IMG/VR virus record: IMGVR_UViG_3300032093_000079
Length of the DNA stretch: 64,000 nt
Origin: an uncultured virus (IMG/VR IMGVR_UViG_3300032093_000079)
Taxonomy: Duplodnaviria > Heunggongvirae > Uroviricota > Caudoviricetes
Direction: 5' to 3' (one strand)
This document shows, piece after piece, positions 1-64,000 of this stretch (positions within the stretch are counted from its first letter, which is position 1; the number at the start of each line of letters is the position of its first letter). The position numbers and the translations under genes are program-made. The notes under the pieces were generated by a model that saw nothing but the letters and a program-made list of their open reading frames with translations, searched no databases and had not been told where the DNA came from.

Positions 1-108
1 CACAGGTGTACTCTAAGCTTGGACGAGTTATTAGACCTAGTAAAGAAGAAGGGTCTTGAGAACCTGACTGATGTAGAACTGACGAGACTAAAAGAATTGT
101 CCCGATAG
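1..108 (+). CDS. 3' end of a hypothetical protein (truncated by window edge)
   Basis: Frame 1 reads ...LSLDELLDLVKKKGLENLTDVELTRLKELSR* to TAG at 106-108. Confidence 0.55.
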   Translation, partial: HRCTLSLDELLDLVKKKGLENLTDVELTRLKELSR

Positions 109-139
109 TTTAATAGTCATCAGTTTTTTAGTATTATAG
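109..139 (+). promoter_or_regulatory. Putative early/middle promoter (TTTAA-N~16-TAGTATTATAG)
   Basis: Same motif at 1305-1336; variants upstream of 2790 and, reversed (TATTATACTA), upstream of many minus-strand genes. Confidence 0.6.
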
Positions 140-167
140 TAAAGTCAAACCAATAAAATAAAAAAAA

Positions 168-1304
168 ATGATTGAAATCAAAGGAGGCAGAAAAGAACAG
201 GTAGTTCGTCAGTGGTTCAATGATACACATGATGGTATCGTGCCAAGAGCAAAGGTATTAGAACTCTTTCAAGAGTTCGAGGAGATGCCAAAGGACGAGG
301 ATATCTCGTACGGGCTATTCAATGGAGTGATTAAAAAGATCCAGGCTGAGGGTCACGGCGCAAGTTCAGTGCCAACATCAGAGTCAAGCGGGCCTCGCCT
401 AATTCACTCCGTAGTAGAGCCCAACATCATCAACGTTGAGGACATGGAGTTTCCAAACTTTGGACTCTTTAGGACGGGTAAAAAGATCGACGATCTCTTC
501 TCAGACCATGAGGAAGGCGGCGGGCTCTATGGCGGTACCGTAAACATCGTCATCGGCGAGTCAGGTGTCGGCAAGTCGACCGTGATGCTGGACCTCTTGG
601 CCTCAATCGTGGACCAGAATCCAGAGGCAAAGATACTCTACATCTCAAGCGAGATGACACGCAACGATATCATGTTCTATTACCGCAAGACGCCAGCCAT
701 CGGTAAGGTACCTACCCTACTCCTAATGGACTATGTAAAGAACGGTCAATTGGCCCAAGTCTTGGAGAAGAGTTTCAATGGCGAGCACGATGTAATCCTC
801 TTAGACTCCTACCAAGACGTGTTGGTAAAATTGAAAGAGGTGCACGGTTGGAAGTCAACTAAGGCAGAAAGCTGGTTGACTAACATGATGATCGACGCTG
901 CAGAAAAATGCGGCAACGCTGTCCTCGCAATCCAGCACATGACTAAAGGAGGACAGTATGTTGGTTCTACTTATCTTAAGCATGCAACCACCGCGATGTT
1001 AGAGATCAGGTTCGACTTGACTGGTCAGCGATACATCGAGTTCTCAAAGAACAGGCGAGGAGGTAGCGGCACTGGTAAGAGACTCTACTACAAGCTTGAC
1101 GAGACGGGCGCTGTGGTATACGATGTTGCCCGCTTCAACGAGACCGAGGAGATGCGTAACTTCGAGAACGTGGAAACCCTACGTCAGCAGGACCTGACCG
1201 CACAGTTTGAAAACATCTTCTTGGGCGGTAGTCGACACCTGGACGAGGACTCCGTAGAAGAGGCGGAAACCGATGAGGACCTAGTTAAAATAATTGAGGA
1301 ATAA
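168..1304 (+). CDS. RadA/Sms-like RecA-superfamily ATPase
   Basis: Walker A GESGVGKST, LYISSEM, Walker B VILLDSYQ, IQHMTKGGQYVGS, KNRRG resembling the RadA KNRFG motif. Confidence 0.8.
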   Translation: MIEIKGGRKEQVVRQWFNDTHDGIVPRAKVLELFQEFEEMPKDEDISYGLFNGVIKKIQAEGHGASSVPTSESSGPRLIHSVVEPNIINVEDMEFPNFGLFRTGKKIDDLFSDHEEGGGLYGGTVNIVIGESGVGKSTVMLDLLASIVDQNPEAKILYISSEMTRNDIMFYYRKTPAIGKVPTLLLMDYVKNGQLAQVLEKSFNGEHDVILLDSYQDVLVKLKEVHGWKSTKAESWLTNMMIDAAEKCGNAVLAIQHMTKGGQYVGSTYLKHATTAMLEIRFDLTGQRYIEFSKNRRGGSGTGKRLYYKLDETGAVVYDVARFNETEEMRNFENVETLRQQDLTAQFENIFLGGSRHLDEDSVEEAETDEDLVKIIEE

Positions 1305-1336
1305 TTTTAAACCTCATCGCATAAATAGTATTATAG
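1305..1336 (+). promoter_or_regulatory. Putative early/middle promoter
   Basis: TTTTAAA...TAGTATTATAG, -10-like block identical to 129-139. Confidence 0.6.
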
Positions 1337-1368
1337 TATCAGTCAAAACAACTTAAAAAAATTTAATT

Positions 1369-2544
1369 ATGAGAGAAGTAACAAATTCCCAGTTCAGCGC
1401 GATTCGCGAGACAATGACAACTAACGAGCATGCTACAAAGCAGGTGCCGATCTCGGCAATCAAGCTTACGGAGCAGTCGTTCCTAAAGAACCAGATCGAG
1501 ATCGGCGGCCAGCCGGTAAGGGTATCTAATGGGTTCTTTCTACGAATGGCAAGCATGCTAAAGATGAACGCATCCCTGACCAGAGAGTTTATCAAGAACG
1601 AAAACTCAAAGGTTGCCGCGGCAATGATGAATGCTCTAAACGAGTATCGTCGTTCACAAGGAGGCAAGGACGTGCTGATCATTGCCGACACCCAGACCAG
1701 AGAGGTGATCGACATCTGTGATCCCAAGCGATACCGACGCCTAACCAACGAGTCCCTATTCGACATGACCGAAAAGATCATGAACGAGCACCCGAACCTA
1801 ATCATCGAGACGATCGATGCCAGTCCAAGCGGAGGTAATACCTCAATCAACTTCCTAAACTCCGAGGAGGTGGGATTTCCAGGAGCGGGCAAGGACGAGT
1901 TCTTTAAGTTCGGCTTTTCAATCACACAGACTTCTAAGGACACGATAGTTGAAACATATAACACCCGATTGGTGTGCTCTAACGGGCTTCGAGTAAGCTT
2001 TGGAAGCGGCGCAATCGGCGGCAATCGAGACCTACACTTTGAAGAAAAGTTCAAGCTGGGCGGTACCGAGGCGGACGATATCCGTACCTTCCTCAACCGA
2101 GTGGATGCAATGAAGAAGGCGGGATTTATTCCTGGAGGATTTCAAAGCTCGCTCTCATCGGCGGTCAACACTAAAGCAAGCTTAGCTGAGGTTTCGAACG
2201 CGATGATGTTGGCCCAACGTAAGGTTAGGGAAGTCGATCCTCAGTTTAAGAAAAACTTTATTGACACAATCGAACGTAACTACTTCGAGGGTCACCGTGA
2301 CACCATGGCCCGAATCATCCAAAAGGGACAGGATCCATACAAATTGAACGACAAGCAGAAGAGCTTTATCAAGACCGGCATGTCGGTATGGGACGTGATC
2401 AACTCGCTTACCTACCTAGGTTCCAATAACTCAGGAATCGAGTTGGCTGACATGCACGAGTTAAAAGCACAGGCAGGAGACTTATTCGCTAAGGGAACGA
2501 ACGGAGGCTTCGACCTACAGTTCGCTCAGTACGCGCAACTATAA
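1369..2544 (+). CDS. DUF932-like phage protein
   Basis: 391 aa; RLVCSNG motif typical of the DUF932/LGT_TIGR03299 family. Confidence 0.55.
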   Translation: MREVTNSQFSAIRETMTTNEHATKQVPISAIKLTEQSFLKNQIEIGGQPVRVSNGFFLRMASMLKMNASLTREFIKNENSKVAAAMMNALNEYRRSQGGKDVLIIADTQTREVIDICDPKRYRRLTNESLFDMTEKIMNEHPNLIIETIDASPSGGNTSINFLNSEEVGFPGAGKDEFFKFGFSITQTSKDTIVETYNTRLVCSNGLRVSFGSGAIGGNRDLHFEEKFKLGGTEADDIRTFLNRVDAMKKAGFIPGGFQSSLSSAVNTKASLAEVSNAMMLAQRKVREVDPQFKKNFIDTIERNYFEGHRDTMARIIQKGQDPYKLNDKQKSFIKTGMSVWDVINSLTYLGSNNSGIELADMHELKAQAGDLFAKGTNGGFDLQFAQYAQL

Positions 2545-2561
2545 GTTGGTTTGACGACGAG

Positions 2562-2589
2562 AAAGGGAGCCGATAGGCTCCCTTTTTTT
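2562..2589 (+). terminator. Rho-independent terminator
   Basis: AAAGGGAGCC-GATA-GGCTCCCTTT followed by T-run. Confidence 0.85.
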
Positions 2590-2789
2590 GTGCCCTAATT
2601 TTACTCCGTAGTAATGGGTCTCTGGCTATCGCGCGTCGTCGTAACACGCCCGTGCACGGGAGCTGACCGGGTCTCTGGCTTCCCCTGCCCGCTGGGACCT
2701 CGAGGAGCCTGGTCTACCATGGAGCTCGAGGCCCAATCTAGAGAGGACATTTTTTAAAAACTTAAATACTATCAAGAGTATAATATAGT

Positions 2790-3284
2790 ATGGAAGACTC
2801 TCGGTTTATTTTTTATTATCTCCCTCATGCTATTAGAAAAGGCTATGTGAATAGTAAGGGAGATCAAATGATAGGCAAAGTAGGATTGACTCGCAAAAGT
2901 ATTCCAGCATGGAGACTGCTCGCTAATGAGAAAGCTTCAAATACAATAAAGGATTATGTGATTCTTGAAGAAGGGACAATGACTTTTAAAGAAGCTCTAG
3001 CAAGAGAACGTGAACTCCAAGAACAATATGATTGTCTAGATAATATGAATAATCCAGACAATAAGAGAAAAATGTCAGATCGTTTAAAAACAGTTGAGAG
3101 AAAAAACTGCGCGCACTGTGATTCAAGTTTTCCGATAACTCACATAAAACAACATGAAAGATCATGTGATTCAAACGCATCGGCAGTCAAGTATTCTCCT
3201 CCTAGAGTAGAGTGTAAATATTGTAATCTATCTTTTGCGAATACAAATATCGCAAGACACGAGAAACTATGTAAATCTAAATAA
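2790..3284 (+). CDS. GIY-YIG-like protein with two C-terminal C2HC zinc fingers (homing-endonuclease-like)
   Basis: FYY...KVGLT...ARERELQ N-terminus; CxxC-x11-HxxxC twice; AT-rich relative to flanks. Confidence 0.5.
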   Translation: MEDSRFIFYYLPHAIRKGYVNSKGDQMIGKVGLTRKSIPAWRLLANEKASNTIKDYVILEEGTMTFKEALARERELQEQYDCLDNMNNPDNKRKMSDRLKTVERKNCAHCDSSFPITHIKQHERSCDSNASAVKYSPPRVECKYCNLSFANTNIARHEKLCKSK

Positions 3285-3400
3285 CTACGAGAGGACGGGT
3301 TTCCCTTGGCGAGGCTTGGTCATCCTACCGGTAAGTTTCTATATAGACAAGAAGAGGGTCCCTTAGGAGGACCCTGCTAGACTGAAGAACTTCAGTACTG

Positions 3401-3547
3401 TCATCGACCTTGGCCGCGATAAGCTTTTACATAGTTCTTGCCTCGTTTAGAGACGCTACGTTTCGACTTAGCATGCACGCCTGGTCTCTTCTTCTTTGGG
3501 TTAGACACTCGACCAATGGTCACAGCGCCCGCCTTTTTAGCTGCCAT
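3401..3547 (-). CDS. Small highly basic protein (48 aa, ...KNYVKAYRGQGR)
   Basis: Translated by hand: MAAKKAGAVTIGRVSNPKKKRPGVHAKSKRSVSKRGKNYVKAYRGQGR; GATAAATAA motif upstream (3564-3572, minus). Confidence 0.7.
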   Translation of the reverse strand: MAAKKAGAVTIGRVSNPKKKRPGVHAKSKRSVSKRGKNYVKAYRGQGR

Positions 3548-3576
3548 ACTCCCCCGTTTTTTGTTATTTATCCGGG

Positions 3577-3921
3577 CTAGAAGTCTTTTAGTAATAGCTC
3601 TAGCGCGGCTTCTCCATTGAATGTTTTTACCGCACGCACATAGAGTGTGTCGTTCTTATTAGTGAAGTAGGCATACTCATAGTAGAAGGAGAAGTACCAC
3701 GCGGCGTCGCTGGCGTACTCCATACTACTCCAATAGAAATCATCTTTTATATTTGGTATTTTTGATTTATTTGGGTAAAGAATATTTTTAAACTCTTCAA
3801 TCGTAGGAAGTCTCCAACCGTCTCCTAACTCTTTAACTTCTATAATAGCTTCGTCTAAATTCATCTTACCAAGATCATAGGTCAATACCATTAAATCCTC
3901 TATTATTATTAAGTCTTCCAT
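3577..3921 (-). CDS. DUF1566 (Lcl C-terminal, CLec-fold) protein; probable DGR target
   Basis: GWRLPTIEE...YWSS...AWYFSF...YVRAV motifs. Confidence 0.8.
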   Translation of the reverse strand: MEDLIIIEDLMVLTYDLGKMNLDEAIIEVKELGDGWRLPTIEEFKNILYPNKSKIPNIKDDFYWSSMEYASDAAWYFSFYYEYAYFTNKNDTLYVRAVKTFNGEAALELLLKDF

Positions 3922-3932
3922 ATAGATATTTA

Positions 3933-4625
3933 TTACATGAGATCGCTAAGATCCCGCTGGCTAGGAGTCTCTGGCTGGTCTTCCCAATTAGGAGTAATCT
4001 TACCAGGATGCTCGCGTCTCTGCTTCTTCCTTGGTACGGGCAACTGATCTCCGCCTAGCTTATCTAGCCTGTCTACTCCGGCTTTAAGAAGAAGATTAGT
4101 CAAGTCCTTCTCCTGTTCCTGCTGATATTCTGGTACACTAATAGCACTGTTGATAACCACCACTTCAACCCCATAATATCGGAACCAGGCAGGAAATAGC
4201 TCCCAGCCTACTCGGGCCAGCCTGTCAGGAGTCTCTACTATAATTACCGACACCTTCTTCTTAATTACATCCTGTATTAGGTCATGCAGGCCGGGTCTCC
4301 AGTCTAGCGAGAAGTCAGTAGCGGGACACCAGTCGTCGTATAGCTTCTCTAGAGAGATACCCCTTTGCAGGCACCATGCTCGGATAGTCTGCTGCTGTCT
4401 CTGCATGAGGTGCCGGTCGGACTCCGTAGTCCCGGCTACCCTACAATAGGCTACTGCCCAGTTCTCCTTTACGAGTCTCTTACCAAGTAGAGCATAGACG
4501 TCGTCATCCCAGTAGATCTTACGGCCTTTGGCGTCTTCGCTATATCTGATTCGACCCTTCTTAGTCCACGCTTTTAGAGTGTTATAGCTACAGCTGAGCA
4601 CCTCCATTGCTTCCTTTGCCCACAT
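3933..4625 (-). CDS. IS607-type serine recombinase (MerR-like HTH + resolvase domain)
   Basis: N-terminal HTH (EAMEVLSCSYNTLKAW), AYCRV, RPGL..LI, IIVETPDRLARVG; likely start MWAKE at 4625 after GATAAATAA at 4642-4650. Confidence 0.8.
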   Translation of the reverse strand: MWAKEAMEVLSCSYNTLKAWTKKGRIRYSEDAKGRKIYWDDDVYALLGKRLVKENWAVAYCRVAGTTESDRHLMQRQQQTIRAWCLQRGISLEKLYDDWCPATDFSLDWRPGLHDLIQDVIKKKVSVIIVETPDRLARVGWELFPAWFRYYGVEVVVINSAISVPEYQQEQEKDLTNLLLKAGVDRLDKLGGDQLPVPRKKQRREHPGKITPNWEDQPETPSQRDLSDLM

Positions 4626-5078
4626 AATTCGCTTCTTTCGTTTATTTATCCCGACCAGGTACACCAGGAAGCTATCAGTTTTGGGCATAGTTGCCAGTAG
4701 GTACCCTTTCGCATCGGGTTGATAGCCAAGGTTGATAGCTTGGGGGTTTCCCGTTCGGGACTCCGTAGTAAGCGTAGGTTGCCCTGCCGACATTACTGCT
4801 CACTTAAGGACTATCGGGGTGCAGAGCTAAAGGGATATCGGGGTTGGGTAGACTGTCACCCTTGGCGGGTGGGATTGGTGTAGGTTTAGTGCTAGATTGG
4901 GGTCTCTGCTATCTATAGGATCATCCGTTCCTGGGTCTATGTTGGTAGTGTCTCCTGTCTAGAGACTCTTTCCAATATTTCTTTTTTCCCTGTCTCTAGG
5001 TATCTTAGTATCTAATTGCGGGACTCCGTAGTAAAGGGCTCGGTATCTAAATAAATATAACTAAAAGAATTCTATATT

Positions 5079-5618
5079 ATGAAGTACATTAAACTGTTTG
5101 AGACCTGGCAGGGTTTTAGTAAGAGTGAGGATGAAGAGGAGAAAGACTATCGTGTTTCTCTAGATAAGTTGCTTACTTGGGCAGTTGACCAGGATTGGAG
5201 CAGTGATTGGAGCTGGATGCCTAATATCTTAATGGTAAATGACGAGTTTCCTGATGAAGGGGAGTGTATAGGATACTTGGAACTTCTTAAGAAGAATCGT
5301 GAGGTAGAGATAGAGGTCTATTCTCAAATGATAGATGGACAGGTTGATAGTAGTTGGGTAATTGACGATACTGTATTTGATCTTATTACTTGGGAATGGC
5401 CGTTTGAGGATGCTGATTCTTTAGATGATTTGGAAAATGCGACTGTGCGGAAATTAGTTGATGAAATAGGCGAAGGTGGTCTTATAGAGATCGGCGCGAA
5501 TATCGTAGATCTTATCGACTTTGTAGACTGGTCAGGTGACCGTGGAGAAGACTTGACTACCCTGACGCCTATTGGTTTTAGGAACTGGTTTAGATTACAG
5601 CGAGGCGGAGCCAATTAG
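5079..5618 (+). CDS. Acidic hypothetical protein with CTS-like N-terminus
   Basis: Starts MKYIKLFETW. Confidence 0.65.
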   Translation: MKYIKLFETWQGFSKSEDEEEKDYRVSLDKLLTWAVDQDWSSDWSWMPNILMVNDEFPDEGECIGYLELLKKNREVEIEVYSQMIDGQVDSSWVIDDTVFDLITWEWPFEDADSLDDLENATVRKLVDEIGEGGLIEIGANIVDLIDFVDWSGDRGEDLTTLTPIGFRNWFRLQRGGAN

Positions 5619-5661
5619 TGCTGGACTCCGTAGTAAATAAATAACTAGAAAAAAGAGGCCC

Positions 5662-6315
5662 ATGTTAAAATCATTTGTTCAGTTCATTGCGGAATCCAGT
5701 AAAGAGCCGAACTCGTTTGAAGAAGCGTTAGATCGTGGAATTCCCGATTGGGTGATTGACTGGGTCTGGCAAGACCGTTCGATCGGTAAAGTAGGCAGCC
5801 TCGAAGACTATCGGGGTTGGGTAGAACATGCCTATGCAGATTATTTCGTGACTCATCATTATTCTCGGTCAGACGAGATATTGCGTGCTTCCATATCCAC
5901 GCCCACTAAGAGAGGCCAGGAAAATTTCAACAGCGCAGACGCTTTCTTTGTTTCTCCGAAACTGGAGATATCCGAGGACAAGCTTAATTTCTTTATCCTG
6001 GTCCCAAAGGGTCTCAACTTTCTCCTCACTGATTATAACTTTAGCAATGCTCCAGAGATCAAGGAGGGTTTTAAGTTCGATCCCACATTGGAGACGGACT
6101 TTCGGTTACAGTGGTTCTCCTGGATTGGGGACAGGTCTAGGGAGCTTGGTTACGATGCGATCGTGCCGGACGACGGTCGTTATGAGATCATAATAGTCAA
6201 TCCAGAATCCCTAATACCTATGGGTTCGCTAAGGGACCTTGATGGTTTTTTAGGATACTTGGAACGGGATGAGACTGGACTCCGTAGTGACAACAGCGTT
6301 AGTAAACTGGTCTAG
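5662..6315 (+). CDS. Putative ADP-ribosyltransferase-fold protein with CTS-like N-terminus
   Basis: MLKSFVQFIAES; ILR...FFVSP...GYDAIV...YEIIIVNP pattern resembles ART (R-S-E) domains. Confidence 0.45.
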   Translation: MLKSFVQFIAESSKEPNSFEEALDRGIPDWVIDWVWQDRSIGKVGSLEDYRGWVEHAYADYFVTHHYSRSDEILRASISTPTKRGQENFNSADAFFVSPKLEISEDKLNFFILVPKGLNFLLTDYNFSNAPEIKEGFKFDPTLETDFRLQWFSWIGDRSRELGYDAIVPDDGRYEIIIVNPESLIPMGSLRDLDGFLGYLERDETGLRSDNSVSKLV

Positions 6316-6343
6316 TTGAGGAGTACCTGTTCTGTGTAGTTAG

Positions 6344-6574
6344 TTATATGGGTTCCGTGTTTTGGAGAAAGTTGCCTAGTTCAGTAAAGTATTCTCGAGT
6401 GCCGCCTTCTACTCTAAACTTGACCTGTTTCTTGGAGTCGACATAGTATTTGGGTTCTCCGATAAGTATGAGTCGGATGTCGTGTTCAAACTCAAACTCG
6501 TGGTCGTCGACTCCAATGTAGGGCCAAGGCGAGCGCTTTGCGCAGAGTTTAAGGATTACGGTGTAGCGTTTCAT
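6344..6574 (-). CDS. Hypothetical protein
   Basis: 76-aa ORF with early-type promoter upstream (~6582-6610). Confidence 0.6.
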   Translation of the reverse strand: MKRYTVILKLCAKRSPWPYIGVDDHEFEFEHDIRLILIGEPKYYVDSKKQVKFRVEGGTREYFTELGNFLQNTEPI

Positions 6575-6665
6575 ATAGTGCTATTATACTAAATGGGTGT
6601 TCTACTTTAAAAAGATAAAAGCATATTGGATCTTACAGGAGTCGGGAGACTAGCCCAGTGTTGGA

Positions 6666-7241
6666 CTAGTCGTGACTCCAGTTTGGAGAGTCTTCAATAG
6701 TGTATGAGTCTACCTCATCGTTAAACTCGCTAATGATAGTAAGGATATCGTCTACTGTGTGTATTACTGTTTGGCCGTAATATGTCCAAGTTGCATCGTA
6801 CTGGTCCTCTTCATTACCATACTCTTCTTCAAAGTCGTCGTTAGCATAGCTTGCTCTTAGTTCAAGATAGGAGTCTCCGCCTAGGTAGATTACTACTGTG
6901 ACTGGTTCTGTCCAGAGCAGGAAGTATTGATAATTATTATAGTGTTGTTCTGGCAGGTTTACCATGTCTGAACTAAGGGTAAACTCAAGTGTATTGTAAG
7001 GAGTTGGTCTAAGTACGGGTTTTCCCCAGATATTGGGTTCGGCCAGGTGTCGATCTTCTAGCTCCTGTAGTAGACGAGCCACCCATCCTGCAGGGTCGAC
7101 TCTCTTTTTTGACCTTGCAAAATCGGTTCGGTCAATCATTCCCAAGTCAAATAGTCTCTGTATGTCGTCAGTGGTTTCCCGACCAGGAGTCTCTTCATTT
7201 TCATTTATCCATGCCTGAAATCCTTTAATCATAGTAAGCAT
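6666..7241 (-). CDS. Acidic hypothetical protein with CTS-like N-terminus
   Basis: MIKGFQAWINE; ATAAATAA upstream. Confidence 0.65.
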   Translation of the reverse strand: MLTMIKGFQAWINENEETPGRETTDDIQRLFDLGMIDRTDFARSKKRVDPAGWVARLLQELEDRHLAEPNIWGKPVLRPTPYNTLEFTLSSDMVNLPEQHYNNYQYFLLWTEPVTVVIYLGGDSYLELRASYANDDFEEEYGNEEDQYDATWTYYGQTVIHTVDDILTIISEFNDEVDSYTIEDSPNWSHD

Positions 7242-7351
7242 CTATTTTTTTTATTTATTTATTTGCCGAACCGACCTCCGTAGTAGATGGTTAGTTATAT
7301 TATACTAATTAGATGGGATCCTTTAAAATAAATAACTTAAAAAGAGAAGAG

Positions 7352-7960
7352 ATGTCATTTATTAATTGGGGCGGAGAGAGCCCAGAACAGCTTAGGCTAC
7401 GTAAGAGATTTGAGGAGGAACAGGCTTTATTTGAACAGGCAGTCCGTGCTTCTAGTGCGATGGCCAGTATCGGTGGTGTAGGCGGATCGAGGTTACAGGT
7501 TCCTTATTGGAAGACTGCTACCGATACTGCATGGCTCTATCCAAAATCTGACCTAGCAGAGGCTCTTGAGCTCACCAATGTTGAGTATACTAAGGTGGGC
7601 AATCGTTATGTTTTCGCGAACCTAGTCGACCTTGACCTGTTCTATTATGACGTGTGGTACCGGACAAGTATTTCGCAGCCAGTCAACAACACGAGCTATT
7701 CGTTGGCCGTTAACACCGAGCTTAAGGGATCCCATGACGAGGTGTATCTTGACCTGGCGAACGGTACTCGTATAATTACCTGGCAGCTGATGACACAATT
7801 GACTTCCCAGTCTAGCCTACCCAATGGTGGAGATTCCCCTGACGGGACCATTGGATACGGTGCAATCTATTCCGATGTAGACGGTGATGGTGTGCCTGGA
7901 CTGATCACTGATGTGGGGTCGGGTAATATCGATCCTCTTCGATTTGAGCAGATCGGTTAA
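7352..7960 (+). CDS. FINWG-module protein 1 (putative virion protein)
   Basis: Start MSFINWGGESPEQ shared with 18577 and 24120; ATAAATAA upstream. Confidence 0.7.
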   Translation: MSFINWGGESPEQLRLRKRFEEEQALFEQAVRASSAMASIGGVGGSRLQVPYWKTATDTAWLYPKSDLAEALELTNVEYTKVGNRYVFANLVDLDLFYYDVWYRTSISQPVNNTSYSLAVNTELKGSHDEVYLDLANGTRIITWQLMTQLTSQSSLPNGGDSPDGTIGYGAIYSDVDGDGVPGLITDVGSGNIDPLRFEQIG

Positions 7961-8026
7961 ATGGGCCGTACTGGTCTATATCCAGTCTACTCCGGGTCGG
8001 GTTTAAATAGGTCTTCTAGGTCCATT

Positions 8027-8863
8027 CTAATTGTGGTTTGGCATTAACTCACGAAGATAACATTTATCTTGCGAAAAGATTGGGGTTTCTTTATCAGCTT
8101 CCCATTTGTTTCTTGAGAATGTTTCGTTTAATCTAGGATCTACTTGGGAAGGATTTACTTGAACTGTTTGTCCAGATTGTAATTTCACATAAGTCTTTTC
8201 TACTTTACGGATAAGAGATCCTCGTTTTTCTCTTGGGGTAAAATCATTCCAATTGATTCCTTTTTCCAACATCAGCATGTCTTGCATTTCATTGGTTTTC
8301 TTTCCATGTAATTCCTTTGAGGAGAAGTAAGCTTGAGCAACAGAAGAAATAGAATTTCTTGTAGCATCTTGTTGTCTCCAAATAAAGTAATTAATCACTT
8401 CCTCTTGGTAAGGAATTTGAAATACTCGAGCATCGAACATTGCAAGTTTAGTTTCTTCCACTACGCTCATGATTTCGTAATCATGAAGTTCTTCCATTCT
8501 TCTTAGTGTTCTTAGTTGGTTAAACTTTGCAGTTGCCAATGAAGCAGCGATACTTGCCATTTTCTGCAAGTTACCATCAAACCAAGCATGTGTAGAAATG
8601 TCATCGTAATCAGTGATGAGAATTGAAATCTCATCTGATTGAACGTATCCAAATTTTGCACCTTGGATATTCTGACATAGGTACTCAGTTGTCTTGTTCA
8701 TGTCTTCCATTAACCCTTCATCGAATGGACGCTTAAGTCCTCGAGTATAAGTATGGAAAGCTTTTCCGTCGATGCGGATGATTGTGTTGGTGCGACGTGC
8801 CAACTTGTAACGTGTTCGGTCTTCGTAAAAGTCCTTCATTCTGTCGCCTAATTGATCGGTCAT
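8027..8863 (-). CDS. thg1: tRNA(His) guanylyltransferase Thg1-like protein
   Basis: RMKDFYE, IRIDGKAFH, YVQSDEISIL, FDARVF, WRQQDATRNSI motifs. Confidence 0.92.
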   Translation of the reverse strand: MTDQLGDRMKDFYEDRTRYKLARRTNTIIRIDGKAFHTYTRGLKRPFDEGLMEDMNKTTEYLCQNIQGAKFGYVQSDEISILITDYDDISTHAWFDGNLQKMASIAASLATAKFNQLRTLRRMEELHDYEIMSVVEETKLAMFDARVFQIPYQEEVINYFIWRQQDATRNSISSVAQAYFSSKELHGKKTNEMQDMLMLEKGINWNDFTPREKRGSLIRKVEKTYVKLQSGQTVQVNPSQVDPRLNETFSRNKWEADKETPIFSQDKCYLRELMPNHN

Positions 8864-8959
8864 TTTTATTTGTTTTTATTAATGATGATTTTTCATGGGT
8901 TTAGGTTTTTAATTATAAGTAAATGTAAAGATCTCTCGTGAAAAACTTAGACTGAAGCA

Positions 8960-9205
8960 TTACCACTTAATTATAATTTCATCTCTTCCAAATTCAACAC
9001 CCAGACATGCATCGTTCGTTATCCTAACTATTTTATCCATAGTGACCTCAACATTACAGCCACTAGAGTTAAAATAGTATTCATCGTAGTGTTTACGTCG
9101 AGTAAACGATGCTTCTGATTCCGGAAATATTAAGACGATGTCTCGCATTTCATCTCCGCCCACTACACCATACCTTGATTCAATTACTAATTTAAAGATT
9201 TTCAT
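8960..9205 (-). CDS. Hypothetical protein
   Basis: 81-aa ORF in minus-strand run. Confidence 0.55.
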   Translation of the reverse strand: MKIFKLVIESRYGVVGGDEMRDIVLIFPESEASFTRRKHYDEYYFNSSGCNVEVTMDKIVRITNDACLGVEFGRDEIIIKW

Positions 9206-9259
9206 ATTTCTTTTTTGAGTTATAAGTAAATATTACTAATTTTTCGATTAAGAAAAAAC

Positions 9260-9679
9260 TTATGCTAATTTATTTTCTTCGACAATCTCAACGAGTTTTT
9301 GGAGACAAGCAAGTTCTGCTTCTTCATGCTTATAATACAAATACTCAGACAAGACGTCTTCTCCAAATCCCTCAAGGAACTGATCTGACTCATACTCTTT
9401 TATGGTAAAAGCAAACTTAGGTTCCATTGTCTTATCTACGTTTATTTCGCAGAATAAGTTGTAGTTATCTCTAAACCATCTAAATGCTTGTGAGAAGGTT
9501 GGACGGGAAACACATAAGTCAGACTTACCATTCCAATCCTTTGAATCACTAGGTTTTACTTCCAAGTAATGATCATAATTATTACCAGTATCTCCTGTAT
9601 AGATGTACATGTAACATGGCAAATTGAATCCTAATGTTTTAAGCTTGACTGCTAATTCATATGATACAAAATCTTTCAT
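9260..9679 (-). CDS. Hypothetical protein, paralogue of 9684-10112
   Basis: FVSYELAVKLK.LGF...QAFRWFR...EEA. Confidence 0.7.
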   Translation of the reverse strand: MKDFVSYELAVKLKTLGFNLPCYMYIYTGDTGNNYDHYLEVKPSDSKDWNGKSDLCVSRPTFSQAFRWFRDNYNLFCEINVDKTMEPKFAFTIKEYESDQFLEGFGEDVLSEYLYYKHEEAELACLQKLVEIVEENKLA

Positions 9680-9683
9680 TGTT

Positions 9684-10112
9684 CTATTTCTTTCGTTCTA
9701 AAAGTTCAATAATAATTTCAATTGCTCTTTTTTGTGCCTCTTCATAGGTTTCAAAATCCTCATCATCTCTGTAATCAACATAATCCAATTTTCCAGATTC
9801 GTGTAAATAATCAATCGATAATCCAAAAGGCTTATTCTTACTTAAGCTGTGATATGAATCTATATTAACGTGAAAATTCTTCTCTCTAAACCACCTAAAC
9901 GCTTGTTGCCAAACAGGGATAGGTAACGACTCAACGCTGCGATCAATAGTACAACCAGGATATGCGCAATGTACATTAGGTAATTGACATCCTCCAGGCT
10001 GTGCCTGATTTTCACAAATCTTTTTAACTGCCTCATACCTAAAGCATCTTTCATCAAACACAAGTCCTTTCATTCTTAAAGCCAGCTCATAAGGTATAAA
10101 TTCTTTTTCCAT
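9684..10112 (-). CDS. Hypothetical protein, paralogue of 9260-9679
   Basis: FIPYELALRMK.LVF...QAFRWFR...YEEA. Confidence 0.7.
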   Translation of the reverse strand: MEKEFIPYELALRMKGLVFDERCFRYEAVKKICENQAQPGGCQLPNVHCAYPGCTIDRSVESLPIPVWQQAFRWFREKNFHVNIDSYHSLSKNKPFGLSIDYLHESGKLDYVDYRDDEDFETYEEAQKRAIEIIIELLERKK

Positions 10113-10123
10113 TCTATTCTGAT

Positions 10124-10471
10124 TTAATTATTTAAGACTTCATCCACTGAAAGTAGATCGCATACATCTTCAAGATAATTTTCCAAGTCCATGCCTACTT
10201 GTTCGTAATCACAAAATCTGTGAAAACAGTCTCCTTGTTCTCTATCTTGAACACAATCTCTTTCTTCTCCGTTTTCCAAGAAAATACCACAGCCTGTACA
10301 TTTATCACATACGTTTTCTTCTGGGTATTCATCATCTGTTAAAACTCTACTTTGCCATCCTTGTGAATACGCATTGTATATTTTTTCCAAAACAGATTTT
10401 GTTTTCTCTACAAACTCTTTTTGGCTCATCCTATATGGCTCTTGTGGTTCGATTTTAAATAGGTCTTCCAT
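10124..10471 (-). CDS. Cys-rich hypothetical protein
   Basis: CDKCTGC...C...CFHRFC. Confidence 0.6.
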   Translation of the reverse strand: MEDLFKIEPQEPYRMSQKEFVEKTKSVLEKIYNAYSQGWQSRVLTDDEYPEENVCDKCTGCGIFLENGEERDCVQDREQGDCFHRFCDYEQVGMDLENYLEDVCDLLSVDEVLNN

Positions 10472-10554
10472 CCTGTTTTTAAAGGTTAATTTCTTTATAG
10501 AGTAAATGATACTATATTTCAGAACTCTTTTAAAACTTGATAGAAAGAAAATGC

Positions 10555-11076
10555 CTACGGCAAATTAGGAGAAAGAGTCTTGTTTACCTGGGTCTTAAGA
10601 GATTTAAGTTTTTTAAGCGTCTCCTGATAGGACTCGACTGCTTTACGATTGTCGGGTTCTGCATCCGGTCTGACCGTCATCATCATGACAGGTTCGTTTG
10701 GATCCTGTTTTTCGTTAGTATGCTTGTCATTTACCTTTGTGGGACGAGCGACCGACTTTGCTCCGGTCTGGGTCTCTTGGATCATGCCATCGATTAGACC
10801 CATGATCTGCTGTTGTTTTTGAATCAGGTTATTTGTGCACAACTGTTGACCTGCAATAAGTTCACCATTTAGCGTCTCAATCCTAGAAGTAAGCTCCTTG
10901 ATCTGACGAGACTGGCTAGCCAGTCTAAGTTCAAGCTCAGCACAGTCCTTGGTGTTCTCCTTAATTAGGGTCGGGCCCAGCGTGATAATGGTGATCGTAG
11001 AGACCAGGATGAGGAGTGCAAGGATTCGTTGTGCAGGTGAAAAGCTATTTAGGATTTCGGCTAGGTACTTGAACAT
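10555..11076 (-). CDS. Membrane-anchored coiled-coil protein (possibly spanin-like)
   Basis: N-terminal TM helix then coiled coil; GATAAATAA at 11095-11103. Confidence 0.5.
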   Translation of the reverse strand: MFKYLAEILNSFSPAQRILALLILVSTITIITLGPTLIKENTKDCAELELRLASQSRQIKELTSRIETLNGELIAGQQLCTNNLIQKQQQIMGLIDGMIQETQTGAKSVARPTKVNDKHTNEKQDPNEPVMMMTVRPDAEPDNRKAVESYQETLKKLKSLKTQVNKTLSPNLP

Positions 11077-11137
11077 GGAGCAGACGGTTTTTACTTATTT
11101 ATCGAGCAAATACCGTACCTGCCTTGAGTGACTCGGG

Positions 11138-11503
11138 TTATCTACTATATGAGCCAGCCCGTATTCTAGCTTTGATTATTCCAAGGCTCCGTAAGTTAGT
11201 ACAGTTTAAGATATCCTGTTCTAGATTCAGTTCGCTGAGTGGCTCCTTAAATAGGATACGTAAATGATTAATATTGTCAAGATAGATGCGATCGCCTGCC
11301 TGTTCAAAGATATCGTGTAGCCGTATGCCGTGGATCACAGTTGAGTGGTTCTTATTTAAGATATCACCTATTTGAACATAGGTCAGACCGGACTCGCGTA
11401 ATAAGCTAAATAGATAGTATCTTGCATAAGTTTGAGCTCGAGTCTTACCGGGTAGAATCTGAGGGTTTTTCTCAATGTACTCAATTATCTTTTCATTATT
11501 CAT
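11138..11503 (-). CDS. DnaA C-terminal-like helix-turn-helix protein
   Basis: TYVQIGDILNKNHSTVIHG resembles the DnaA domain IV RDHTTV motif. Confidence 0.65.
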   Translation of the reverse strand: MNNEKIIEYIEKNPQILPGKTRAQTYARYYLFSLLRESGLTYVQIGDILNKNHSTVIHGIRLHDIFEQAGDRIYLDNINHLRILFKEPLSELNLEQDILNCTNLRSLGIIKARIRAGSYSR

Positions 11504-11595
11504 ATTGCTTCTTAATTTTTAGCGATGGTTAATAATGCGGTCAACCGTAGAGTCAATGCAAAGTACCAATAAATCCCATCCTTGTTCGCCACTTT

Positions 11596-11787
11596 CTATT
11601 CTATTATGCCAGTATGTTTCCATTCTTTCCAAGTATCAAAGTCTTTTAACTTTTGAAGGTCTTCTTCGCTGTATATCTTATCCGTGTTCTCAGCATACCA
11701 CTTGGCTCCAGCCAGCCAATTGTCCGTTTTGCATAGGTTAGGATCTGCTAGATTTGCCGCAGCCTCTTCAAGTTCTTCTTTTTTCAT
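11596..11787 (-). CDS. Small hypothetical protein
   Basis: ELEEAA...AGAKW...YSEED pattern common in phage accessory ORFs. Confidence 0.55.
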   Translation of the reverse strand: MKKEELEEAAANLADPNLCKTDNWLAGAKWYAENTDKIYSEEDLQKLKDFDTWKEWKHTGIIE

Positions 11788-11803
11788 ATTTCTGATTTAA
11801 AAG

Positions 11804-12298
11804 TTAGTTTGAGTTATCCATTAACTTATTTCTTAGACGAGCAACCGCCATCTCACGATCGGCTTCCCATACCATGAGCTTGAATTCTGCCGCCGAAAAC
11901 GTCTCCGTTATCTGCTGTTCGAGCATGTCCTCCTCCCAATATTCTCCTCGATCCTCGTACCAGTGTTCAAGCAGTCCGCCTCCAATGTAGTAGATGACGA
12001 CTTCTCGTAAGTCATCCCACTTAGTAAGAATAGCACGTTCCTCGTCCAAGAGCTTGCCTGGATTATTTGGTATTACTACTGCATGGCAGGTTTTGCGACC
12101 GACTGTGTCTCCCCACCATATCCTGACCCGTTCACCAATCGGGTGTGGCTCGCGTTCAACCTTTACCCAGTCTCCTTCATCGACTAGGTAATCACGGATA
12201 AATCCCTCGATCTGTCGAGGATCATTCGATCGGATAAAGTCCTCGCCCGGCATCCAGTTCCAATACTCCTGAGATATAAGCTCCTTAAACGTTTTCAT
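11804..12298 (-). CDS. Hypothetical protein
   Basis: 164-aa ORF. Confidence 0.6.
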   Translation of the reverse strand: MKTFKELISQEYWNWMPGEDFIRSNDPRQIEGFIRDYLVDEGDWVKVEREPHPIGERVRIWWGDTVGRKTCHAVVIPNNPGKLLDEERAILTKWDDLREVVIYYIGGGLLEHWYEDRGEYWEEDMLEQQITETFSAAEFKLMVWEADREMAVARLRNKLMDNSN

Positions 12299-12329
12299 AT
12301 GTTAATTATAATTTATATTAGTTCGGGTT

Positions 12330-12941
12330 TCATTGGTTCTTTACCTTGAGCAGCATCATCATAACCTTGTGAATAACCGTAGTTAGTGTCTGCTTGGCGT
12401 TGTTTGGCTTCCATTCTTGTTTAGGTTCGTCACAGTCAACCATACCTGAAGCCAATGAATATGTTATATGGCAATCTTCAGCACTTACACAACATTCATC
12501 ATCACATTGTGTTTTAGTATGTGGGCAAATGTAACCTTCTTGCTTAGATTCTTCTTGTGGGATTATAATTTTGTAAATATATCTTACACAATCAAAATAC
12601 TTGCTAATAACATTTTTAACCTTAACATCCTCACAATTTGGATTCTTCACAAACCATTCTAAGAATTCATCAGAAATAGATTGTACTCCATCTGTAATTA
12701 ATTCTTGGTCTGTTGTTAGGATGATTTTGTTGTAAAATTTTTCATTATAACTTCTACCAAATAGTATTACTTCATTAAGTTTTGACAAACCCCAATCCCC
12801 TTCTCTAATTTCTTCATCAGAAGTGATGTAGATTTGGTATTTCTTATAATAATCTTTTGGAATAGTGTCTAAATGCAATTGATTTGCAAATTTGAATAAC
12901 CTACTTGATTTTTCTGTTGGTAATATGTGTATGTTTTTCAT
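12330..12941 (-). CDS. Hypothetical phage protein
   Basis: MKNIHILPT...IYITSDEEI...KIILTTD...FLEWFVKNP family pattern. Confidence 0.65.
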   Translation of the reverse strand: MKNIHILPTEKSSRLFKFANQLHLDTIPKDYYKKYQIYITSDEEIREGDWGLSKLNEVILFGRSYNEKFYNKIILTTDQELITDGVQSISDEFLEWFVKNPNCEDVKVKNVISKYFDCVRYIYKIIIPQEESKQEGYICPHTKTQCDDECCVSAEDCHITYSLASGMVDCDEPKQEWKPNNAKQTLTTVIHKVMMMLLKVKNQ

Positions 12942-13005
12942 TTTATATTTTTTTTAGTATTAAGCATCCATTGTCATCAAGAGTCAGTTATAACCATCTT
13001 CTTTT

Positions 13006-13266
13006 TTAATCAGTTTTGCTTTCATCTCGGGTAATCATTTTAATTTTTATAGTAGGCACCTGTATGCGCTCTCCATCACAGGTTTCTATGGTGCTCATTC
13101 CGTTATCACGAGAGACTACATTAGTAGATTTGATCAAAGTTCCATCATCCAATGTGACCTGTTCATCACAGACCTTACTATCTTCAATAGCAAGATACAT
13201 TATTCCGCCATATATTAACCCAGTTATTACTACAACTAGGATTATTGAACTAAAGTTTCTTATCAT
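13006..13266 (-). CDS. Small membrane-anchored protein
   Basis: N-terminal TM helix; overlaps NAMPT stop. Confidence 0.55.
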   Translation of the reverse strand: MIRNFSSIILVVVITGLIYGGIMYLAIEDSKVCDEQVTLDDGTLIKSTNVVSRDNGMSTIETCDGERIQVPTIKIKMITRDESKTD

Positions 13267-14755
13267 CTTTTAAACGAGCTCTAATTTCAGTTAAAGTTGA
13301 AAATACACCAAATTCACCATCTTCATAAATGGTTTGGAGTGAACTAACTTCTTCACCTTCCCAAGTACAACGATCAACTAAAACATATTTACCATCATGA
13401 TTGTGAACACTTAATAAACCTGTTGCAGATTTCTTTGTACCATCATCAGTAATCGGATCCTTAAAGATTTCTCTACCAACACCATTTACCTCAACATAAG
13501 TTGCTTTCATTGCGAAACCAAATGTATCTCTGGTATTGTATTGATATGTGAATGATCCAATACCTAACACTACGTTTGTTGATGCAAACCCTTTTGCTTC
13601 TAAACGCTTACAGATTTCGTTTGCTCTGTCAATCGTGATTGAGTCACCATAGATAGCTCCGATGTGTGAATCAAGAACTTTGTAACCTTGTTCATTGATA
13701 GTTCCACCGAATACATCCCAAAGTAATTCAATTACTCCCTTTGCGTCAGGCGTGTCATCCGTAGATTCGATATAAAATGATGTGCCTTTTCCTACATATT
13801 CACCATGTTTTGTAAATGTATTACCACAAAGAATATCAACGGGATCTCCTGAGTCAGGGCGAATAACTAACTTACCGTCACGAGACATGATCTCTTCTTT
13901 CAAAGTAACTACGTGTTCTGTACACACTTTAAATAAATCCCAAGTATCAGATACAACTGAAAGGATTCCGGTAGGATATGTCTTCAACAATCTGCGGAAT
14001 GTCTCAACTTCGTCCTCTTTTCCACCTGCACACATAACTGAGTGTTCAGTGGCAGGAACTGATCCGCAAAAGAAACCTTCTTCACCATAGTATTTACGAG
14101 CACCATAGATTGTTGGTAATGAATCGGTGCCCCAGAATGATGTTAAGTGGCCCAAGCCAGAACTAATTACCGCTTCTACTGAGTCCATTCCTCTCATTGA
14201 GAAGTCATGACCTTGCCAGTCAATGAATGAAGCATTGCCCTTATCTGTCTTTAACATCCACTCGGTCAATACTTTTCTGTACTGATGAGCAATTGTTGCT
14301 GATGTCATTGGTTTCCACAATAGGTTTGAAAGGATCGTTTCCAAGTAATTTGTTATCCAATAGAAATCAGGATGCGTGTTATAGATCGTAAGTACCGGAA
14401 CTTTAATCGGTGCCTTGGTTCCTTCAGGTAGAGATTTAACATGGATCGGCAAGTGACCCAAGTCGTGTAGCTTTTCAAAGTGAGAAACGTCATATTCTGT
14501 TCCCAAATACATTGACAATTCTTGTTTCATTTCACGACACACATCATCTTTTGGTTTATCAAAGAAATCTTTTTGAAACATCTCGTGAAGCTGAATCATG
14601 ACCATCTGTGTTCCAAACACTACTACTTCGTCACATCCTTTCGGTGCGTACTTGTTAGATCGTGGTGTAAAGTTTGAATAGACTAGAGTAGTTCCTTCTG
14701 GATACTGTCTATTATGCGATGTTTTATAACCATCAGTTAATAATAATGGATTCAT
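13250..14755 (-). CDS. nadV: Nicotinamide phosphoribosyltransferase-like (NAMPT/Namat)
   Basis: LLTDGYKTSH..QYP, HDFSMRG, SVPATEHSVM, SVVSDTWD, VIRPDSGDP, IYGDSIT, RDTFGFAMKAT, KDPITD.G.KKSA.G. Confidence 0.93.
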   Translation of the reverse strand: MNPLLLTDGYKTSHNRQYPEGTTLVYSNFTPRSNKYAPKGCDEVVVFGTQMVMIQLHEMFQKDFFDKPKDDVCREMKQELSMYLGTEYDVSHFEKLHDLGHLPIHVKSLPEGTKAPIKVPVLTIYNTHPDFYWITNYLETILSNLLWKPMTSATIAHQYRKVLTEWMLKTDKGNASFIDWQGHDFSMRGMDSVEAVISSGLGHLTSFWGTDSLPTIYGARKYYGEEGFFCGSVPATEHSVMCAGGKEDEVETFRRLLKTYPTGILSVVSDTWDLFKVCTEHVVTLKEEIMSRDGKLVIRPDSGDPVDILCGNTFTKHGEYVGKGTSFYIESTDDTPDAKGVIELLWDVFGGTINEQGYKVLDSHIGAIYGDSITIDRANEICKRLEAKGFASTNVVLGIGSFTYQYNTRDTFGFAMKATYVEVNGVGREIFKDPITDDGTKKSATGLLSVHNHDGKYVLVDRCTWEGEEVSSLQTIYEDGEFGVFSTLTEIRARLKDDKKL

Positions 14756-14757
14756 AT

Positions 14758-14934
14758 TTATTGTTTTTGTTTTTCGATTACTACTGCAAATTTACCTTCA
14801 AGTTTTTCTGACCAGCTATGTGATCCTGCGGCTGCAACATGTTGTGCTGTTACCGAAATTACTTCCCATCCATCACGTAAGTATGAATTTACTTCAGATG
14901 CATCATCAATGATTAAAAATTTTTGTTCTTTCAT
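14758..14934 (-). CDS. Small hypothetical protein (58 aa)
   Basis: Hand translation MKEQKFLIIDDASEVNSYLRDGWEVISVT...; ATGA overlap with upstream gene. Confidence 0.65.
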   Translation of the reverse strand: MKEQKFLIIDDASEVNSYLRDGWEVISVTAQHVAAAGSHSWSEKLEGKFAVVIEKQKQ

Positions 14935-15407
14935 ATTATTATAGCTTGATTTATCGTAAGTGAATTTAAAAGATCGGCTAGGCTTTCGTATAGTGGAATG
15001 TCGTATCTCTCACACACGATCTCAACGTTGCCTTTTCTCCAGAATCCATCTGGGCAGCATACCAGTAATTTTCCACTACTAGCGTATAATCCTAATTCAA
15101 GAAGAGAGATAGGTGATTTGGAGTCAGGCAGGAGGTTCAGGATGATCAGATCGGATTTATTAAGAGCATCCAGTTCCCAATTGACTTGCTGATAGAATTG
15201 AGGACTCTCGATCCTCTGTTCCCAACTTGAATCCCATGCCTCTCTACGTGGATTTAATATCGTGCACTCAGTATTAATGAGAGCCTCTTCCACCTGGCTC
15301 TGCCAGTCATGGGAGTTTCCCATCTCTATCGTGCCGGCTAAAAACACTCTTTTGGTTCGTCTATCGTAGTTTTTCGATATTGAGTGTGGAGGTTTGATTA
15401 TCTTCAT
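14931..15407 (-). CDS. Nucleoside 2-deoxyribosyltransferase-like protein
   Basis: VFLAGTIEMG..DWQ, ILNPRR, QVNWELDAL, SPISLLELG. Confidence 0.85.
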   Translation of the reverse strand: MKIIKPPHSISKNYDRRTKRVFLAGTIEMGNSHDWQSQVEEALINTECTILNPRREAWDSSWEQRIESPQFYQQVNWELDALNKSDLIILNLLPDSKSPISLLELGLYASSGKLLVCCPDGFWRKGNVEIVCERYDIPLYESLADLLNSLTINQAIII

Positions 15408-16306
15408 TAGAATACGTTAAATTGTGTTACGATTTGTTTTGCAGCTCTTTCTGCATCAGTATCATCATTTTCATTCATGATATCTTTTACAGAATTGGAT
15501 GTGTAAATCTTAGTAAAGTACTTGCTCAGATCTTCAAATCCTGCAGAAAAGATTCCATGTGTTACGATTAAGTAAAGTTTAGCTTCCGGCTGCTGGGCAT
15601 GAATTGCTTTTGCCAATTCAGTGAATGTTCTACCTCCATCACAGATATCATCAACTATAACATATTTCATTTTTTCACCATCAAGAGAAGCTGGCAAGGT
15701 CGGAACTTCAGTATGATTGATTTTTCCAGTTTGAATGTCGCGGTGTTTCATTGCCGTGACAAGATGATGAATTTGAAACTCGTGTGCGATGTCATAGATT
15801 TTCTTTAGAGCACCGCCGTCCGGTGAAACTAAACAGATTCTGTCTCGAGCGGCGTTTCGATTATCGATATTTGTAAGAGCATACTTAACGATTGTATGGT
15901 TATCAATCTTTCCGAAGTTATTTAAGCAAGCTTCGAGTACATCTGAGTGTGGATCTAAAACAATTACACAATCGAATTTTTGTGCATTGATGATTGGACA
16001 AATCACTTGCTTTAAGTAATTGGTTCCTCCTTGTTGAAATTTACGATCCGAGCGTGCACCCAAGAAATAAGGAACATATAAGGTAACGGTTCCTACCGCC
16101 ATTTCTCTAAGAGCTTGATTGGCAGCAATAATCAATTCGATATCACGAAAAGAATTCATTCGAGAATAGATCTTAACATCTAATCCATTGATATACATTG
16201 GTGCAGATTCGATATCTACAGTTTGTTGTCCATCAGGAAACCGAGAGATCTTGAATTTTACATCCGAATCCATCGGATTTGTTAAGTTTAGTTTAGATAT
16301 GCTCAT
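15407..16306 (-). CDS. prs: Ribose-phosphate pyrophosphokinase-like (Prs/Adps)
   Basis: FPDGQ, PYFLGARSDR, LDPHS, VSPDGGA, IVDDICDGGRTF, VTHGIFS. Confidence 0.9.
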   Translation of the reverse strand: MSISKLNLTNPMDSDVKFKISRFPDGQQTVDIESAPMYINGLDVKIYSRMNSFRDIELIIAANQALREMAVGTVTLYVPYFLGARSDRKFQQGGTNYLKQVICPIINAQKFDCVIVLDPHSDVLEACLNNFGKIDNHTIVKYALTNIDNRNAARDRICLVSPDGGALKKIYDIAHEFQIHHLVTAMKHRDIQTGKINHTEVPTLPASLDGEKMKYVIVDDICDGGRTFTELAKAIHAQQPEAKLYLIVTHGIFSAGFEDLSKYFTKIYTSNSVKDIMNENDDTDAERAAKQIVTQFNVF

Positions 16307-16613
16307 ATTAGTCGTTTTAAAAGTTATTTCTTTTCCACATCGCGTAGGAAAAAAGAATCAGTGCCGCAAAGGCGATCGGTATGAGAATTGCAATAATTGT
16401 TTCCATGTTACACCATTTTTAATTTACGTATTTCGTCGGCTGCTCTATAATCGAGCTTCCGCCCTAATGATATTATACTAAATTATCTACAATAAATAAA
16501 AAAAATTTAGTCGAATGTGTAAAAGGATTCTCCGCATACTAGATCAGTTAGGTAAGTTGGAATCAGATAGGATCGCTGCCATGATCCATTCGGGTCGAGC
16601 ATTCAACTAGTTC

Positions 16614-16769
16614 TTACCCCTCCTTCAGATACCTTAAGAACACTTGATTCGTAAAGGACCACGATTTTCCGTTCCAGTAGGACTCAAGTCTCTGTATCCT
16701 ACCCATCGCGGTCTTTGTTTCCACCACGTACTTTCCTTCCCTAATGGGATTAGCAGTCGTCCACTCCAT
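16614..16769 (-). CDS. Small hypothetical protein
   Basis: Likely start MEWTTANP. Confidence 0.5.
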   Translation of the reverse strand: MEWTTANPIREGKYVVETKTAMGRIQRLESYWNGKSWSFTNQVFLRYLKEG

Positions 16770-16770
16770 C

Positions 16771-17178
16771 CTATTCTGATTTATATGTAGTATCTCCGCC
16801 AATGCCAATGCCTTCACCGTCAATATAAGTTAATTTCACAGTTTCCGTATTATTTGTGATCGTTACGGTAGCATGCTCTTCTTGTGGTATAGGGTGAGTT
16901 GGTTTTATCTCACAACCATATTCCCAACAAAGTTGATCTAGTTTGTCAAGAAATTCTTTTATTTGCTTTCTATTTATTATTTTAGGTCGCATCGGTTCTT
17001 TACCTTGAGAGGCATCATCATATCCCTGTGAATAGCCATGGTTAGTATCTTCTTGGCGTTGTTTAGCTTCCATTTCTTTGGCTTGTTCCAATATTTCATC
17101 CCAACTTCCACCATAATTATTACCATTTTGCCTATCAACTAATTGTTGATTAAACCACTCTACTGTTGTTTGTATCAT
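16771..17178 (-). CDS. Hypothetical protein
   Basis: QTTVEW...EQAKEME pattern; early-type promoter upstream. Confidence 0.6.
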   Translation of the reverse strand: MIQTTVEWFNQQLVDRQNGNNYGGSWDEILEQAKEMEAKQRQEDTNHGYSQGYDDASQGKEPMRPKIINRKQIKEFLDKLDQLCWEYGCEIKPTHPIPQEEHATVTITNNTETVKLTYIDGEGIGIGGDTTYKSE

Positions 17179-17243
17179 TTCTCTATTCTATTTAGTAGTA
17201 ATTGCTTGACTATAATACTAAAAAGTTCAGACCGGTTAAAAGA

Positions 17244-17252
17244 GATAAATAA
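17244..17252 (+). promoter_or_regulatory. T4-late-like promoter GATAAATAA (representative copy)
   Basis: Recurs at 22636, 24093, 29852, 33936, 34390, 48217, 48991, 51684, 53744 (+) and 3564, 4642, 11095, 29799, 39717 (-), mostly ~5-35 nt upstream of start codons; similar to T4 TATAAATA. Confidence 0.75.
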
Positions 17253-17265
17253 ATAAAAAAGACTG

Positions 17266-17931
17266 ATGAAACTACTAAGCTTTAATGAATGGAGACTTTT
17301 TGAGGAGGCCAATTATTCTTATGCAAACCTAATGACACCGGGAATAAAGGATTCTGGCTTTATCAAGACGGGTCGACACACTCTCGAAGATTATGTATAT
17401 AACCTAAACTATAACGTTGTCAGTCCTTTATCTGAAGACAAGGGCGGAGTGCTGGACAATGGGTTTGCCCTAGCAGTCTTTTTTAATCCAGTATCATTTG
17501 GCAGCGGCAAGTCATCTTGCAAGACTGGAGACCTGTATGCTGAGTTTGAAAAGATGCTGAGTCTCAAGTTTCAACCTTCTGCTGATACTCAAGTACCAGT
17601 AGTGTTTGTCTTGCAGGATACTAACTCTGAAATGAAGTTTGAGGGCATTCCTTCAGTGATAAATAATGAGACTCTCGATTATACTAGCATTGCTGTGAAC
17701 GACGTGTACATTCAGGCATTTGGTCCCAATTTAGATCCAGACCATGCAAGTGCCTCTGCTTGGACCGCAGTGATTGAAAAGAAACTAAGCGGACCGGTAC
17801 AAAGTTCCAACATAGAAAAGATGACAAAGTTCGGTCGTGGACTACTCATAAACCGAAAGTCATTCGGCGGTAGCTGCATACTCGATCACGAAAAGGTAAT
17901 GGCCGGAATCGTATCAAAAATGTTCGGCTAG
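17266..17931 (+). CDS. Hypothetical protein with CTS-like N-terminus
   Basis: MKLLSFNEWRLFEE. Confidence 0.65.
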   Translation: MKLLSFNEWRLFEEANYSYANLMTPGIKDSGFIKTGRHTLEDYVYNLNYNVVSPLSEDKGGVLDNGFALAVFFNPVSFGSGKSSCKTGDLYAEFEKMLSLKFQPSADTQVPVVFVLQDTNSEMKFEGIPSVINNETLDYTSIAVNDVYIQAFGPNLDPDHASASAWTAVIEKKLSGPVQSSNIEKMTKFGRGLLINRKSFGGSCILDHEKVMAGIVSKMFG

Positions 17932-17960
17932 CACCAAATAAATAAAATAAAAGTACTCCA

Positions 17961-18479
17961 ATGAAGAATCACGTCAAGTTATTCGAAGCCTTCGTTAACG
18001 AGGTTTCTAACAAAAAATGGAGAGAGATTGAGGCAAACTTACGCGGGAAAGGCATGCACCCATTCGCTGATCGTGTTGCTAGTCACAGAAAGGAGTATGC
18101 TAGCGATAAGGTAGCGAGTGAGATTAAGTTAATCGGTCGAAGCTCTTCAAGCTCTCCTTCCAAGAGGGAGTGCTATCTTTCTGTCACAGGAATAGACGTT
18201 ATCCCAGATAAGTTTTTCGATCAGGCTTTTACCATAATCGGAAAAGATGCTGATTGGGGAAATGTAAACATTCTTGTGCAGGTTAATAGAAAGGCACGTA
18301 GGCTTCACCTTTTTTTAGAAGATACTCTGGCGCTGCTTGCGACCGATCGTAAAAATGCTCAAGACCTAATTGATATGGCAGTCGAGGCAGGCGTGATCGA
18401 ACCCGGCACAATTGATTGGCGGACCTTTACTCAGGGTTACACTGATTTTGATGAGATCTATACTAAAATATCATTCTAA
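17961..18479 (+). CDS. Hypothetical protein with CTS-like N-terminus
   Basis: MKNHVKLFEAFVNE. Confidence 0.65.
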   Translation: MKNHVKLFEAFVNEVSNKKWREIEANLRGKGMHPFADRVASHRKEYASDKVASEIKLIGRSSSSSPSKRECYLSVTGIDVIPDKFFDQAFTIIGKDADWGNVNILVQVNRKARRLHLFLEDTLALLATDRKNAQDLIDMAVEAGVIEPGTIDWRTFTQGYTDFDEIYTKISF

Positions 18480-18576
18480 AGAAGTCATGATTCCTTTCTT
18501 CTATAAAGTTTTAGTATGATACATAAAAAATTAAAATAAATAATTAAAATAAATAATTAAAATAACTTAAAGATAC

Positions 18577-19395
18577 ATGGCATTTATCAATTGGGGAGAA
18601 GAATCAGAAGAACAAAAAGCAATTCGTCGAAAAATGGAAGATCAGATGATCTTTGAACAAATGATGTCTGCAGCTGCAGCAGCCGCGGCTGCTGCAGCAG
18701 GTAGTGGCGGTCGCGGAATATCTCTTCCTAAATATTGCGGTGGAGAAAAAGCAATATCTCCACAGAACAATTATTTTGACTTGCAGTATCTAATCAGCGA
18801 TCGCTATAGGATGACGGATGAGGACTTCGATACTTATGATAGACTTGTTGAAGATGATTTAGGGGTTGAGTTTAGGGCAGCTCGCGACCTCTATCTTAAA
18901 AAGCAAAGTGAAAATGCTGTCGCTCGAGAGTTAGGAAAAATTAGTAACATAGTTGAACTTCCTCCTCTGCCAGAATCTACGAAGTTCTATTCGAATGTGC
19001 TCACTGACTCTCAACATACTCAGTGGTTACCTGTGACTGAGTATGAAAGTTGGACTGAAGTGAAAGTGACGGGTTTTTCACCTGCAGACAAGATGCCAGG
19101 GGTAAAATACTTTAACTATTTGACTGAAGTAGCTTCACCCGCAAACCTACCGACTTCTGGAAATCCTGGAGAAATAGTACACGTTATGAGTGATGGAACA
19201 TTCTACTCTTGGGACCCAGATGCTGGTGAATTTACCTCAAATTTCTTTGAGACATATGTCGCAGACGTCGTATCAGTGCAAAGGGATAATAGTGGTGATG
19301 CTGCTAAATACAAAAATCAATTGAGTAATAGCATCACGTCTTTCCTATATGCAAACAAGTACATACTTGACTATAAAATAAAAAAATCTTTATAA
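18577..19395 (+). CDS. FINWG-module protein 2
   Basis: MAFINWGEESEEQKAIRRKMEDQMIFEQ + poly-Ala + GSGG. Confidence 0.7.
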   Translation: MAFINWGEESEEQKAIRRKMEDQMIFEQMMSAAAAAAAAAAGSGGRGISLPKYCGGEKAISPQNNYFDLQYLISDRYRMTDEDFDTYDRLVEDDLGVEFRAARDLYLKKQSENAVARELGKISNIVELPPLPESTKFYSNVLTDSQHTQWLPVTEYESWTEVKVTGFSPADKMPGVKYFNYLTEVASPANLPTSGNPGEIVHVMSDGTFYSWDPDAGEFTSNFFETYVADVVSVQRDNSGDAAKYKNQLSNSITSFLYANKYILDYKIKKSL

Positions 19396-19396
19396 T

Positions 19397-19780
19397 ATGC
19401 TATTTGATTTATCCGACTATGAGGTTCTTGGAATAATTGGATTAAACCAATTACCCGTAAGTGAAATAGCATGGAGCGATGCTGAAAACATCGCGATGAC
19501 AACGCTGGAAGCAATAGATAACCAAGTAGAAATATACCTTGAAAAATCAAACCTTGCTGTTTCTCCGTGTTCAGAAAAACTAAATGAGCTTCTTCAGCAA
19601 AGAATAGATTCATATAATGAACTTAATTTAAACTTTGAAACCTTTTGGACTGCCATGATAGCAGGAGATGCGACGCTGGCCGAATACGACCTATATCAAG
19701 GGTCAGTTAAAAACTACGTTAAAGCTATTCGCGAGATAATCGCTTTTATAGATGGAGATAGATTCAAGATCGTTAAATAG
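19397..19780 (+). CDS. Hypothetical protein
   Basis: 127-aa ORF coupled to upstream gene. Confidence 0.6.
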   Translation: MLFDLSDYEVLGIIGLNQLPVSEIAWSDAENIAMTTLEAIDNQVEIYLEKSNLAVSPCSEKLNELLQQRIDSYNELNLNFETFWTAMIAGDATLAEYDLYQGSVKNYVKAIREIIAFIDGDRFKIVK

Positions 19781-20321
19781 AGTAGAAGGACTCGAAGAAT
19801 TTATCGACCTAATTAAAAGAGCTAGAACTGATATCTCACATGAAGCTCTAAAAAAGGTTAGCCAGTTCATTCAAAGATCGGGCTGTAATAAAATCAGTTT
19901 TACTGAATTGGGAAGAAGAGCTGCGGGTTTTTCTAAACCCGGTGAGTGTCTTCTTAATCTAATTGTGCTAAATTTTCCCATTGAGTATTTCATGTACATC
20001 GTATTACATGAGATATCTCACCAATATCAATATCAAAAATACGGTTGTGACTATATGCTTGATGTTTATTCAAGTACAACTGATCTGCAAAAAGCTACTG
20101 ATAAGCTTTTATTTGCAGAAAAGGTAGCAGATCGGTTCGCTTTAATAAAGACTCATGAGATACTTGGACAAAAGGAAATAATTCCCAGATACTTAAACTT
20201 AACTGATTCGACCCACATTAAAAATTACATATCTAGTATTAGAATAGAAGCATCAGATAGAAAAGCTAAATCAATTGACGAGATAAATGAGGCAATCTTT
20301 TTTCTACTTAAAAATGAATAA
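19752..20321 (+). CDS. HExxH zinc-metallopeptidase-like protein
   Basis: VLHEISHQYQ and downstream AEKVAD. Confidence 0.55.
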   Translation: MEIDSRSLNRVEGLEEFIDLIKRARTDISHEALKKVSQFIQRSGCNKISFTELGRRAAGFSKPGECLLNLIVLNFPIEYFMYIVLHEISHQYQYQKYGCDYMLDVYSSTTDLQKATDKLLFAEKVADRFALIKTHEILGQKEIIPRYLNLTDSTHIKNYISSIRIEASDRKAKSIDEINEAIFFLLKNE

Positions 20322-20339
20322 TGAAAAAAGAAATTTGAG

Positions 20340-20459
20340 TTACCCTTTAGAATTAACCCCTTGATTAGAGCTGCCGTATGCATCACAAGAAGGCTTGCTT
20401 GATTTACAAGAACTAAGAAGGAAGAGTACGATCGATGCAATTATTATTAGAGCTTTCAT
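20340..20459 (-). CDS. Small lipoprotein (39 aa)
   Basis: Hand translation MKALIIIASIVLFLLSSCKSSKPSCDAYGSSNQGVNSKG; lipobox LSSC. Confidence 0.65.
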   Translation of the reverse strand: MKALIIIASIVLFLLSSCKSSKPSCDAYGSSNQGVNSKG

Positions 20460-20467
20460 AGTTATAT

Positions 20468-21112
20468 TTATTTAAAGGGGGTTTCGATTTTTTGTGAACT
20501 CTCAAATCCTTTAATGATGGCATCAGTCCTCTCTAAGGATTCCTTTCGCACAGCCTGTTTTACTTTCTCTGGAGCATTAGGATAACTGTTCACGTATTCA
20601 CTTGTGCCTCCGCTTCTTATCAGACCTAATTTAGATTTGACCTTAACTGTTTCCCTCTGATAGATTAACTGCTTTGTCCTATTCATAAGAGTGGACTTAG
20701 CTTTGTTCCAATTAAAACTGGAATTAAGGAAGGCTACCTCCTTTAGATAAAAAGCCATTGCTTTTTCTCTATCAAACTCAGCTTTAGGCTTACATAGGTT
20801 CAAGATGGACAGGATCTCCCTTTCGTTTTCTTCAAACACTCTAATCTTTAGGTCGGCAATCCTTTGGTCGAGCATTATCTTTCGGTTGATTAAACCCTTT
20901 TTTAATCGATCCTGGTTTAATTTAGCCCAGCTTTTACTGTATTCTCGATCCATTTTTTCTTTGACTGGATCAAGGTATCGAGCTTTTCTTAATTCTCTAG
21001 TACATTTTTTGCAACTTAAATGAAGGCATGCACCATATGTGTATTCATAGAATTCAGTCTCACCATGATTTTTACACACCTTAATTATGGTCTCGTGCTT
21101 GGGTTTTTTCAT
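20468..21112 (-). CDS. Basic hypothetical protein with N-terminal Zn-binding motif
   Basis: CKNHG...CKKC. Confidence 0.55.
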   Translation of the reverse strand: MKKPKHETIIKVCKNHGETEFYEYTYGACLHLSCKKCTRELRKARYLDPVKEKMDREYSKSWAKLNQDRLKKGLINRKIMLDQRIADLKIRVFEENEREILSILNLCKPKAEFDREKAMAFYLKEVAFLNSSFNWNKAKSTLMNRTKQLIYQRETVKVKSKLGLIRSGGTSEYVNSYPNAPEKVKQAVRKESLERTDAIIKGFESSQKIETPFK

Positions 21113-21141
21113 GTTTATAATATACTATAAAACTTTAAAAA

Positions 21142-21516
21142 TTAAAAATTAATTTTCATGAGATTTTCAGCTGAATAGTAATCGACCTCTAGCTGACCCA
21201 ACTCAATGTCACCGTTCGCATCCGCTTTAACGACGAAACGATCAATTCGAGGACGATCCTCATTTTCAAAACGAGCATCCATTTCTCGTAAAACATACAC
21301 AGTAGTATCAAGCTCTTTGGCAAGTTTTTTTACGTCATCGATGCTTAGAGTGATGTCAATGTCTCCATACCAGATTTTTACTGGATTGTCTTCTCCGATC
21401 ACTATGTTCGAATTAAAGACCGTTAGGTTGTTGGGATGATTTCTCATGTAGCCAGACTTGGATCCAGAGATCATGCGACCGTTCCAACCAAGTATTTTTT
21501 CTGCTGTTTCTTTCAT
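21142..21516 (-). CDS. Conserved phage hypothetical protein
   Basis: GRMISGSKSGY...KIWYGDID...YVLRE. Confidence 0.65.
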   Translation of the reverse strand: MKETAEKILGWNGRMISGSKSGYMRNHPNNLTVFNSNIVIGEDNPVKIWYGDIDITLSIDDVKKLAKELDTTVYVLREMDARFENEDRPRIDRFVVKADANGDIELGQLEVDYYSAENLMKINF

Positions 21517-21761
21517 TTTATAAGTTTTATTTTTTTGATTTTTCCGTTTCTTTTTGTCTTGTACTTGACCCGTGTAGTATCCACGAATATGTAGTATCCT
21601 TCATCCAAGCACAGACAGTTCCACTCACAAGTCTCATGATAGTATAGATGGACGTGGATCCGTTCAGTCTTTTTACATCTCAAGTAAGTAAACTCCTGAT
21701 GCTGCCAATTAGCACAGCTTGTAAAAAGAAAGAGCAATATTACATAAAGGGTAATTTTCAT
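21513..21761 (-). CDS. Putative lipoprotein
   Basis: Signal peptide ending LFTSC. Confidence 0.55.
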   Translation of the reverse strand: MKITLYVILLFLFTSCANWQHQEFTYLRCKKTERIHVHLYYHETCEWNCLCLDEGYYIFVDTTRVKYKTKRNGKIKKIKLIK

Positions 21762-22006
21762 AAATTATTAGAGTATGAGATAGTTAATTCTTCCATGTTA
21801 GTCCCTAAACCGCCAAATCATTCCATCCCATAAAGCATCTCCATGAGATATCCATGAACTGTGAGATCTAATCCTTCAAAATCTACTTTTCGTAGTTTTC
21901 CAAAGTGTACTTCTGTCTGGCTCATTTTGTTTTCTAAATTTTAATATAAGATACTAATAATCTGATCTGTTTAAAAATTATGATTCTATTATTTTTTTGA
22001 ATATAA

Positions 22007-22612
22007 TTAAGTATTTAATGAATCAGGAAAGTAGGCTAAGGTCGGGTTCTTCTTTTGGATGTCTATTTCAGGAAACCTTTCTGAAAATGATTTGACATCG
22101 AACCGTTCAGTAATCAGATGATACCCATTCTTAGTAGGGATTTCACTTATGATTTTATCTTTACCGAAAGGTTCACAACTGTCAATCGCAAGTTTAACAT
22201 TGAATAACTCTTTAGTATCTTTACTATCAATATCAACAATCCAACGTTTTTCTTGAGTCTTGATTTGACCAACAACAGAATCAAATAAACCTTTCTGTCT
22301 ATGATTACCGTCCTGGATTCTTTGAGCCAGTGCAACCATCATATTTAAAGATACATCTCGATGATTCTGTTTTTGAACGTGGATGTAGGCTCGTGCCTTA
22401 AACATCTCGCAAAGCTGCTTGATCTCATCCCAGCGTCTCTCCAGGTGATCTATGCTCTCGATACAATAGGATTTAATGGTTCGAACTGACTGGTGATTGT
22501 CGCGTTCCCTCTCGGGCTGATCCTTCTTACGTTTAAACACATAGAGCATGTAAAAATCTCCAGTCTCTGAAAAGTTAAGTAAAGGTTTGACCAGTTCAAG
22601 ATTGTCTATCAT
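22007..22612 (-). CDS. Putative AEP/PrimPol-fold protein
   Basis: WIVDID and PTKNGYHL resemble AEP motifs I and II; likely start MIDNLEL. Confidence 0.5.
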   Translation of the reverse strand: MIDNLELVKPLLNFSETGDFYMLYVFKRKKDQPERERDNHQSVRTIKSYCIESIDHLERRWDEIKQLCEMFKARAYIHVQKQNHRDVSLNMMVALAQRIQDGNHRQKGLFDSVVGQIKTQEKRWIVDIDSKDTKELFNVKLAIDSCEPFGKDKIISEIPTKNGYHLITERFDVKSFSERFPEIDIQKKNPTLAYFPDSLNT

Positions 22613-22649
22613 GGGAATATTATACACAAAAAACAGATAAATAAAAAAT

Positions 22650-23168
22650 ATGAAGTACATTAAATTATACGAAGATTTTGGAGATATCGTATACGATGCG
22701 ATACTGATAGGCGGTCTTGACTATAGAAGAGGAGACTTTCCCATTGATAAACAAGTCGAGATGTTGAAAAAGACGTATGGCGCTAACAAAAAAGTAAAGG
22801 GCTTTAGATACAAAGAACCGACCAAAAAAATATTGGACTTCCTAAAAGAAAATCCAAAACGAGGAGTCGATATCTACATGTTTAGTGCGGGTTGCGGTAA
22901 GGCAGAAGACCTTGCTAAGAGTCCAGACGTTGATCCCAAACGTATATTCATTATCGAACCCTATGCATCAAGCTCTAGAACAAAAAAGATAGTTGAGAAT
23001 GCGGTTAAGGCAGGAGTGCCAGCACAAAACGTGTATGTTGGACCAAGCGTTCCTCGAGGAAAGGGAATCGTAGCTGGTGCATCTAACTCAAACAGCAGCG
23101 ATCACTGGGGAGCCCTAAAAATGTATAAAAAGACCAGCCCTTCTCCTGAAAAGGATCAGTTGACTTAA
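22650..23168 (+). CDS. Putative minimal alpha/beta hydrolase with CTS-like N-terminus
   Basis: MKYIKLYEDF; ILIGG, MFSAG nucleophile-elbow-like motif, IIEP, C-terminal DH. Confidence 0.5.
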   Translation: MKYIKLYEDFGDIVYDAILIGGLDYRRGDFPIDKQVEMLKKTYGANKKVKGFRYKEPTKKILDFLKENPKRGVDIYMFSAGCGKAEDLAKSPDVDPKRIFIIEPYASSSRTKKIVENAVKAGVPAQNVYVGPSVPRGKGIVAGASNSNSSDHWGALKMYKKTSPSPEKDQLT

Positions 23169-23503
23169 TCGATTACCTTTTCAACATAGGTACAGGTCTC
23201 GCCTGCATCAAATCCTTTTTCTATTAGGAGAGGCAGGGAAGCGGGTTTACACCACGCATAGACTAGGTAGCCTCGATACTTTTGTTGAACGTATTCCCAT
23301 CGAGCGTCCCAAAGCTTTCTAAATATTCCCTTACGCCGATGGTCTTCGTGAACCCAAGCGTCTAGAAACTTGATCTTTTTGTTCTCCTCTCTTTCCATGT
23401 AGATGTGACCGACTATCTCGCCGTTTACCATGGCAATCCAGGTCTCAAGACGCTGTGCGTTACTCTTTAGGTGAATCGCTTTGATATCCTCAATCATTTC
23501 CAA
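23165..23503 (-). CDS. GNAT acetyltransferase
   Basis: WVHEDHRRKGIF motif A; KGF. Confidence 0.8.
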   Translation of the reverse strand: MEMIEDIKAIHLKSNAQRLETWIAMVNGEIVGHIYMEREENKKIKFLDAWVHEDHRRKGIFRKLWDARWEYVQQKYRGYLVYAWCKPASLPLLIEKGFDAGETCTYVEKVID

Positions 23504-23720
23504 GAAGACGTTGTATTACTGCGGACGGCAGACCCTCATATAGAGGAACGTTTCTAAACAGTTGAGGGTGAGTAAACTCATCAACTATCGTGAACTCAAC
23601 GTCAGCTCCCTCAGTCAATTCAAATTCTGAAGAAAAGACGGGAATCGTTCTGATTTTGCTATAAGCGTTTCGGTATTCCACCATGCGTTCGCCTTCGCTA
23701 ATTATGATCTTACCTTTCAT
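23490..23720 (-). CDS. Hypothetical protein
   Basis: Overlapping operon ORF. Confidence 0.5.
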   Translation of the reverse strand: MKGKIIISEGERMVEYRNAYSKIRTIPVFSSEFELTEGADVEFTIVDEFTHPQLFRNVPLYEGLPSAVIQRLLGND

Positions 23721-23928
23721 CTTCGTTTATTATTGATTTTAACCTTATGATTTCTTTAATCACATCATCGCCAATCTCGATCTTTGACAACATGGTCAGC
23801 TCAATTACTTGACCTTCCAATAGATCAATCAATTGATCTCGCGCATCCTCTCCCTGTTCTAGGTATTTTTTGCGAACCGCTCGACCCAATTCTGAGTCAT
23901 TAGGGTATTTTTTTATTAACTCTTTCAT
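23710..23928 (-). CDS. Hypothetical protein
   Basis: YPND.ELG..VR motif. Confidence 0.55.
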   Translation of the reverse strand: MKELIKKYPNDSELGRAVRKKYLEQGEDARDQLIDLLEGQVIELTMLSKIEIGDDVIKEIIRLKSIINEDER

Positions 23929-24119
23929 GCTAATTATTAATTATTTTCCATTGCTGAATCCCATTGCCTTTTGTTCTTTTACTTTAGTGGTCTTCTTAAG
24001 TTCTTCTCGAATACGTTCGATTTCAGAATGTATGTTCTTCTTTTCATGTACATAATATACTATATTGAAATCTATTTTTAAAATATGAGTAAGATAAATA
24101 ATTAAAATAACTTTTTAAC

Positions 24120-26912
24120 ATGTCATTTATTAACTGGGGTCATGAGACACCTGAACAAAAGGAGATCAGAAGAAAAATGGAAGAGCGAATGATATTCGAA
24201 CAAATGTCATATAATGCGGCAATGGCAGCAGCTGCTGCGGGAAGCGGCAGATTGCCTCGAACTAAGCAGGGTCAAACTTCATCGTATACGTATGAATCCG
24301 AGACCGGTCAATTTTATATTGGAATAATGGATTTTGAAAAAAAATCATTTCCTGCAGTATTTAATACTGGTCTTAATACTAGTGAAGATTGGTACTATGA
24401 CGATAATAACTACGATGGGACGTACATTGTTCAAGATCGCGGGTATCTAATGACGTTTAGTAATAACAGTTCGGCTGATCGAGTATTCTTCTTCTTTAGT
24501 GCAGGAGGAGGGCTTATCCAAAAATTAGAACTTACCACAATAGACACTAGCATATACAGTGCAAATGGTAATTTTATTGTAGTATGTGATTGGGATGCAT
24601 ATAAACTATGGTGGTTCGATGGATTAGAAGTAAGGACTGAAGATCTTTCACAAGATACGATTGAGTGGGATTATTCGGATGACAACTTATCAGGATTTTT
24701 TATAACATCATATACTGCTGAAGGTGATGGGCCCGAAGCTCCTGGTTTCTACAATGTCTTCTTTACTGACGAATCTGGATTAAAGTTGATACGTAAAATT
24801 GAGGTTGATCAATTTGAAAACTATTACTTAGAAGTATACGAAAACTCAAATATTTTTAGGCTAGCTGTCTATAATGGTGATGATAATGAGTGGAAGAACA
24901 TTTATTATTATGATAACGCTGGCGTTGAACTAGCAAGTCTTGACTTATCTGCTGGTAATTATACTGGTAAATTTGCAGATGTTTTTGGTGCAGGTAAACA
25001 TGTCGATACCTTCTATAATAATACTGAATACTTTATATGTTATTATGATGAAGTAGTCGGTAATCTATTGACCACTACTCATGATCGAGTAAATTATCCT
25101 AATTTTGTAGTTAAGGGCCAATATCGAAATAACGGTAGTCAATACGATATTATAACTGAAAACGGGCTAATTACATTCTCAGACGATCTTGGGTATAACA
25201 AAGACTTGCGTGATGTGACATATTGTGATTTTATTCGATTATATGACGGAATGGAGGACTTATCGACAGTATATACTTTTGCTGACAACGAACCAAAGGC
25301 AATTAATTGGGACCAGATTCACGTTGCAGACTCAATATATTTGCCAGTATGTACAGATAGAGATGCGGTTCTACCTCAATTAGCTTACTTAAATTTTAAT
25401 AGTAACGGTAATATTGGTACATCTCCGTTAATTTCATTTGATGATTACGATTATTTTAATACTTATGAGTTAGGTAATCGATATCTAATTGATGCATATC
25501 TAGATGAGACTGACTCTCCTGGAAAATATTTTATAACAACGAAAGACGGTGATAGCTTTTTAGAGTACTCATATGACGTTAGGGATTCAAATTATTGGGA
25601 GAAAGAAGGAAATATAGTAGTATGGAGAAATTCAAGCGATACTGATTTTCAATCATATTATTTACCGGCTGAAGATCCCGCACCGTTTACGGCGAATATA
25701 TTGCCTCCATTTGGACGAATCCAGACAACTTCAACATATCGCCAAAAAGATAAACTGTATCCAGGAAATCTCTTGATCCAGAGCGGAGAAGGTCGTCGAT
25801 TGTATCTATTTAATGATATTGGTGAAGATAGCATATCTGATGGCGGTGATGACATGTACGATGGTGGAAATCGTTTAAACACTGATCTTGCATCTGAGAT
25901 TGCATATACTCATACTCAAATGGAGGTAATACCTGATGTATTTAGCCAAAATGATGAAGCTACTCTAAGTGTGTTTGAAATGGACGGAGCAGTAGTCGTT
26001 GGTGATGCTGACTTTGGAACAGGTTCACAATACTTTACTAACTTATATCCTGGATTATTTACGATGGTTGCTAAAGACGTAGATATCACTGAATTTTTTA
26101 TAACGGGTTCAACTGGAATTGACACTAACGGATATAATACACTTGATTCATATGAAGTAACAGTAGGTGGTAATGAATATACTGCATTCCTAAAGACTAC
26201 TACTGGTGGAGGTAGTGACATGGACGGCGAGTCTGATCCAACTATTAATCAAATCATAATTGTAAATGCACAAGATGCTGCATTAATTCAAGAGGTCGAT
26301 ACTGACCTTGATACTAATAATGATTATCACAAGATACTTGGACTAGATACTGCTGGCGTAACTGAAGTACACTATCTTCTAATGTCAACATATAATGAGT
26401 CAGTTCAGCACGGATTCACTGAAACAGATTTTCATAATGTGGTTGACGCATATTTAGCTATCGTTGATGATTTATCAATATCTGCTACATTAACTGCACT
26501 AAATGAAGATTATTCTCTTATAACTGACCAGATTACAAACACTGAATCGTATACTTTAACTTTAGTTAAAGCTGATGGCTCAGTAATCGAAAAGGATTCG
26601 GTATTCTATAATGAAGGATTGGATTTAGGGCCGAATATGTGTGCATGTGCATACAATAATGAAGATGGTTTTGCATGTGTTGATGTATACGATATCGACT
26701 TAGAATTAATTTCAACGTATGTATCTAACGAGACTAACGTAAATACTGTTAGAATAATTGATAATCGATTATATATCGTGACTAACTATTTTGATGAAAA
26801 TGAGGATGAACATTCAATTATTGCAATAATGAAAGGAGATTCATTTATCAGGAAAGAATACATAAACAATGATGACTGGCGAACATCAAACGATTATGCA
26901 GCGTGGTACTAA
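24120..26912 (+). CDS. FINWG-module protein 3; large acidic beta-rich putative virion/fibre protein
   Basis: 930 aa, D/N/Y-rich, MSFINWGHETPEQ start, late motif at 24093. Confidence 0.7.
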   Translation: MSFINWGHETPEQKEIRRKMEERMIFEQMSYNAAMAAAAAGSGRLPRTKQGQTSSYTYESETGQFYIGIMDFEKKSFPAVFNTGLNTSEDWYYDDNNYDGTYIVQDRGYLMTFSNNSSADRVFFFFSAGGGLIQKLELTTIDTSIYSANGNFIVVCDWDAYKLWWFDGLEVRTEDLSQDTIEWDYSDDNLSGFFITSYTAEGDGPEAPGFYNVFFTDESGLKLIRKIEVDQFENYYLEVYENSNIFRLAVYNGDDNEWKNIYYYDNAGVELASLDLSAGNYTGKFADVFGAGKHVDTFYNNTEYFICYYDEVVGNLLTTTHDRVNYPNFVVKGQYRNNGSQYDIITENGLITFSDDLGYNKDLRDVTYCDFIRLYDGMEDLSTVYTFADNEPKAINWDQIHVADSIYLPVCTDRDAVLPQLAYLNFNSNGNIGTSPLISFDDYDYFNTYELGNRYLIDAYLDETDSPGKYFITTKDGDSFLEYSYDVRDSNYWEKEGNIVVWRNSSDTDFQSYYLPAEDPAPFTANILPPFGRIQTTSTYRQKDKLYPGNLLIQSGEGRRLYLFNDIGEDSISDGGDDMYDGGNRLNTDLASEIAYTHTQMEVIPDVFSQNDEATLSVFEMDGAVVVGDADFGTGSQYFTNLYPGLFTMVAKDVDITEFFITGSTGIDTNGYNTLDSYEVTVGGNEYTAFLKTTTGGGSDMDGESDPTINQIIIVNAQDAALIQEVDTDLDTNNDYHKILGLDTAGVTEVHYLLMSTYNESVQHGFTETDFHNVVDAYLAIVDDLSISATLTALNEDYSLITDQITNTESYTLTLVKADGSVIEKDSVFYNEGLDLGPNMCACAYNNEDGFACVDVYDIDLELISTYVSNETNVNTVRIIDNRLYIVTNYFDENEDEHSIIAIMKGDSFIRKEYINNDDWRTSNDYAAWY

Positions 26913-26932
26913 TTAAAAAAATAAAAACACTT

Positions 26933-27211
26933 ATGAAATATTTTATTGACGTTACGATACTAGATTTAAAAACAAATACTGTTGCTCAAAAAATGGATTA
27001 CGATGTTAATTTTGCGGATGATGCGACTGTAACAATTGAGTCTGTGAAATCTGAATTATCACAATGGGTGGTTATTCCTCGGGATAAGGTCTTAATAAAT
27101 GAAAAAACTAAGATTAAGGGAAGTATTCAAGAAGATTCAGCGACAGTTAGTGATAAAACTAAGGTTTATTATACTGCACATCTTCAACAAAAAGTAAAAG
27201 ATCAAAAATAA
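26933..27211 (+). CDS. Hypothetical protein
   Basis: Likely start MKYFIDV. Confidence 0.55.
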   Translation: MKYFIDVTILDLKTNTVAQKMDYDVNFADDATVTIESVKSELSQWVVIPRDKVLINEKTKIKGSIQEDSATVSDKTKVYYTAHLQQKVKDQK

Positions 27212-27952
27212 TTAACTGACGATTGGGATAATAATCCCTTCGACAAACTTTTGCATATCCTCGGTACTTATGGTGTCGAGGGTATCTTTTTTAGTATGAC
27301 AGTTAAACAGCATCGAATAGTCAAGATAGGAACTTTCCCACATCACTTGGCTTGTGCCCTCTTCTAAAATAGGCAAGGGATTGATTACGACAGAGTCAAT
27401 TCCGTTTCTCCTAAAGATCACCGAATCATTAAATGGCGTACTAACTATCGGGCAATCAAAGATCCCTCTAATGTGATCTAGTAACCTACCCGGATAATTT
27501 CCAACAAAGAAAGTAGAACCTCCACGACCCGTCAGCTCAAGGTTAAGCACCCAGTCAACCTCTCCAAAGTCTCCATCAAGTATCTGTTCAGACAGGTATT
27601 GTGCACCCAAGCCACCGACCTCCTCACCATCCAACAGAACGACGGTCACCTCAGGTTTAAGCAACTTGGTTGCGATCGCATTGATCACTGATGCTGAGTT
27701 GTCGTTTGCGTTATCTATATTTGGATTCACGATATCGTGATGAGCTGTGATAATTTTACTTGAGCTTCCTCGCAAGACTATATTAAATCCAATAGTATTT
27801 TCGTCTACCTTAAACTCATGAAGTTCAGAATTAAGGCCAAGTTCAGAGGTCAGATCCATCAAGAATTTTACTCGAGGTGTTTGAGTTAATCCGTTTTTGT
27901 AGATTGAGCCAAAGTTACGAACCTTACAGAAATCATATATCTTATCGTACAT
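27212..27952 (-). CDS. M28-family zinc peptidase-like protein
   Basis: ITAHHD, NANDNSASV, DGEEVG..GA, LNLELTG, C-terminal H. Confidence 0.8.
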   Translation of the reverse strand: MYDKIYDFCKVRNFGSIYKNGLTQTPRVKFLMDLTSELGLNSELHEFKVDENTIGFNIVLRGSSSKIITAHHDIVNPNIDNANDNSASVINAIATKLLKPEVTVVLLDGEEVGGLGAQYLSEQILDGDFGEVDWVLNLELTGRGGSTFFVGNYPGRLLDHIRGIFDCPIVSTPFNDSVIFRRNGIDSVVINPLPILEEGTSQVMWESSYLDYSMLFNCHTKKDTLDTISTEDMQKFVEGIIIPIVS

Positions 27953-27992
27953 GAATATATTATACTAAGATAGAGGATTATAATAAAATGGA

Positions 27993-28217
27993 CTAGTCTA
28001 ATTTTAAACCGCTTTCGCTTTTTAATTCATGAAGATGATCACGAACCTTTTCTAGAGCTTTATATACTTCTCCAGTAATTGAATCGTTATACTTTAATTC
28101 AGATCGTAAATGTTGATCTAGGTCCCACACTAACATTTTCCATTTCCATCCATTGATGGCCGATTCCATATCTTCTCGGTCTTCAGTAGGATCGAATTCT
28201 AAGATTACTTTTGCCAT
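27993..28217 (-). CDS. Conserved small phage protein
   Basis: ILEF...W...WDLDQ.LR...KY pattern. Confidence 0.6.
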   Translation of the reverse strand: MAKVILEFDPTEDREDMESAINGWKWKMLVWDLDQHLRSELKYNDSITGEVYKALEKVRDHLHELKSESGLKLD

Positions 28218-28252
28218 ATTGTTTATGTTATACTCGACTGGGTTAAAAGGTT

Positions 28253-29773
28253 CTAGGTAAGAGACTCTCCGCTAGAAATAATTTGTTTTATCTGATCTTC
28301 GCTATCGACTGCCCTTGTCACTTGAGGATAAGCTGATCGACCTGTCCTAGCAAGGATGGCCTTAAGTCCTCTTCCCGGATCGTTCATGAGCCTGTCATTA
28401 TTATCTAGAATTTTTCTTCTCTCCTCATCATTAAGATCAGGAATCAGGATGTTTATCATTCTTGCTGAGAAAGTAGAAAGAACTCCGAACTTCATGTAAA
28501 GATCGATTATTTTTTCTTTAGATAACTTTTTAGACAGCTGATCTCTTAGGATTCCGATCACCACGTTTCTAATTTCTTCCTCAACATCTAGGTCTATTTT
28601 ATATGTAGATTTAACTAGCGAAGCAAGTAGATCAAAAGGCTCGGAAGTATTGATGCCTAGTCCAGTAACGATCTGTTTGATGGTGGTTTCCATCGGAATG
28701 CTTGAGATGATTGATCTAGTCAGGTCATCAGAATATCCAAGAGATGAAAAGTGTTGACTAGGTTCTGAAGATTTTACGATGCTTGCATCGTTTTTATCAT
28801 GAGAAGCATACACTCTTCCGTTTGAGTCTACCGTCGTTCCAGTGATGTGGTATGGATGGGTGACAGGTAAGTTAAAATTAAAAATGTTATACTGTAGATA
28901 ATTAGATTTTCCTCCATAACTTCCCCAAAGTCCTCGATTGATGCACCAGTTTGCTACCGAACAAAGCTCTTTCTGCGCGTTTTCAGTCCTAATGCTCATT
29001 ACAAGATAACCTCCTCTACTGTATATGATACCCGCCTCAGGTTGTAAAGTTCGTAGAGCGTTTATCTTGCTTGTTAGGTCAGAATTAGAAACTCCTTCTG
29101 CCATTTCTTCAACCCAAACAAGGTATTTTTTGGCATCGCTAAATGCGTTCGATTTCTTAAGTAATGATAATCGGTTGTTTGTCTTGTGCCCAGTATCAGG
29201 ATCTTCAAAATCACCAGCATCTTCGTCTGCGTCATCAATCACCTTGGCAGCTTTATAAAGACGATCGATGTCTTCTGGTGGAAGCTGTTTTATGCTTCGA
29301 CGTAGATCGCCATTGACCTTTTCAATGATCCATTTTTGTTTTCTACGTTGCTCAATGTTGTGAAACTGGTCCATTAGAGCCTCAAATGGATTTACTCCGT
29401 TTACTGTCTCCTGTTTTGAATACTCTTCGATAGTCATAGGTAGAGAGTTTAGGGAGCCGGAATTATCTTTTATTTTTTGATAAAGCTCCGAAAGATCGGT
29501 TAAGGTTGCTCCATGATCAAAATGAAATTTTACGAATGCATAAACATAACCGTCATTTCCTTTTAAAATCTCTCTGATTCTATCATATGATTTATTATTA
29601 ACTGCTTTTTGTTCAACTTCTGGAGTAATCTCCTCGATCTTATGTTTTTCAGCATATCTTTTAATTAAAAAAGACTTAGCTGCTTTTACGTTTTCATTCA
29701 AGCTCGCTGATTTGGTATCCTTATTTGAACGAGTTGAGCCTGTCCATTGAGAAAAATTTAACATCGTACCCAT
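28253..29773 (-). CDS. Hypothetical protein with CTS-like N-terminus
   Basis: MLNFSQW...LNE; ELCSVANWCI motif; late motif at 29799-29807. Confidence 0.65.
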   Translation of the reverse strand: MGTMLNFSQWTGSTRSNKDTKSASLNENVKAAKSFLIKRYAEKHKIEEITPEVEQKAVNNKSYDRIREILKGNDGYVYAFVKFHFDHGATLTDLSELYQKIKDNSGSLNSLPMTIEEYSKQETVNGVNPFEALMDQFHNIEQRRKQKWIIEKVNGDLRRSIKQLPPEDIDRLYKAAKVIDDADEDAGDFEDPDTGHKTNNRLSLLKKSNAFSDAKKYLVWVEEMAEGVSNSDLTSKINALRTLQPEAGIIYSRGGYLVMSIRTENAQKELCSVANWCINRGLWGSYGGKSNYLQYNIFNFNLPVTHPYHITGTTVDSNGRVYASHDKNDASIVKSSEPSQHFSSLGYSDDLTRSIISSIPMETTIKQIVTGLGINTSEPFDLLASLVKSTYKIDLDVEEEIRNVVIGILRDQLSKKLSKEKIIDLYMKFGVLSTFSARMINILIPDLNDEERRKILDNNDRLMNDPGRGLKAILARTGRSAYPQVTRAVDSEDQIKQIISSGESLT

Positions 29774-29879
29774 AGTAACTAAAAAATATTTTATAGACTT
29801 ATTTATCTTAATAGATATACTCTTTCTTTATCTAATTGATCTTGAGTTAGAGATAAATAACTAAAATAAATCTATTTTT

Positions 29880-30152
29880 ATGTCTAGAAAGCACATCAAG
29901 ACCATGAACGAAAGATTCGTGATGGACGATACTAAGACTAAACCGAAGACTGCTCCGCCCGTAACTGCACCTCCAGTAACTAGACCATTTCGACCAATTC
30001 CTACTAAAAGACCTAGCGAAAAAGAAAAGACCAAACCAATGGCCGAATATAAGGAAATGATTGACCTGTTCTTTGAAGAGCTAGAGAACATGAAGGACAC
30101 ACCAGAAGGAAAGAAAATGATTAAAAACTTACACAATAGGTATGCAAAATAA
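29880..30152 (+). CDS. Small Pro/Thr-rich protein
   Basis: KHIKTMNE start; TAPPV repeat; late motif at 29852. Confidence 0.6.
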   Translation: MSRKHIKTMNERFVMDDTKTKPKTAPPVTAPPVTRPFRPIPTKRPSEKEKTKPMAEYKEMIDLFFEELENMKDTPEGKKMIKNLHNRYAK

Positions 30153-31641
30153 AGTATTCGATTTTAAATCTTTCTTAAACGAAGTATCGTTAGAAGGAAA
30201 CTTAGGAATTCCAGGAGAAGGTGGAGATAAGGCTCCGTCCTGGTTAAAAAAGGTCGGTTCTGAAAAGACCTCAAGAATGGCAGAGTTCGAACGTGAGAAT
30301 CGACAAGATATCATGCGATTCATGCAACTCGTTGGACAGTCTCAACAAATGCAAAGAGGTCATGAAGAAGAGCTATCTAAGCTAGCTGAAGATTCTTTTA
30401 GGACTCTTTTTAAAAGCCTATTAGACGACGTTGAATTGGATTTTAAACTAGGAAACGAGTCTAGAGAAGTCATTCAGGAAACTCCATCAGAGCAATCATG
30501 CATTGAGATGAAGATCGAAAATATCGAGGACGAAAAGATTCTTAGCGAAATCCAAAGACGTAAGATACTAAGATCAATTCAACAGGGAAAGGGATTAACT
30601 TCAAAAGCCATCCTGAATCTTCCGATGTTTAAAAACGGAATCCGAGAGATCCTAGGTGATCGAGCACAGGAATACATTCAAATATTAAATAAAGTTTCAA
30701 GCATTGCACAGTTTAATGATTGGAGATTATCTGAAGAGATGATTAAACAGTTTTTAAGAGGAGGAACTGCTGGAGCGTGTAAGATCGAGTTTGAAGAAAA
30801 AGAGAATGTTAGTAAAAAAGAGTTTGAAGAACAGAATCAACAGTTAGCTGATGAACTTTTAGATGAGATTGCAAAAGGCGGAGACCTTGAAGAGAGCGAT
30901 GCTGCAAAGGATCTTATCGAAGGAACTGGTGCAAAGATCATTGCTCGAGGAGTGGACATGTCGGTCCTAATTCACGAAGCCATCAAGGGAATCTATATGT
31001 TGCCTTTACAGTTAAGCTTGGAGCACCTGTCTGAGGAAGAAGCAGAATTGGTGATTGCTAATACTGATACTCTACTTGATGAGGCTCAGGAGTTTAAGTA
31101 TGGGCCAGAAATGCAAGTGTCTTTTTATAAAGCGATAACGTCAAACCCTGAAGTAAAAGAGAGACTAGACAGTTTTACAAGAACGCTAGATACCGACGAT
31201 GCTTGGGACGAGATGGGAGCATTCGAAGAACAATTGTTCTGGATGGTATATGGTTTACTTGCGACTGCACATCAAGATGATGCAAAAAGCATGTTAAAAA
31301 TAGTATATTCAGTTTTAATTGAAGATCAGGAAGCCATTGAGTCTCTATTCTATCCAATAGTTGAAGAAGCTCTTAATAACTTGGATGCAGAAGAAGAGTA
31401 TCAGGCCTCACAAAAACAGGGATATTCTGCACCTGAACCGGAAGAATTTGAGGAATCACCATTGAAAGAACCCGAGATTGAGATGCCTGAAAAAGAAGAC
31501 CTTACTCAAGATGAAATAAATGATCTGATCCTAGATGCCTATCGAACTGGCGGTAAGGAGGCGGCTGAGGCGGTTCGCAAGAAATATTTAGGAGAATCTG
31601 CTCTACTTCCTTATTACATTTGGATAAAACTTAATTCATAA
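30142..31641 (+). CDS. Acidic hypothetical protein with CTS-like N-terminus
   Basis: VFDFKSFLNE; LIHEAIKG motif. Confidence 0.65.
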   Translation: MQNKVFDFKSFLNEVSLEGNLGIPGEGGDKAPSWLKKVGSEKTSRMAEFERENRQDIMRFMQLVGQSQQMQRGHEEELSKLAEDSFRTLFKSLLDDVELDFKLGNESREVIQETPSEQSCIEMKIENIEDEKILSEIQRRKILRSIQQGKGLTSKAILNLPMFKNGIREILGDRAQEYIQILNKVSSIAQFNDWRLSEEMIKQFLRGGTAGACKIEFEEKENVSKKEFEEQNQQLADELLDEIAKGGDLEESDAAKDLIEGTGAKIIARGVDMSVLIHEAIKGIYMLPLQLSLEHLSEEEAELVIANTDTLLDEAQEFKYGPEMQVSFYKAITSNPEVKERLDSFTRTLDTDDAWDEMGAFEEQLFWMVYGLLATAHQDDAKSMLKIVYSVLIEDQEAIESLFYPIVEEALNNLDAEEEYQASQKQGYSAPEPEEFEESPLKEPEIEMPEKEDLTQDEINDLILDAYRTGGKEAAEAVRKKYLGESALLPYYIWIKLNS

Positions 31642-32327
31642 TGACGGGATCAAGAACATTAAATCGAGTATACTCGCCTGATTCAAGAGATAAGAAGTAT
31701 TTAATACGACAACACCTGCCCATCCAACAGACCGTGAGATACACACAACGATACTGGGATGCAAACGGCTGGTGGGGAGATCAAGGAGACACACCATACT
31801 GTGTGGGTTATGCTTGGGCACATTGGATCGAAGACGGGCCCATTGGACATGCTGGAATAGCACCGATCGTTCCGCCCCAATTGATTTATAATGAGGCCCA
31901 AAAGGTTGACGAATGGGTTGGAGAAAACTATGAAGGTACATCAGTCAGAGGAGCGGCAAAATACTTAAAGGCAGCTAAAAAGATATCAAGCTACTATTGG
32001 GCATTCGATATCAGGACGATAGTAAACACTCTACTTACTACTGGTCCCCTAGTAGTAGGTACTAACTGGTACTCTAATATGATGACTCCAAATAGGCTAG
32101 GATTTATTCAGCCAGTTGGTCAGCTTGTGGGCGGTCATGCGTATGTTCTAAATGGAGTAGACACTAAAGCAAATAAGATCAGGATCAAAAACTCTTGGGG
32201 TAAGTCTTGGGGTCAGGGCGGTCATGCATGGATCACAATTCCATACATGGAAAGACTGATCAAGTTACAGGGAGAAGCGTGCATCGCAGTCGAACTGACT
32301 GATGCTCAAATGAGAGTAAATTCCTAG
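31641..32327 (+). CDS. Papain-like (C1) cysteine peptidase
   Basis: DQGDTPYCVGYA, GGHAYVLNG, IKNSWGKSWG. Confidence 0.85.
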   Translation: MTGSRTLNRVYSPDSRDKKYLIRQHLPIQQTVRYTQRYWDANGWWGDQGDTPYCVGYAWAHWIEDGPIGHAGIAPIVPPQLIYNEAQKVDEWVGENYEGTSVRGAAKYLKAAKKISSYYWAFDIRTIVNTLLTTGPLVVGTNWYSNMMTPNRLGFIQPVGQLVGGHAYVLNGVDTKANKIRIKNSWGKSWGQGGHAWITIPYMERLIKLQGEACIAVELTDAQMRVNS

Positions 32328-32626
32328 CTTTTTTCTAAATCTGTAAACGGGGAACCGAAACATCCTCCAGATTTTATTTTTCCAAACTCTACTAGTTTTG
32401 ATTTCATGAAATCAAGGTGGCTACACACAATATTTCCCATCTCTTTTTCATGGTAGATGATGAGCTCAACAAGGAGAGCGTAAGTATATCGAGTTTCCCA
32501 GTTAAGCATCACCTTAATTATCTTACGCGCTTCACGTCGACACTCTTTCTTGATCCACTCGTCAATTATCTCGTTAAAATCGTATTCAACGATTCCTATT
32601 TTCATCTTAAGGGAGCGGGTCGCCAT
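32324..32626 (-). CDS. Hypothetical protein
   Basis: ORF in minus-strand pair. Confidence 0.45.
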   Translation of the reverse strand: MATRSLKMKIGIVEYDFNEIIDEWIKKECRREARKIIKVMLNWETRYTYALLVELIIYHEKEMGNIVCSHLDFMKSKLVEFGKIKSGGCFGSPFTDLEKS

Positions 32627-32876
32627 TATTAATCCTATTTAAAAACTTACTTAACTCTTCCAGATCTTTTTCTTGAAATATAAACTCGTCCCATTCACCA
32701 AACCTCGAAGAGTAACCGAACGCGTATTTTATTCCAGCAACAAGCCTTTTCCAGAAACTATTTCGTTGATTTAGGTGAATGTATACATATAATGCATCGT
32801 CATCCGCATCGTGCATGAATTTTACCTGATGCTCTAATGAGTGACAGTTACAAACAAATATTTTGGTTTCTTCCAT
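32607..32876 (-). CDS. Conserved small phage protein
   Basis: CNC...EH...FWKRL..GIKYAFG...G.WDEF. Confidence 0.65.
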   Translation of the reverse strand: MEETKIFVCNCHSLEHQVKFMHDADDDALYVYIHLNQRNSFWKRLVAGIKYAFGYSSRFGEWDEFIFQEKDLEELSKFLNRINNGDPLP

Positions 32877-33126
32877 TTATATCGTATTCTTTATTCTTAG
32901 CTAGAATACTAAAAGAAAATCTTATGGAAAATTAAGTGATAAAATAATAGTATATTCAGTCCTTTGACCTAAGCGTCTGCATCAGTTAAAGAATCAATCG
33001 AAAACTTTCCATAAAAATGGAGTTAAATATAATTAGAGCCTGACACTCTAGTCGGCGTCGAGTTAATAACTTTTGAGTGGTATAAAGCCACAAAGACGTC
33101 TGCTTATAAAAATAACAGGTAAACTT

Positions 33127-33879
33127 ATGTACAATCAAACAATCTCGGGCTCAATGAGTCCAACTGCTAATATTGCAGTAAACAGAAATCGCCTAAAGTC
33201 ATACGGCGAAAAAATCTATTTAAAGGACAAGACTCACTATGAGATCGAGCTCTTTAATCCAAAAACAACCAAGGTTCTAGCTAAAATCTATTTAGACGGT
33301 CAGCCGATCTCCTCTTCAGGAATCATCCTGAATCCTGGACAGAGAGTCTTTCTAGAAAGATGGTTAGACGAACCTCGAAAGTTCCTATTCGAGACCTACG
33401 AAGTAGAGGATTCAACTGAAGCAAAAGGAGCAATCAGAGAAAACGGAAAAGTCAAAGTAGAGTTCTATGATCAGTTCATTCCACCTACTGGTGGTCTTAC
33501 TGTTTGGGGATCTAACTGGACTTATGAAAAAATGAGTCATCCGGTCTATGGAGGAAGCACTGAAAATACTATGTATTTTACAAGTAATGTATCATCGGAT
33601 ATTATCGGACAAAACAGTTCAATCGTTCCGACTTCTCTGTTTAGTTCAAATTCTATTGAAACTGGTAGATCTGAAAAAGGAGAAGAATCTAAACAAGAGT
33701 TTGAATACTCAAACGATTCTTTTAACTCATGGACCTGCAATACTGTTCACATGCAAATCATACCGGAATCTCAAAAACCAGTAGAAGTAAAAGAGATTAG
33801 AAACTATTGCACCAATTGTGGAACTCGTCACAAAAAATCGAGTTGGAAGTTCTGCCCTAACTGCGGAACGCGAATATAA
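33127..33879 (+). CDS. Conserved phage protein with C-terminal zinc ribbon
   Basis: EIELFNP...VFLERWLD..RKFLF...ETGR.E.G..S.Q; CTNCG...KFCPNCG. Confidence 0.7.
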   Translation: MYNQTISGSMSPTANIAVNRNRLKSYGEKIYLKDKTHYEIELFNPKTTKVLAKIYLDGQPISSSGIILNPGQRVFLERWLDEPRKFLFETYEVEDSTEAKGAIRENGKVKVEFYDQFIPPTGGLTVWGSNWTYEKMSHPVYGGSTENTMYFTSNVSSDIIGQNSSIVPTSLFSSNSIETGRSEKGEESKQEFEYSNDSFNSWTCNTVHMQIIPESQKPVEVKEIRNYCTNCGTRHKKSSWKFCPNCGTRI

Positions 33880-33899
33880 AATTTAAGTCAGGCTCTATT

Positions 33900-33926
33900 A
33901 AAGGATCTCTAATGAGATCCTTTTTT
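33900..33926 (+). terminator. Rho-independent terminator
   Basis: AAAGGATCTC-TAAT-GAGATCCTTTTTT. Confidence 0.8.
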
Positions 33927-33959
33927 GTTTTAAGAGATAAATAATAAAAAACTATTAAT

Positions 33960-34289
33960 ATGTCAACATTTAATACTATCCATCTTTTTGGCTTTGGTGA
34001 TTCACAAATCATTGGAAAAGATAATAAAGGCACAGTAAAGTCAGATACCTTAACTAACCTTACTGCATTCGTAGATCACATTAAAACATTTAAACCCGAA
34101 GACGTCACACTTACCGATTATCACGTAATTCATATCTTTAATGGAGCTGACGTTAGATATCTAGGTAAAGGATCTGAGAATAATCAGGAAAAGACACATT
34201 TTAGTGTTAGTTTTTCTGATGTTGACTCGACTCTTTTAAATAACTTAGTCGACGAGCTAGTAGCAGCAGTAGCGGTGCCTGCTGAATAA
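33960..34289 (+). CDS. Hypothetical protein (late motif upstream)
   Basis: 109-aa ORF; GATAAATAA at 33936. Confidence 0.6.
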   Translation: MSTFNTIHLFGFGDSQIIGKDNKGTVKSDTLTNLTAFVDHIKTFKPEDVTLTDYHVIHIFNGADVRYLGKGSENNQEKTHFSVSFSDVDSTLLNNLVDELVAAVAVPAE

Positions 34290-34351
34290 TCTTCTTTGCA
34301 TAGACACTATTGATTTATTTCGATTGACTCACGTTAAAGTCAAGCATCATT

Positions 34352-34377
34352 AAAGGATCTCTTATGGGATCCTTTTT
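34352..34377 (+). terminator. Rho-independent terminator, near copy of 33900
   Basis: AAAGGATCTC-TTAT-GGGATCCTTTTT. Confidence 0.75.
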
Positions 34378-34403
34378 ATTTTACTCATTGATAAATAAAG
34401 TAT

Positions 34404-35105
34404 ATGAAACATTTACTATCGTATCCTATTTGGGAAAGTGTCGACTCTTTAAAAAAGCTTCAAGAAAAAGAACAAGCTATTCTTTTTACTGATGTTAAAT
34501 CGAGCTCTAAGCTATGGAAGCTACATGAAGCCGGAATGTTTGAAGCATTGGAAGAGCACGGAAAAAGAATCAAAAAGATCTTAGCTAAGCATGACGGCAT
34601 GATTGTAAAAACAATCGGCGATAGTTACATGGTAAGCTTCGAAGGATCTAACTCCTTACTTAGAGCGGTTGCAGCTGGGCTTGACATACAGATGGATCTT
34701 AGGGAAAAACCTATCAAGATAAAAGAAAAATCAATGACGATTCGTTTGGGAATCTGTTGGGGTCCGCTCTATAAAAAACAGACTGATGTCCAAGGAAAAA
34801 AGCTTTGGGACTACTTTGGAAACACGGTCAATACTGCATCTAGAATGGAGTCAACTGTGTCTGAGCCAGGTTATGTGACCTTTAGCTTTACTGAAAACCT
34901 ACCAAAGTCAGAAGAAAAAAAGATCGAGGACTTGGTGACATCTAAAAAGATGAAGCTTGAGATCATCGATTATCAGCAGAGATGTTGGGAAGGCAAGAGA
35001 AAACGAAGCGGTCGACTCTTATCTGAACTTCAACTGCATTCGTGTGAACCTCTTAGGTCCCTTAAAGGAGTAGCAAAAACAACTGCATATAAAATAAAAG
35101 TATAA
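34404..35105 (+). CDS. Class III adenylate/guanylate cyclase
   Basis: ILFTDVKSSS, IVKTIGDSYM, IRLGICWGP, DYFGNTVNTASRMES. Confidence 0.92.
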   Translation: MKHLLSYPIWESVDSLKKLQEKEQAILFTDVKSSSKLWKLHEAGMFEALEEHGKRIKKILAKHDGMIVKTIGDSYMVSFEGSNSLLRAVAAGLDIQMDLREKPIKIKEKSMTIRLGICWGPLYKKQTDVQGKKLWDYFGNTVNTASRMESTVSEPGYVTFSFTENLPKSEEKKIEDLVTSKKMKLEIIDYQQRCWEGKRKRSGRLLSELQLHSCEPLRSLKGVAKTTAYKIKV

Positions 35106-35106
35106 C

Positions 35107-36066
35107 ATGGAAAAAATTAGAATACTGTCACTAGACGGAGGAGGTCTTCGTGGAATAATTCCCCTCTTGATATTAAAGGAGATTGAAAAGACCCAAGGTA
35201 AACTCATCCATGAGCTTTTTGATGTCATTGCTGGAACCTCGACTGGTGGAATAATAGCCTGCGGATTGACCTATACGAAAGACGGAAAAAAGCCAGCAGT
35301 TAGCCTAGACCAGTTAATATCCCTATATACTGACAAGGGAACTGAGATATTTCCATATAAGAGAAACATATTTTCAAAAGCAATAACTGGAATAAACTCG
35401 ATATTTAATCCAAAGTTTTCTCCTGATGGATTAGACAGGCTATTGGGTGAATATTTTTCAGATTCTACACTAAAGGATACTTTAAAACCCATCATTGTAA
35501 GTTCGTATGACATTAAAAACAACGAGGTAGTAATGTTTAAAAGCAGGCTAGCTAGCGCTGGACCTGAATATAACGCTAAGTTAAAAGAAATATGTAGAGC
35601 AACTTCTGCTGCTCCCACATATCTTCCTTCATACGAGATGGATTTTAAAGCTAAGAGTCGTCTATTAGTAGACGGCGGAGTGTACATTAATAATCCAGCG
35701 ATGGCAGCAGTAGCTGACGTCTTACGTAGCCGACCAGACGTTGATATAAGCAATATCGAGTGTCTTTCACTAGGTACTGGAATATATTCAGAAAGTTTAG
35801 ATGAAAAAACAACTGGTTGGGGAGCAATAAACTGGATAAAGCCGATCACCTCTATCATGATGCAAGCATCAGCAAAAGCGGTCACATACGAGTGTGATGA
35901 GATATTGAAAAAACACCTACGTTTTCAAGTGTCAATCGACGATGAAAAAAAGAGCGACATGGCTGATTCTAGACCAGCAACCTATAAATATTTGATAGAA
36001 AGAGTATATTCACAGATACTAACTAATCCTGACGAGATGGAAAAATTACAAAAGTTTTTTAATTAA
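35107..36066 (+). CDS. Patatin-like phospholipase (CapV-like)
   Basis: ILSLDGGGLRG, AGTSTGG, ATSAAPTY, LVDGGVYINNP, LSLGTG. Confidence 0.93.
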   Translation: MEKIRILSLDGGGLRGIIPLLILKEIEKTQGKLIHELFDVIAGTSTGGIIACGLTYTKDGKKPAVSLDQLISLYTDKGTEIFPYKRNIFSKAITGINSIFNPKFSPDGLDRLLGEYFSDSTLKDTLKPIIVSSYDIKNNEVVMFKSRLASAGPEYNAKLKEICRATSAAPTYLPSYEMDFKAKSRLLVDGGVYINNPAMAAVADVLRSRPDVDISNIECLSLGTGIYSESLDEKTTGWGAINWIKPITSIMMQASAKAVTYECDEILKKHLRFQVSIDDEKKSDMADSRPATYKYLIERVYSQILTNPDEMEKLQKFFN

Positions 36067-36392
36067 TGAAAAAGTACATTCAGTTATTTGAAAGTTGGCA
36101 GCGAGAGGAGGAGATCACTCTTAAGTCAAGAATGGGAAGAACGATTGAGATCAAGGTAAAACACGGCAAGATTGAAGAGATCGATAACGAAGCAGGTGTC
36201 AGATTTCCATTCGTGACAGGTCAGCCTCTACAGAAACCATTTATGAAAAATTGGGCCTGTCGAAATGGGTTTAAATGGAACGGAGAAGATCCTTGCGAAC
36301 AACCCGAAAAAAAGATATTTGGAGTACGAGCGAAGGACATTCCTCACGGACATGAATGGAGAATGCTTTTTCCAGGAAAGTTTAGAGATTAA
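36066..36392 (+). CDS. Small protein with CTS-like N-terminus
   Basis: MKKYIQLFESW; TAATG overlap with patatin stop. Confidence 0.65.
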   Translation: MKKYIQLFESWQREEEITLKSRMGRTIEIKVKHGKIEEIDNEAGVRFPFVTGQPLQKPFMKNWACRNGFKWNGEDPCEQPEKKIFGVRAKDIPHGHEWRMLFPGKFRD

Positions 36393-36775
36393 AGAATCCC
36401 CATCTCTTCCATTAGAGTTCTACACTTTTCCCAATCTACAAAGGGTCGATCTGACATTTGAGGGTCAACCTTAAGCGGAATTCCCAAACAGATATCGTCA
36501 ATGATTAACTGACCGTATGCCTTAGGCGAACTCGTCCAAGCCCGTTGAGTTGGATTCTCTTGGATTCCATAAAGAGGTATATCATTCTTCTCAAACCAGT
36601 TAACTGCATCCTTTAAAAACTTTCCCTTGCTAGTATCGCTTCGCATGGTGAAAAGAATCAGGTTATGACCTGCGATGACAAGGTCTCTTAATACTTCCGG
36701 TGCACCTATCTCTTTTCCGACATATGGAAAATCGTGTGTTGTGCAAGTTCCGTCAAAATCTACTAATATGTCCAT
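36389..36775 (-). CDS. HAD-superfamily phosphatase-like protein
   Basis: VDFDGT, LILFTMR, K...IIDD. Confidence 0.75.
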   Translation of the reverse strand: MDILVDFDGTCTTHDFPYVGKEIGAPEVLRDLVIAGHNLILFTMRSDTSKGKFLKDAVNWFEKNDIPLYGIQENPTQRAWTSSPKAYGQLIIDDICLGIPLKVDPQMSDRPFVDWEKCRTLMEEMGIL

Positions 36776-36794
36776 CGTTTTAATTATTTTAATG

Positions 36795-36821
36795 AAAAAG
36801 AGGCCTATATGGGCCTCTTTT
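36795..36821. terminator. Bidirectional-type terminator hairpin
   Basis: AAAAAGAGGCC-TATAT-GGGCCTCTTTT. Confidence 0.7.
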
Positions 36822-36839
36822 ATTTATCAAGAGTTCTTA

Positions 36840-37742
36840 TTATTTTATGTTTAATAGAGTTCCTGTGTTTCCGGTCATTGTTGTAGGAAGCTGACCATTC
36901 CAACTAGTCCATTTAATGTATTCGATATAGGCTGGACTCAATTCTTGCTGCTTAAGCTTGATCGATAGAGCGGTAGCTTGGGCGTCGATGATCGCCTTAG
37001 CTGAGTCACCCTTTGCGATTGCAATTTTTTCTTGAGCTTCAGCTTCTGCTACAAGCTTTCTTTGCATCGCAGCTTGCGCTTCCTGAACAGCCTTAGTTTT
37101 AGATTCAATGGCCTGTTGAAGTGCGGTTGGCGGAGTGATATTAGTTCTTAACTGAGAAACAGTGAACCATTTAGAGAGCCTCTTATTACACTCAGCAACG
37201 ATAGCCGCCTCAAACTGCTCACGATTATTGAATATCGCGTCGACTTCCCACTTATTAGCGACGTCATTTACTGAAGAAACGATAGCGTTCATTAACCAGC
37301 CCTGCTCAATTTGTTTTATGTCTAATCGTAGGTTTTCAAACATGTTTCCTATTGCATTTGGCTTAAGCGAATAGTTAAAGCTTGGTTTGATTGAAGCTGC
37401 GAACCCACCCTTAGTGATAACTGTCTGGTCCTTGTATTCGATGTGTTGCTGATATGTTGGGAACTCTAGGAGCTGCTCAACCCAAGTGTTATACATCACC
37501 CATCCAGTCTTGTATTCGTAATTAGAAACTCCTCGATTATCGCCGGTCAGATTAACTTTGATCCCAACGTGACCCGCATCGACTCTTTCTAGTGCAAACG
37601 GCTGAACGACCCCGATCACGATTCCAACTACTCCTATTATTATTCCTGTGATGAATCCTCGTTCGTCATCATTATTTTTTGCGATCACCACTTTAACGAT
37701 CGCTACGATTATAAAAATCGCGATTAAGATACCTGAAATCAT
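36840..37742 (-). CDS. SPFH/band 7 membrane protein
   Basis: Two TM helices, RVDAGHVGIKV, AEAEA coiled coil, WNGQLP. Confidence 0.85.
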   Translation of the reverse strand: MISGILIAIFIIVAIVKVVIAKNNDDERGFITGIIIGVVGIVIGVVQPFALERVDAGHVGIKVNLTGDNRGVSNYEYKTGWVMYNTWVEQLLEFPTYQQHIEYKDQTVITKGGFAASIKPSFNYSLKPNAIGNMFENLRLDIKQIEQGWLMNAIVSSVNDVANKWEVDAIFNNREQFEAAIVAECNKRLSKWFTVSQLRTNITPPTALQQAIESKTKAVQEAQAAMQRKLVAEAEAQEKIAIAKGDSAKAIIDAQATALSIKLKQQELSPAYIEYIKWTSWNGQLPTTMTGNTGTLLNIK

Positions 37743-37975
37743 TCTTCTTTTTTTATTTTATTAGTTATGTAATTGATGATCGTATTCACGATCAATTTAA
37801 TTTGCCACCAAGTATAATAGATTGCAATTAGGGTGGATACCATTTGCAAAATGGGATCAAACTCTCTACTGATGCAGTACTCAAAGTAGAGATTCATGAT
37901 CGCGATGTAGGCGATCGTCAGAGCGACCACGCCCCAAGGACCAATTTTAAGACTTAACTTCTTTTCATTTTTCAT
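37739..37975 (-). CDS. Small membrane protein
   Basis: Two hydrophobic segments. Confidence 0.6.
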   Translation of the reverse strand: MKNEKKLSLKIGPWGVVALTIAYIAIMNLYFEYCISREFDPILQMVSTLIAIYYTWWQIKLIVNTIINYITNKIKKEE

Positions 37976-38057
37976 AGTGTTAATAAGTAATTTTCAGGTT
38001 TATATTATACTCTATTTTAGATAAAGTTTAAAAATAAATAATAAAAAATACCTGGAA

Positions 38058-38492
38058 TTGAAACACATACTTGAAAGAGAAGAATTCATGGACATTCAAG
38101 GCATTGACTGGAAAGGAATCAGATTCGTTCGATTAGAATCCGAAGGAAACTTAATGAATTTGGGAGTGATCCTTCCTGGAGAGAATGAACCCAATCCAGA
38201 AATACAGTTGACCATACAGGTCATCTACGATTATCTATATCAGCCTCACATAACTCTCGGAGAAGAAATCAGAAGAAAGGGACTTGCTACCAAGATTTAT
38301 CGAGCCCTAATCCAAAGGCTGGGCCATCTCTATTCTGGAAAAGGTCGTCGTCAGAACCCAATGGTGGATAAGATCTGGAACAAGCTAAAGAGTGATCCTT
38401 CGATAGACTGTGCAAGTAGCGAAATAGGTGATGCGTGCTGGACGCTAGACAATCCTGATGGAGAAGATATCCGAGCTTTTATCGAAGGATAG
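38058..38492 (+). CDS. GNAT-like protein with CTS-like N-terminus
   Basis: TTG start, MKHILEREEF; IRRKGLATKIY acetyl-CoA-binding-like motif. Confidence 0.55.
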   Translation: MKHILEREEFMDIQGIDWKGIRFVRLESEGNLMNLGVILPGENEPNPEIQLTIQVIYDYLYQPHITLGEEIRRKGLATKIYRALIQRLGHLYSGKGRRQNPMVDKIWNKLKSDPSIDCASSEIGDACWTLDNPDGEDIRAFIEG

Positions 38493-39699
38493 TTAAGCTC
38501 CACTGTTTAAAACTTAAGACTGGTGAAAAGCTTTCGTTCGCTTGCCGAAAATCCATAAAGATCTTTGTAGCCTCATCGCCATCAATTATAAAAGAAGAGT
38601 CCCATCCCTTAGTCTTTACATAAGGAAACTCGCTTGATCTTGAATCTACTGCGATATCTGTGACGGTTCCGATATTTACTAGCCATGAACCTCGACCTAT
38701 CTCCTTAGCTAGAGCGATCTTTTCTCCTTTTCTAATGAGTCGATCAGTTTGCACCGGCAGGTTAAACATTGGTTTCTCCAACCAGTGTAACCACTTCTTG
38801 CCCACCTTTATCTGAACCTCGTTTCCAGTAGCTCCCTTAATCAGCTTAGATTGCAGGATCGGAAGAGCTCCCCAAGTATTAAATTTTTCGTTTTTTTCAA
38901 GCAACCACACCTTTTCAGGAGTAACGTTCATCTGCTTTGGAATAGATTCAAGGCTAAAGGTTGATTCTCTTTCTAGGTCAGGTCGCATTCTGACCACTTC
39001 CTGTTTAATAACTAACGAGTCCTTTAAAAAGGATTCTAGTTGTTGTTCATATGATTCTCCAGAATTAAAATTAAGCGAAATGATTGATATTCCTCCTGGA
39101 GTTAGAATGACCTTGTGTCTTTTCTCAAGCTCTTCACTCGATTCAAGATTTACTGAAAAGACTCTTGAGATCTTAGCTATCTCCGCCTCTCTTTCTGATC
39201 GTAGATGTTCGATTGATTTATTAATTAAAAACTTTTTTTCGCTCGGTGAATTACCGTCAACGTTATAAAGCTTGATCGTAGAGACCTGTGATCCCACCGA
39301 AAAAAGCCAAAAACATTTTCCCGTTCTAAAGACTTCTTTTCCGGTACTAGCATCCGTTCTTTCATAGACTCTAAAGACTGGCTCAACTTCTTCTCCATTA
39401 GAAAGGGTGACCTTAGCTTTTCCCAATCGCAGGATTCCGATATTTCCGACTGGAACGTCGGCCTCACTAAATATCTTACTTTTAGTAGGGTCTGCTATCT
39501 TTGAAAGAACGTCTCTAAAAAACTGTTGAGCCTTTGCCTTTTCATCCGGTGAAGCTGATACTTGTTCTCCTTTCTTGTCAGTAAATCCTATTAACTCGAG
39601 CCGAGCGAGCCTAGTCTCGACTCTTTCTAAATAATGAGAACCTCCATCTTTTTTTAGAGTTAGTGCCTCGTTTATGAAACTTTGGAAATCCTTTAACAA
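38479..39699 (-). CDS. Hypothetical protein with CTS-like motifs at both ends
   Basis: MLKDFQSFINE; C-terminal NES..VLSFKQW. Confidence 0.65.
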   Translation of the reverse strand: MLKDFQSFINEALTLKKDGGSHYLERVETRLARLELIGFTDKKGEQVSASPDEKAKAQQFFRDVLSKIADPTKSKIFSEADVPVGNIGILRLGKAKVTLSNGEEVEPVFRVYERTDASTGKEVFRTGKCFWLFSVGSQVSTIKLYNVDGNSPSEKKFLINKSIEHLRSEREAEIAKISRVFSVNLESSEELEKRHKVILTPGGISIISLNFNSGESYEQQLESFLKDSLVIKQEVVRMRPDLERESTFSLESIPKQMNVTPEKVWLLEKNEKFNTWGALPILQSKLIKGATGNEVQIKVGKKWLHWLEKPMFNLPVQTDRLIRKGEKIALAKEIGRGSWLVNIGTVTDIAVDSRSSEFPYVKTKGWDSSFIIDGDEATKIFMDFRQANESFSPVLSFKQWSLTILR

Positions 39700-39751
39700 A
39701 CTGGGAACATTTCTTATTATTTATCGAATAAATAACAAAAAAGCCGATCGA

Positions 39752-41125
39752 ATGTCAAACTCTAACAAGTTTTGTGCAACTTCATTTGAAGCGTTTGCAC
39801 TGTTTGAAGATTCTAATTTAAGTAAAATGGGTCTTCCTAAAGAAATGATCCGAAAGATTCACACTAAAGAAGAGCACTACACCGAAAAATATCCTCAAAT
39901 GGGACACACATATAAGTCAAGAGCGGCAGTACCTATGCCGTATAAGTACTTTATCCCTTCTCCAGAGATCGATATCCCAGAACCAATCAAGTTAAGGGGT
40001 CGTAAGTCTAACAGAAGCCCATTCCAAGACAAGGAGGTTAAGAGTGAGTACACTGATTTTGCATGGTATCTTCAGTCGATTCCATTTGGAGCGATCCGAA
40101 TCTTCATCGTAAACGAGGACATTGATTTCTTTATGTTCCTATATCACAAGCAACCGAGCAAAGGAGCTACCGGAGAGCAGTATGCGGTAATGGCATGGGA
40201 TCCAGAAAGAAAAAAGGTAGTTGATTATGGATATTCTGAGCTTACCACTAGCGGAGTAGACCGCTCTCAATTAAGAGGAGTTCACGATACTAAGGGAGGA
40301 AACACTAACGGTAAGATTCAGGAATTTGTTCGAGCAGTTACTAGACAAGGAGGTAAAAAATATGCTCCATCTCTAGAAAAACCCCTGTATGTTTACGTAT
40401 TGCCTGTTACTCCAGACTACGAACCGAGAGTCACTAGAGAAGCTAGGACTTCGGCTAAAGGTGAAGCTCTTTCCACAGATTTCTTGAGAGTTTTCGCAGA
40501 TCGTTTCGGCAAACTTGCAAATCGAGCTAGCGATTCGATTAAAGGAAAACTAATTGCTTCGATCGGTTCAGCGTCATATGCTTCAAAGTCTGATCCTGAG
40601 GTTGAAGAATTAGCAAGCGCTCTTGGAGCAGATCCTAGACGAGTTCAATCGTGGTTAATGACTTCCTTTGCAAAGTTCAGAAAGGAGCTTTTTGAAGAGG
40701 GTAGAGGTCGTGTTGAAGGAGCGCCAAGCGCATATACTAAGACTGCTGGATTTGAGCTAGAAAAAGAAAATGATAATGCAAAGATGAAGGGTGTATGGGG
40801 TAACATGTACACCATCTCAACTAAAAGATTTAGCCCGGATGAGGAGAGCACTGATCCTGAGACTGGATTTAGAGAGGCTCAGCCTGAAAAATATAAAAGG
40901 CAATTACCGATTTCTGGTAATTATGCCTCGATTCCAAGCATAATCGCAAACCACACTCTAGACGGGGCAATTGATAAATTCGCAGCATTCCTAGTCACAG
41001 GTAAAATTAAGACTCCTGAAATAAGCATAGCTGGTGCATTAGGAATCACAATGGACGATGCTGACGATGAATTTAAAAAATCATCTACTGCACAAGGAAA
41101 AAGCTCAGGTAACTGGTTATTTTAA
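39752..41125 (+). CDS. Hypothetical protein (late class)
   Basis: Likely start MSNSNKFCATSFEAFALFE after back-to-back late motifs at 39717-39735. Confidence 0.65.
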   Translation: MSNSNKFCATSFEAFALFEDSNLSKMGLPKEMIRKIHTKEEHYTEKYPQMGHTYKSRAAVPMPYKYFIPSPEIDIPEPIKLRGRKSNRSPFQDKEVKSEYTDFAWYLQSIPFGAIRIFIVNEDIDFFMFLYHKQPSKGATGEQYAVMAWDPERKKVVDYGYSELTTSGVDRSQLRGVHDTKGGNTNGKIQEFVRAVTRQGGKKYAPSLEKPLYVYVLPVTPDYEPRVTREARTSAKGEALSTDFLRVFADRFGKLANRASDSIKGKLIASIGSASYASKSDPEVEELASALGADPRRVQSWLMTSFAKFRKELFEEGRGRVEGAPSAYTKTAGFELEKENDNAKMKGVWGNMYTISTKRFSPDEESTDPETGFREAQPEKYKRQLPISGNYASIPSIIANHTLDGAIDKFAAFLVTGKIKTPEISIAGALGITMDDADDEFKKSSTAQGKSSGNWLF

Positions 41126-41126
41126 G

Positions 41127-41753
41127 ATGAAACATATACTATCAATTAATGAGTGGAGAACTTTAAATGAAGATATCGAATCTACTGAAGGTTCCGAAAG
41201 CACAACAGCTGCCGATATCACATCAGCTGAGCTTAAAACTGCAGTAACTGTTGTCAATGGATTGATATCTAGGGGTTTCACTAAAAATGAGGCAGTTAGC
41301 TTAGCTGGAAACATGTCAGTTGAATCAAGATTCAATACTGCTGCAACTGACGGTAAAGCAGTCGGTCTATGTCAATGGCAGGGAGCAAGATTAAAGGCGC
41401 TAAAAGCGTTCGCAGCAGCGAAAGAAAAAGCTCACACCGATCTTGAGACACAAATGGATTTCGTAAAGCACGAAATGAAAGACTATTATCTACCTTATGT
41501 GAGCGGAGTGCCAAAGGACTTAGTATACATTAATTCAGGAACATCTACTGTTCCAAAATACACTAAGACTAGAAAGGAACTAACTAAGACTCAAGCAATA
41601 TCTAGAGATTTTGAAACTGCGACTATTGCTGGAAAAAACGTGAGTGATCTAACTAAGGAATTATGTAATAGAGTATTTAAGCCTACTGCTTCTCTTTCTC
41701 ACATGGATAGAAGAGTTGCTAATGCTATAAAGATAAAAACGGCGGTCGGTTAA
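41127..41753 (+). CDS. Phage tail-type lysozyme domain protein with CTS-like N-terminus
   Basis: MKHILSINEW..LNE; AGNMSVESRFN, GLCQWQGAR, QMDFVKHEM, RRVANA. Confidence 0.75.
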   Translation: MKHILSINEWRTLNEDIESTEGSESTTAADITSAELKTAVTVVNGLISRGFTKNEAVSLAGNMSVESRFNTAATDGKAVGLCQWQGARLKALKAFAAAKEKAHTDLETQMDFVKHEMKDYYLPYVSGVPKDLVYINSGTSTVPKYTKTRKELTKTQAISRDFETATIAGKNVSDLTKELCNRVFKPTASLSHMDRRVANAIKIKTAVG

Positions 41754-42167
41754 TTAGTCTTCAATGGAGATCCCATTTTCTTGGCGATACTCTAACTCTT
41801 TTTTGTATAACTCGTTCGCAATGCTCTCTCCGAGCCCACGTTCTTCATTATAAATGATACACGCTCGTAACCATTCGTCGCTCATCTTTGACATCGGCAC
41901 CCAAGTAAGAGGCTGTCTACCGTCCTTACCTCGACCTCCGCGGTGAAAACTTTCACGAATCACTTCAAATGGAGAATCCTCATATATAGTCAGCTCTTCA
42001 TATGGAGCCTCTTCATGAACGGTGCGTCGTAAGTATTCATTACCTCCATCTACCATGTATTCAAGCCCGTTTTTATCAGTATATGTCACATAATCATGAC
42101 GATGCATCGATCTTAGGACGGTTCCGTCCGGCGTCCTGATCTGGTTTAGAATGATTCTTTTTTCCAT
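41754..42167 (-). CDS. Conserved phage hypothetical protein
   Basis: SMHRHDYV...MVDGG.EYLRR...GKDGRQPL. Confidence 0.7.
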   Translation of the reverse strand: MEKRIILNQIRTPDGTVLRSMHRHDYVTYTDKNGLEYMVDGGNEYLRRTVHEEAPYEELTIYEDSPFEVIRESFHRGGRGKDGRQPLTWVPMSKMSDEWLRACIIYNEERGLGESIANELYKKELEYRQENGISIED

Positions 42168-42367
42168 TAGTCTAAGTTTATTTTATATCTTACTTCAACA
42201 TCCCTTTTGGTTCCTATCTCAACCTTGCCTAGGGAATATTCATATGCATCCTCATGTACTACCATGTACATGTCATTAAAGCCCGTCCTAATCACGTGTA
42301 TTAATTCTGGAGCTTCATCAAGCTGAAAGCATCTAGCTGTGCTGGGTAATTCTTTCCAATCAGTCAT
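42167..42367 (-). CDS. Hypothetical protein
   Basis: Operon ORF. Confidence 0.5.
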   Translation of the reverse strand: MTDWKELPSTARCFQLDEAPELIHVIRTGFNDMYMVVHEDAYEYSLGKVEIGTKRDVEVRYKINLD

Positions 42368-42370
42368 GGG

Positions 42371-42775
42371 TTAATCAGTTTTTATATCAGTCATGTGTAA
42401 AACGTACTCTGAGTTTTTCGTCTTGAACCTTATTTTTCGATATTCATTAGACTTTTTATCCTCAACTATCTCAGTCACCTCAGTCGTCATCCAATCGTAT
42501 CCTGAAGCCAACGGAGATCCGCCATTTTCTGAATTGATGGTATATGGACCTAGACAGAGACTAAATCCGACTTGCGGCTCAGTGTGCACAGCCTTTCCTC
42601 GACCGCCCTCTGTCCATTCTACCCATACTAATCTTTTTGCAACATTACTGCGCCCATCTCCTAACCTCTGAAGAAAGATTGGATAGTTACAGATATCACA
42701 CTTATTACAGACGATGTCGTGAAGCTTCTGACGATGCTGGGTAGGTTTTTCGCAAGACTTACAATATACTTTCAT
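42371..42775 (-). CDS. Hypothetical protein with N-terminal zinc ribbon
   Basis: CKSC...CNKC; WMTTEVTEI...FKTKNSEY. Confidence 0.6.
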   Translation of the reverse strand: MKVYCKSCEKPTQHRQKLHDIVCNKCDICNYPIFLQRLGDGRSNVAKRLVWVEWTEGGRGKAVHTEPQVGFSLCLGPYTINSENGGSPLASGYDWMTTEVTEIVEDKKSNEYRKIRFKTKNSEYVLHMTDIKTD

Positions 42776-42792
42776 TTTAAGATAAATTACTA

Positions 42793-43161
42793 TTATTCTT
42801 CAAAAGATAAAACTTTTTTCGTGTATTCCACTAGGTCGGACCAGATCCCTTTAAAGGTGATTGCTCGGACCTTTCTATTATCGATCCAAACATATTCCTC
42901 GCCGTCTTTAATTCTGGGTTTGTCCATCACCAACGAGTGATATCGAAAACCTTCTTTTCTTAACCATAATTCAGTTACCTCACGGTCCTTGGATTCTCGA
43001 GCAGTAAAGAAATGGATTTGTGCACCCTTCTCGTACCAATCATTACACCTTTCTCGTGCACCTTCGATCGGCTTAGCTGAATAGTATAGGTAAGATTCCT
43101 CGTTCTTAATGTCTTCACAAACGGTTCCGTCGATATCAATTAGCAGTATGTACTTCTCCAT
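42793..43161 (-). CDS. HAD-superfamily phosphatase-like protein
   Basis: IDIDGT, FFTAR, MDKPR, WIDN. Confidence 0.8.
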   Translation of the reverse strand: MEKYILLIDIDGTVCEDIKNEESYLYYSAKPIEGARERCNDWYEKGAQIHFFTARESKDREVTELWLRKEGFRYHSLVMDKPRIKDGEEYVWIDNRKVRAITFKGIWSDLVEYTKKVLSFEE

Positions 43162-43405
43162 TATTTAGGTGTATTGGGTTTTTACAGTCTCCCTTATGTG
43201 ATCCCCACTGGCGGCTACCGGCGTCAACCACTATGTATTCACAGCCGTCCAATAAGTATACATCATACTGTTGATTACAGTATTTAGATGACTTATCTAA
43301 GTATCTTACTGGCGTGTGTTTTTTAGAATTAGAGTCTTCGATCACACAGGAACGAAACAGCAATATGGTTAAAATAAGTATCGAAAATCGAAATAAGCCA
43401 GACAT
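43136..43405 (-). CDS. Putative lipoprotein
   Basis: Likely start MSGLFRFSILILTILLFRSC; DGCEY...HKGDCKNPIH. Confidence 0.6.
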   Translation of the reverse strand: MSGLFRFSILILTILLFRSCVIEDSNSKKHTPVRYLDKSSKYCNQQYDVYLLDGCEYIVVDAGSRQWGSHKGDCKNPIHLNNGEVHTAN

Positions 43406-43406
43406 G

Positions 43407-43724
43407 TTAGTTTTTAAAATTTTTATAAAAGTCTTTACCTGAACCCTCAACGTAGTGAACGGATACTCCACCCGGTGTATGTAGCTCAATGAACATTGGA
43501 TTTCCAGAATAAGTACAGAAAGTCGTGGTGTACTCTATGTTTTTAAGCTCAGTGATAAAGTTCCTGTTCTCACCCAAGATCTTTAAGGAAGCTCCCTTAA
43601 TATCTAACTCTTCTGAGATCATGATCTTTATACAGCCAGTGTCGATAGCGACTGCTTTAAAATCGTTTAGTTCGGGTTTGGTGTGCTTATCCACTTTACA
43701 ATCATTAATTTTCAAGTCTTGCAT
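43407..43724 (-). CDS. Hypothetical protein
   Basis: 105-aa ORF. Confidence 0.55.
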   Translation of the reverse strand: MQDLKINDCKVDKHTKPELNDFKAVAIDTGCIKIMISEELDIKGASLKILGENRNFITELKNIEYTTTFCTYSGNPMFIELHTPGGVSVHYVEGSGKDFYKNFKN

Positions 43725-43851
43725 ATTTAGTAGACTATACTATTATTTAATGATAAAATACACAAGTAATCTTAAAATTAAAAACTAGTTCGTTAAATAG
43801 TGTATAATTTTTATCTAGTGATAAAATAAATAAGATAAAAAGGACCCAATT

Positions 43852-45786
43852 ATGTCATACCTTTTAAACTATAAAAAATGGTCTGCTCTCTACGAACAAG
43901 CCAAAGCGGATGCTGCTCTACTTGAAGACGGAGGAGATGATCTTATTGCAGCAGATGGAAAAACAGCAAAGGTCGATGGCAGTAAGATTAAGCCTAAAGA
44001 AGATGAAAAACTTCCTAGTGATATAGTAAAAAGAATTGAATATTTAGTAGATAAATCTGTCGATACTGATTCGGTGGCAGTAAAAAATACAGCTAAACCT
44101 TCAGGATATTGGATTAGACCATGGGATGCTATCATGGATTGGATGTACGCAAAGGGAGATCCAGGAAAAGAAAATAATAATGTTAAAAAACTCATAGAGT
44201 ATACTCCAAGTCTTGAGAAAAGATTTGAGTCAACTAAACCTTCTATGAAAAAAGAAGACATTGCTAGGTGCATGGAATACTGGCACGGAATAATGGATAC
44301 TTCAAATACATCAAATAATTATGGGGTTGCTGATAGTAATCAGTTGATTAAACAATTGGAACAATTAAGTGATCCTAAGAAAGTTAAATCTTTAATAGAG
44401 AGTGGATGGAACGCTAAATCTAAAACTGGATATCCTTTAACTAAATTTAATACTAATATGGATCCTGAATATGAGTTTGAGGGAACCAAATATAGTGCAG
44501 GAAAAAATGCATCAATTGATTTCGACCAGTCATTAATCGTTGAAAAGAGTAAAATTCTTTTACAAAAGGCAAAAGAAACGTTTGAGCAAAGCGGAAAATC
44601 AAGAAGAGATGCATTAGCTGATATGTTTTCTCCTGGAATGAAAAGTGATAATGTATGGTTTTCAATCGATGATATTAAAAAGGGAAGAGAACAAACTGGC
44701 CGTTTTTGGTTATGGTATAAAATAATATCTGACGAGGCACAATTTAAAAAACTATTAGATCGATTTGAGAATCCTACTTATGTTAGGACGTTATTTACAA
44801 AAATGACTGATCAAGATAAGATCAACATCATTAATGGAATAATGGAAATGTCAAGGGCTAGGTGGGGAAAAAGCACAAGCCTTAATCCAGAGGCAGCAAT
44901 ATATCTGGCATCTTCTATTACTTGGTGGCCAGCTGATGCACAGGAAACTATGCCTAAGCCTATAGTAGTCACTCAAGGTAGCGAAGGAACTGAAGTTGAG
45001 GTTGAAAACGAATGGGATTTCGCTTGGCCGTATGCCAAAGGTAAGGGCGTAGGTGCAGAACTTGCGATGACTTATTTTAAAAGCGATCAAGCAGTAATAC
45101 AAGACGGTAAGGATAAGGAAATTGAGAATGCAGTCAAAGAAATATTGGCTGAAATCGCTAATAAAAAAGGAAAGCTTATCTCTTTAACTTATAGAATAGT
45201 CGCATCAACTAGTGATGAGCCTTCTGCATATCAACCGAATGGGACTATCGGTAAACCTTACTCGACTAAAAATAATGAATATTTAGTTGTAGCTAGAGCT
45301 AAGGTAATTGAAACTGCATTAACGAATGCAATCAATACTCTCGGAATAGATAAGACACTAGTAAAGAAAGAAGGTGAGACTCTTATTGCTAATAATACTT
45401 TACCGGACGGCAGCGCTAAGTATCAAGATAAAAAATGGATGCGACTTGACCACAAAGATCCTAGAGCAACTCAACAGACTGATGCAGAATATCGAGCATT
45501 GTTTGCTAAACCTAAATACTCAGGAATCCTGTTTAATGTTGTATACATGACAATTGAAAAATCAACAACTCCTCCGACTCCGGACGAGACTGTTGTATCA
45601 GATTATGAAGTAGTCGGAGAATGGCTATATCAAATCAGATGGCAAGGTGGAGGTTCAACTAGTAGAAAAAGAAGAAGAACTCGACCTAGAAAAGCAATTA
45701 GAGGAATTAATTGGGACAAAATTTTTCCAGATATGCCTGCAGGCGGAGGATGGAGCGTTGAAGATCTATGCGATGCATATGGCTAG
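43852..45786 (+). CDS. Large protein with CTS-like N-terminus and possible OmpA-C-like domain
   Basis: MSYLLNYKKWSALYE; F......I...ASTS...NNEYLVVARAKVI..AL. Confidence 0.6.
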   Translation: MSYLLNYKKWSALYEQAKADAALLEDGGDDLIAADGKTAKVDGSKIKPKEDEKLPSDIVKRIEYLVDKSVDTDSVAVKNTAKPSGYWIRPWDAIMDWMYAKGDPGKENNNVKKLIEYTPSLEKRFESTKPSMKKEDIARCMEYWHGIMDTSNTSNNYGVADSNQLIKQLEQLSDPKKVKSLIESGWNAKSKTGYPLTKFNTNMDPEYEFEGTKYSAGKNASIDFDQSLIVEKSKILLQKAKETFEQSGKSRRDALADMFSPGMKSDNVWFSIDDIKKGREQTGRFWLWYKIISDEAQFKKLLDRFENPTYVRTLFTKMTDQDKINIINGIMEMSRARWGKSTSLNPEAAIYLASSITWWPADAQETMPKPIVVTQGSEGTEVEVENEWDFAWPYAKGKGVGAELAMTYFKSDQAVIQDGKDKEIENAVKEILAEIANKKGKLISLTYRIVASTSDEPSAYQPNGTIGKPYSTKNNEYLVVARAKVIETALTNAINTLGIDKTLVKKEGETLIANNTLPDGSAKYQDKKWMRLDHKDPRATQQTDAEYRALFAKPKYSGILFNVVYMTIEKSTTPPTPDETVVSDYEVVGEWLYQIRWQGGGSTSRKRRRTRPRKAIRGINWDKIFPDMPAGGGWSVEDLCDAYG

Positions 45787-45788
45787 AA

Positions 45789-46388
45789 CTAGTAAGTTCT
45801 ATTTGTTATCAATAATGTAGACACTATCCGGTATTTTCCATGCCTGTTGACATAGACTTTTTGATATACTCCACAAACAGTTGCTTCTTTTTTCAATAGA
45901 GTTGAATTATGGCCCGGAGATTCAATCCAATAGTTTAAAACACATAGTGCAGATAGGCTGGGATCAATTTTTCCAGCCTTAATATTTTGAATCCACTGAT
46001 CTCCTGAAATCTGATGTTTTGCCTCTTTAAATACCATCGGCCCAATATTTAAGCAGTTTTCAGCAACTCGATTACCTACATCTGCATTAAACCGTTTGAT
46101 CCTTGATTCTGGTGAGACTAGGTTTTCGATTAAATGACTTGAATCTCTATTTGTCTCAATGTGAGCTCCTTCATCATAGACTGATAAGTATTCGCAATGA
46201 TGAATGCATGCTTTCGTTAAATTACTATCAAGAATTAGCGAAGTTAGCCCATTTTTATTTCGGTATTCGTTTATCTGATCAAGTAATTGAATCGAAAGAT
46301 CAGCTTTATTTGTTATTAGATTGGCTGGAATCTGTGCATGGGAGATAGTTACGACTAACGTTAAAAGGAAAAGGATCAAGCTTTTCAT
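45789..46388 (-). CDS. CAP/SCP-domain secreted protein
   Basis: Signal peptide; INEYRNKNGL, H..YL, AENC, WIESPGH..LL. Confidence 0.85.
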   Translation of the reverse strand: MKSLILFLLTLVVTISHAQIPANLITNKADLSIQLLDQINEYRNKNGLTSLILDSNLTKACIHHCEYLSVYDEGAHIETNRDSSHLIENLVSPESRIKRFNADVGNRVAENCLNIGPMVFKEAKHQISGDQWIQNIKAGKIDPSLSALCVLNYWIESPGHNSTLLKKEATVCGVYQKVYVNRHGKYRIVSTLLITNRTY

Positions 46389-46444
46389 AATTCTAGTTTA
46401 ATGGTGAATAAGATAATAATACTAAATCTTATTCACCATTAAAA

Positions 46445-46642
46445 TTAGACGCTTGTTGATTTTATGTAGATTTCACGATTAGGATCGTCATAGTTTAGCG
46501 ACATGTCCTTGACTATTGCCAAAAAGATCCAATTCGCTATCCTCTCATCGTCACAGGTGCACATCAATCGATCTGTCGAAACCTCTCCAGTATCTGGATC
46601 AATATCACGATATCGAATCTCAATCATTTGACTCAAGTTCAT
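46445..46642 (-). CDS. Hypothetical protein
   Basis: Operon ORF. Confidence 0.5.
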   Translation of the reverse strand: MNLSQMIEIRYRDIDPDTGEVSTDRLMCTCDDERIANWIFLAIVKDMSLNYDDPNREIYIKSTSV

Positions 46643-46826
46643 TAGATTTTAAAAAATCTCCGTCTGCATCACAATGGGATGGAGGATATCCATGTTTACG
46701 AATGTTTAAGTGCCTCCAAAAACGATTCCAGACCTTAGCCAAGAAATTTGAAACTAGCGAGATCATGATTAGCATTCCAATAAAGTGCCAAAATGAGGTA
46801 AATGTAAATTCTAAAAAAGTCATCAT
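46620..46826 (-). CDS. Small membrane protein
   Basis: FWHFIG TM segment; HGYPP.HCDADGDF. Confidence 0.6.
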   Translation of the reverse strand: MMTFLEFTFTSFWHFIGMLIMISLVSNFLAKVWNRFWRHLNIRKHGYPPSHCDADGDFLKSNELESND

Positions 46827-46827
46827 A

Positions 46828-47247
46828 TTAATTTAGTTTTTTATTTTCGATTGCCTTGCGTATTTTCTCTGCCAGTCTTTTTTCGTATTCTTCATCACAA
46901 AGTGTTACCCACCAGCCTAGATCCCGTCTCAATTTACCCGGACGGCCTGTCTCTTCACAAGTCTCATAGCTCAATGTTTCTGCTTGAGAGATTCGATCAT
47001 GTATTTCCTTTGAGCCATCGTTAATGTAAAAGCGAAGTCCGCCGAATTTTTCTTTAACTTGACAGATCTGTTTATTCCATCCCAATTTGATTAAGTCCTC
47101 TATTAGTTCCTGGATCAGTGGATACCAGCCCTCACCGCATTCGAAACAATAGGAGTCAGTGATGGGAGGACGATCCTTTTGATATCCGTTTTCAAGCCCG
47201 CCTATTGATTGTAAGTAGGCATCCATCTTTTCCTCTAGAGAGTCCAT
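46828..47247 (-). CDS. Conserved phage hypothetical protein
   Basis: GEGWYPLI...QVKEKFGGLRFY...TCE..G.PG. Confidence 0.7.
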   Translation of the reverse strand: MDSLEEKMDAYLQSIGGLENGYQKDRPPITDSYCFECGEGWYPLIQELIEDLIKLGWNKQICQVKEKFGGLRFYINDGSKEIHDRISQAETLSYETCEETGRPGKLRRDLGWWVTLCDEEYEKRLAEKIRKAIENKKLN

Positions 47248-47289
47248 ACCAGTAACGTTTAGACTATTATACTTAAAAAAAGAAAAAGG

Positions 47290-48174
47290 TTAAATAAATC
47301 TTGCGTGATTTTTTTTGATGAAATTTTCCAAGTCTTCAAAATCCATTGGTTTAACTATGCTTTCGATGTCAAAGGAAGGTTCCACTTCTTCTCCGTTGAT
47401 GTATACTGATGTGACAGAATTTGAAACTTCTTCGAGTGTGATTTCTCCTTCTGGTGGAGTATCGTAATTTCCAGAATCATACCACTGACTGTATTTAAAC
47501 TCGCACTCAAAATTTATGCTTAGTTCAAATCGACGAAGATCCTCTTGAGTAAGGGCTTCGTCTAATTCAGGTCGACCCACATAGAGACAATCGAATGATG
47601 CTTCCCAATCTACTGTATCAGTTCCTCGTGAATCGTCACCCTCTACGGTATCGACTATGTCAAAATCAGGTAGAGTCCAATCTAGGACAATGACATTTTT
47701 TCCATCTCCAAAAATGGATTCAAGCGCATCTTCTAACACGATTGAATAGGGAGAAACTGGACCAGCTGATTCGAACACGTAACTTGAGTCAAGTAAGTCT
47801 TCTTCGACTGCATCTAGAGCGTCCTTTAGGTTAGAGTGTTTTAGAGTCTTCCAATGGTATGGAGTCTTGTTGTTATTACGAACGACACTCAGTTTTCCCG
47901 GAGACTTAAAATTAAGGACGTCCTTTAGGGAATCTTCGTCCTTCCAATTGATTCGTATGCCCTTTAGTTTCTTGTCCTCCTTGACCACCCTATAAAAGGT
48001 ATCAGAAAGAAAGAGCATGGTTGCTCCAGGGCGAACTTCTGCCCAATTGTTAACATGGGTCGCAAAGAGATTTTGCTCCCTGTCCTTGCCTCTTGGCTTG
48101 CCCTTGATCAAGACTATTCCCTGCTGTTTCATTGATTCGTTGATAGAATCAAATGACATAACATATCTATTCAT
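47290..48174 (-). CDS. Hypothetical protein with CTS-like N-terminus
   Basis: MNRYVMSFDSINES. Confidence 0.65.
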   Translation of the reverse strand: MNRYVMSFDSINESMKQQGIVLIKGKPRGKDREQNLFATHVNNWAEVRPGATMLFLSDTFYRVVKEDKKLKGIRINWKDEDSLKDVLNFKSPGKLSVVRNNNKTPYHWKTLKHSNLKDALDAVEEDLLDSSYVFESAGPVSPYSIVLEDALESIFGDGKNVIVLDWTLPDFDIVDTVEGDDSRGTDTVDWEASFDCLYVGRPELDEALTQEDLRRFELSINFECEFKYSQWYDSGNYDTPPEGEITLEEVSNSVTSVYINGEEVEPSFDIESIVKPMDFEDLENFIKKNHARFI

Positions 48175-48245
48175 ATTAATATTTATCTTACAAAAAACTT
48201 TTAAAAAGATTAGTAAGATAAATAAAATAAATTATTTTAGTTGTC

Positions 48246-48992
48246 TTGAAAAATAGAGCAAAGACTTTTAATCAATGGATTAATGAAAAGGTAGAATATC
48301 ACAAGGAACTTTGTCCAAAGATCTGGAATGACGATAAAATGGATCCAGAAATAAGAAAAAGGCTTTTGGGAATAGCTGAAGACTTTTGGTCTTCTCTAAA
48401 GTTAGAGGTTCCAATCATGGACATACAATTAACGGGTTCGCTTGCGAACTTTAATTGGAATTCAGATTCAGATCTAGACGTTCATATCATAATTGATTTT
48501 GCTCAAATCGATCAGAACCTAGAACTGGTCAGAAAGGCTTTAGACGGGCAGCGTTTCATGTGGAACTTACGACATCCAGTAATCTTACGAGGACATGACG
48601 TAGAGTGTTATGTTCAGCATAAGGACGAACAACATATCGCATCCGGACTCTTTTCTATCTTGCGAGATAGATGGATAATCGTTCCCTCTTGGAAGAAACC
48701 TGAGTTTGATCAAAAAGACGTTGATGAAAAGATGAGAGTAATCAAGTCAGAGGTCAAGATGGTGAAACAGAAGGTAAGATCGACTAGCAGAAAGGATATT
48801 GAATACTTGTACCTATACGATTACTTAGATAGGCTAAAGAAAAAGATAATGAGCGATCGAAAGGAAGGACTTGCCAAAGAAGGAGAATTTGCGGTAGAGA
48901 ACCTAGTATTTAAGGAGCTACGAAGAGACGGGACGATTGAGGAAATAATTGATCTACTTTCAGAAATATACTCTAAGATCTATTCTGAATGA
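48246..48992 (+). CDS. Pol-beta-superfamily nucleotidyltransferase with CTS-like N-terminus
   Basis: KTFNQWINE; LTGSLANFNW...SDLDVH; VECYVQ. Confidence 0.8.
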   Translation: MKNRAKTFNQWINEKVEYHKELCPKIWNDDKMDPEIRKRLLGIAEDFWSSLKLEVPIMDIQLTGSLANFNWNSDSDLDVHIIIDFAQIDQNLELVRKALDGQRFMWNLRHPVILRGHDVECYVQHKDEQHIASGLFSILRDRWIIVPSWKKPEFDQKDVDEKMRVIKSEVKMVKQKVRSTSRKDIEYLYLYDYLDRLKKKIMSDRKEGLAKEGEFAVENLVFKELRRDGTIEEIIDLLSEIYSKIYSE

Positions 48993-49014
48993 TAAATAAT
49001 AAAAAATAGAATTT

Positions 49015-49833
49015 ATGCACAAGTACTTTAACTTCGCTAGGATATTTGAAGCTGAGCAGATGGGAGAACCCCTTATGCCAGAAGAAATGGGTACACCCAG
49101 TTCAGGAATGCCAAAGGAATCGACTGAAAAATTGGAAGATTTTGGAGCTCTCGCTGAAACTCACATATTAGAAATTACTCTTACTCAAACTGATTTAGAC
49201 ACGCTGAACAAAGGAGAGGCCGTTGTTAAAGAAGATGCTAAGTGGAAAAAGAAAGAGAATAAGGCTGATTATCAGAACATTAAGATGGTCATTCTAAACA
49301 CTAGTAATGAAAAACAAAAAAATGATCCGTCCGCTCTATTATTTAACTTAGACGATCGTTTAGTGAAGGATATCACTAAAGGTGTAAGTGCTGGAGTAGG
49401 AGCAGGAGTACTTACGCAAGTCTTAACTGGACTTGCTCAAAACGGCACATCTATTCCTGACATCACGGTAGAGTTCATTAAATCGACTGATATCGACACT
49501 AGCGGAAGCGTTAAGGCAGTACCGGCTTCACCTGAGCAGATTGAGAGCGGATCCGTCCTACCGGGAGAAACTGAAGGGACTTTTCCAAATGAATCTAAAT
49601 GGATGCTTTCATTCGATCAATACGTGAATGAAAGTAAAAAGAAATCGATCGATCCTATCGCTAAAGGCATGAAAAAAGGTCCTAAAAATAAGTTAGAGGG
49701 AGATAAAATGACTAAAGGTAAGGATAAGCTAAAATCTAAATCTAAGACAAAAGAAAAATTTCCAGACTTAAGCGGGGACGGTAAAGTTACTAGAAAAGAC
49801 ATTCTAATGGCTAGGGGAGTAATTAAAAAATAA
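49015..49833 (+). CDS. Hypothetical protein (late class)
   Basis: YFNFARIFE; internal LSFDQYVNES; C-terminal PDLSGDGKVTRKDIL. Confidence 0.6.
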   Translation: MHKYFNFARIFEAEQMGEPLMPEEMGTPSSGMPKESTEKLEDFGALAETHILEITLTQTDLDTLNKGEAVVKEDAKWKKKENKADYQNIKMVILNTSNEKQKNDPSALLFNLDDRLVKDITKGVSAGVGAGVLTQVLTGLAQNGTSIPDITVEFIKSTDIDTSGSVKAVPASPEQIESGSVLPGETEGTFPNESKWMLSFDQYVNESKKKSIDPIAKGMKKGPKNKLEGDKMTKGKDKLKSKSKTKEKFPDLSGDGKVTRKDILMARGVIKK

Positions 49834-49840
49834 GTTTGAT

Positions 49841-50614
49841 ATGAGAATTAACGAGTGTTCATGTGGGTGTGGAGGGACGTCTGACAACTGTATTAGAGCT
49901 AAAGAATCTGATCTAAACTACATGTTTTTTGGAAACCTTGAAACCATGAAAAGAATCATTGACGAACTTGTTCAAATGGATAGAACTCAAATTGATGAAA
50001 TCCTAAAGAACGGTCACGAATGGGCAGTAGATCACATCGCATCTTCAGCAGACGATATCCAAGAAGTGTATAACTTTTTAAAAAATCAAGTAGCGGTTCC
50101 TGTAAATAGAAAAAGAAATCCATTTTTAGAAGAGGGCATGTTTGTCAAGACTTTTGAAAGCTACATAAATGAAGAGTCGAATAGAGACTGGATGGAAGAC
50201 GACGATGACGTAAATAAAAAAAGAATGGATCCCTTTACTATTCGATTGCATTCAAGCAACAAACGCATGGCATGGAAGTCACTTACTGACGACCAGCGTG
50301 CTGATGCTTTGCGTATGTTAGATTTAGATGGAATAGAAGAAGATATCGCAAACGAGTATAGCTCAGCAGACTGGTCAGATATTCCAGACTACATAAAGGA
50401 TCGCATTGATTTACGAGGAATGGATCAAGCTGATCGATCTGATGATAGAACACTGAGAGTAGGTGATGTTGTTAAATATGGCGGAGAAGAATATCGAATT
50501 GAACGATTAGGCGAGCCAAATTCAGCAGGTCAAGTATTTCACCTCGGAAGATCAATGTCAAATAATTACACAGCAGCATCAATTCCACAAAGAGGAACTT
50601 GGGAAAAAATTTAA
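49841..50614 (+). CDS. Hypothetical protein (late class)
   Basis: NYMFF.NL...GHEWAVDHI; internal VKTFESYINE. Confidence 0.6.
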   Translation: MRINECSCGCGGTSDNCIRAKESDLNYMFFGNLETMKRIIDELVQMDRTQIDEILKNGHEWAVDHIASSADDIQEVYNFLKNQVAVPVNRKRNPFLEEGMFVKTFESYINEESNRDWMEDDDDVNKKRMDPFTIRLHSSNKRMAWKSLTDDQRADALRMLDLDGIEEDIANEYSSADWSDIPDYIKDRIDLRGMDQADRSDDRTLRVGDVVKYGGEEYRIERLGEPNSAGQVFHLGRSMSNNYTAASIPQRGTWEKI

Positions 50615-50616
50615 TT

Positions 50617-50735
50617 GTGACTAACAGTACTTGCTACGCTACCCATTAGAACAGCGTCCCAGAGCGAGTCTTTTAATACACCCGCTATGGTTAATGGATT
50701 GTGAAACACGGTCGCCCACACTTAGCGGGTTTTTT
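50617..50735 (+). ncRNA. Candidate structured RNA / complex terminator
   Basis: Two stem-loops with potential loop-loop pairing, ending in a T-run. Confidence 0.35.
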
Positions 50736-50744
50736 ATATCAAAT

Positions 50745-51017
50745 TTACATTAAATCGAACTTATTACCTAATTTTCGCTCAAGCTCTTCAAGAGTATACT
50801 TTTTTGCAGCTAAGTTCAATAGGGTCATTTTTTCTTCTATAACGTAGGAACCTTCAAGTCCAGAATTAGACTTTTGTTCTTTAGCAGGTTCACTAATCTC
50901 TTCGAGGATCTCAGCTATTTCGGAATCTGATGCATGACAATTAATGTATTCCATGACATCTTCAAATTCGATCTCAACATCGACATCAGTTTCTACTATT
51001 TTATACATTCGGCCCAT
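50745..51017 (-). CDS. Hypothetical protein
   Basis: Operon ORF. Confidence 0.55.
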   Translation of the reverse strand: MGRMYKIVETDVDVEIEFEDVMEYINCHASDSEIAEILEEISEPAKEQKSNSGLEGSYVIEEKMTLLNLAAKKYTLEELERKLGNKFDLM

Positions 51018-51414
51018 TTGGTTTGCTTTTAAAGATTGCGGTTAATTTATCTAAGTTTGACGACACACTGCAGGCAGTCTGCGTAAATTTTATTCGATAA
51101 GAATGAAACTCTTTTATTCTAGGAACCTTTATTCTCATGCGATCAAAGACTTCTCTAAAACTGTGAATGTTAGACTTTACATGTTGCCAGAAAGTTCGTT
51201 CATTCATTGGAGAACTAAACGTCCACGTAGCATCAAAATACATTCCCAATTCAATGCTCGAGCCGGTCTCAAGATCATCGATTGATACTTTTACTGCATG
51301 GCGATCAGTGAACTTGTAATTTAGGACTCTTTTAAAACAAAGAAGTCGGTTTTCAGGCAGCTCAATTGAATCTTCATAATAGACTCCAATTAACTTTTCC
51401 ATTTCTTCTGTCAT
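51001..51414 (-). CDS. Hypothetical protein
   Basis: Operon ORF. Confidence 0.55.
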   Translation of the reverse strand: MTEEMEKLIGVYYEDSIELPENRLLCFKRVLNYKFTDRHAVKVSIDDLETGSSIELGMYFDATWTFSSPMNERTFWQHVKSNIHSFREVFDRMRIKVPRIKEFHSYRIKFTQTACSVSSNLDKLTAIFKSKPNGPNV

Positions 51415-51427
51415 ATTCTAGATTTAT

Positions 51428-51634
51428 TTAGTTACTTTTCCAATAGATTTCGTCGTTCACCCTTATCTCAATAATATTTGGATCTTTTTTTAGGGTGGCA
51501 CAGTATCTCTCTACATTTTTTACCTTATCGTAAACTAACAAGCGACCGTCTTTTGACAAGGTTGTGACCTCAGATCCTCCTGGGATAAGACTTAGGTCAT
51601 TTTTACGAAAATCATCTTTTACTTTAATTGGCAT
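51428..51634 (-). CDS. Hypothetical protein
   Basis: Likely start MPIKV; LSL.PGG...YDKVKN. Confidence 0.55.
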   Translation of the reverse strand: MPIKVKDDFRKNDLSLIPGGSEVTTLSKDGRLLVYDKVKNVERYCATLKKDPNIIEIRVNDEIYWKSN

Positions 51635-51710
51635 AAAACAAATTATTTTTAGAATCATTCATCTAAACTTCAAGTGAGCATAAGATAAATAACTAAAATA
51701 ATTATACACA

Positions 51711-52709
51711 ATGCCGGGTAGAGTTTTAAATTTTAATGAATTTTCTGACAAATATTCTAGCGGAAGTAACGAACCTTCTAATATCGATGACATAAAAAAC
51801 GCATCTTCTAACTTTGAAGAAGGGTTTGATGATGATACTTATGATCAGCCTCAAATAGGACCAAACAGACCTGTTTCTGGAAACTATGAGACTACTCCTG
51901 CTTCTCCTGGAGAAGAGGGTTCACCTGCATTTTCATCACAAAACACCCAAGAAATGAATGCCCCTGAAGAGATGGAGTCAGATGAACCTGAGAATGAAGA
52001 ATCTGAAGAGGAAGAATCTGAAGAAGAGGAGACTGATGAAGTAGAAGAAGGAAATCCAGAAGCTGGTGCAAATCCAAAAAAGAAGGTAGAAGAAGGTTTT
52101 ACTCTAGTAAAAGGATTTTCACAATTCGTTAATGAAAATCATGAAGATTATTCTTCACAGAAAGATAATGATCTTTCTTTACAAGCAGAGGAAGCAGTTG
52201 ATTCACTAACGTATAGAGAAAAGAAAATCCTTTCAGAATATTTAGAATCAAACCCCGAAGAATTCAACGAGTTGGTTAAGGATGAAATTGAAGATCTTGA
52301 GACTGGCTCAAATCCTAGAGAAAGAGACTATGAATCTTTGGGAATGGACGAAAATGAATTCAAAGTTCGAAAAATAATTCATAAGATACTTGGAGGAATT
52401 ACAATTGGTGCAGGATTAAGTATTATTCCAGCAGCAATGTTTATTAGCGGAGGAGTTGCGGCAGCATTAGGAGTAGCTTCACTCTTAGGTGCAACGACCA
52501 AAGATGCAGCTTTTTGGAAAAGAGGAGGACACCATTATAAAGCACAAGATCAAGCTGAATATGAGGATTTTGGATCTAATCCTTGGGAAGATGATGAGTA
52601 TTTTGAAGATTATGATCACGATCATGATGAAGATGATGATACGTGTCATATGTGTGGAGAAGTTCCGATATCAAATGAATACGGTTATTCTTGCGGATGC
52701 AACATGTAA
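51711..52709 (+). CDS. Very acidic protein with two CTS-like motifs and a hydrophobic hairpin
   Basis: RVLNFNEF; internal VKGFSQFVNE; Gly/Ala-rich hydrophobic segment. Confidence 0.6.
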   Translation: MPGRVLNFNEFSDKYSSGSNEPSNIDDIKNASSNFEEGFDDDTYDQPQIGPNRPVSGNYETTPASPGEEGSPAFSSQNTQEMNAPEEMESDEPENEESEEEESEEEETDEVEEGNPEAGANPKKKVEEGFTLVKGFSQFVNENHEDYSSQKDNDLSLQAEEAVDSLTYREKKILSEYLESNPEEFNELVKDEIEDLETGSNPRERDYESLGMDENEFKVRKIIHKILGGITIGAGLSIIPAAMFISGGVAAALGVASLLGATTKDAAFWKRGGHHYKAQDQAEYEDFGSNPWEDDEYFEDYDHDHDEDDDTCHMCGEVPISNEYGYSCGCNM

Positions 52710-52733
52710 AAATCTCTTTAAATTTATCTAGCC

Positions 52734-53330
52734 ATGGAATCATTTACTGCAATAACAATAGCTTTCATAACTGGTGTACTGGGCCCAGTCTTAATATTAC
52801 TGATCAAAAACCGATTAGACCGAAATAAACCTGACATGTTGACAGAGGCTCTTAAGACCGGTGAACTTGTAATGGCTAGGCTCGATCATATCAGAGAAGA
52901 GTTCAAAGCGGATCGTGTTTGGGTGACCCAATTTCACAACGGCGGTCATTTTTACCCTACCGGTAAATCAATTGCAAAGTTTAGCGTCATCTATGAGACT
53001 GTTTCACCAAATACTTCTTCAATTCAAAGCAATTTTCAAAATATTCCGGTAAATCTCTTTACTAAATCGATGAATCAGTTATTGAGCGCAGATACTATTG
53101 AGATACCTGATTACAAGGACGATGCTGTAGCGACATACGGTTTAAAGTACGTTGCAGAAGAATCTAATTGTAAATCTGGATATCTTTTCTCGATAAAAAC
53201 CATCGATGATAAATTCATAGGTGTCCTAGGCTTAGATTATACTAAAAGAAAGACACGACTTGATGTTGAATCAATCAATCATCTTGCAGTGCATGCTTCA
53301 TCTTTGGGTGGAGCCTTAATGAGTCACTAA
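52734..53330 (+). CDS. Single-TM + GAF-like domain protein (T4 holin T-like)
   Basis: N-terminal TM helix; ADRVWVTQFHNG...YETV...IGVLGLDY GAF-like pattern. Confidence 0.55.
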   Translation: MESFTAITIAFITGVLGPVLILLIKNRLDRNKPDMLTEALKTGELVMARLDHIREEFKADRVWVTQFHNGGHFYPTGKSIAKFSVIYETVSPNTSSIQSNFQNIPVNLFTKSMNQLLSADTIEIPDYKDDAVATYGLKYVAEESNCKSGYLFSIKTIDDKFIGVLGLDYTKRKTRLDVESINHLAVHASSLGGALMSH

Positions 53331-53334
53331 TGCT

Positions 53335-53532
53335 ATGAGAATAGTTGAAAACTTTAAAGAATTTTTAGACTTGGCGAGAATCAATCAGGGTCCAGACGGA
53401 TGGTCGATATATGGATCGAATCCTAAAAGGAAGAAAAAGGCTAAACTAAGTCGTCGTCATCTTCCGCATCGCCTAGGTCGTATTGGTCTTGAAACGAAAG
53501 ACGAGGATTTATCGGAGAATAATCCCAGTTGA
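53335..53532 (+). CDS. Small basic protein
   Basis: MRIVENFKEF; YGSNP+basic motif also in 54253. Confidence 0.45.
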   Translation: MRIVENFKEFLDLARINQGPDGWSIYGSNPKRKKKAKLSRRHLPHRLGRIGLETKDEDLSENNPS

Positions 53533-53707
53533 GTAGAACGTCGTCTAGCTCCTCATCCACATTAATCAACATCTGGTAATAAGAAGGTTTATCTGATCCT
53601 TTTTCAAGAATTAAATTTTCACGAATCTGATCAAGTTTTTTACGTATGGAATCATGGAGCTCCTTTTTTAGAGCAGATGATGCTCCAGCTATTTCTTTTT
53701 CATTCAT
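53441..53707 (-). CDS. Hypothetical protein
   Basis: 88-aa ORF with early-type motif upstream. Confidence 0.5.
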   Translation of the reverse strand: MNEKEIAGASSALKKELHDSIRKKLDQIRENLILEKGSDKPSYYQMLINVDEELDDVLLNWDYSPINPRLSFQDQYDLGDAEDDDDLV

Positions 53708-53774
53708 GTTTTATTATATCTCAAAACGGTACTTAGGTTTCAGGATAAATAATACTATAAAATAACACTCAATT

Positions 53775-54251
53775 ATGATAACTTCAATTAAAAGACTTTA
53801 TGAGGCAGATGATATTCAACAGATGCCGATGAATGGTGCGGATCAGATGCAGCCTCAGATGCAGGACATGGCACCTCCTGCACCAGTTCAATCTCCAGCT
53901 CAACTTATGCCTGATTTTGGATTTGATGATGAGACTCCAGGAGAAATGGATCAGGAAGCAAAGGGATTGCCTCAACCTGATGTGATGAATTTAACTGTAC
54001 AGGAATTATTGGATCGTTGTGATAAGATCAACCCTTTAATTTGCATGGGACTAAAACAATTCATCGATAGCAATCAGGAAGAACTTATTAACCAGACTAC
54101 TGGAGAAGAAGATCATGAAGATAAAACTTCTAAAAAGGACGACATTACAATGGACGATACTGATCTTAATTTTTCAAAACAAATGGAACCGCAATCTCCC
54201 GCATTCTCACTAGACCAACCGTCTGACGAATTGAACTTTCCAGAAGAATAA
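53775..54251 (+). CDS. Acidic Met/Pro/Gln-rich protein (late class)
   Basis: IKRLYE start; late motif at 53744. Confidence 0.6.
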   Translation: MITSIKRLYEADDIQQMPMNGADQMQPQMQDMAPPAPVQSPAQLMPDFGFDDETPGEMDQEAKGLPQPDVMNLTVQELLDRCDKINPLICMGLKQFIDSNQEELINQTTGEEDHEDKTSKKDDITMDDTDLNFSKQMEPQSPAFSLDQPSDELNFPEE

Positions 54252-54252
54252 C

Positions 54253-54528
54253 ATGAGACTTAAGAGATTAGTTGAAGGCTTTGGAGCGATCTCAATGGAG
54301 ACAGATTCGGTCAATAGAATATTAGAGCCGGATACCAGCAGAGCAAGCGCCATGATGTTTTATTCGGGTGCGTCTGGGACCATTCCATCCCATTGGAATA
54401 ATTCTCCGTTTCTAAGCGGAGGTAGGTTAACCAGCGCATTTGGATCTAACCCTAGGATGAAGAAAAAACTAAGAGTCTTATCTTATCAGGAGTTTATCGA
54501 CACCTCTAAAGGATTTACAAATAAATAA
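54253..54528 (+). CDS. Small protein with C-terminal CTS-like motif
   Basis: RVLSYQEFI near C-terminus. Confidence 0.55.
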   Translation: MRLKRLVEGFGAISMETDSVNRILEPDTSRASAMMFYSGASGTIPSHWNNSPFLSGGRLTSAFGSNPRMKKKLRVLSYQEFIDTSKGFTNK

Positions 54529-54546
54529 TAAAAAAGAAAGGCCGTA

Positions 54547-54855
54547 ATGTCGTACATAAAAAGTTTTAAGAGCTTTCAAAATGCTGAAAAGAAAGCAAAC
54601 AAAGAAGTGGAAGCTGGAGCAAACCCTCAAATGATTGAAGAGGATGACTCTGCTCTTCTTACGGATCCGGCTTTAATACAAATTAGAGACCAAAAGAGAA
54701 ATCTTGAAAAACAATTAGAGCAGATAAAACAGCAGGAGGACACCAAGATTAAAGAGCTTACAGCAAAGGCAGCAGCGGCTACTCAGGCTGCAAAAAATGC
54801 GGCAGCTAATCAGACTCAGACTAAACCTGCCGCTCCTGCACCAACTAATACATAA
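54547..54855 (+). CDS. Small coiled-coil protein with CTS-like N-terminus
   Basis: MSYIKSFKSF; EAGANP shared with 51711. Confidence 0.6.
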   Translation: MSYIKSFKSFQNAEKKANKEVEAGANPQMIEEDDSALLTDPALIQIRDQKRNLEKQLEQIKQQEDTKIKELTAKAAAATQAAKNAAANQTQTKPAAPAPTNT

Positions 54856-55298
54856 TGGAAAGAAAGATACAAACATATCACCAGTTTATTACAGAATCGA
54901 CCAAGGAAGTCGTTTATCCAACTAACTTTAAGGGAATGGTTCAAGGAGCACTAGGCGGACTGTATACTTCAATCATGTCGATCGCTAGGGAACTGGCTAA
55001 TGAAAAAGCGGCAAGGAACCCAAGTCGATACAACGGTTATGTACAGGAAGTAGATATTACTAGAGCAATGAACATGATCTTTCATAGCGATTGGAAAAAG
55101 AAAATGAAGGCTCAAGCACTAGACCAGGTGATGAAGAACTCGATGGAAAGAGCTGGAAAACAGGATGATGTTATTGCTCGAAAAAATCAAAGAGCTCTAG
55201 GTAGATCCATGGGAGACAAAGACTTTAACATAGACATTGATAAATCAAGCGTTAGATTTAGTGATGAGAGAGGAAACGGAACTGGTAAAAATCAATAA
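54855..55298 (+). CDS. Hypothetical protein with CTS-like N-terminus
   Basis: IQTYHQFITES. Confidence 0.65.
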   Translation: MERKIQTYHQFITESTKEVVYPTNFKGMVQGALGGLYTSIMSIARELANEKAARNPSRYNGYVQEVDITRAMNMIFHSDWKKKMKAQALDQVMKNSMERAGKQDDVIARKNQRALGRSMGDKDFNIDIDKSSVRFSDERGNGTGKNQ

Positions 55299-55302
55299 TT
55301 AA

Positions 55303-56037
55303 ATGACCGAACAACAATTACTTCAGGACATAAATGATGAGATAACTTTCTCAGGAGCATTACCGTATGGTCTTCCAGAAAAAGAGATAAAGAGAATAAT
55401 CGATATTGATTCTAAGTATTTTTGGGATAACTGGAGACATGCGGTCGAAGGTCGGTATCTATTACTTCCTAGAGAACTTTTTACTAATCCGACATTTAAA
55501 AAACACAGACAGATCCAATTACCTGACTGTGTGCAGTTTGTGGTAGACTTTAAAGAAGCTAAGGGAGGATCTATTTTTGCAACAATTGATCGTGATTTTG
55601 CAGAACAGAAATTCATAGGATCTGAGATATTTTTGACTCCATTTATCGGAGAGAGTATCATGTATAGGACGGTGATGTTTTCCTTTCTAGACCTAACTAA
55701 AGCCATGATGCTGGACACGATTGCATACGATTATAATAAGAACAGCAAGCTTCTTGGAGTAATAGGTAGAACGCCTGCTACAAACGGAGTGATTAGAGTG
55801 TATAAAAAGCTAGATCAGGATAAGTTATTTGAGGATGAGATGTTTCAAAGATACGTCAGAGCTCATGCCAAAGTAAGACTAGCTCACATGCTTCAGACTT
55901 TTAACTATACTCTTCCTGGTGGAGTAACCGTAAATTATCAAAACATCGTTACGACAGCTGAGAAAGAGATGGAGGACGTAAAAACAATGATGAAGGGAGA
56001 AAATACACCGGATTGGATGTATTTAACTAGACAGTAA
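55303..56037 (+). CDS. Neck/head-tail adaptor, T4 gp13-like
   Basis: QRYVRAHAK...F..TLPGGVTVNY...AEKE, as in the gp13 C-terminus. Confidence 0.7.
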   Translation: MTEQQLLQDINDEITFSGALPYGLPEKEIKRIIDIDSKYFWDNWRHAVEGRYLLLPRELFTNPTFKKHRQIQLPDCVQFVVDFKEAKGGSIFATIDRDFAEQKFIGSEIFLTPFIGESIMYRTVMFSFLDLTKAMMLDTIAYDYNKNSKLLGVIGRTPATNGVIRVYKKLDQDKLFEDEMFQRYVRAHAKVRLAHMLQTFNYTLPGGVTVNYQNIVTTAEKEMEDVKTMMKGENTPDWMYLTRQ

Positions 56038-56051
56038 AATTACACATAATT

Positions 56052-56429
56052 ATGGCAATTCTTAGAGACTTTTATACTAGAACAAACGAGGATCCAAAAT
56101 ACTTAGAAGATCGTTTGGAAATTAGTGATGAGATCGAATCAGCGGTTCAACAGGTAAAAATGACTCTTTTTACTAGAAAGGGAGAAGTGTTAGGAGAACC
56201 GGATTTTGGAATAGACTTAGACAGCTATCTATTTGAATACTCAATTGATCCAGGTGGATTAAGTAGGGATGCGACTGGTCAGATCAATAAGTATGTCGCA
56301 GAAGCACGAAAAAGACAGATCACAGTTTCTCCTTCACTATATCCGGATGAAAAGTCTAATCGTGATATCTTCGTGCTTCTTATAAACATACCTGAACTTA
56401 AGAACTCCTTTGCGATGTTCTATGATTAA
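56052..56429 (+). CDS. Baseplate wedge gp25-like protein
   Basis: LFTRKGEVLGEPDFGIDL..YLFE. Confidence 0.8.
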   Translation: MAILRDFYTRTNEDPKYLEDRLEISDEIESAVQQVKMTLFTRKGEVLGEPDFGIDLDSYLFEYSIDPGGLSRDATGQINKYVAEARKRQITVSPSLYPDEKSNRDIFVLLINIPELKNSFAMFYD

Positions 56430-56809
56430 GATTCAGAAATACTATTAATTACTCCTAAAATAGATCGAATGTTTCTCTGCTCATTTGAATAACTTTCGAT
56501 AGCGATCCTAATGATTGATACTTGATGGTTTAGCTCCTTCATTTTTGAATAGAGATGAGTCAAGGTTGAGTCTTCTTTTGAATCTGCTAAAAAGGCAATC
56601 TTTCTTGACTCCTCATTAGAATAGAGTTTTTTACCATTCTCATCAGTTGCAGCATTGATCTCAGATTTTATCTCAGATTCTCTAGAAACGATTAGTTCAG
56701 AAGTTTCCTGAACCGCATCATTGACAGCAAGAGCTTTAGTTTGAAAATCTTCAATTAATTTAGGTAGATCTAGAAGCCTATCTACTAGCTGTGTGGTTTT
56801 TTCTTTCAT
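56426..56809 (-). CDS. Coiled-coil hypothetical protein
   Basis: GKKLYSNEESR; early-type motif upstream. Confidence 0.6.
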   Translation of the reverse strand: MKEKTTQLVDRLLDLPKLIEDFQTKALAVNDAVQETSELIVSRESEIKSEINAATDENGKKLYSNEESRKIAFLADSKEDSTLTHLYSKMKELNHQVSIIRIAIESYSNEQRNIRSILGVINSISES

Positions 56810-56850
56810 AAGTATAATTTTTGACTATTATACTAAAATGATTTTACTTA

Positions 56851-58572
56851 TTAAAGCTGACCTTCACCAGAAGTTTCTCCTCCCTCCTTCACCTCGCCAC
56901 CTCCTTCTGCCGGAGCTGCAGCGGCGGCTGCTGGAGCGCCTCCTCCTGGAGCAGGTGGAGCACCGCCTGGAGCACCGCCTGGAGCGGCAGCGGCTGCTGC
57001 AGCCTCTTCATCTTTGATCTGTTGATCAAACCATGTCTTGTTGGCTTCGATCTCAACATCTGTCATTTTAAGCTCCTCTCTAATCAAGTATTCAGTAGCA
57101 AAGTATGGAGTTCCATCGTCTTTCATGATTCCTTTCTTAGCGGTGAATGCAGCGATTCGTTTAGCTTCAATATCATTCTTCTTCATCTCCTCAAAGACGT
57201 TATCGTTGTGATACTTAACTCCTATCGCGTTGTTAAACTTATAATCATCGGCAAGTTCCGGAAAATCTAAACACATTTGTAAGTACCAAGGTTTCACCAT
57301 CATTTCTGAAAAGGCCGATCTTAATCGATTAATAAATTTCTGATACCTAACTTCTTCCCTAGTTATACCCTCAGCATTGAGAGTAAACGCACCCATTCCA
57401 GATTGACCTTCCCACCTAGAATAAGGAATCTTAGAATCCATTTTTAGTTTTTTATAGAAGTAATTTAAGAGCTCTGAGCCAGAAAGGTTTGGTCCAGGAG
57501 TCTGAAGAGTCTCGATCTTTACTTGCTGGTTTTGGTCGTTTACCGGCATGATATAATTCTTATAGAACATGATGTTTGGTTTACCATCAACGTTTAATTC
57601 TCCAGTGTCCCCATTAAAATAAATATCCTCTTTAAATAAGTTTAAGAACTCTCGAACGTCTTCCTGTCCTTTTTGAAAGCTTTTACTTCCAATGGGAACT
57701 GTTGTAGTAAGTCGGATTGGAGCATTCATTACGTGCCAAATAACTTTACTGTGTTCAACTATCCTTAATAGGTTAAAGGATCTAATCAATCGTTCAACAA
57801 AGCTAACGCGTTTGGTCCTAAAATGATTAGCATAAGAAATATAGATCACCTGAGAATCGTTAAGAACCCTGGTAGAACCAGTCTGCTGATCGTACTGTAA
57901 CCACTGTAAAAAGATCTTGCCCTTAGCATCCTTTTGTAATTGAGGGGCTATGCTGGCGGGATCCAATTCCTTAAATCCAATTATCTCTTTAGGTTTTTCT
58001 AGATTATCATAGATGATCTCAAAGGAAAGGTGACCTTCTACCAAGAACTGGAAGGCATATTGCCATGCAGCGATACCTTCGGCGAATCCCCAAGAATTAT
58101 AAACTCTTTCAAAGTTATCATTGTACTTTTTAAGTACTTTTTCTTGAAAGTTTAAACGCTCTTCTTTAGTATCACCACGATAAAAGATCTTGCCCGTTAG
58201 GTCCCTAGGATAGAGAAAACGTTGTTCCTCATCGTAGACTATCATGTCATCAACGATGGTCTCAAGAACAAACTCGATTTCTCCATTGGAGGCAACATCC
58301 CTTAGTCTTTCTCTCTTAACTACATAGTCCAATTGAAAAAAGGCAATTGCTTTGGTTCTTAGTTGAGAAGTAGTATCTGAGATGGCCATTGAGAACTTAA
58401 GAAGCTCGTCATTTGCGTTTAGTCTAGACGTTCTAGACTGTAGCTGGCTTTCGATAAAACCGATCGCTTGTGAGTTTCTAAGCAAAAGGTCTTCGTGTCG
58501 AGTACCAAACTTACTTAAGCTTGATAGCGTGCCGCTTACTTTTTTTCCTGATGTGTCTAAAAATCCTGCCAT
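56851..58572 (-). CDS. Portal protein, T4 gp20-like
   Basis: IETLQ.PG.NL, YFYKKL...SKIPYSR, ITREEVRYQKFINRLRSAF; Ala/Gly/Pro tail. Confidence 0.88.
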   Translation of the reverse strand: MAGFLDTSGKKVSGTLSSLSKFGTRHEDLLLRNSQAIGFIESQLQSRTSRLNANDELLKFSMAISDTTSQLRTKAIAFFQLDYVVKRERLRDVASNGEIEFVLETIVDDMIVYDEEQRFLYPRDLTGKIFYRGDTKEERLNFQEKVLKKYNDNFERVYNSWGFAEGIAAWQYAFQFLVEGHLSFEIIYDNLEKPKEIIGFKELDPASIAPQLQKDAKGKIFLQWLQYDQQTGSTRVLNDSQVIYISYANHFRTKRVSFVERLIRSFNLLRIVEHSKVIWHVMNAPIRLTTTVPIGSKSFQKGQEDVREFLNLFKEDIYFNGDTGELNVDGKPNIMFYKNYIMPVNDQNQQVKIETLQTPGPNLSGSELLNYFYKKLKMDSKIPYSRWEGQSGMGAFTLNAEGITREEVRYQKFINRLRSAFSEMMVKPWYLQMCLDFPELADDYKFNNAIGVKYHNDNVFEEMKKNDIEAKRIAAFTAKKGIMKDDGTPYFATEYLIREELKMTDVEIEANKTWFDQQIKDEEAAAAAAAPGGAPGGAPPAPGGGAPAAAAAAPAEGGGEVKEGGETSGEGQL

Positions 58573-58573
58573 A

Positions 58574-59194
58574 TTATGATAATGTATTTGTTAAAAAGTC
58601 TTCCCAGACCACTGCCAGATTTATTGGATCTGGAAACATGCCCTCTATAGTAAGCGCAGGATTGACTAGCATGCCGAAGTTATCCCAGTCTATTAATCGA
58701 GCCTCAAGTATTTGGTCCATGTTATATTTATTTATTGCGTAATTTAAGTTGTTTACCCCAAGTATAGTGCTCAAGGCCGAAGGAGTGATAAGATAGAACC
58801 TCTGATCGATTAATCTTCTCTCTTCAATAGAACGAAGAGCGCCGTCCTTATCGAACAAGTTATTTAGACCGTTGAGCTGAGAAAACTTCCAGTATGCTTC
58901 GAGGATCTTTGCGCTTGCCCTAGGCGGCATCGCCTTTAGGTTTAAGACAAGAGCAGTCTCTTTCCAATTATCGTGAAATAATAAAAGACCGACTGGGCTT
59001 AGATCCATGTAATTTTTACCGGAAATCTCTCTAACGATTTCTTCGGTTAGGCTTGGAACTTCTACCTGTGCCCTAAAGGAGTAAAACCTTCCTGGAATGA
59101 CCTCATTTCTTCTTTGAACAATTCCTATTCTTCGAGCCGACTCGTTAAGTGATAGGGATCCATCGTTCTTTTGTATGTCTTTAAAGTCTTTCAC
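58574..59194 (-). CDS. Hypothetical protein, possibly T4 gp2 (DNA end protector)-like
   Basis: PGRFYSF...D.SP...LNL..MPP...AINKY; adjacent to gp4. Confidence 0.45.
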   Translation of the reverse strand: MKDFKDIQKNDGSLSLNESARRIGIVQRRNEVIPGRFYSFRAQVEVPSLTEEIVREISGKNYMDLSPVGLLLFHDNWKETALVLNLKAMPPRASAKILEAYWKFSQLNGLNNLFDKDGALRSIEERRLIDQRFYLITPSALSTILGVNNLNYAINKYNMDQILEARLIDWDNFGMLVNPALTIEGMFPDPINLAVVWEDFLTNTLS

Positions 59195-59202
59195 CTAATA
59201 TT

Positions 59203-59703
59203 CTACACCTTATTGAACAGAAAGTTTTCTGTAATTATTCCAAACCTCATATTATTCTTTTTGGCATAAACTTTTGCTGCCCTAAACTTAGCATCATTGA
59301 TGATGTAAGCTTTAGCGTGTCTAGCATAATTAAGAGTCGCCTTCTCAGTCAATCTATTTGGAGCTTCGGGTGGAGTCAGATACTTTTGAGGCTTGACCTC
59401 AATGAGCCATTTTGTGATCTCTCCATCCGGCGACTTGGTTGCCATGTAACAGTCAACCCAATAAGTAGATTCTTTTTTTAGGATCGGATTCCAATAGGCG
59501 ATTGGAACGGGTTCGGATGCATATTCGACTACTGCTTCAGTGTTATCACAGTAGGATAGAAACTTAAGTTCCCAGCTTGATCTGTAAATTATCTTTGAAA
59601 CGTCTCCCGAATATTTTTCAGGATTCATTGGAGTAAAATAACCTTGTTTGACCTTTCCTTTTTGAGGTTTTAGAAAGTCATGTATGTCTCGTTCTTGTTT
59701 CAT
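59203..59703 (-). CDS. Head completion nuclease, T4 gp4-like (TnsA-type PD-(D/E)xK)
   Basis: P.NPEKY.GD...IIYRSSWELKF..YCD, ASE, IEVKP, N.AK..AA, F.IITE. Confidence 0.9.
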   Translation of the reverse strand: MKQERDIHDFLKPQKGKVKQGYFTPMNPEKYSGDVSKIIYRSSWELKFLSYCDNTEAVVEYASEPVPIAYWNPILKKESTYWVDCYMATKSPDGEITKWLIEVKPQKYLTPPEAPNRLTEKATLNYARHAKAYIINDAKFRAAKVYAKKNNMRFGIITENFLFNKV

Positions 59704-59721
59704 ATTAATTATTTATTTAAT

Positions 59722-59750
59722 AAAAAACCCGCCTCGGTTAGGTGGCGGGT
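59722..59750 (-). terminator. Rho-independent terminator
   Basis: AAAAAACCCGCC...GGCGGGT hairpin with T-run on the minus strand. Confidence 0.7.
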
Positions 59751-59781
59751 CAAGCAAACTCTTAATATGTCAAAATTAAGA

Positions 59782-60090
59782 TTATCCTAAGTATTTTTCG
59801 ATTAGTCCATCAGCGTCGTCTGGACCAAGCTTTCCTTTTTCTACTAGTTTTACCAATAGTGCAGCGATCGCCAGTTTTTCTGGCATGTCGTCTTCTGACA
59901 TTTCAACGTCTCCTTTTTCTGCTGCTTCTGCAAGATCAGAATAAGCGCCCTCAGCTGCCTCTTCGATGTCTTCCTCTGAACCGACTAGCTCAACTAGTTC
60001 ATCGAACAAAGATTCATCGATCTCAAATGGAATTTCAGATTCTTCCATTTCATTTAGTTTATATTCTCTAAAAGACATTACTCTTTTCAT
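59782..60090 (-). CDS. Small acidic protein with CTS-like N-terminus
   Basis: MKRVMSFREYKLNE. Confidence 0.6.
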   Translation of the reverse strand: MKRVMSFREYKLNEMEESEIPFEIDESLFDELVELVGSEEDIEEAAEGAYSDLAEAAEKGDVEMSEDDMPEKLAIAALLVKLVEKGKLGPDDADGLIEKYLG

Positions 60091-60115
60091 GAAGTTTTAA
60101 TTTTTTATTATTTAT

Positions 60116-61252
60116 TTAAACATAGAGCAAATCTAATGGAGATTCAGAAAAGTATTGTAAAACTGTTGCATTGAAGGAGTCGAACGTGAGGGAGCTATCG
60201 TGCTTAAGCATGAACGAATATAGGTCATTCACATCCTTAATGAGTCTAACGTTCCGATAATCCGCATTGTACTTTTTTCGAAGATCTGCCATCATCTTAT
60301 TCCATAAAAATACTCGATATCCCTTTTTAATCAAGTCGACCGATTGTGTCTTACCCGCAACATCACTATCAAATAGGATCAAAGTATTTGATTTACTTAA
60401 TAGGTTTTCAAGTAACAGCTTGCTCTTGGAGATGCCAGTCGTTGCAATCGAGTTATTTAAAAACATCGCATCAATCTGGCCCTCAGTCACTAGAATGGGT
60501 TTTGAGAAATCGACATTTAGCACATTAAAATAGTTGTTGATCGAATCGATATCAGAAACGATATCGTCTTCAACGTTTCGAACAAGACCGTTCTTCTTTA
60601 GTTCAGAGTAGTTTTTAATCAGGTATTTTGGTCCAATTACATCTTCTCCGATTCGACGTATCGCGAATCCTAGGACCTTACCTGACTTGAGATCAATATT
60701 AAATAAATAGATCTTATCGTCTCGAGAGTCAAAGTATGCACACTCATTAAAAAGAGGAAGGTCTAGCAGGCTTCGATTTCGGATGAAGGAGCCGACTCTT
60801 GAGTCAGCATCAGCCTCACAGCACGGAGACAGCGAAAAACGGTCAACCATTGCATCTATTCTTAGCAGGTGGTCACCGACGTTCTTACTAATTAAAAATT
60901 CTATGAGCGAGCCTCTCTTCTTCCTAGTCGTCTGAGGAGTCCATTTTACTTCAGGAGACTTTATGTCAGGAACACCCAACGAATATTTAAGAGAAAACTT
61001 TGAAATAAACTTAGTGAGATCTACCTTTACTCCACAACCATCATTATAACACTTATAGAAGCTACGATCAGGATATAAGTTTCCTCTCTTTTTTCGAGAA
61101 TCGGATTTGGAGTCTCCGCAATATGGACAAGCAAAATTAATTTTATCGCCAGACTCGTATACTTCTTGCTTAAATCGATCTTCGGGAAACCTCTTTTTTA
61201 AGAGATCTTTTATGAATTGGTGTATGTTGTATCCAGTCAATAGGTTAATCAT
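60116..61252 (-). CDS. DNA primase, T4 gp61-like
   Basis: NFACPYCGDS...KCYNDGC zinc finger; TOPRIM VTEGQIDAMF, FDSD.AG, KDVND. Confidence 0.9.
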   Translation of the reverse strand: MINLLTGYNIHQFIKDLLKKRFPEDRFKQEVYESGDKINFACPYCGDSKSDSRKKRGNLYPDRSFYKCYNDGCGVKVDLTKFISKFSLKYSLGVPDIKSPEVKWTPQTTRKKRGSLIEFLISKNVGDHLLRIDAMVDRFSLSPCCEADADSRVGSFIRNRSLLDLPLFNECAYFDSRDDKIYLFNIDLKSGKVLGFAIRRIGEDVIGPKYLIKNYSELKKNGLVRNVEDDIVSDIDSINNYFNVLNVDFSKPILVTEGQIDAMFLNNSIATTGISKSKLLLENLLSKSNTLILFDSDVAGKTQSVDLIKKGYRVFLWNKMMADLRKKYNADYRNVRLIKDVNDLYSFMLKHDSSLTFDSFNATVLQYFSESPLDLLYV

Positions 61253-62678
61253 TTTCTTCCTCTAATTCAAGAACAGGATTATTTTTCTCCTTTTTCTTAG
61301 TCATTCTCTTCAAGTACTTATCTAGTTCCGGCTTGGGCACAATCGTTGTGTTTAGACCATATCGTGTGATGACTCCCAAATATTCTTGAAAATCTTCTTC
61401 TGGAATTTCAGCATCGGGGTTACCGATCATCTTCCAAAATTTCTCTGGAACCTCAACGTATTCCAATGTCTCTTGATCAACGATGTATAAAGGATAAATC
61501 TCAGCATCAGTTAAAACCTTTTTGCTCTTTACTGTGACGACATCGACTGACCTTTTTAGATTGATATCGAGCGAACTCATCTTCATTGCAGTAAGAAGAC
61601 GATTGACAGGTTCGACTATTAGCGAAAAGAATTGAGCATCGATATCCATCAGCAGAGCGATTTCATCCGGATATGTTCCAGGAGAATATGCAAAGACGTC
61701 GTGACCTCCATCATTTGTTTCAGGATTGCAATAATAAAACTTGATCTTGTCCTTTTCTCTAATCTTAGGGTATTTTTCAACAAGTCCCGTCTTGATCAGG
61801 ATGTGATTATAGATGGCGGCTGCCCTAGGGAAGATGGAAATTCCTTTTTTAAGTTCCAATCTCTCTTCACTAGCAACGTATTTATTGTATATTCTGATAT
61901 TAAAGTTAAATGCAAGATCGTCAGGATGCAGGGAAAGAGCTTCATTTTTAAGAGCAGTAAGTCGAGGCACGATATCTTTTTCAATATCAAGACGTTTACC
62001 TCGATCCATAATGAAAGACGTGAGATCGATTAGCTTTTCTCTAGCCCAGATTGGATATGATCCTTTTACTGGTTCAAGACCCTTGATTATTAGATACCTT
62101 TTTTGTTGAGGCTCAAGCTCATAGTTTGGATTGGGTTCGTATGCGACTCGAATGGCATAGTTCTTCTTTTTAAGCCAGATTCCAGTCTCAGAAAGGTTTT
62201 CTAATTTGAACTTAAGTCGATTCTTAGTATTAAACAGACGCCCATATTTTTCAAAACAAATATCAAAGTAATTAGAGAGTCGATATCGATCGATGTTGAT
62301 ACATATATTCAATGCTTCGTCTTTTGTAAAGCTAGCCCCTACTATTGAGTCAAGTGCAGAGTCAAACTGGACATAGATTGAATCAGTATCTGTGTAGATC
62401 GCAGCCTCGTCTTCTATCTTATTAATAGTATATCCATCGATTCCTAATTTTTGATGTAACTCAGTATCAAGATGCCATTTTTCTAAAAAATAGTGATTTA
62501 CTGCTTTAATTGAAAACTTAATTAGATCCTGTCCCTGTAAAGTGATGGACTGCGCAATATCTGGATTGTAAAAATAGAACCACTTGTTTCCAAAGGCACC
62601 ATAAATAGAGTTAATTAAGATCTTAATCGCATTCTGTTTAAGGTCTAATTTTTTAATTTGTTTTTCTTTGTTTTCCAT
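61245..62678 (-). CDS. Family B DNA polymerase, C-terminal subunit of a split enzyme
   Basis: Begins at motif B (KILINSIYGAFGN); ITLQG, YTDTDS, KKNY; lacks exonuclease and motif A. Confidence 0.88.
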   Translation of the reverse strand: MENKEKQIKKLDLKQNAIKILINSIYGAFGNKWFYFYNPDIAQSITLQGQDLIKFSIKAVNHYFLEKWHLDTELHQKLGIDGYTINKIEDEAAIYTDTDSIYVQFDSALDSIVGASFTKDEALNICINIDRYRLSNYFDICFEKYGRLFNTKNRLKFKLENLSETGIWLKKKNYAIRVAYEPNPNYELEPQQKRYLIIKGLEPVKGSYPIWAREKLIDLTSFIMDRGKRLDIEKDIVPRLTALKNEALSLHPDDLAFNFNIRIYNKYVASEERLELKKGISIFPRAAAIYNHILIKTGLVEKYPKIREKDKIKFYYCNPETNDGGHDVFAYSPGTYPDEIALLMDIDAQFFSLIVEPVNRLLTAMKMSSLDINLKRSVDVVTVKSKKVLTDAEIYPLYIVDQETLEYVEVPEKFWKMIGNPDAEIPEEDFQEYLGVITRYGLNTTIVPKPELDKYLKRMTKKKEKNNPVLELEEEND

Positions 62679-62827
62679 GTAGTTTTATACTTTATTTTTA
62701 AAAACTGGTTTAATGGTGATAAGATACTATTTTTTCATGAGGATTTTATGGTCTGTTTGAATCTATCGAGAGATCATCCATACAAGATCGAGTGGATTTC
62801 AAAATAAATAATAAAAAGAAGATAGCT

Positions 62828-63454
62828 ATGGAAGACCATAACTACAAAGAGGCGGAGGGAAAACTATTGGACCTAAGGAAGGTTCTTCCATTTATGGCAG
62901 AATTTCCTTTTCCTGATTATGAGATTACTGTTGTAGAAAAAGGCAGTAGTTTTGTTTCGTTAGGAATATCTCCGATCCTAATCAATGCATTCGGCGACAC
63001 CGGAACATCAGCTATCGTTAATTTTGATTATCCTGAATCCGACTCAAACGTAACTATCTCAATCTATAAAGATGACATTGAGTGGATTGCCCAAGAATCT
63101 AATAAGATTAAAAAGATGGATAAACTTCGACTTCTATTGGACCTATCTCTGGAAAGTGATAACTTGATTGAAAAAATAAAGGCAATTCGAGTGGGTAAAA
63201 AATTCATTCGATTATTGGATTGTGAAAACTTTACTGAGTTTGATGTAGGCGACGTCATCTCTGATTTTATTTTGATCTATGAGACGGTCCTTCCTTCAAA
63301 GGTAAAATTGGCTTTGCAAAAACTAAGCGAATCTGCGTTAAAATCCACTGAATTTTCAGAAAAACAATTTAAAGTAGCGACAGCTTTTCTTAATTTTCAA
63401 ATCCACTATATAAAGATCCTACTAGGGATCGTGATTGCAGCTAAAATATATTAA
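62828..63454 (+). CDS. Hypothetical protein
   Basis: Likely start MEDHNY after ATAAATAA. Confidence 0.6.
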   Translation: MEDHNYKEAEGKLLDLRKVLPFMAEFPFPDYEITVVEKGSSFVSLGISPILINAFGDTGTSAIVNFDYPESDSNVTISIYKDDIEWIAQESNKIKKMDKLRLLLDLSLESDNLIEKIKAIRVGKKFIRLLDCENFTEFDVGDVISDFILIYETVLPSKVKLALQKLSESALKSTEFSEKQFKVATAFLNFQIHYIKILLGIVIAAKIY

Positions 63455-63457
63455 CAC

Positions 63458-64000
63458 ATGGCAAAAAAAAGATTAAGTAAAGAGGAATTAGAGGATATTG
63501 AAACTTGGCAAAGAGAGCGAGAGGCACTAACGACTGCAAAAATGTTTACTAATAAAATAGAGATAAAATGCAGATCTAAAGCTCAAAAGGACGCGATGAA
63601 TGCGATAGAAAACCACGATATCTCTATCGTGACCGGTCCTCCAGGAACAGGTAAGACTTATCTTTCTTGTGCTCGAGCTCTCAAGTACTTAAAGGAGGAT
63701 CCTGGAACCTACAAAAAGATCATCTTAATAAAATCAGTTAACGTGCCCAAGGACGAGGAGATCGGATATTTAAAAGGAACGCTAGAAGAAAAAATGGAGA
63801 TGTACATGTATCCATTCATCTCAAATTTTCACAAAGTAATAGGTAAACAGGCTACTGAGTCGTTAAAAGCGAATGGGGCGATTGAGATCTTGCCTATCAA
63901 ATTTGCATTGGGCGTAACTCTAGACAATGCAATAATCCTGGTCGACGAAGCTCAACAGATCGCAAAGGACCATCTTCATACTCTCATAACTAGGATCGGA
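63458..64000 (+). CDS. phoH: PhoH-family ATPase (truncated by window edge)
   Basis: Hand translation: TGPPGTGKTYLS, IGYLKGTLEEKM, ILVDEAQ, LITRIG. Confidence 0.9.
   Translation, partial: MAKKRLSKEELEDIETWQREREALTTAKMFTNKIEIKCRSKAQKDAMNAIENHDISIVTGPPGTGKTYLSCARALKYLKEDPGTYKKIILIKSVNVPKDEEIGYLKGTLEEKMEMYMYPFISNFHKVIGKQATESLKANGAIEILPIKFALGVTLDNAIILVDEAQQIAKDHLHTLITRIG

Follow-up and report, generated by a model that had tools for sequence, protein, structure and literature searches.

Covarying complementarity between the leaders and the trailer of a two-gene operon in a T4-like freshwater phage

Messenger RNAs with paired ends

In the hbs mRNA of Bacillus subtilis a 14-bp interaction that links the 5' UTR to the 3' UTR has been described (Braun, Durand and Condon 2017, PMC5737220). 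This helix, for which there is experimental support, modulates the access of decay nucleases to the 5' region of a short single-gene host message and overlaps an internal RNase Y site, not the 5' terminus. A 3' UTR also pairs with its own 5' UTR in icaR of Staphylococcus aureus and in RNAIII/hld; in icaR a UCCCC motif of the 3' UTR covers the ribosome binding site and RNase III cleaves the duplex, and even S. epidermidis has not kept the pairing (PMC7821165). RppH and RNase E require that the 5' end be single-stranded, and structure at the 5' terminus stabilises an mRNA; in stem–loops of the ompA/papA type the first nucleotides are paired, denying both enzymes such an end (PMC3997798). RNase E is a major actor in the decay of T4 mRNA (PMC3014915).

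Here we report on complementary leader and trailer segments in a two-gene operon of an uncultured virus (IMG/VR IMGVR_UViG_3300032093_000079). The DNA analysed is a stretch of 64,000 nucleotides, called the window in the following, and is that of a T4-like freshwater phage. As in hbs, a short long-range helix would join the leader and the 3' UTR of one mRNA. Unlike the hbs helix, the phage helix spans a 2.4-kb two-gene operon, starts at the predicted +1 and serves two nested predicted transcripts; its evidence is covariation, where that for hbs is experimental. The phage 3' UTR would pair with the 5' UTR of its own message as in icaR and RNAIII/hld, but there is no anti-Shine–Dalgarno motif as in icaR, the start codon is free and the pairing is kept across 10 lineages. 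The pairing of the first nucleotides recalls the ompA/papA type. Those structures are local hairpins, however, whereas the phage partner is found in the 3' UTR at a distance of 2.4 kb (or 1.2 kb), and protection of the 5' end would therefore require a completed transcript.

In rRNA operons a long RNA is likewise closed by pairing between its 5' and 3' flanks, and RNase III cuts these flanking stems. Such stems are cleaved and much longer than the phage helix, which measures 10-14 bp in the window and would close an mRNA. RNA virus genomes carry cyclisation sequences and panhandles, terminal complementary segments that close a long RNA; there cyclisation acts in genome replication, whereas the phage case concerns the mRNA of a DNA phage. 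A literature search among journals open without subscription found no phage mRNA with such end pairing. Phages are not mentioned in the review of 5'-3' UTR pairing (PMC7821165), nor does the term 'long-range' occur in the T4 decay paper (PMC3014915).

Leader and trailer segments in the window

An earlier note on this DNA had claimed that a segment just behind the first promoter is the exact reverse complement of one just ahead of the terminator, and that a segment behind the second promoter matches the reverse complement of 2542-2555 at 13 of 14 positions. The elements concerned are the following.

Promoter P1, predicted, + strand: -35-like TTTAAT at 109-114 and -10 TATTAT at 132-137; from a consensus scan, kept in relatives; predicted first transcribed base G144
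5' arm 1, 144-153, + strand: GTCAAACCAA, extended by U154 as a U.G pair; pairs with 2545-2555; predicted 5' terminus of the long transcript (gene 1 + gene 2)
Gene 1, 168-1304, + strand: 378 aa, RecA-superfamily ATPase (AAA_25; weakly RadA/Sms-like)
Promoter P2, predicted, 1306-1334, + strand: TTTAAA, 17 nt, TATTAT; from a consensus scan, kept in relatives; predicted start A1341 or G1342
5' arm 2, 1342-1355, + strand: GTCAAAACAACTTA; predicted 5' terminus of the short transcript (gene 2); partner 2542-2555
Gene 2, 1369-2544, + strand: 391 aa, no Pfam family
3' arm, 2542-2555, + strand: TAAGTTGGTTTGAC; common partner of both 5' arms, overlapping the gene 2 stop codon
Intrinsic terminator, predicted, 2563-2590, + strand: 9-pair G+C-rich hairpin (2563-2584), then a U run

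Letters and coordinates of both matches proved correct. Positions 2546-2555 (TTGGTTTGAC) are the reverse complement of 5' arm 1 in every letter, and 5' arm 2 agrees with GTCAAACCAACTTA, the complement of 2542-2555, in 13 of 14 positions, which leaves a single A.G mismatch. The placement was recovered in terms of predicted signals: both 5' copies come after promoter-like sites (TTTAAT or TTTAAA, a spacer of 16-17 nt, TATTAT), and the 3' arm sits between the stop codon of gene 2 (2542-2544) and the terminator, 7 nt ahead of the terminator stem. All three arms are noncoding except for this stop codon, and the complementary 5' UTR and 3' UTR segments belong to one predicted transcription unit. P1 is of the TAGTAT(A/T)AT type, as are 14 other sites in the window. 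The product of gene 2 may be DUF932-like, a lead provided by language-model features.

The fold of 2520-2592 gave a z-score of -4.25. Both leaders are otherwise without structure. When leader and trailer were folded as two strands, the helix was part of the minimum-energy structure (-45.9 versus -32.6 kcal/mol for the strands folded apart); a local hairpin around the gene 2 stop codon competes for the 3' arm.

Taken by itself, a match of this size in the AT-rich window is not beyond chance. With at most one mismatch the 10-mer of 5' arm 1 has 8 matches in the 64 kb, where 4.3 are expected, and at least as many occur in 8 of 100 shuffles. The earlier note had proposed to compare the end complementarity of the promoter–terminator units with controls, and this comparison gave no excess within units. 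Perfect complements of at least 10 nt, mostly A/T runs, occurred in 5 of 153 leader–trailer pairs from the same unit versus 108 of 2311 control pairs, and an energy scan of leaders and trailers over all units in the window returned means of -11.02 and -11.07, respectively. When the scan was anchored on the 11 predicted terminators, the 144/2555 helix scored 25 and the best control partners 25, 24, and 24. Since the helix is no stronger than the best chance partners and pairs from the same unit are not enriched, end pairing would characterise a few operons instead of all. It is only by conservation with covariation in the relatives that the match is shown to be more than chance.

An energy scan over whole intergenic segments was dominated by length and G+C content and was dropped; what looked like long complementarities around 2537-5086 did not hold up when examined as repeats. 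An Rfam search of the whole window returned no family. The G+C-rich spacer 2596-2760 folded with z-scores of -0.5 (+ strand) and -0.9 (- strand) and therefore gives no sign of structured RNA.

Covariation of leaders and trailer in related phages

For comparison we used 19 related phage loci, in which gene 2 is 51-89% identical; this makes 20 units in total, and 10 lineage representatives were taken for swaps. In the 19 loci the gene 1 leader and the gene 2 trailer pair, the letters differing by lineage. The arms (gene 1 leader/trailer) read GTCAAACCAA/TTGGTTTGAC in the group of the window, GTCAAACTA/TAGTTTGAC in L003, GTGTCTAA/TTAGACAC in L013, and TATCAAATTAACCT/AGGTTGATTTGATA in L027; the leader arms GTAACCAATAAAAA of L022 and CCCTAAAAATAA of L021 likewise have their complements in the trailer, and the helix of L023 comprises 19 bp. 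The compensatory changes that the earlier note had asked for were found in L003, L013, and L027, where both leaders and the trailer are altered together.

As a MAFFT alignment of the 20 whole units sets the diverged leaders out of register, own-versus-swapped tests were used instead of alignment-based pair counts. RNAduplex energies were summed for the 10 representatives and compared with 200,000 swaps. For the gene 1 leader and the trailer the sum of the own pairs was -163.9 versus a swap mean of -96.5 (sd 10.7), a value reached by none of the swaps, and the own trailer was the best partner in 8 of 10 rows. The gene 2 leader gave -121.1 versus -93.2 (sd 7.8), 55 of the 200,000 swaps reached the own sum, and the own trailer was best in only 4 of 10 rows. 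Position 7 of this leader is A, C or T without compensation, and in the window it gives the A.G mismatch. Against shuffled trailers all 20 units had z-scores between -2.0 and -8.6.

Transition mismatches within the helices, read in the sense RNA, are 17 U.G versus 2 A.C, counts made up of events that are not independent and to which a C-to-T bias of the sense strand could contribute. In L018 each leader pairs with a different, adjacent portion of the trailer, which fits RNA pairing and not a single repeated protein site. By the proxy of evolution the swap test, the compensatory changes and the U.G bias thus indicate that the pairing forms as RNA. The earlier note had proposed an end-to-end stem for both the long and the short transcript, with stabilisation, RNase III-type processing or circularisation as its possible uses; the stem as RNA pairing is upheld by the covariation, whereas the transcript ends stand as predictions.

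Across the 20 units the helix is 8-19 bp long and the 3' arm begins 0-13 nt past the gene 2 stop codon. Relative to a +1 predicted by rule of thumb, the 5' arm starts exactly there in 9 of 20 units and at most 2 nt away in 15; part of the arm is at least 3 nt upstream in four units (-4, -12, -4, and -3), and one further unit has its arm start 4 nt downstream. With the -10 element of P1 read as TATAGT (135-140), the +1 would be at about A147, which would leave only 7 of the 10 bases within the transcript. L030, a distant locus, is rearranged: gene 1 is served by a separate terminator, ahead of which lies an 8-bp stretch complementary to the gene 1 leader.

A second, unrelated operon in the window has a like design with the following arms.

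5' arm, 33034-33044, + strand: TAGAGCCTGAC; start of the long structured leader of gene 33073-33879
3' arm, 33887-33897, + strand: GTCAGGCTCTA; 2 nt ahead of the terminator hairpin 33900-33923

This leader–trailer design was found in 11 of 11 loci in three sequence versions and with covariation. A putative outer pair, TCAATCGAAA (32994) with TTTCGATTGA (34318), was absent from the leader of L033, the one relative leader inspected.

The nearest virus record is 99% identical and spans the window from 2218 onward only, so it is uninformative. Searching the phage GenBank collection gave no DNA match and a sole protein match, to one uncultured phage at 20.5% identity; we therefore know of no cultured relative and no published transcript map. 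Three freshwater metatranscriptome runs from one study showed small shares; compared with positions 1-3000, they yielded six short contigs within 1477-2557, none of them over the 5' arms. Two stop at 2557, though contigs cannot show RNA ends and the library may hold DNA.

A possible role of the helix and alternative explanations

As the relatives keep the pairing while the letters change, the leader–trailer complementarity is very probably a real RNA–RNA helix kept by selection. Its use is probably the shielding of the 5' end from decay enzymes, and to the proposal that the operon mRNA is closed by this helix for sequestration of its 5' end we give an even chance. The sequences show the complementarity, its conservation and covariation, the wobble bias and the placement of the arms with respect to predicted signals; from these we infer where the transcripts begin and end, how they fold in the cell and whether decay is affected. 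In the long transcript, starting at about G144, the first 10-11 bases would pair with the segment 2542-2555 between the gene 2 stop and the terminator; in the nested short transcript the first 14 bases (from about 1342) would do so. The helix could form only after synthesis of the 3' UTR and would bury the very first bases, together with some of the A-rich zone on which ribosomes land, beside the terminator hairpin. Depending on the host, an enzyme that requires an unpaired 5' end, such as an RppH-type pyrophosphohydrolase, RNase E/G or RNase J, might then act more slowly on complete transcripts. The 3' arm reaches the gene 2 stop codon, and a ribosome ending translation there would therefore have to open the helix, which could couple the lifetime of the message to its translation. 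The relatives have a G+C-rich stem–loop, GGGGAGT...ACTCCCC, followed by a TTTTAAA promoter between genes 1 and 2, so part of their long transcript may end short of the 3' arm; the window has only a weak 5-bp stem before P2.

The same helix could instead serve as a brake on translation, possibly with cleavage, for which icaR and RNAIII/hld provide precedents (PMC7821165). The 3' UTR, once made, would occlude the A-rich ribosome landing zone, and gene 1 (and gene 2 from P2) would be translated mainly during RNA synthesis or after a terminating ribosome has reopened the helix. The leaders are indeed A-rich without a Shine–Dalgarno sequence, the 3' arm touches the gene 2 stop codon, and the helix is located at -24 to -14 from the gene 1 AUG in the window and nearest, at -18 to -6, in L021. 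Nevertheless, the start codon of gene 1 and the preceding 6-14 nt remain free, and that the arm so regularly starts at the predicted +1 is expected of a 5'-end function but not needed for masking a ribosome site; we regard a brake as rather unlikely. Trimming of both message ends by the double-strand-specific RNase III seems unlikely to us, although the layout of paired 5' and 3' flanks enclosing a long RNA is shared with the rRNA processing stems. RNase III of E. coli prefers roughly two helical turns, and the 10-14 bp here and 8-19 bp in the relatives fall short of a two-turn duplex. Length and sequence vary, unlike specific recognition boxes, and cleavage would detach the terminator hairpin and leave a 5' monophosphate, usually a destabilising change for an mRNA, even if the 5'-3' duplex of icaR is a substrate of the enzyme (PMC7821165).

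Leaders and trailer changing together in L003, L013, and L027 would also be given by a DNA feature, namely three copies (two direct, one inverted) of the site of a phage regulator that co-evolves with them. This is very unlikely: the 17-to-2 excess of U.G over A.C is strand-specific, arm length (8 to 19 bp) and register shift among lineages, the leaders of L018 match different parts of the trailer, the motif is not above chance elsewhere in the 64 kb, and the consensus scan found no promoter-like site near the 3' copy on either strand. Least credible, and hardly to be expected, are a chance match or the inverted ends of a mobile two-gene cassette. Statistics from the window alone are unremarkable, and the PeSLs (promoter and stem–loop) that shuffle genes in T4-type phages (PMC4122927) resemble the present case in that this phage is T4-like and its relatives have a stem–loop and then a sigma-70-like promoter between genes 1 and 2. 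But the pairing is conserved with covariation in 19 loci, and gene 1 precedes gene 2 in all 26 loci holding gene 1 (28 were searched). Relatives of the ORF directly upstream occur in 16 and of a downstream ORF in 15 of 18 other loci; as the flanking genes are conserved, the unit is not a mobile cassette. We found neither the variable context nor the own recombinase of a mobile element with terminal inverted repeats, and no transposase is within the unit, whose genes are those for the ATPase and the DUF932-like candidate. PeSLs are presented as recombination and regulatory cassettes, and that paper mentions neither leader–trailer complementarity nor inverted repeats (PMC4122927); a stem–loop and promoter of this type does not account for the complementarity. 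Nothing points to covalent circularisation.

Closing of the message might be a recurrent design in this phage lineage and not a peculiarity of a single operon, a design in which the first bases of selected transcripts pair ahead of the terminator. This extension is tentative and rather improbable; it is suggested by the two unrelated operons in the window and by the rearranged relative, in which the complement apparently goes with the terminator. The helix would then act as a sensor of completion and reserve a protected 5' end for full-length RNA. It would bring the first start codon to within about 15-25 nt of the stop codon, which might allow terminating ribosomes to re-initiate. Such a message would parallel the eukaryotic closed loop, with base pairs in place of proteins.

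The review of 5'-3' UTR pairing asks whether the mechanism is more general (PMC7821165). The present locus shows an architecture like that of hbs and icaR in a phage, with unusually clear covariation over about 10 lineages, and adds a 5' arm located where the transcript is predicted to begin, and another, independent operon of like plan. If confirmed, it would offer a natural series of compensatory variants for studying end pairing in mRNA life and translation, and a simple rule, a transcript start complementary to the bases preceding the terminator, by which further cases could be searched. It would also hint that phages shield chosen messages from decay that depends on the 5' end.

The two-gene operon and its complementary ends

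Two + strand genes occupy the initial 2.6 kb of the window. The following features were located:

144-153/154, +: 5' arm in the leader of gene 1
168-1304, +: gene 1, 378 aa, RecA-superfamily ATPase (AAA_25 match, 9e-7)
1342-1355, +: 5' arm in the leader of gene 2
1369-2544, +: gene 2, 391 aa
2542-2555, +: 3' arm
2563-2590, +: terminator 3' of gene 2, strong hairpin and U run

The gene 1 product also has RadA/Sms and DnaB-like matches, both weak. For the gene 2 product no Pfam or NCBIfam family was found; it has a weak match to phrog_1362 and lies near DUF932 clusters in a language-model search, which is a lead only. A promoter-like site of a type recurrent in the window, TTTAA(A/T), 16-17 nt, TAGTAT(A/T)AT, is found ahead of each gene (P1 and P2). 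If the -10 element is read as TATTAT, in keeping with the promoter consensus of the window, counting seven bases on leads to G144 for P1 and A1341/G1342 for P2, which would place both 5' copies at the very start of the two predicted transcripts. The 3' copy overlaps the gene 2 stop codon, and its end is 7 nt short of the terminator stem. Between the genes of the related loci L003-L008, at about 2915-2950, a G+C-rich stem-loop of 6-7 bp directly precedes P2 in a PeSL-like arrangement; its counterpart in the window has decayed to a 5-bp stem.

The earlier note had claimed that both leaders are complementary to the trailer, and a sequence check confirmed both complementarities exactly. Taken by itself, this window gives no evidence that the pairing exceeds chance. 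With at most one mismatch the 10-mer has 8 matches in the window versus 4.3 expected, and perfect complements of at least 10 nt, mostly A/T runs, occur in 5/153 same-unit and 108/2311 control leader-trailer pairs. In a terminator-anchored scan the operon helix scores 25 and control partners 25, 24, and 24; as a class, same-unit leader-trailer pairs of the window are not enriched over controls. When leader and trailer were folded as two strands, the helix was present in the minimum-energy structure (P1 leader, -45.9 versus -32.6 kcal/mol; P2, -50.5 versus -33.9). It prevails there despite a small hairpin at 2537-2549 (CAACU-AUA-AGUUG), which carries the gene 2 stop codon in its loop and competes for the 3' arm. 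Judged by eye, this hairpin has counterparts in L006 and L011.

Covariation among related loci

Searches with gene 2 found 28 loci, 5 of them viral (3 distinct) and 23 from metagenomes. Gene 1 is present in 26 and always sits immediately ahead of gene 2. We compared 20 complete units, namely the window and 19 loci, with gene 2 identities of 51-89%. Duplicates or near-duplicates (L005, L007, L010, L012) and incomplete loci (L017, L020, L028, L029) were left out, the gene 2 leader comparison still including L017 and L020. L030, a rearranged locus with 23% identity, was handled apart; its gene 1 has its own terminator, just before which lies an 8-bp complement of the leader, weak as a single case. 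A mobile unit was ruled out, the upstream neighbour ORF having relatives in 16/18 other loci and a downstream ORF in 15/18.

In all 20 units the gene 1 leader is complementary to a segment after the gene 2 stop codon, and the letters vary between lineages. Covariation in homologous loci, which had been proposed as a check on the pairing, was indeed found. In the 10-bp core both sides have changed together at position 8 in L003 (C to U with G to A), position 4 in L013 (A to U with U to A), and positions 1 and 7 in L027, four positions in all. Six more lineages have the arm sequence entirely replaced (e.g. ATCAAAACAAT, CCCTAAAAATAA, GTAACCAATAAAAA, TTATTAACCAATT, and CTATCTTAATTATAAACCT, the last forming 19 bp with its partner).

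Diverged leaders were aligned by their best helix and are hence fitted to the structure, so that swapped partners are their only control: for ten lineage representatives the duplex energies of the own pairs of the gene 1 leader sum to -163.9 versus a swapped mean of -96.5 (sd 10.7), a sum reached by 0/200,000 swaps. For the gene 2 leader the values are -121.1 versus -93.2 (sd 7.8), reached by 55/200,000 swaps. Shuffled trailers gave z values of -2.0 to -8.6 across all 20 units. In 9/20 units the first base of the 5' arm is the predicted +1, and in 15/20 it is at most 2 nt away, at least one outlier (L024) reflecting a wrong -10 pick, and the 3' arm starts 0-13 nt past the stop codon.

The aligned helices contain 571 matches, 37 transversions, and 17 transition mismatches that read U.G in sense RNA versus 2 that read A.C; these counts take in related loci, the number of independent events being perhaps about ten, and part of the excess could stem from a C-to-T bias of the sense strand. 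Even so, the excess runs in the direction that RNA pairing on the + strand predicts. A repeated protein-binding site in the DNA instead of RNA pairing is unlikely because of this wobble bias, and also because the arms shift in length and register (8 to 19 bp), the two leaders of L018 match different parts of the trailer, the window holds no further copies of the motif, and no promoter lies near the 3' copy.

A second operon and other features of the window

A search for inverted 10-mers whose arms are both non-coding revealed a second case of the same plan:

33034-33044: 5' arm, TAGAGCCTGAC
33887-33897: 3' arm, complement of TAGAGCCTGAC, 2 nt before another terminator

Between the two arms lies an unrelated gene (33073-33879) encoding a protein with a C-terminal zinc ribbon. 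In 11/11 loci (the window and 10 of 19 found, the others being identical copies or incomplete) 11-14 bp of pairing are retained, in three versions, ...CCUGAC, ...CCUCGCUCU, and ...CCUCUC; when five representatives were permuted, only 2/120 arrangements scored as well. The true start of the gene probably lies downstream of the annotated TTG, since distant relatives align from residue 12-31 only. The long, G+C-rich conserved 5' leader (33034-33135) has several hairpins covarying between relatives (e.g. CGTCTC...GAGATG, GGG...CCC) and no Rfam match.

Elsewhere the window encodes a T4-type portal protein, a piece of a family-B DNA polymerase, and NAMPT; with the nearest virus record, a 125-kb virus contig, these mark the source as a T4-like phage. 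It apparently originates from fresh water, with small shares in metatranscriptome runs only. AAGATAAATAA occurs just upstream of genes on both strands (24090, 29799, 33935, 42778, 48181, 51681) and resembles the T4 late-promoter box, TATAAATA. The first 8 kb (1-8000) have 44-47% G+C versus 35-40% in the remainder. In the window and its relatives the terminator is followed by non-coding, G+C-rich spacers (2590-2760, for example), in which no significant fold was found. At 3933-4793 (-) an ORF combines a MerR-type helix-turn-helix with a serine-recombinase (resolvase) domain and matches transposase family phrog_6620 (5e-23); together with two small ORFs it is bracketed by the exact inverted 10-mer CCCAATCTAG (2732) / CTAGATTGGG (4892). 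At 34404-36066 (+) a nucleotide cyclase domain gene (Guanylate_cyc, 2.7e-23) adjoins a patatin-like phospholipase gene (5e-27), a pair that recalls cyclic-nucleotide defence systems.

In some phages, localised nick sites are characteristically marked by short motifs confined to one strand. The 8-mer CTCCGTAG, mostly inside (G)GACTCCGTAGT, has 9 copies between 407 and 7283 versus about 1 expected, on the + strand and in the first 7.3 kb only, in coding and non-coding DNA alike, two of them inside gene 1. Relatives among L003-L026 have 2-9 copies in every 5-7 kb, again on this strand; the L020/L023-L026 lineage has most of its copies on the opposite strand. As a candidate nick-site motif the 8-mer is a lead only; it has ACTCCG in common with the phiKMV consensus CGACxxxxxCCTA/CTCCGG, as quoted in PMC3517423.

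Proposed role and known mRNA pairings

The helix would form only once the 3' UTR is transcribed and would then sequester the 5'-terminal bases beside the terminator hairpin. Single-stranded 5' ends are the substrate of RppH and RNase E, and mRNAs gain stability from structure at the 5' terminus (PMC3997798); RNase E has a central part in the decay of T4 mRNA (PMC3014915). For these reasons we favour the explanation that complete transcripts would be shielded from 5'-end-dependent decay. Each ribosome terminating on gene 2 would presumably open the helix. A brake on translation as in icaR, a Staphylococcus aureus mRNA whose 3' UTR pairs with its own 5' UTR, is less likely, and so is processing by RNase III, the helix being short for this enzyme.

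In their available text, the review PMC7821165 does not mention phages, the T4 review of post-transcriptional control (PMC3014915) has no 'long-range' interaction, and complementarity is absent from the PeSL paper on T4-type promoter/stem-loop cassettes (PMC4122927). Full-text searches of literature outside subscription journals found no phage case of mRNA end pairing. The operon would be a further example of the bacterial 5'UTR-3'UTR mRNA pairing; it stands out by how strong the comparison among lineages is, by its predicted 5'-terminal position, by a 3' partner common to two nested transcripts, and by the recurrence at a second operon.

What the first reader, a model, noticed from the sequence alone, without database searches (positions are those of the whole stretch)
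406..7284. Polar cluster of a 10-bp DNA motif (ACTCCGTAGT) confined to the first 7.3 kb
Seen: seven exact copies (406, 2603, 4421, 4760, 5023, 5625, 6279) and two one-mismatch copies (1249, 7275), all on the + strand, several extended to GGACTCCGTAGTAA. They lie in intergenic DNA and inside genes on both strands, so the signal is at DNA level. Density peaks at 4.4-5.6 kb. I saw no copies in the remaining ~57 kb or on the minus strand. The region also looks more GC-rich than the rest. Inference: oriented protein-binding sites marking a packaging/terminus region, replication origin, partition site or Chi/KOPS-like signal.
Basis: partly seen in the sequence, partly recalled or inferred. Interest (0 to 1): 0.78.

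Follow-up and report, generated by a model that had tools for sequence, protein, structure and literature searches.

The report
Polar DNA-site array beside dead transposase
A 10-base DNA word repeated in one direction at the start of this window is a real, conserved set of probable protein-binding sites in a family of giant uncultured T4-like phages, most likely read by a neighbouring former transposase that has lost its DNA-cutting residue.

Summary
ACTCCGTAGT occurs 7 times exactly and twice with one mismatch, all on the + strand at 406-7284; 0 of 100 shuffles reached 9. This is the right-hand third of a larger array. Related phage records carry 10-16 copies in a single 8-25 kb stretch and none elsewhere, including two complete ~271-kb genomes.

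The array always accompanies a conserved gene set: a sigma factor, a RadA-like ATPase, an unknown 391-aa protein and an IS607-type serine recombinase without its catalytic serine.

Copies sit in intergenic DNA and in variable protein linkers, sense and antisense. They have no partner element and form no hairpin. One lineage has every copy flipped with its genes unchanged, and two are mixed. This argues against a promoter or an RNA signal.

The one lineage without the recombinase relic has also lost the array.

Best reading: binding sites of the dead transposase, by analogy with the 9-bp direct repeats that IS607 TnpA binds. Binding is untested.

Two earlier notes from this scan reached the same reading on other genomes.

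The parts
406..415 (+). Exact site inside the RadA-like ATPase gene, in its hypervariable linker (codon 80, read as HSVV).
   Evidence: A site lies in this linker in 11 of 13 lineages. It is flipped in L236, where it reads TTES.
1249..1258 (+). One-mismatch site ACTCCGTAGA near the 3' end of the ATPase gene.
   Evidence: The same A-ending variant sits at the matching place in G002 (83136), L237 (9422) and L233 (10802).
2603..2612 (+). Exact site just after the terminator-like hairpin and T run that follow the 391-aa gene.
   Evidence: The alignment includes the G002 84530 and G004 45202 copies.
4421..4430 (+). Exact site antisense inside the recombinase-relic gene. It encodes TTES directly after the position of the lost catalytic serine.
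   Evidence: +195 from the ATG in the window clade.
4760..4769 (+). Exact site 135 nt upstream of the relic's ATG, in non-coding DNA.
   Evidence: The N-terminal extension of the long ORF carries stops in L228.
5023..5032 (+). Exact intergenic site 56 nt before the ATG of the 179-aa ORF (5079-5618).
5625..5634 (+). Exact intergenic site 37 nt before the ATG of the 217-aa ORF (5662-6315).
6279..6288 (+). Exact site in the 3' end of the 217-aa ORF.
7275..7284 (+). One-mismatch site CCTCCGTAGT, intergenic, 38 nt before the ATG of the 215-aa ORF (7313-7960).
3936..4625 (-). IS607-TnpA-type protein with an N-terminal HTH_17/MerR-like domain and a serine-recombinase core whose nucleophile Ser is replaced by Ala. 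Proposed reader of the sites.
   Evidence: Resolvase 1.7e-12, HTH_17 3.9e-5; phrog_6620 5e-23; RVS of 3lhk aligns with RVA.
168..1304 (+). RadA/Sms-like RecA-fold ATPase with a small three-helix N-terminal domain and a disordered linker. Rival reader or partner.
   Evidence: AAA_25; RadA 5lkm and 8rxc, E about 4e-8; model.
1369..2544 (+). Conserved 391-aa protein of unknown fold, always between the ATPase and the relic.
   Evidence: Searches gave no clear structural match.

Best explanation
The 10-mer is the core of a roughly 14-bp DNA site, KK-ACTCC(G/C)TAGT-MM. It serves as a multi-copy binding site for a phage-encoded protein. The most likely reader is the catalytically dead IS607-TnpA-type protein encoded at 3936-4625 (-).

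Proposed mechanism, all of it inferred:
1. The relic appears to be made from a T4-late-like promoter.
2. Its N-terminal HTH recognises one site per subunit.
3. Binding nucleates at the dense group of sites around its own gene.
4. As IS607 TnpA dimers do when they pair transposon ends, it bridges or coats the 10-16 mostly co-oriented sites scattered over the early-gene and sigma/ATPase block.
5. This loops or silences that block late in infection.

Shown here: the site set, its confinement, its conservation, its selection at DNA level, the loss of the serine, and the co-loss in one lineage. Binding, bridging and the physiological effect are inferred.
For: 1. DNA-level selection. Among 99 non-redundant instances only the 10-mer and 2-4 flanking bases carry information. 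The ATPase linker is otherwise unconserved, yet it keeps the word in 11 of 13 lineages. Its amino acids change with the word variant: SVV with G, SLV with C, TTES when flipped.

2. Confinement.
- G007 (270,962 bp, 100% complete): 10 of 10 copies at 255,208-263,395.
- G009 (271,290 bp, 100% complete): 10 of 10 copies in 8.2 kb.
- G001 (shares 95% of the window's sampled words): 7 of 7 copies in its last 5 kb, none in the other 120 kb.
- Reversed-word controls gave 0-4 matches.

3. The word is the commonest or near-commonest 10-mer in most of 28 loci fetched with the relic as query.

4. Link to the relic.
- Every locus that reaches far enough holds the relic 0.3-1.4 kb after the 391-aa gene.
- Local site density peaks at the relic gene. 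Sites lie at -372, -133 and +195 from its ATG in the window clade. In distant clades there are 2-5 tandem copies at a 57-58 bp period upstream, plus a site at +140.

5. Family precedent. [quoted passage not shown]

6. Natural knock-out. L299 keeps the sigma, ATPase and 391-aa genes. It has no relic in 15.1 kb and only 1 exact and 1 one-mismatch copy. Its ATPase linker still reads SVV, but the DNA word has decayed.

7. Against a promoter or RNA role: there is no partner element and no hairpin covariation. L236 has 12 of 12 copies flipped while gene order and strands are unchanged.
Against: - No binding data exist.
- Co-occurrence cannot separate the relic from the ATPase, the 391-aa protein or sigma in the other lineages, because all are always present together.
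- The co-loss rests on one lineage. Its contig ends 2.7 kb after the 391-aa gene.
- Known IS607 motifs lie within about 60-80 bp of an element end at 10-11 bp spacing. Here spacing is 57-58 bp or hundreds to thousands of bp.
- Helix 2 of the ATPase N-domain tracks the G/C variant (KVLDLF with G, TVQQLY with C, including L293). This favours the ATPase as reader, though it may reflect a single evolutionary event.
- Simple binding does not explain why orientation is so uniform (202 versus 23 copies in 27 lineages) yet can flip.
- One lineage (L287/L244) has a Ser at the aligned nucleophile position.
- An unrelated 327-kb phage (G003) carries 20 copies of the same word as a ribosome-binding region, so the word alone is not diagnostic.
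Confidence: 0.5

Rival explanations
1. The sites are read by the three-helix N-terminal domain of the RadA-like ATPase. They act as oriented loading or guiding sites for a ring translocase or helicase (KOPS/FtsK-like), or as iterons for an initiator-helicase.
For: - Strong co-orientation.
- The ATPase is RecA-fold and RadA-like, with a confident small helical N-domain.
- A site sits inside its own gene in 11 of 13 lineages.
- N-domain helix 2 covaries with the G/C variant.
- Tandem 57-58 bp arrays resemble iterons.
Against: - L299 keeps an intact ATPase but has lost the array.
- Density peaks at the relic gene, not at the ATPase gene.
- Orientation does not converge on a focus.
- Mixed and flipped lineages exist.
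- A complete relative shows no GC-skew inflection.
- The N-domain was not shown to be a DNA-binding fold.
Confidence: 0.17
2. The word is a transcription signal: a single-element promoter for one of the phage's sigma-70-family factors, or an upstream activator or antitermination site of the early cassettes.
For: - 51 of 103 sites are intergenic, although non-coding DNA is only 9-26% of the cluster span by my crude ORF calls.
- In G002 and G004 many copies lie between a terminator hairpin and an early-promoter cassette.
- Four window copies lie 37-56 nt before + strand ATGs.
- A sigma gene lies inside the array.
Against: - No second element at fixed spacing in 99 instances.
- Distance to the promoter cassette varies from 4 to 27 nt and more.
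- Sites split 27 sense to 25 antisense within genes.
- In L236 all copies are flipped while all genes keep their strand. This includes the copy about 34 nt before the relic's ATG.
- Copies are maintained inside coding linkers.
Confidence: 0.1
3. The word has no reader of its own. It is a passenger of PeSL-like terminator/promoter cassettes that spread by duplication and homologous recombination in a hyperplastic early region.
For: - G002 and G004 share 60-130-nt intergenic cassettes, some holding the word, between unrelated small ORFs.
- There are 27 and 32 early-promoter cassettes per array.
- PeSLs are described as composite promoter/terminator cassettes that mediate modular shuffling in T4-like phages (abstracts of PMC2839356 and PMC4122927).
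Against: - Only about 5 of 27 G002 cassettes hold the word.
- The word stays exact where its flanks share under 60% identity.
- It sits in coding linkers and inside the relic gene.
- It persists between lineages whose ATPases are only about 50% identical, with a coordinated G-to-C change.
Confidence: 0.05
4. The sites are strand-specific targets of a DNA-processing activity: a nicking site, a Chi-like nuclease-attenuating signal near a packaging end, or a polar fork barrier.
For: - Strand uniformity within genomes.
- Confinement to about 3-9% of the genome.
- Three weak contig joints, and contig ends in two runs, abut copies.
Against: - No nuclease or nickase was identified in the block.
- The joints have 27-29-nt sides, which the tool warns are unreliable.
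- No read-terminus data are available.
- Mixed-orientation lineages exist.
Confidence: 0.06

Closest known systems
IS607-family TnpA and its subterminal binding motifs (IS1535, IS607, ISC1926; PMC6188088)
   Same: - Same protein architecture: an N-terminal MerR/HTH_17-type DNA-binding domain followed by a serine-recombinase core.
- The sites are 9-10 bp, multi-copy and mostly in direct repeat.
- They are densest next to the gene.
   Different: - The nucleophile serine is absent in 16 of 17 lineages.
- No TnpB-family hit appeared among the neighbouring ORFs I scanned.
- Sites spread over 8-25 kb at 57-58 bp or kb spacing, not 10-11 bp within about 60-80 bp of an element end.
- The gene is a fixed resident of a phage lineage.
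PeSLs (promoter-early stem-loop cassettes) of T4-like phages (PMC2839356, PMC4122927; abstracts read)
   Same: - A hyperplastic block of small early ORFs.
- Each ORF is flanked by repeated sigma-70-like promoter and terminator cassettes.
- Cassettes are shared between otherwise unrelated ORFs.
   Different: - The 10-mer is a separate, much rarer element.
- It also occurs in coding DNA and beyond the cassette block.
- It is conserved far beyond the cassette sequence.
Region-confined or polar chromosomal words: matS/MatP, KOPS/FtsK, Chi (recalled, no call)
   Same: A short word confined to, or oriented within, a chromosomal domain and read by a dedicated protein.
   Different: - matS is palindromic.
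- KOPS and Chi are genome-wide, and their skew switches at the origin or at dif.
- Here a single block holds all copies and there is no switch point.
Plasmid and phage iterons (recalled, no call)
   Same: Tandem direct repeats in a GC-rich non-coding stretch next to a replication- or recombination-type ATPase.
   Different: - The period is 57-58 bp.
- Most copies are dispersed over many kb and lie inside genes.
- There is no skew signal.

Membership tests
IS607-family TnpA / end-motif system | N-terminal MerR-type HTH followed by a serine-recombinase catalytic domain | tested here: met
   HTH_17 3.9e-5, MerR_1 6e-4, Resolvase 1.7e-12. IS607-family catalytic-domain structures 3lhk, 3lhf, 3ilx and 6dgc matched.
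IS607-family TnpA / end-motif system | Catalytic serine nucleophile (RVS) | tested here: not met
   RVS of 3lhk aligns with RVA; 16 of 17 lineages have A, P, G or N at this position. L287 has S.
IS607-family TnpA / end-motif system | Several 9-10-bp directly repeated motifs at about 10-11 bp spacing within about 60-80 bp of an element end | tested here: not met
   direct repeats cluster at the gene, but at a 57-58 bp period or at 240-330 bp, and continue for kilobases. No element ends were identified.
IS607-family TnpA / end-motif system | Accompanying tnpB gene | tested here: not met
   No TnpB-family Pfam hit among the 16, 26 and 31 neighbouring ORFs scanned.
IS607-family TnpA / end-motif system | The protein binds the motif | not testable with these tools
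   Needs EMSA, footprinting or protein-DNA co-folding.
PeSL cassettes | Composite sigma-70-like promoter plus stem-loop terminator, repeated in a hyperplastic region | tested here: met
   By sequence only. Searches show a terminator hairpin followed by GTCTCY ... TTGTCA/TTGTAC-N17-18-TATATTTAC ... ATG, in 27 copies in G002 and 32 in G004.
PeSL cassettes | The 10-mer is an integral part of the cassette | tested here: not met
   About 5 of 27 G002 cassettes hold it. Copies also lie in coding linkers.
Sigma-dependent promoter | A second element at fixed spacing, and fixed orientation toward the transcribed gene | tested here: not met
   no information beyond +/-4 nt; flipped and mixed lineages with unchanged gene strands.
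KOPS/Chi-type polar words | Genome-wide distribution with strand bias that switches at a focus | tested here: not met
   all copies lie in one 5-25 kb block, with none in the remaining 120-260 kb.
Origin iterons | Tandem repeats at an origin marked by a skew shift or an AT-rich unwinding element | tested here: inconclusive
   Tandem 57-58 bp arrays exist in distant clades. No cumulative GC-skew inflection appears in G007. Skew is a weak guide in phages.
pac/cos packaging site | Physical DNA ends at or near the sites | not testable with these tools
   the only raw-read run laid 1 read. The other runs are contigs.

The most novel reading that the evidence does not exclude
The dead transposase and its co-oriented site array form a dedicated synapsis device. 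Relic dimers would pair the same block on two genome copies in register, as IS607 TnpA pairs transposon ends in parallel. They would hand the paired DNA to the adjacent RadA-like branch-migration ATPase. This would give these roughly 270-kb phages a fixed hotspot that seeds recombination-dependent replication or drives cassette exchange in the hyperplastic early region.
Probability: 0.1. Interest if true: 0.85.

Novelty: new variant of a known kind. Interest (0 to 1): 0.66.

Why it matters
If the reading holds, a transposase has been turned into a site-specific DNA-binding protein with its own set of 10-16 sites. The sites are kept at fixed places, even inside protein linkers, across a deep lineage of uncultured freshwater jumbo phages. 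That would be a clear case of transposase domestication in a virus of bacteria. It would also give a way into how such large phages organise or switch off a whole genome block.

The site set is exact and easy to assay. The natural variants provide ready-made controls for binding tests: the G-to-C change, the flipped and mixed orientations, and the lineage that has lost the array.

I found no paper on it. A search for the word itself returned only unrelated primers and nucleosome sequences. Searches on IS607 domestication found nothing on phages.

Tried and rejected
- The window's whole genome is not held. Megablast of 1-9000 against GenBank phages found nothing.
- There are no cultured relatives. 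The ATPase's best match in GenBank phages is 31% identity in an uncultured huge phage. The portal's best match there is 31-39%, to huge uncultured phages and Lak phages.
- Rfam found no match in window 1-10000 at E <= 0.1.
- Hairpin idea rejected: positions -1 and +10 do not covary.
- Two-element promoter rejected: no information outside the site.
- Origin by GC skew: no inflection in G007.
- Fold of the 391-aa protein: Foldseek best E 0.012, VIA-align best Z 7.8, both at noise level.
- G003, a 327-kb phage with 20 copies, first looked like a relative. It has no match to the window's portal or ATPase, nor to the relic profile. There the reverse complement of the word is the Shine-Dalgarno part of a promoter/UTR cassette on the other strand. 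I treat it as a coincidence.
- Expression: no RNA holder was listed.
- Packaging ends: the raw-read run laid 1 read.
- The contig joints and contig ends next to copies have 27-29-nt sides. I do not count them as evidence.
- A search for close relatives of the array-less lineage L299 found none. Its whole contig could not be searched.
- L300 first looked array-less but carries ACACCGTAGT four times, three of them in a duplicated cassette. I leave it unclassified.
- Integron-like cassette recombination by the recombinase was considered and dropped once the serine was found missing.


Full report
**Observation**

ACTCCGTAGT occurs exactly at 406, 2603, 4421, 4760, 5023, 5625 and 6279. One-mismatch copies lie at 1249 and 7275. 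All are on the + strand, and no other copy at up to 1 mismatch exists on either strand of the 64-kb window. Shuffles gave 2.46 +/- 1.55 matches, and 0 of 100 reached 9. By my arithmetic, placing eight further copies by chance in the same 11% of the window has odds of about 3e-8, and eight further copies on the same strand about 0.004. The first 8 kb has GC of 0.43-0.475, against 0.34-0.41 beyond.

**What the window is**

It is part of a large uncultured T4-like phage. It encodes a T4-type portal, a family B DNA polymerase, NAMPT and a Thg1-like enzyme. The portal is only 31-39% identical to its best matches in GenBank phages, which are huge uncultured phages and Lak phages.

Genes under the cluster:
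- 168-1304 (+): a RecA-fold ATPase. Its family profile matches RadA/Sms structures at E about 4e-8. Its SKNRRGG stretch resembles the RadA KNRFG motif, which I recall rather than tested.
- 1369-2544 (+): a conserved 391-aa protein with no recognisable fold.
- 3936-4625 (-): an IS607-TnpA-type protein.
- Several ORFs of unknown function.

**The cluster is larger than the window shows**

G001 shares 95% of the window's sampled words. It has 7 copies at up to 1 mismatch in its last 5 kb and none in its other 120 kb. G002, whose ATPase is 95% identical, has 15 exact copies, all on one strand, over 66.6-88.7 kb. Window position 1 corresponds to about 81.9 kb in G002, so eight copies lie left of the window.

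That left part is a block of small + strand ORFs. Each is preceded by a repeated cassette: GTCTCY, a TTGTCA/TTGTAC box, then TATATTTAC 17-18 nt later, a conserved leader and the ATG. There are 27 such cassettes in G002 and 32 in G004. In that block the 10-mer usually lies between a terminator hairpin and the cassette. This resembles the PeSL cassettes of T4-like phages (abstracts of PMC2839356 and PMC4122927). The 10-mer, however, is a rarer and separate element.

**Distribution in whole genomes and in relatives**

Two complete relatives carry the variant ACTCCCTAGT ten times each. All copies are on one strand within 8.2 kb, and there are none elsewhere. These are G007 (270,962 bp) and G009 (271,290 bp). 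G008 (253 kb) has 12 copies in 11 kb.

Three searches gave 68 loci:
- with the ATPase as query;
- with a profile of the relic as query;
- with the ATPase profile as query, against metagenome contigs.

I grouped these, together with the window, G002 and G004, into 34 non-redundant lineages. Of the 27 lineages with at least 4 exact copies:
- 22 have every copy on the ATPase strand;
- 2 have one stray copy (13/1 and 11/1);
- 1 has all 12 copies on the other strand (L236, in G010, which has 16 of 16);
- 2 are mixed (L301 2/6, L298 3/3).

The totals are 202 copies against 23. The word is the commonest or near-commonest 10-mer in most of the 28 loci. G and C variants coexist in some lineages (L291-L293, L305).

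**Anatomy of the site**

Across 99 non-redundant instances the information lies in the 10-mer and in weak flanks, K K before and M M after. Nothing beyond +/-4 nt exceeds 0.2 bits, so there is no partner box. Flanking positions do not covary, so it is not a hairpin. The word is a near-palindrome: its reverse complement differs at 2 of 10 positions. Flipping a site therefore needs two substitutions.

By crude ORF calls, 51 of 103 sites are intergenic, 27 are sense and 25 antisense.

**Evidence for selection on the DNA itself**

The ATPase has a disordered, hypervariable linker. In 11 of 13 lineages this linker holds the word. It reads xSVV with the G variant, xSLV with the C variant, and TTES where the word is flipped. 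A second copy lies inside the relic gene, and another lies 25-135 nt before its ATG in several clades. At that last position the copy is flipped in L236. In L236 the order and strands of the sigma, ATPase, 391-aa and relic genes match all other lineages. A promoter or an RNA signal would not survive such a flip.

**The conserved company**

Every locus that extends far enough has four genes in the same arrangement:
- a sigma-70-family gene 3-5 kb upstream;
- the ATPase;
- the 391-aa gene;
- the relic on the opposite strand, 0.3-1.4 kb downstream.

The relic aligns with IS607-family catalytic domains, but the nucleophile (RVS in 3lhk) is RVA in the window. Of 17 lineages, 16 have A, P, G or N at this position and one has S. 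The DRLAR motif is kept. The long ORF 3933-4793 overstates the gene, because its N-terminal extension carries stops in L228. The likely start is the ATG at 4625, preceded by GATAAATAAA. That box resembles the T4 late promoter TATAAATA, which I recall rather than tested.

Two earlier notes from this scan, on other genomes, reported the same serine-less relic beside a one-directional word array. I took the missing serine as a lead and checked it here.

**Why the relic is the preferred reader**

- IS607 TnpA binds four 9-bp direct repeats through its N-terminal domain, about 10 bp per unit. It pairs two DNAs in a complex that needs no catalysis (PMC6188088, passages read).
- Site density is highest around the relic gene. 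In distant clades up to five copies stand in tandem at a 57-58 bp period just upstream of it.
- L299 keeps sigma, the ATPase and the 391-aa gene. It has no relic in 15.1 kb and only one exact and one one-mismatch copy. Its ATPase linker still encodes SVV, but the DNA word has decayed.

**What weighs against this**

- The co-loss is a single lineage on a contig that ends 2.7 kb after the 391-aa gene.
- The spacing is unlike that of known IS607 ends.
- Helix 2 of the ATPase N-domain covaries with the G/C variant.
- No binding has been measured.
- Why orientation is so uniform, yet reversible, remains unexplained.

**What could not be decided**

- A complete relative shows no GC-skew inflection at the block.
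- Packaging ends could not be examined.
- No RNA run holds the phage.
- An unrelated 327-kb phage (G003) has the same word 20 times as part of a ribosome-binding cassette on the other strand. I read this as coincidence, and as a warning that the word alone identifies nothing.

**Verdict**

This is a real, conserved, DNA-level site array tied to a domesticated IS607-type protein. The proposed effect, bridging or silencing the early and regulatory block late in infection, is inference.

Noticed in passing
G002 63.4-81.5 kb (L092, L093), G004 22.5-42.2 kb (L226, L227); window 8928 and 9235 (- strand): A repeated early-promoter-like cassette: GTCTCY, then a TTGTCA/TTGTAC box, then TATATTTAC with a conserved leader before the ATG. 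It precedes almost every small ORF (27 and 32 copies), PeSL-like. Two copies drive - strand genes just right of the cluster in the window.
   Followed up: partly
L224/L225 (G003 77.6-100.2 kb): An unrelated 327-kb phage has 20 copies of the same 10-mer. There its reverse complement is the GGAG ribosome-binding region 7-8 nt before the ATG of - strand genes. It sits in a roughly 75-nt cassette with a TTGACA box and a stem whose two arms covary between copies.
   Followed up: partly
L245 2128-3126, 6399-7160, 20100-20699; L093 1667-2386: These phages encode several sigma-70-family factors: three within 21 kb in the distant clade and one inside the array in G002. In the distant clade one copy of the word lies inside sigma region 2.
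   Followed up: partly
L245 14294-14384 and 14459-14584: Two tRNA-model hits of unusual length (91 and 126 nt; 30.9 and 37.2 bits) lie just beyond the GC-rich tandem-site region. They may be tRNA genes with inserts.
   Followed up: no
window 2613-2790: A GC-rich non-coding stretch after the 2603 site holds two copies of GGGTCTCTGG around a structured-looking segment. It is conserved in G002 and G004. Rfam found no match.
   Followed up: partly
window 6667-7328, 4433-7362, 1931-2599: Contigs of public DNA runs show three weak joints (27-29-nt sides), each abutting a copy of the word. One replaces the 191-aa - strand gene with a stretch that has part of the word at the junction. Contigs from two runs also end at 415. 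This may reflect strain mosaic boundaries at the sites.
   Followed up: no
L300 1142, 2033, 3171, 4304: One lineage carries ACACCGTAGT four times on one strand and no canonical copy. Three of the four lie in a duplicated cassette. This may be a further variant of the word.
   Followed up: partly
window 8027-8863 (-), 13250-14755 (-), 35107-36066 (+): The phage carries a Thg1-like tRNA-His guanylyltransferase, a NAMPT-type phosphoribosyltransferase and a patatin-like phospholipase.
   Followed up: no
window 3577-3921 (-); L093 9159-9872 (-): Small Lcl_C-domain proteins lie between the 391-aa gene and the relic: one copy in the window and two in G002. This interval differs in content between close relatives.
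   Followed up: no
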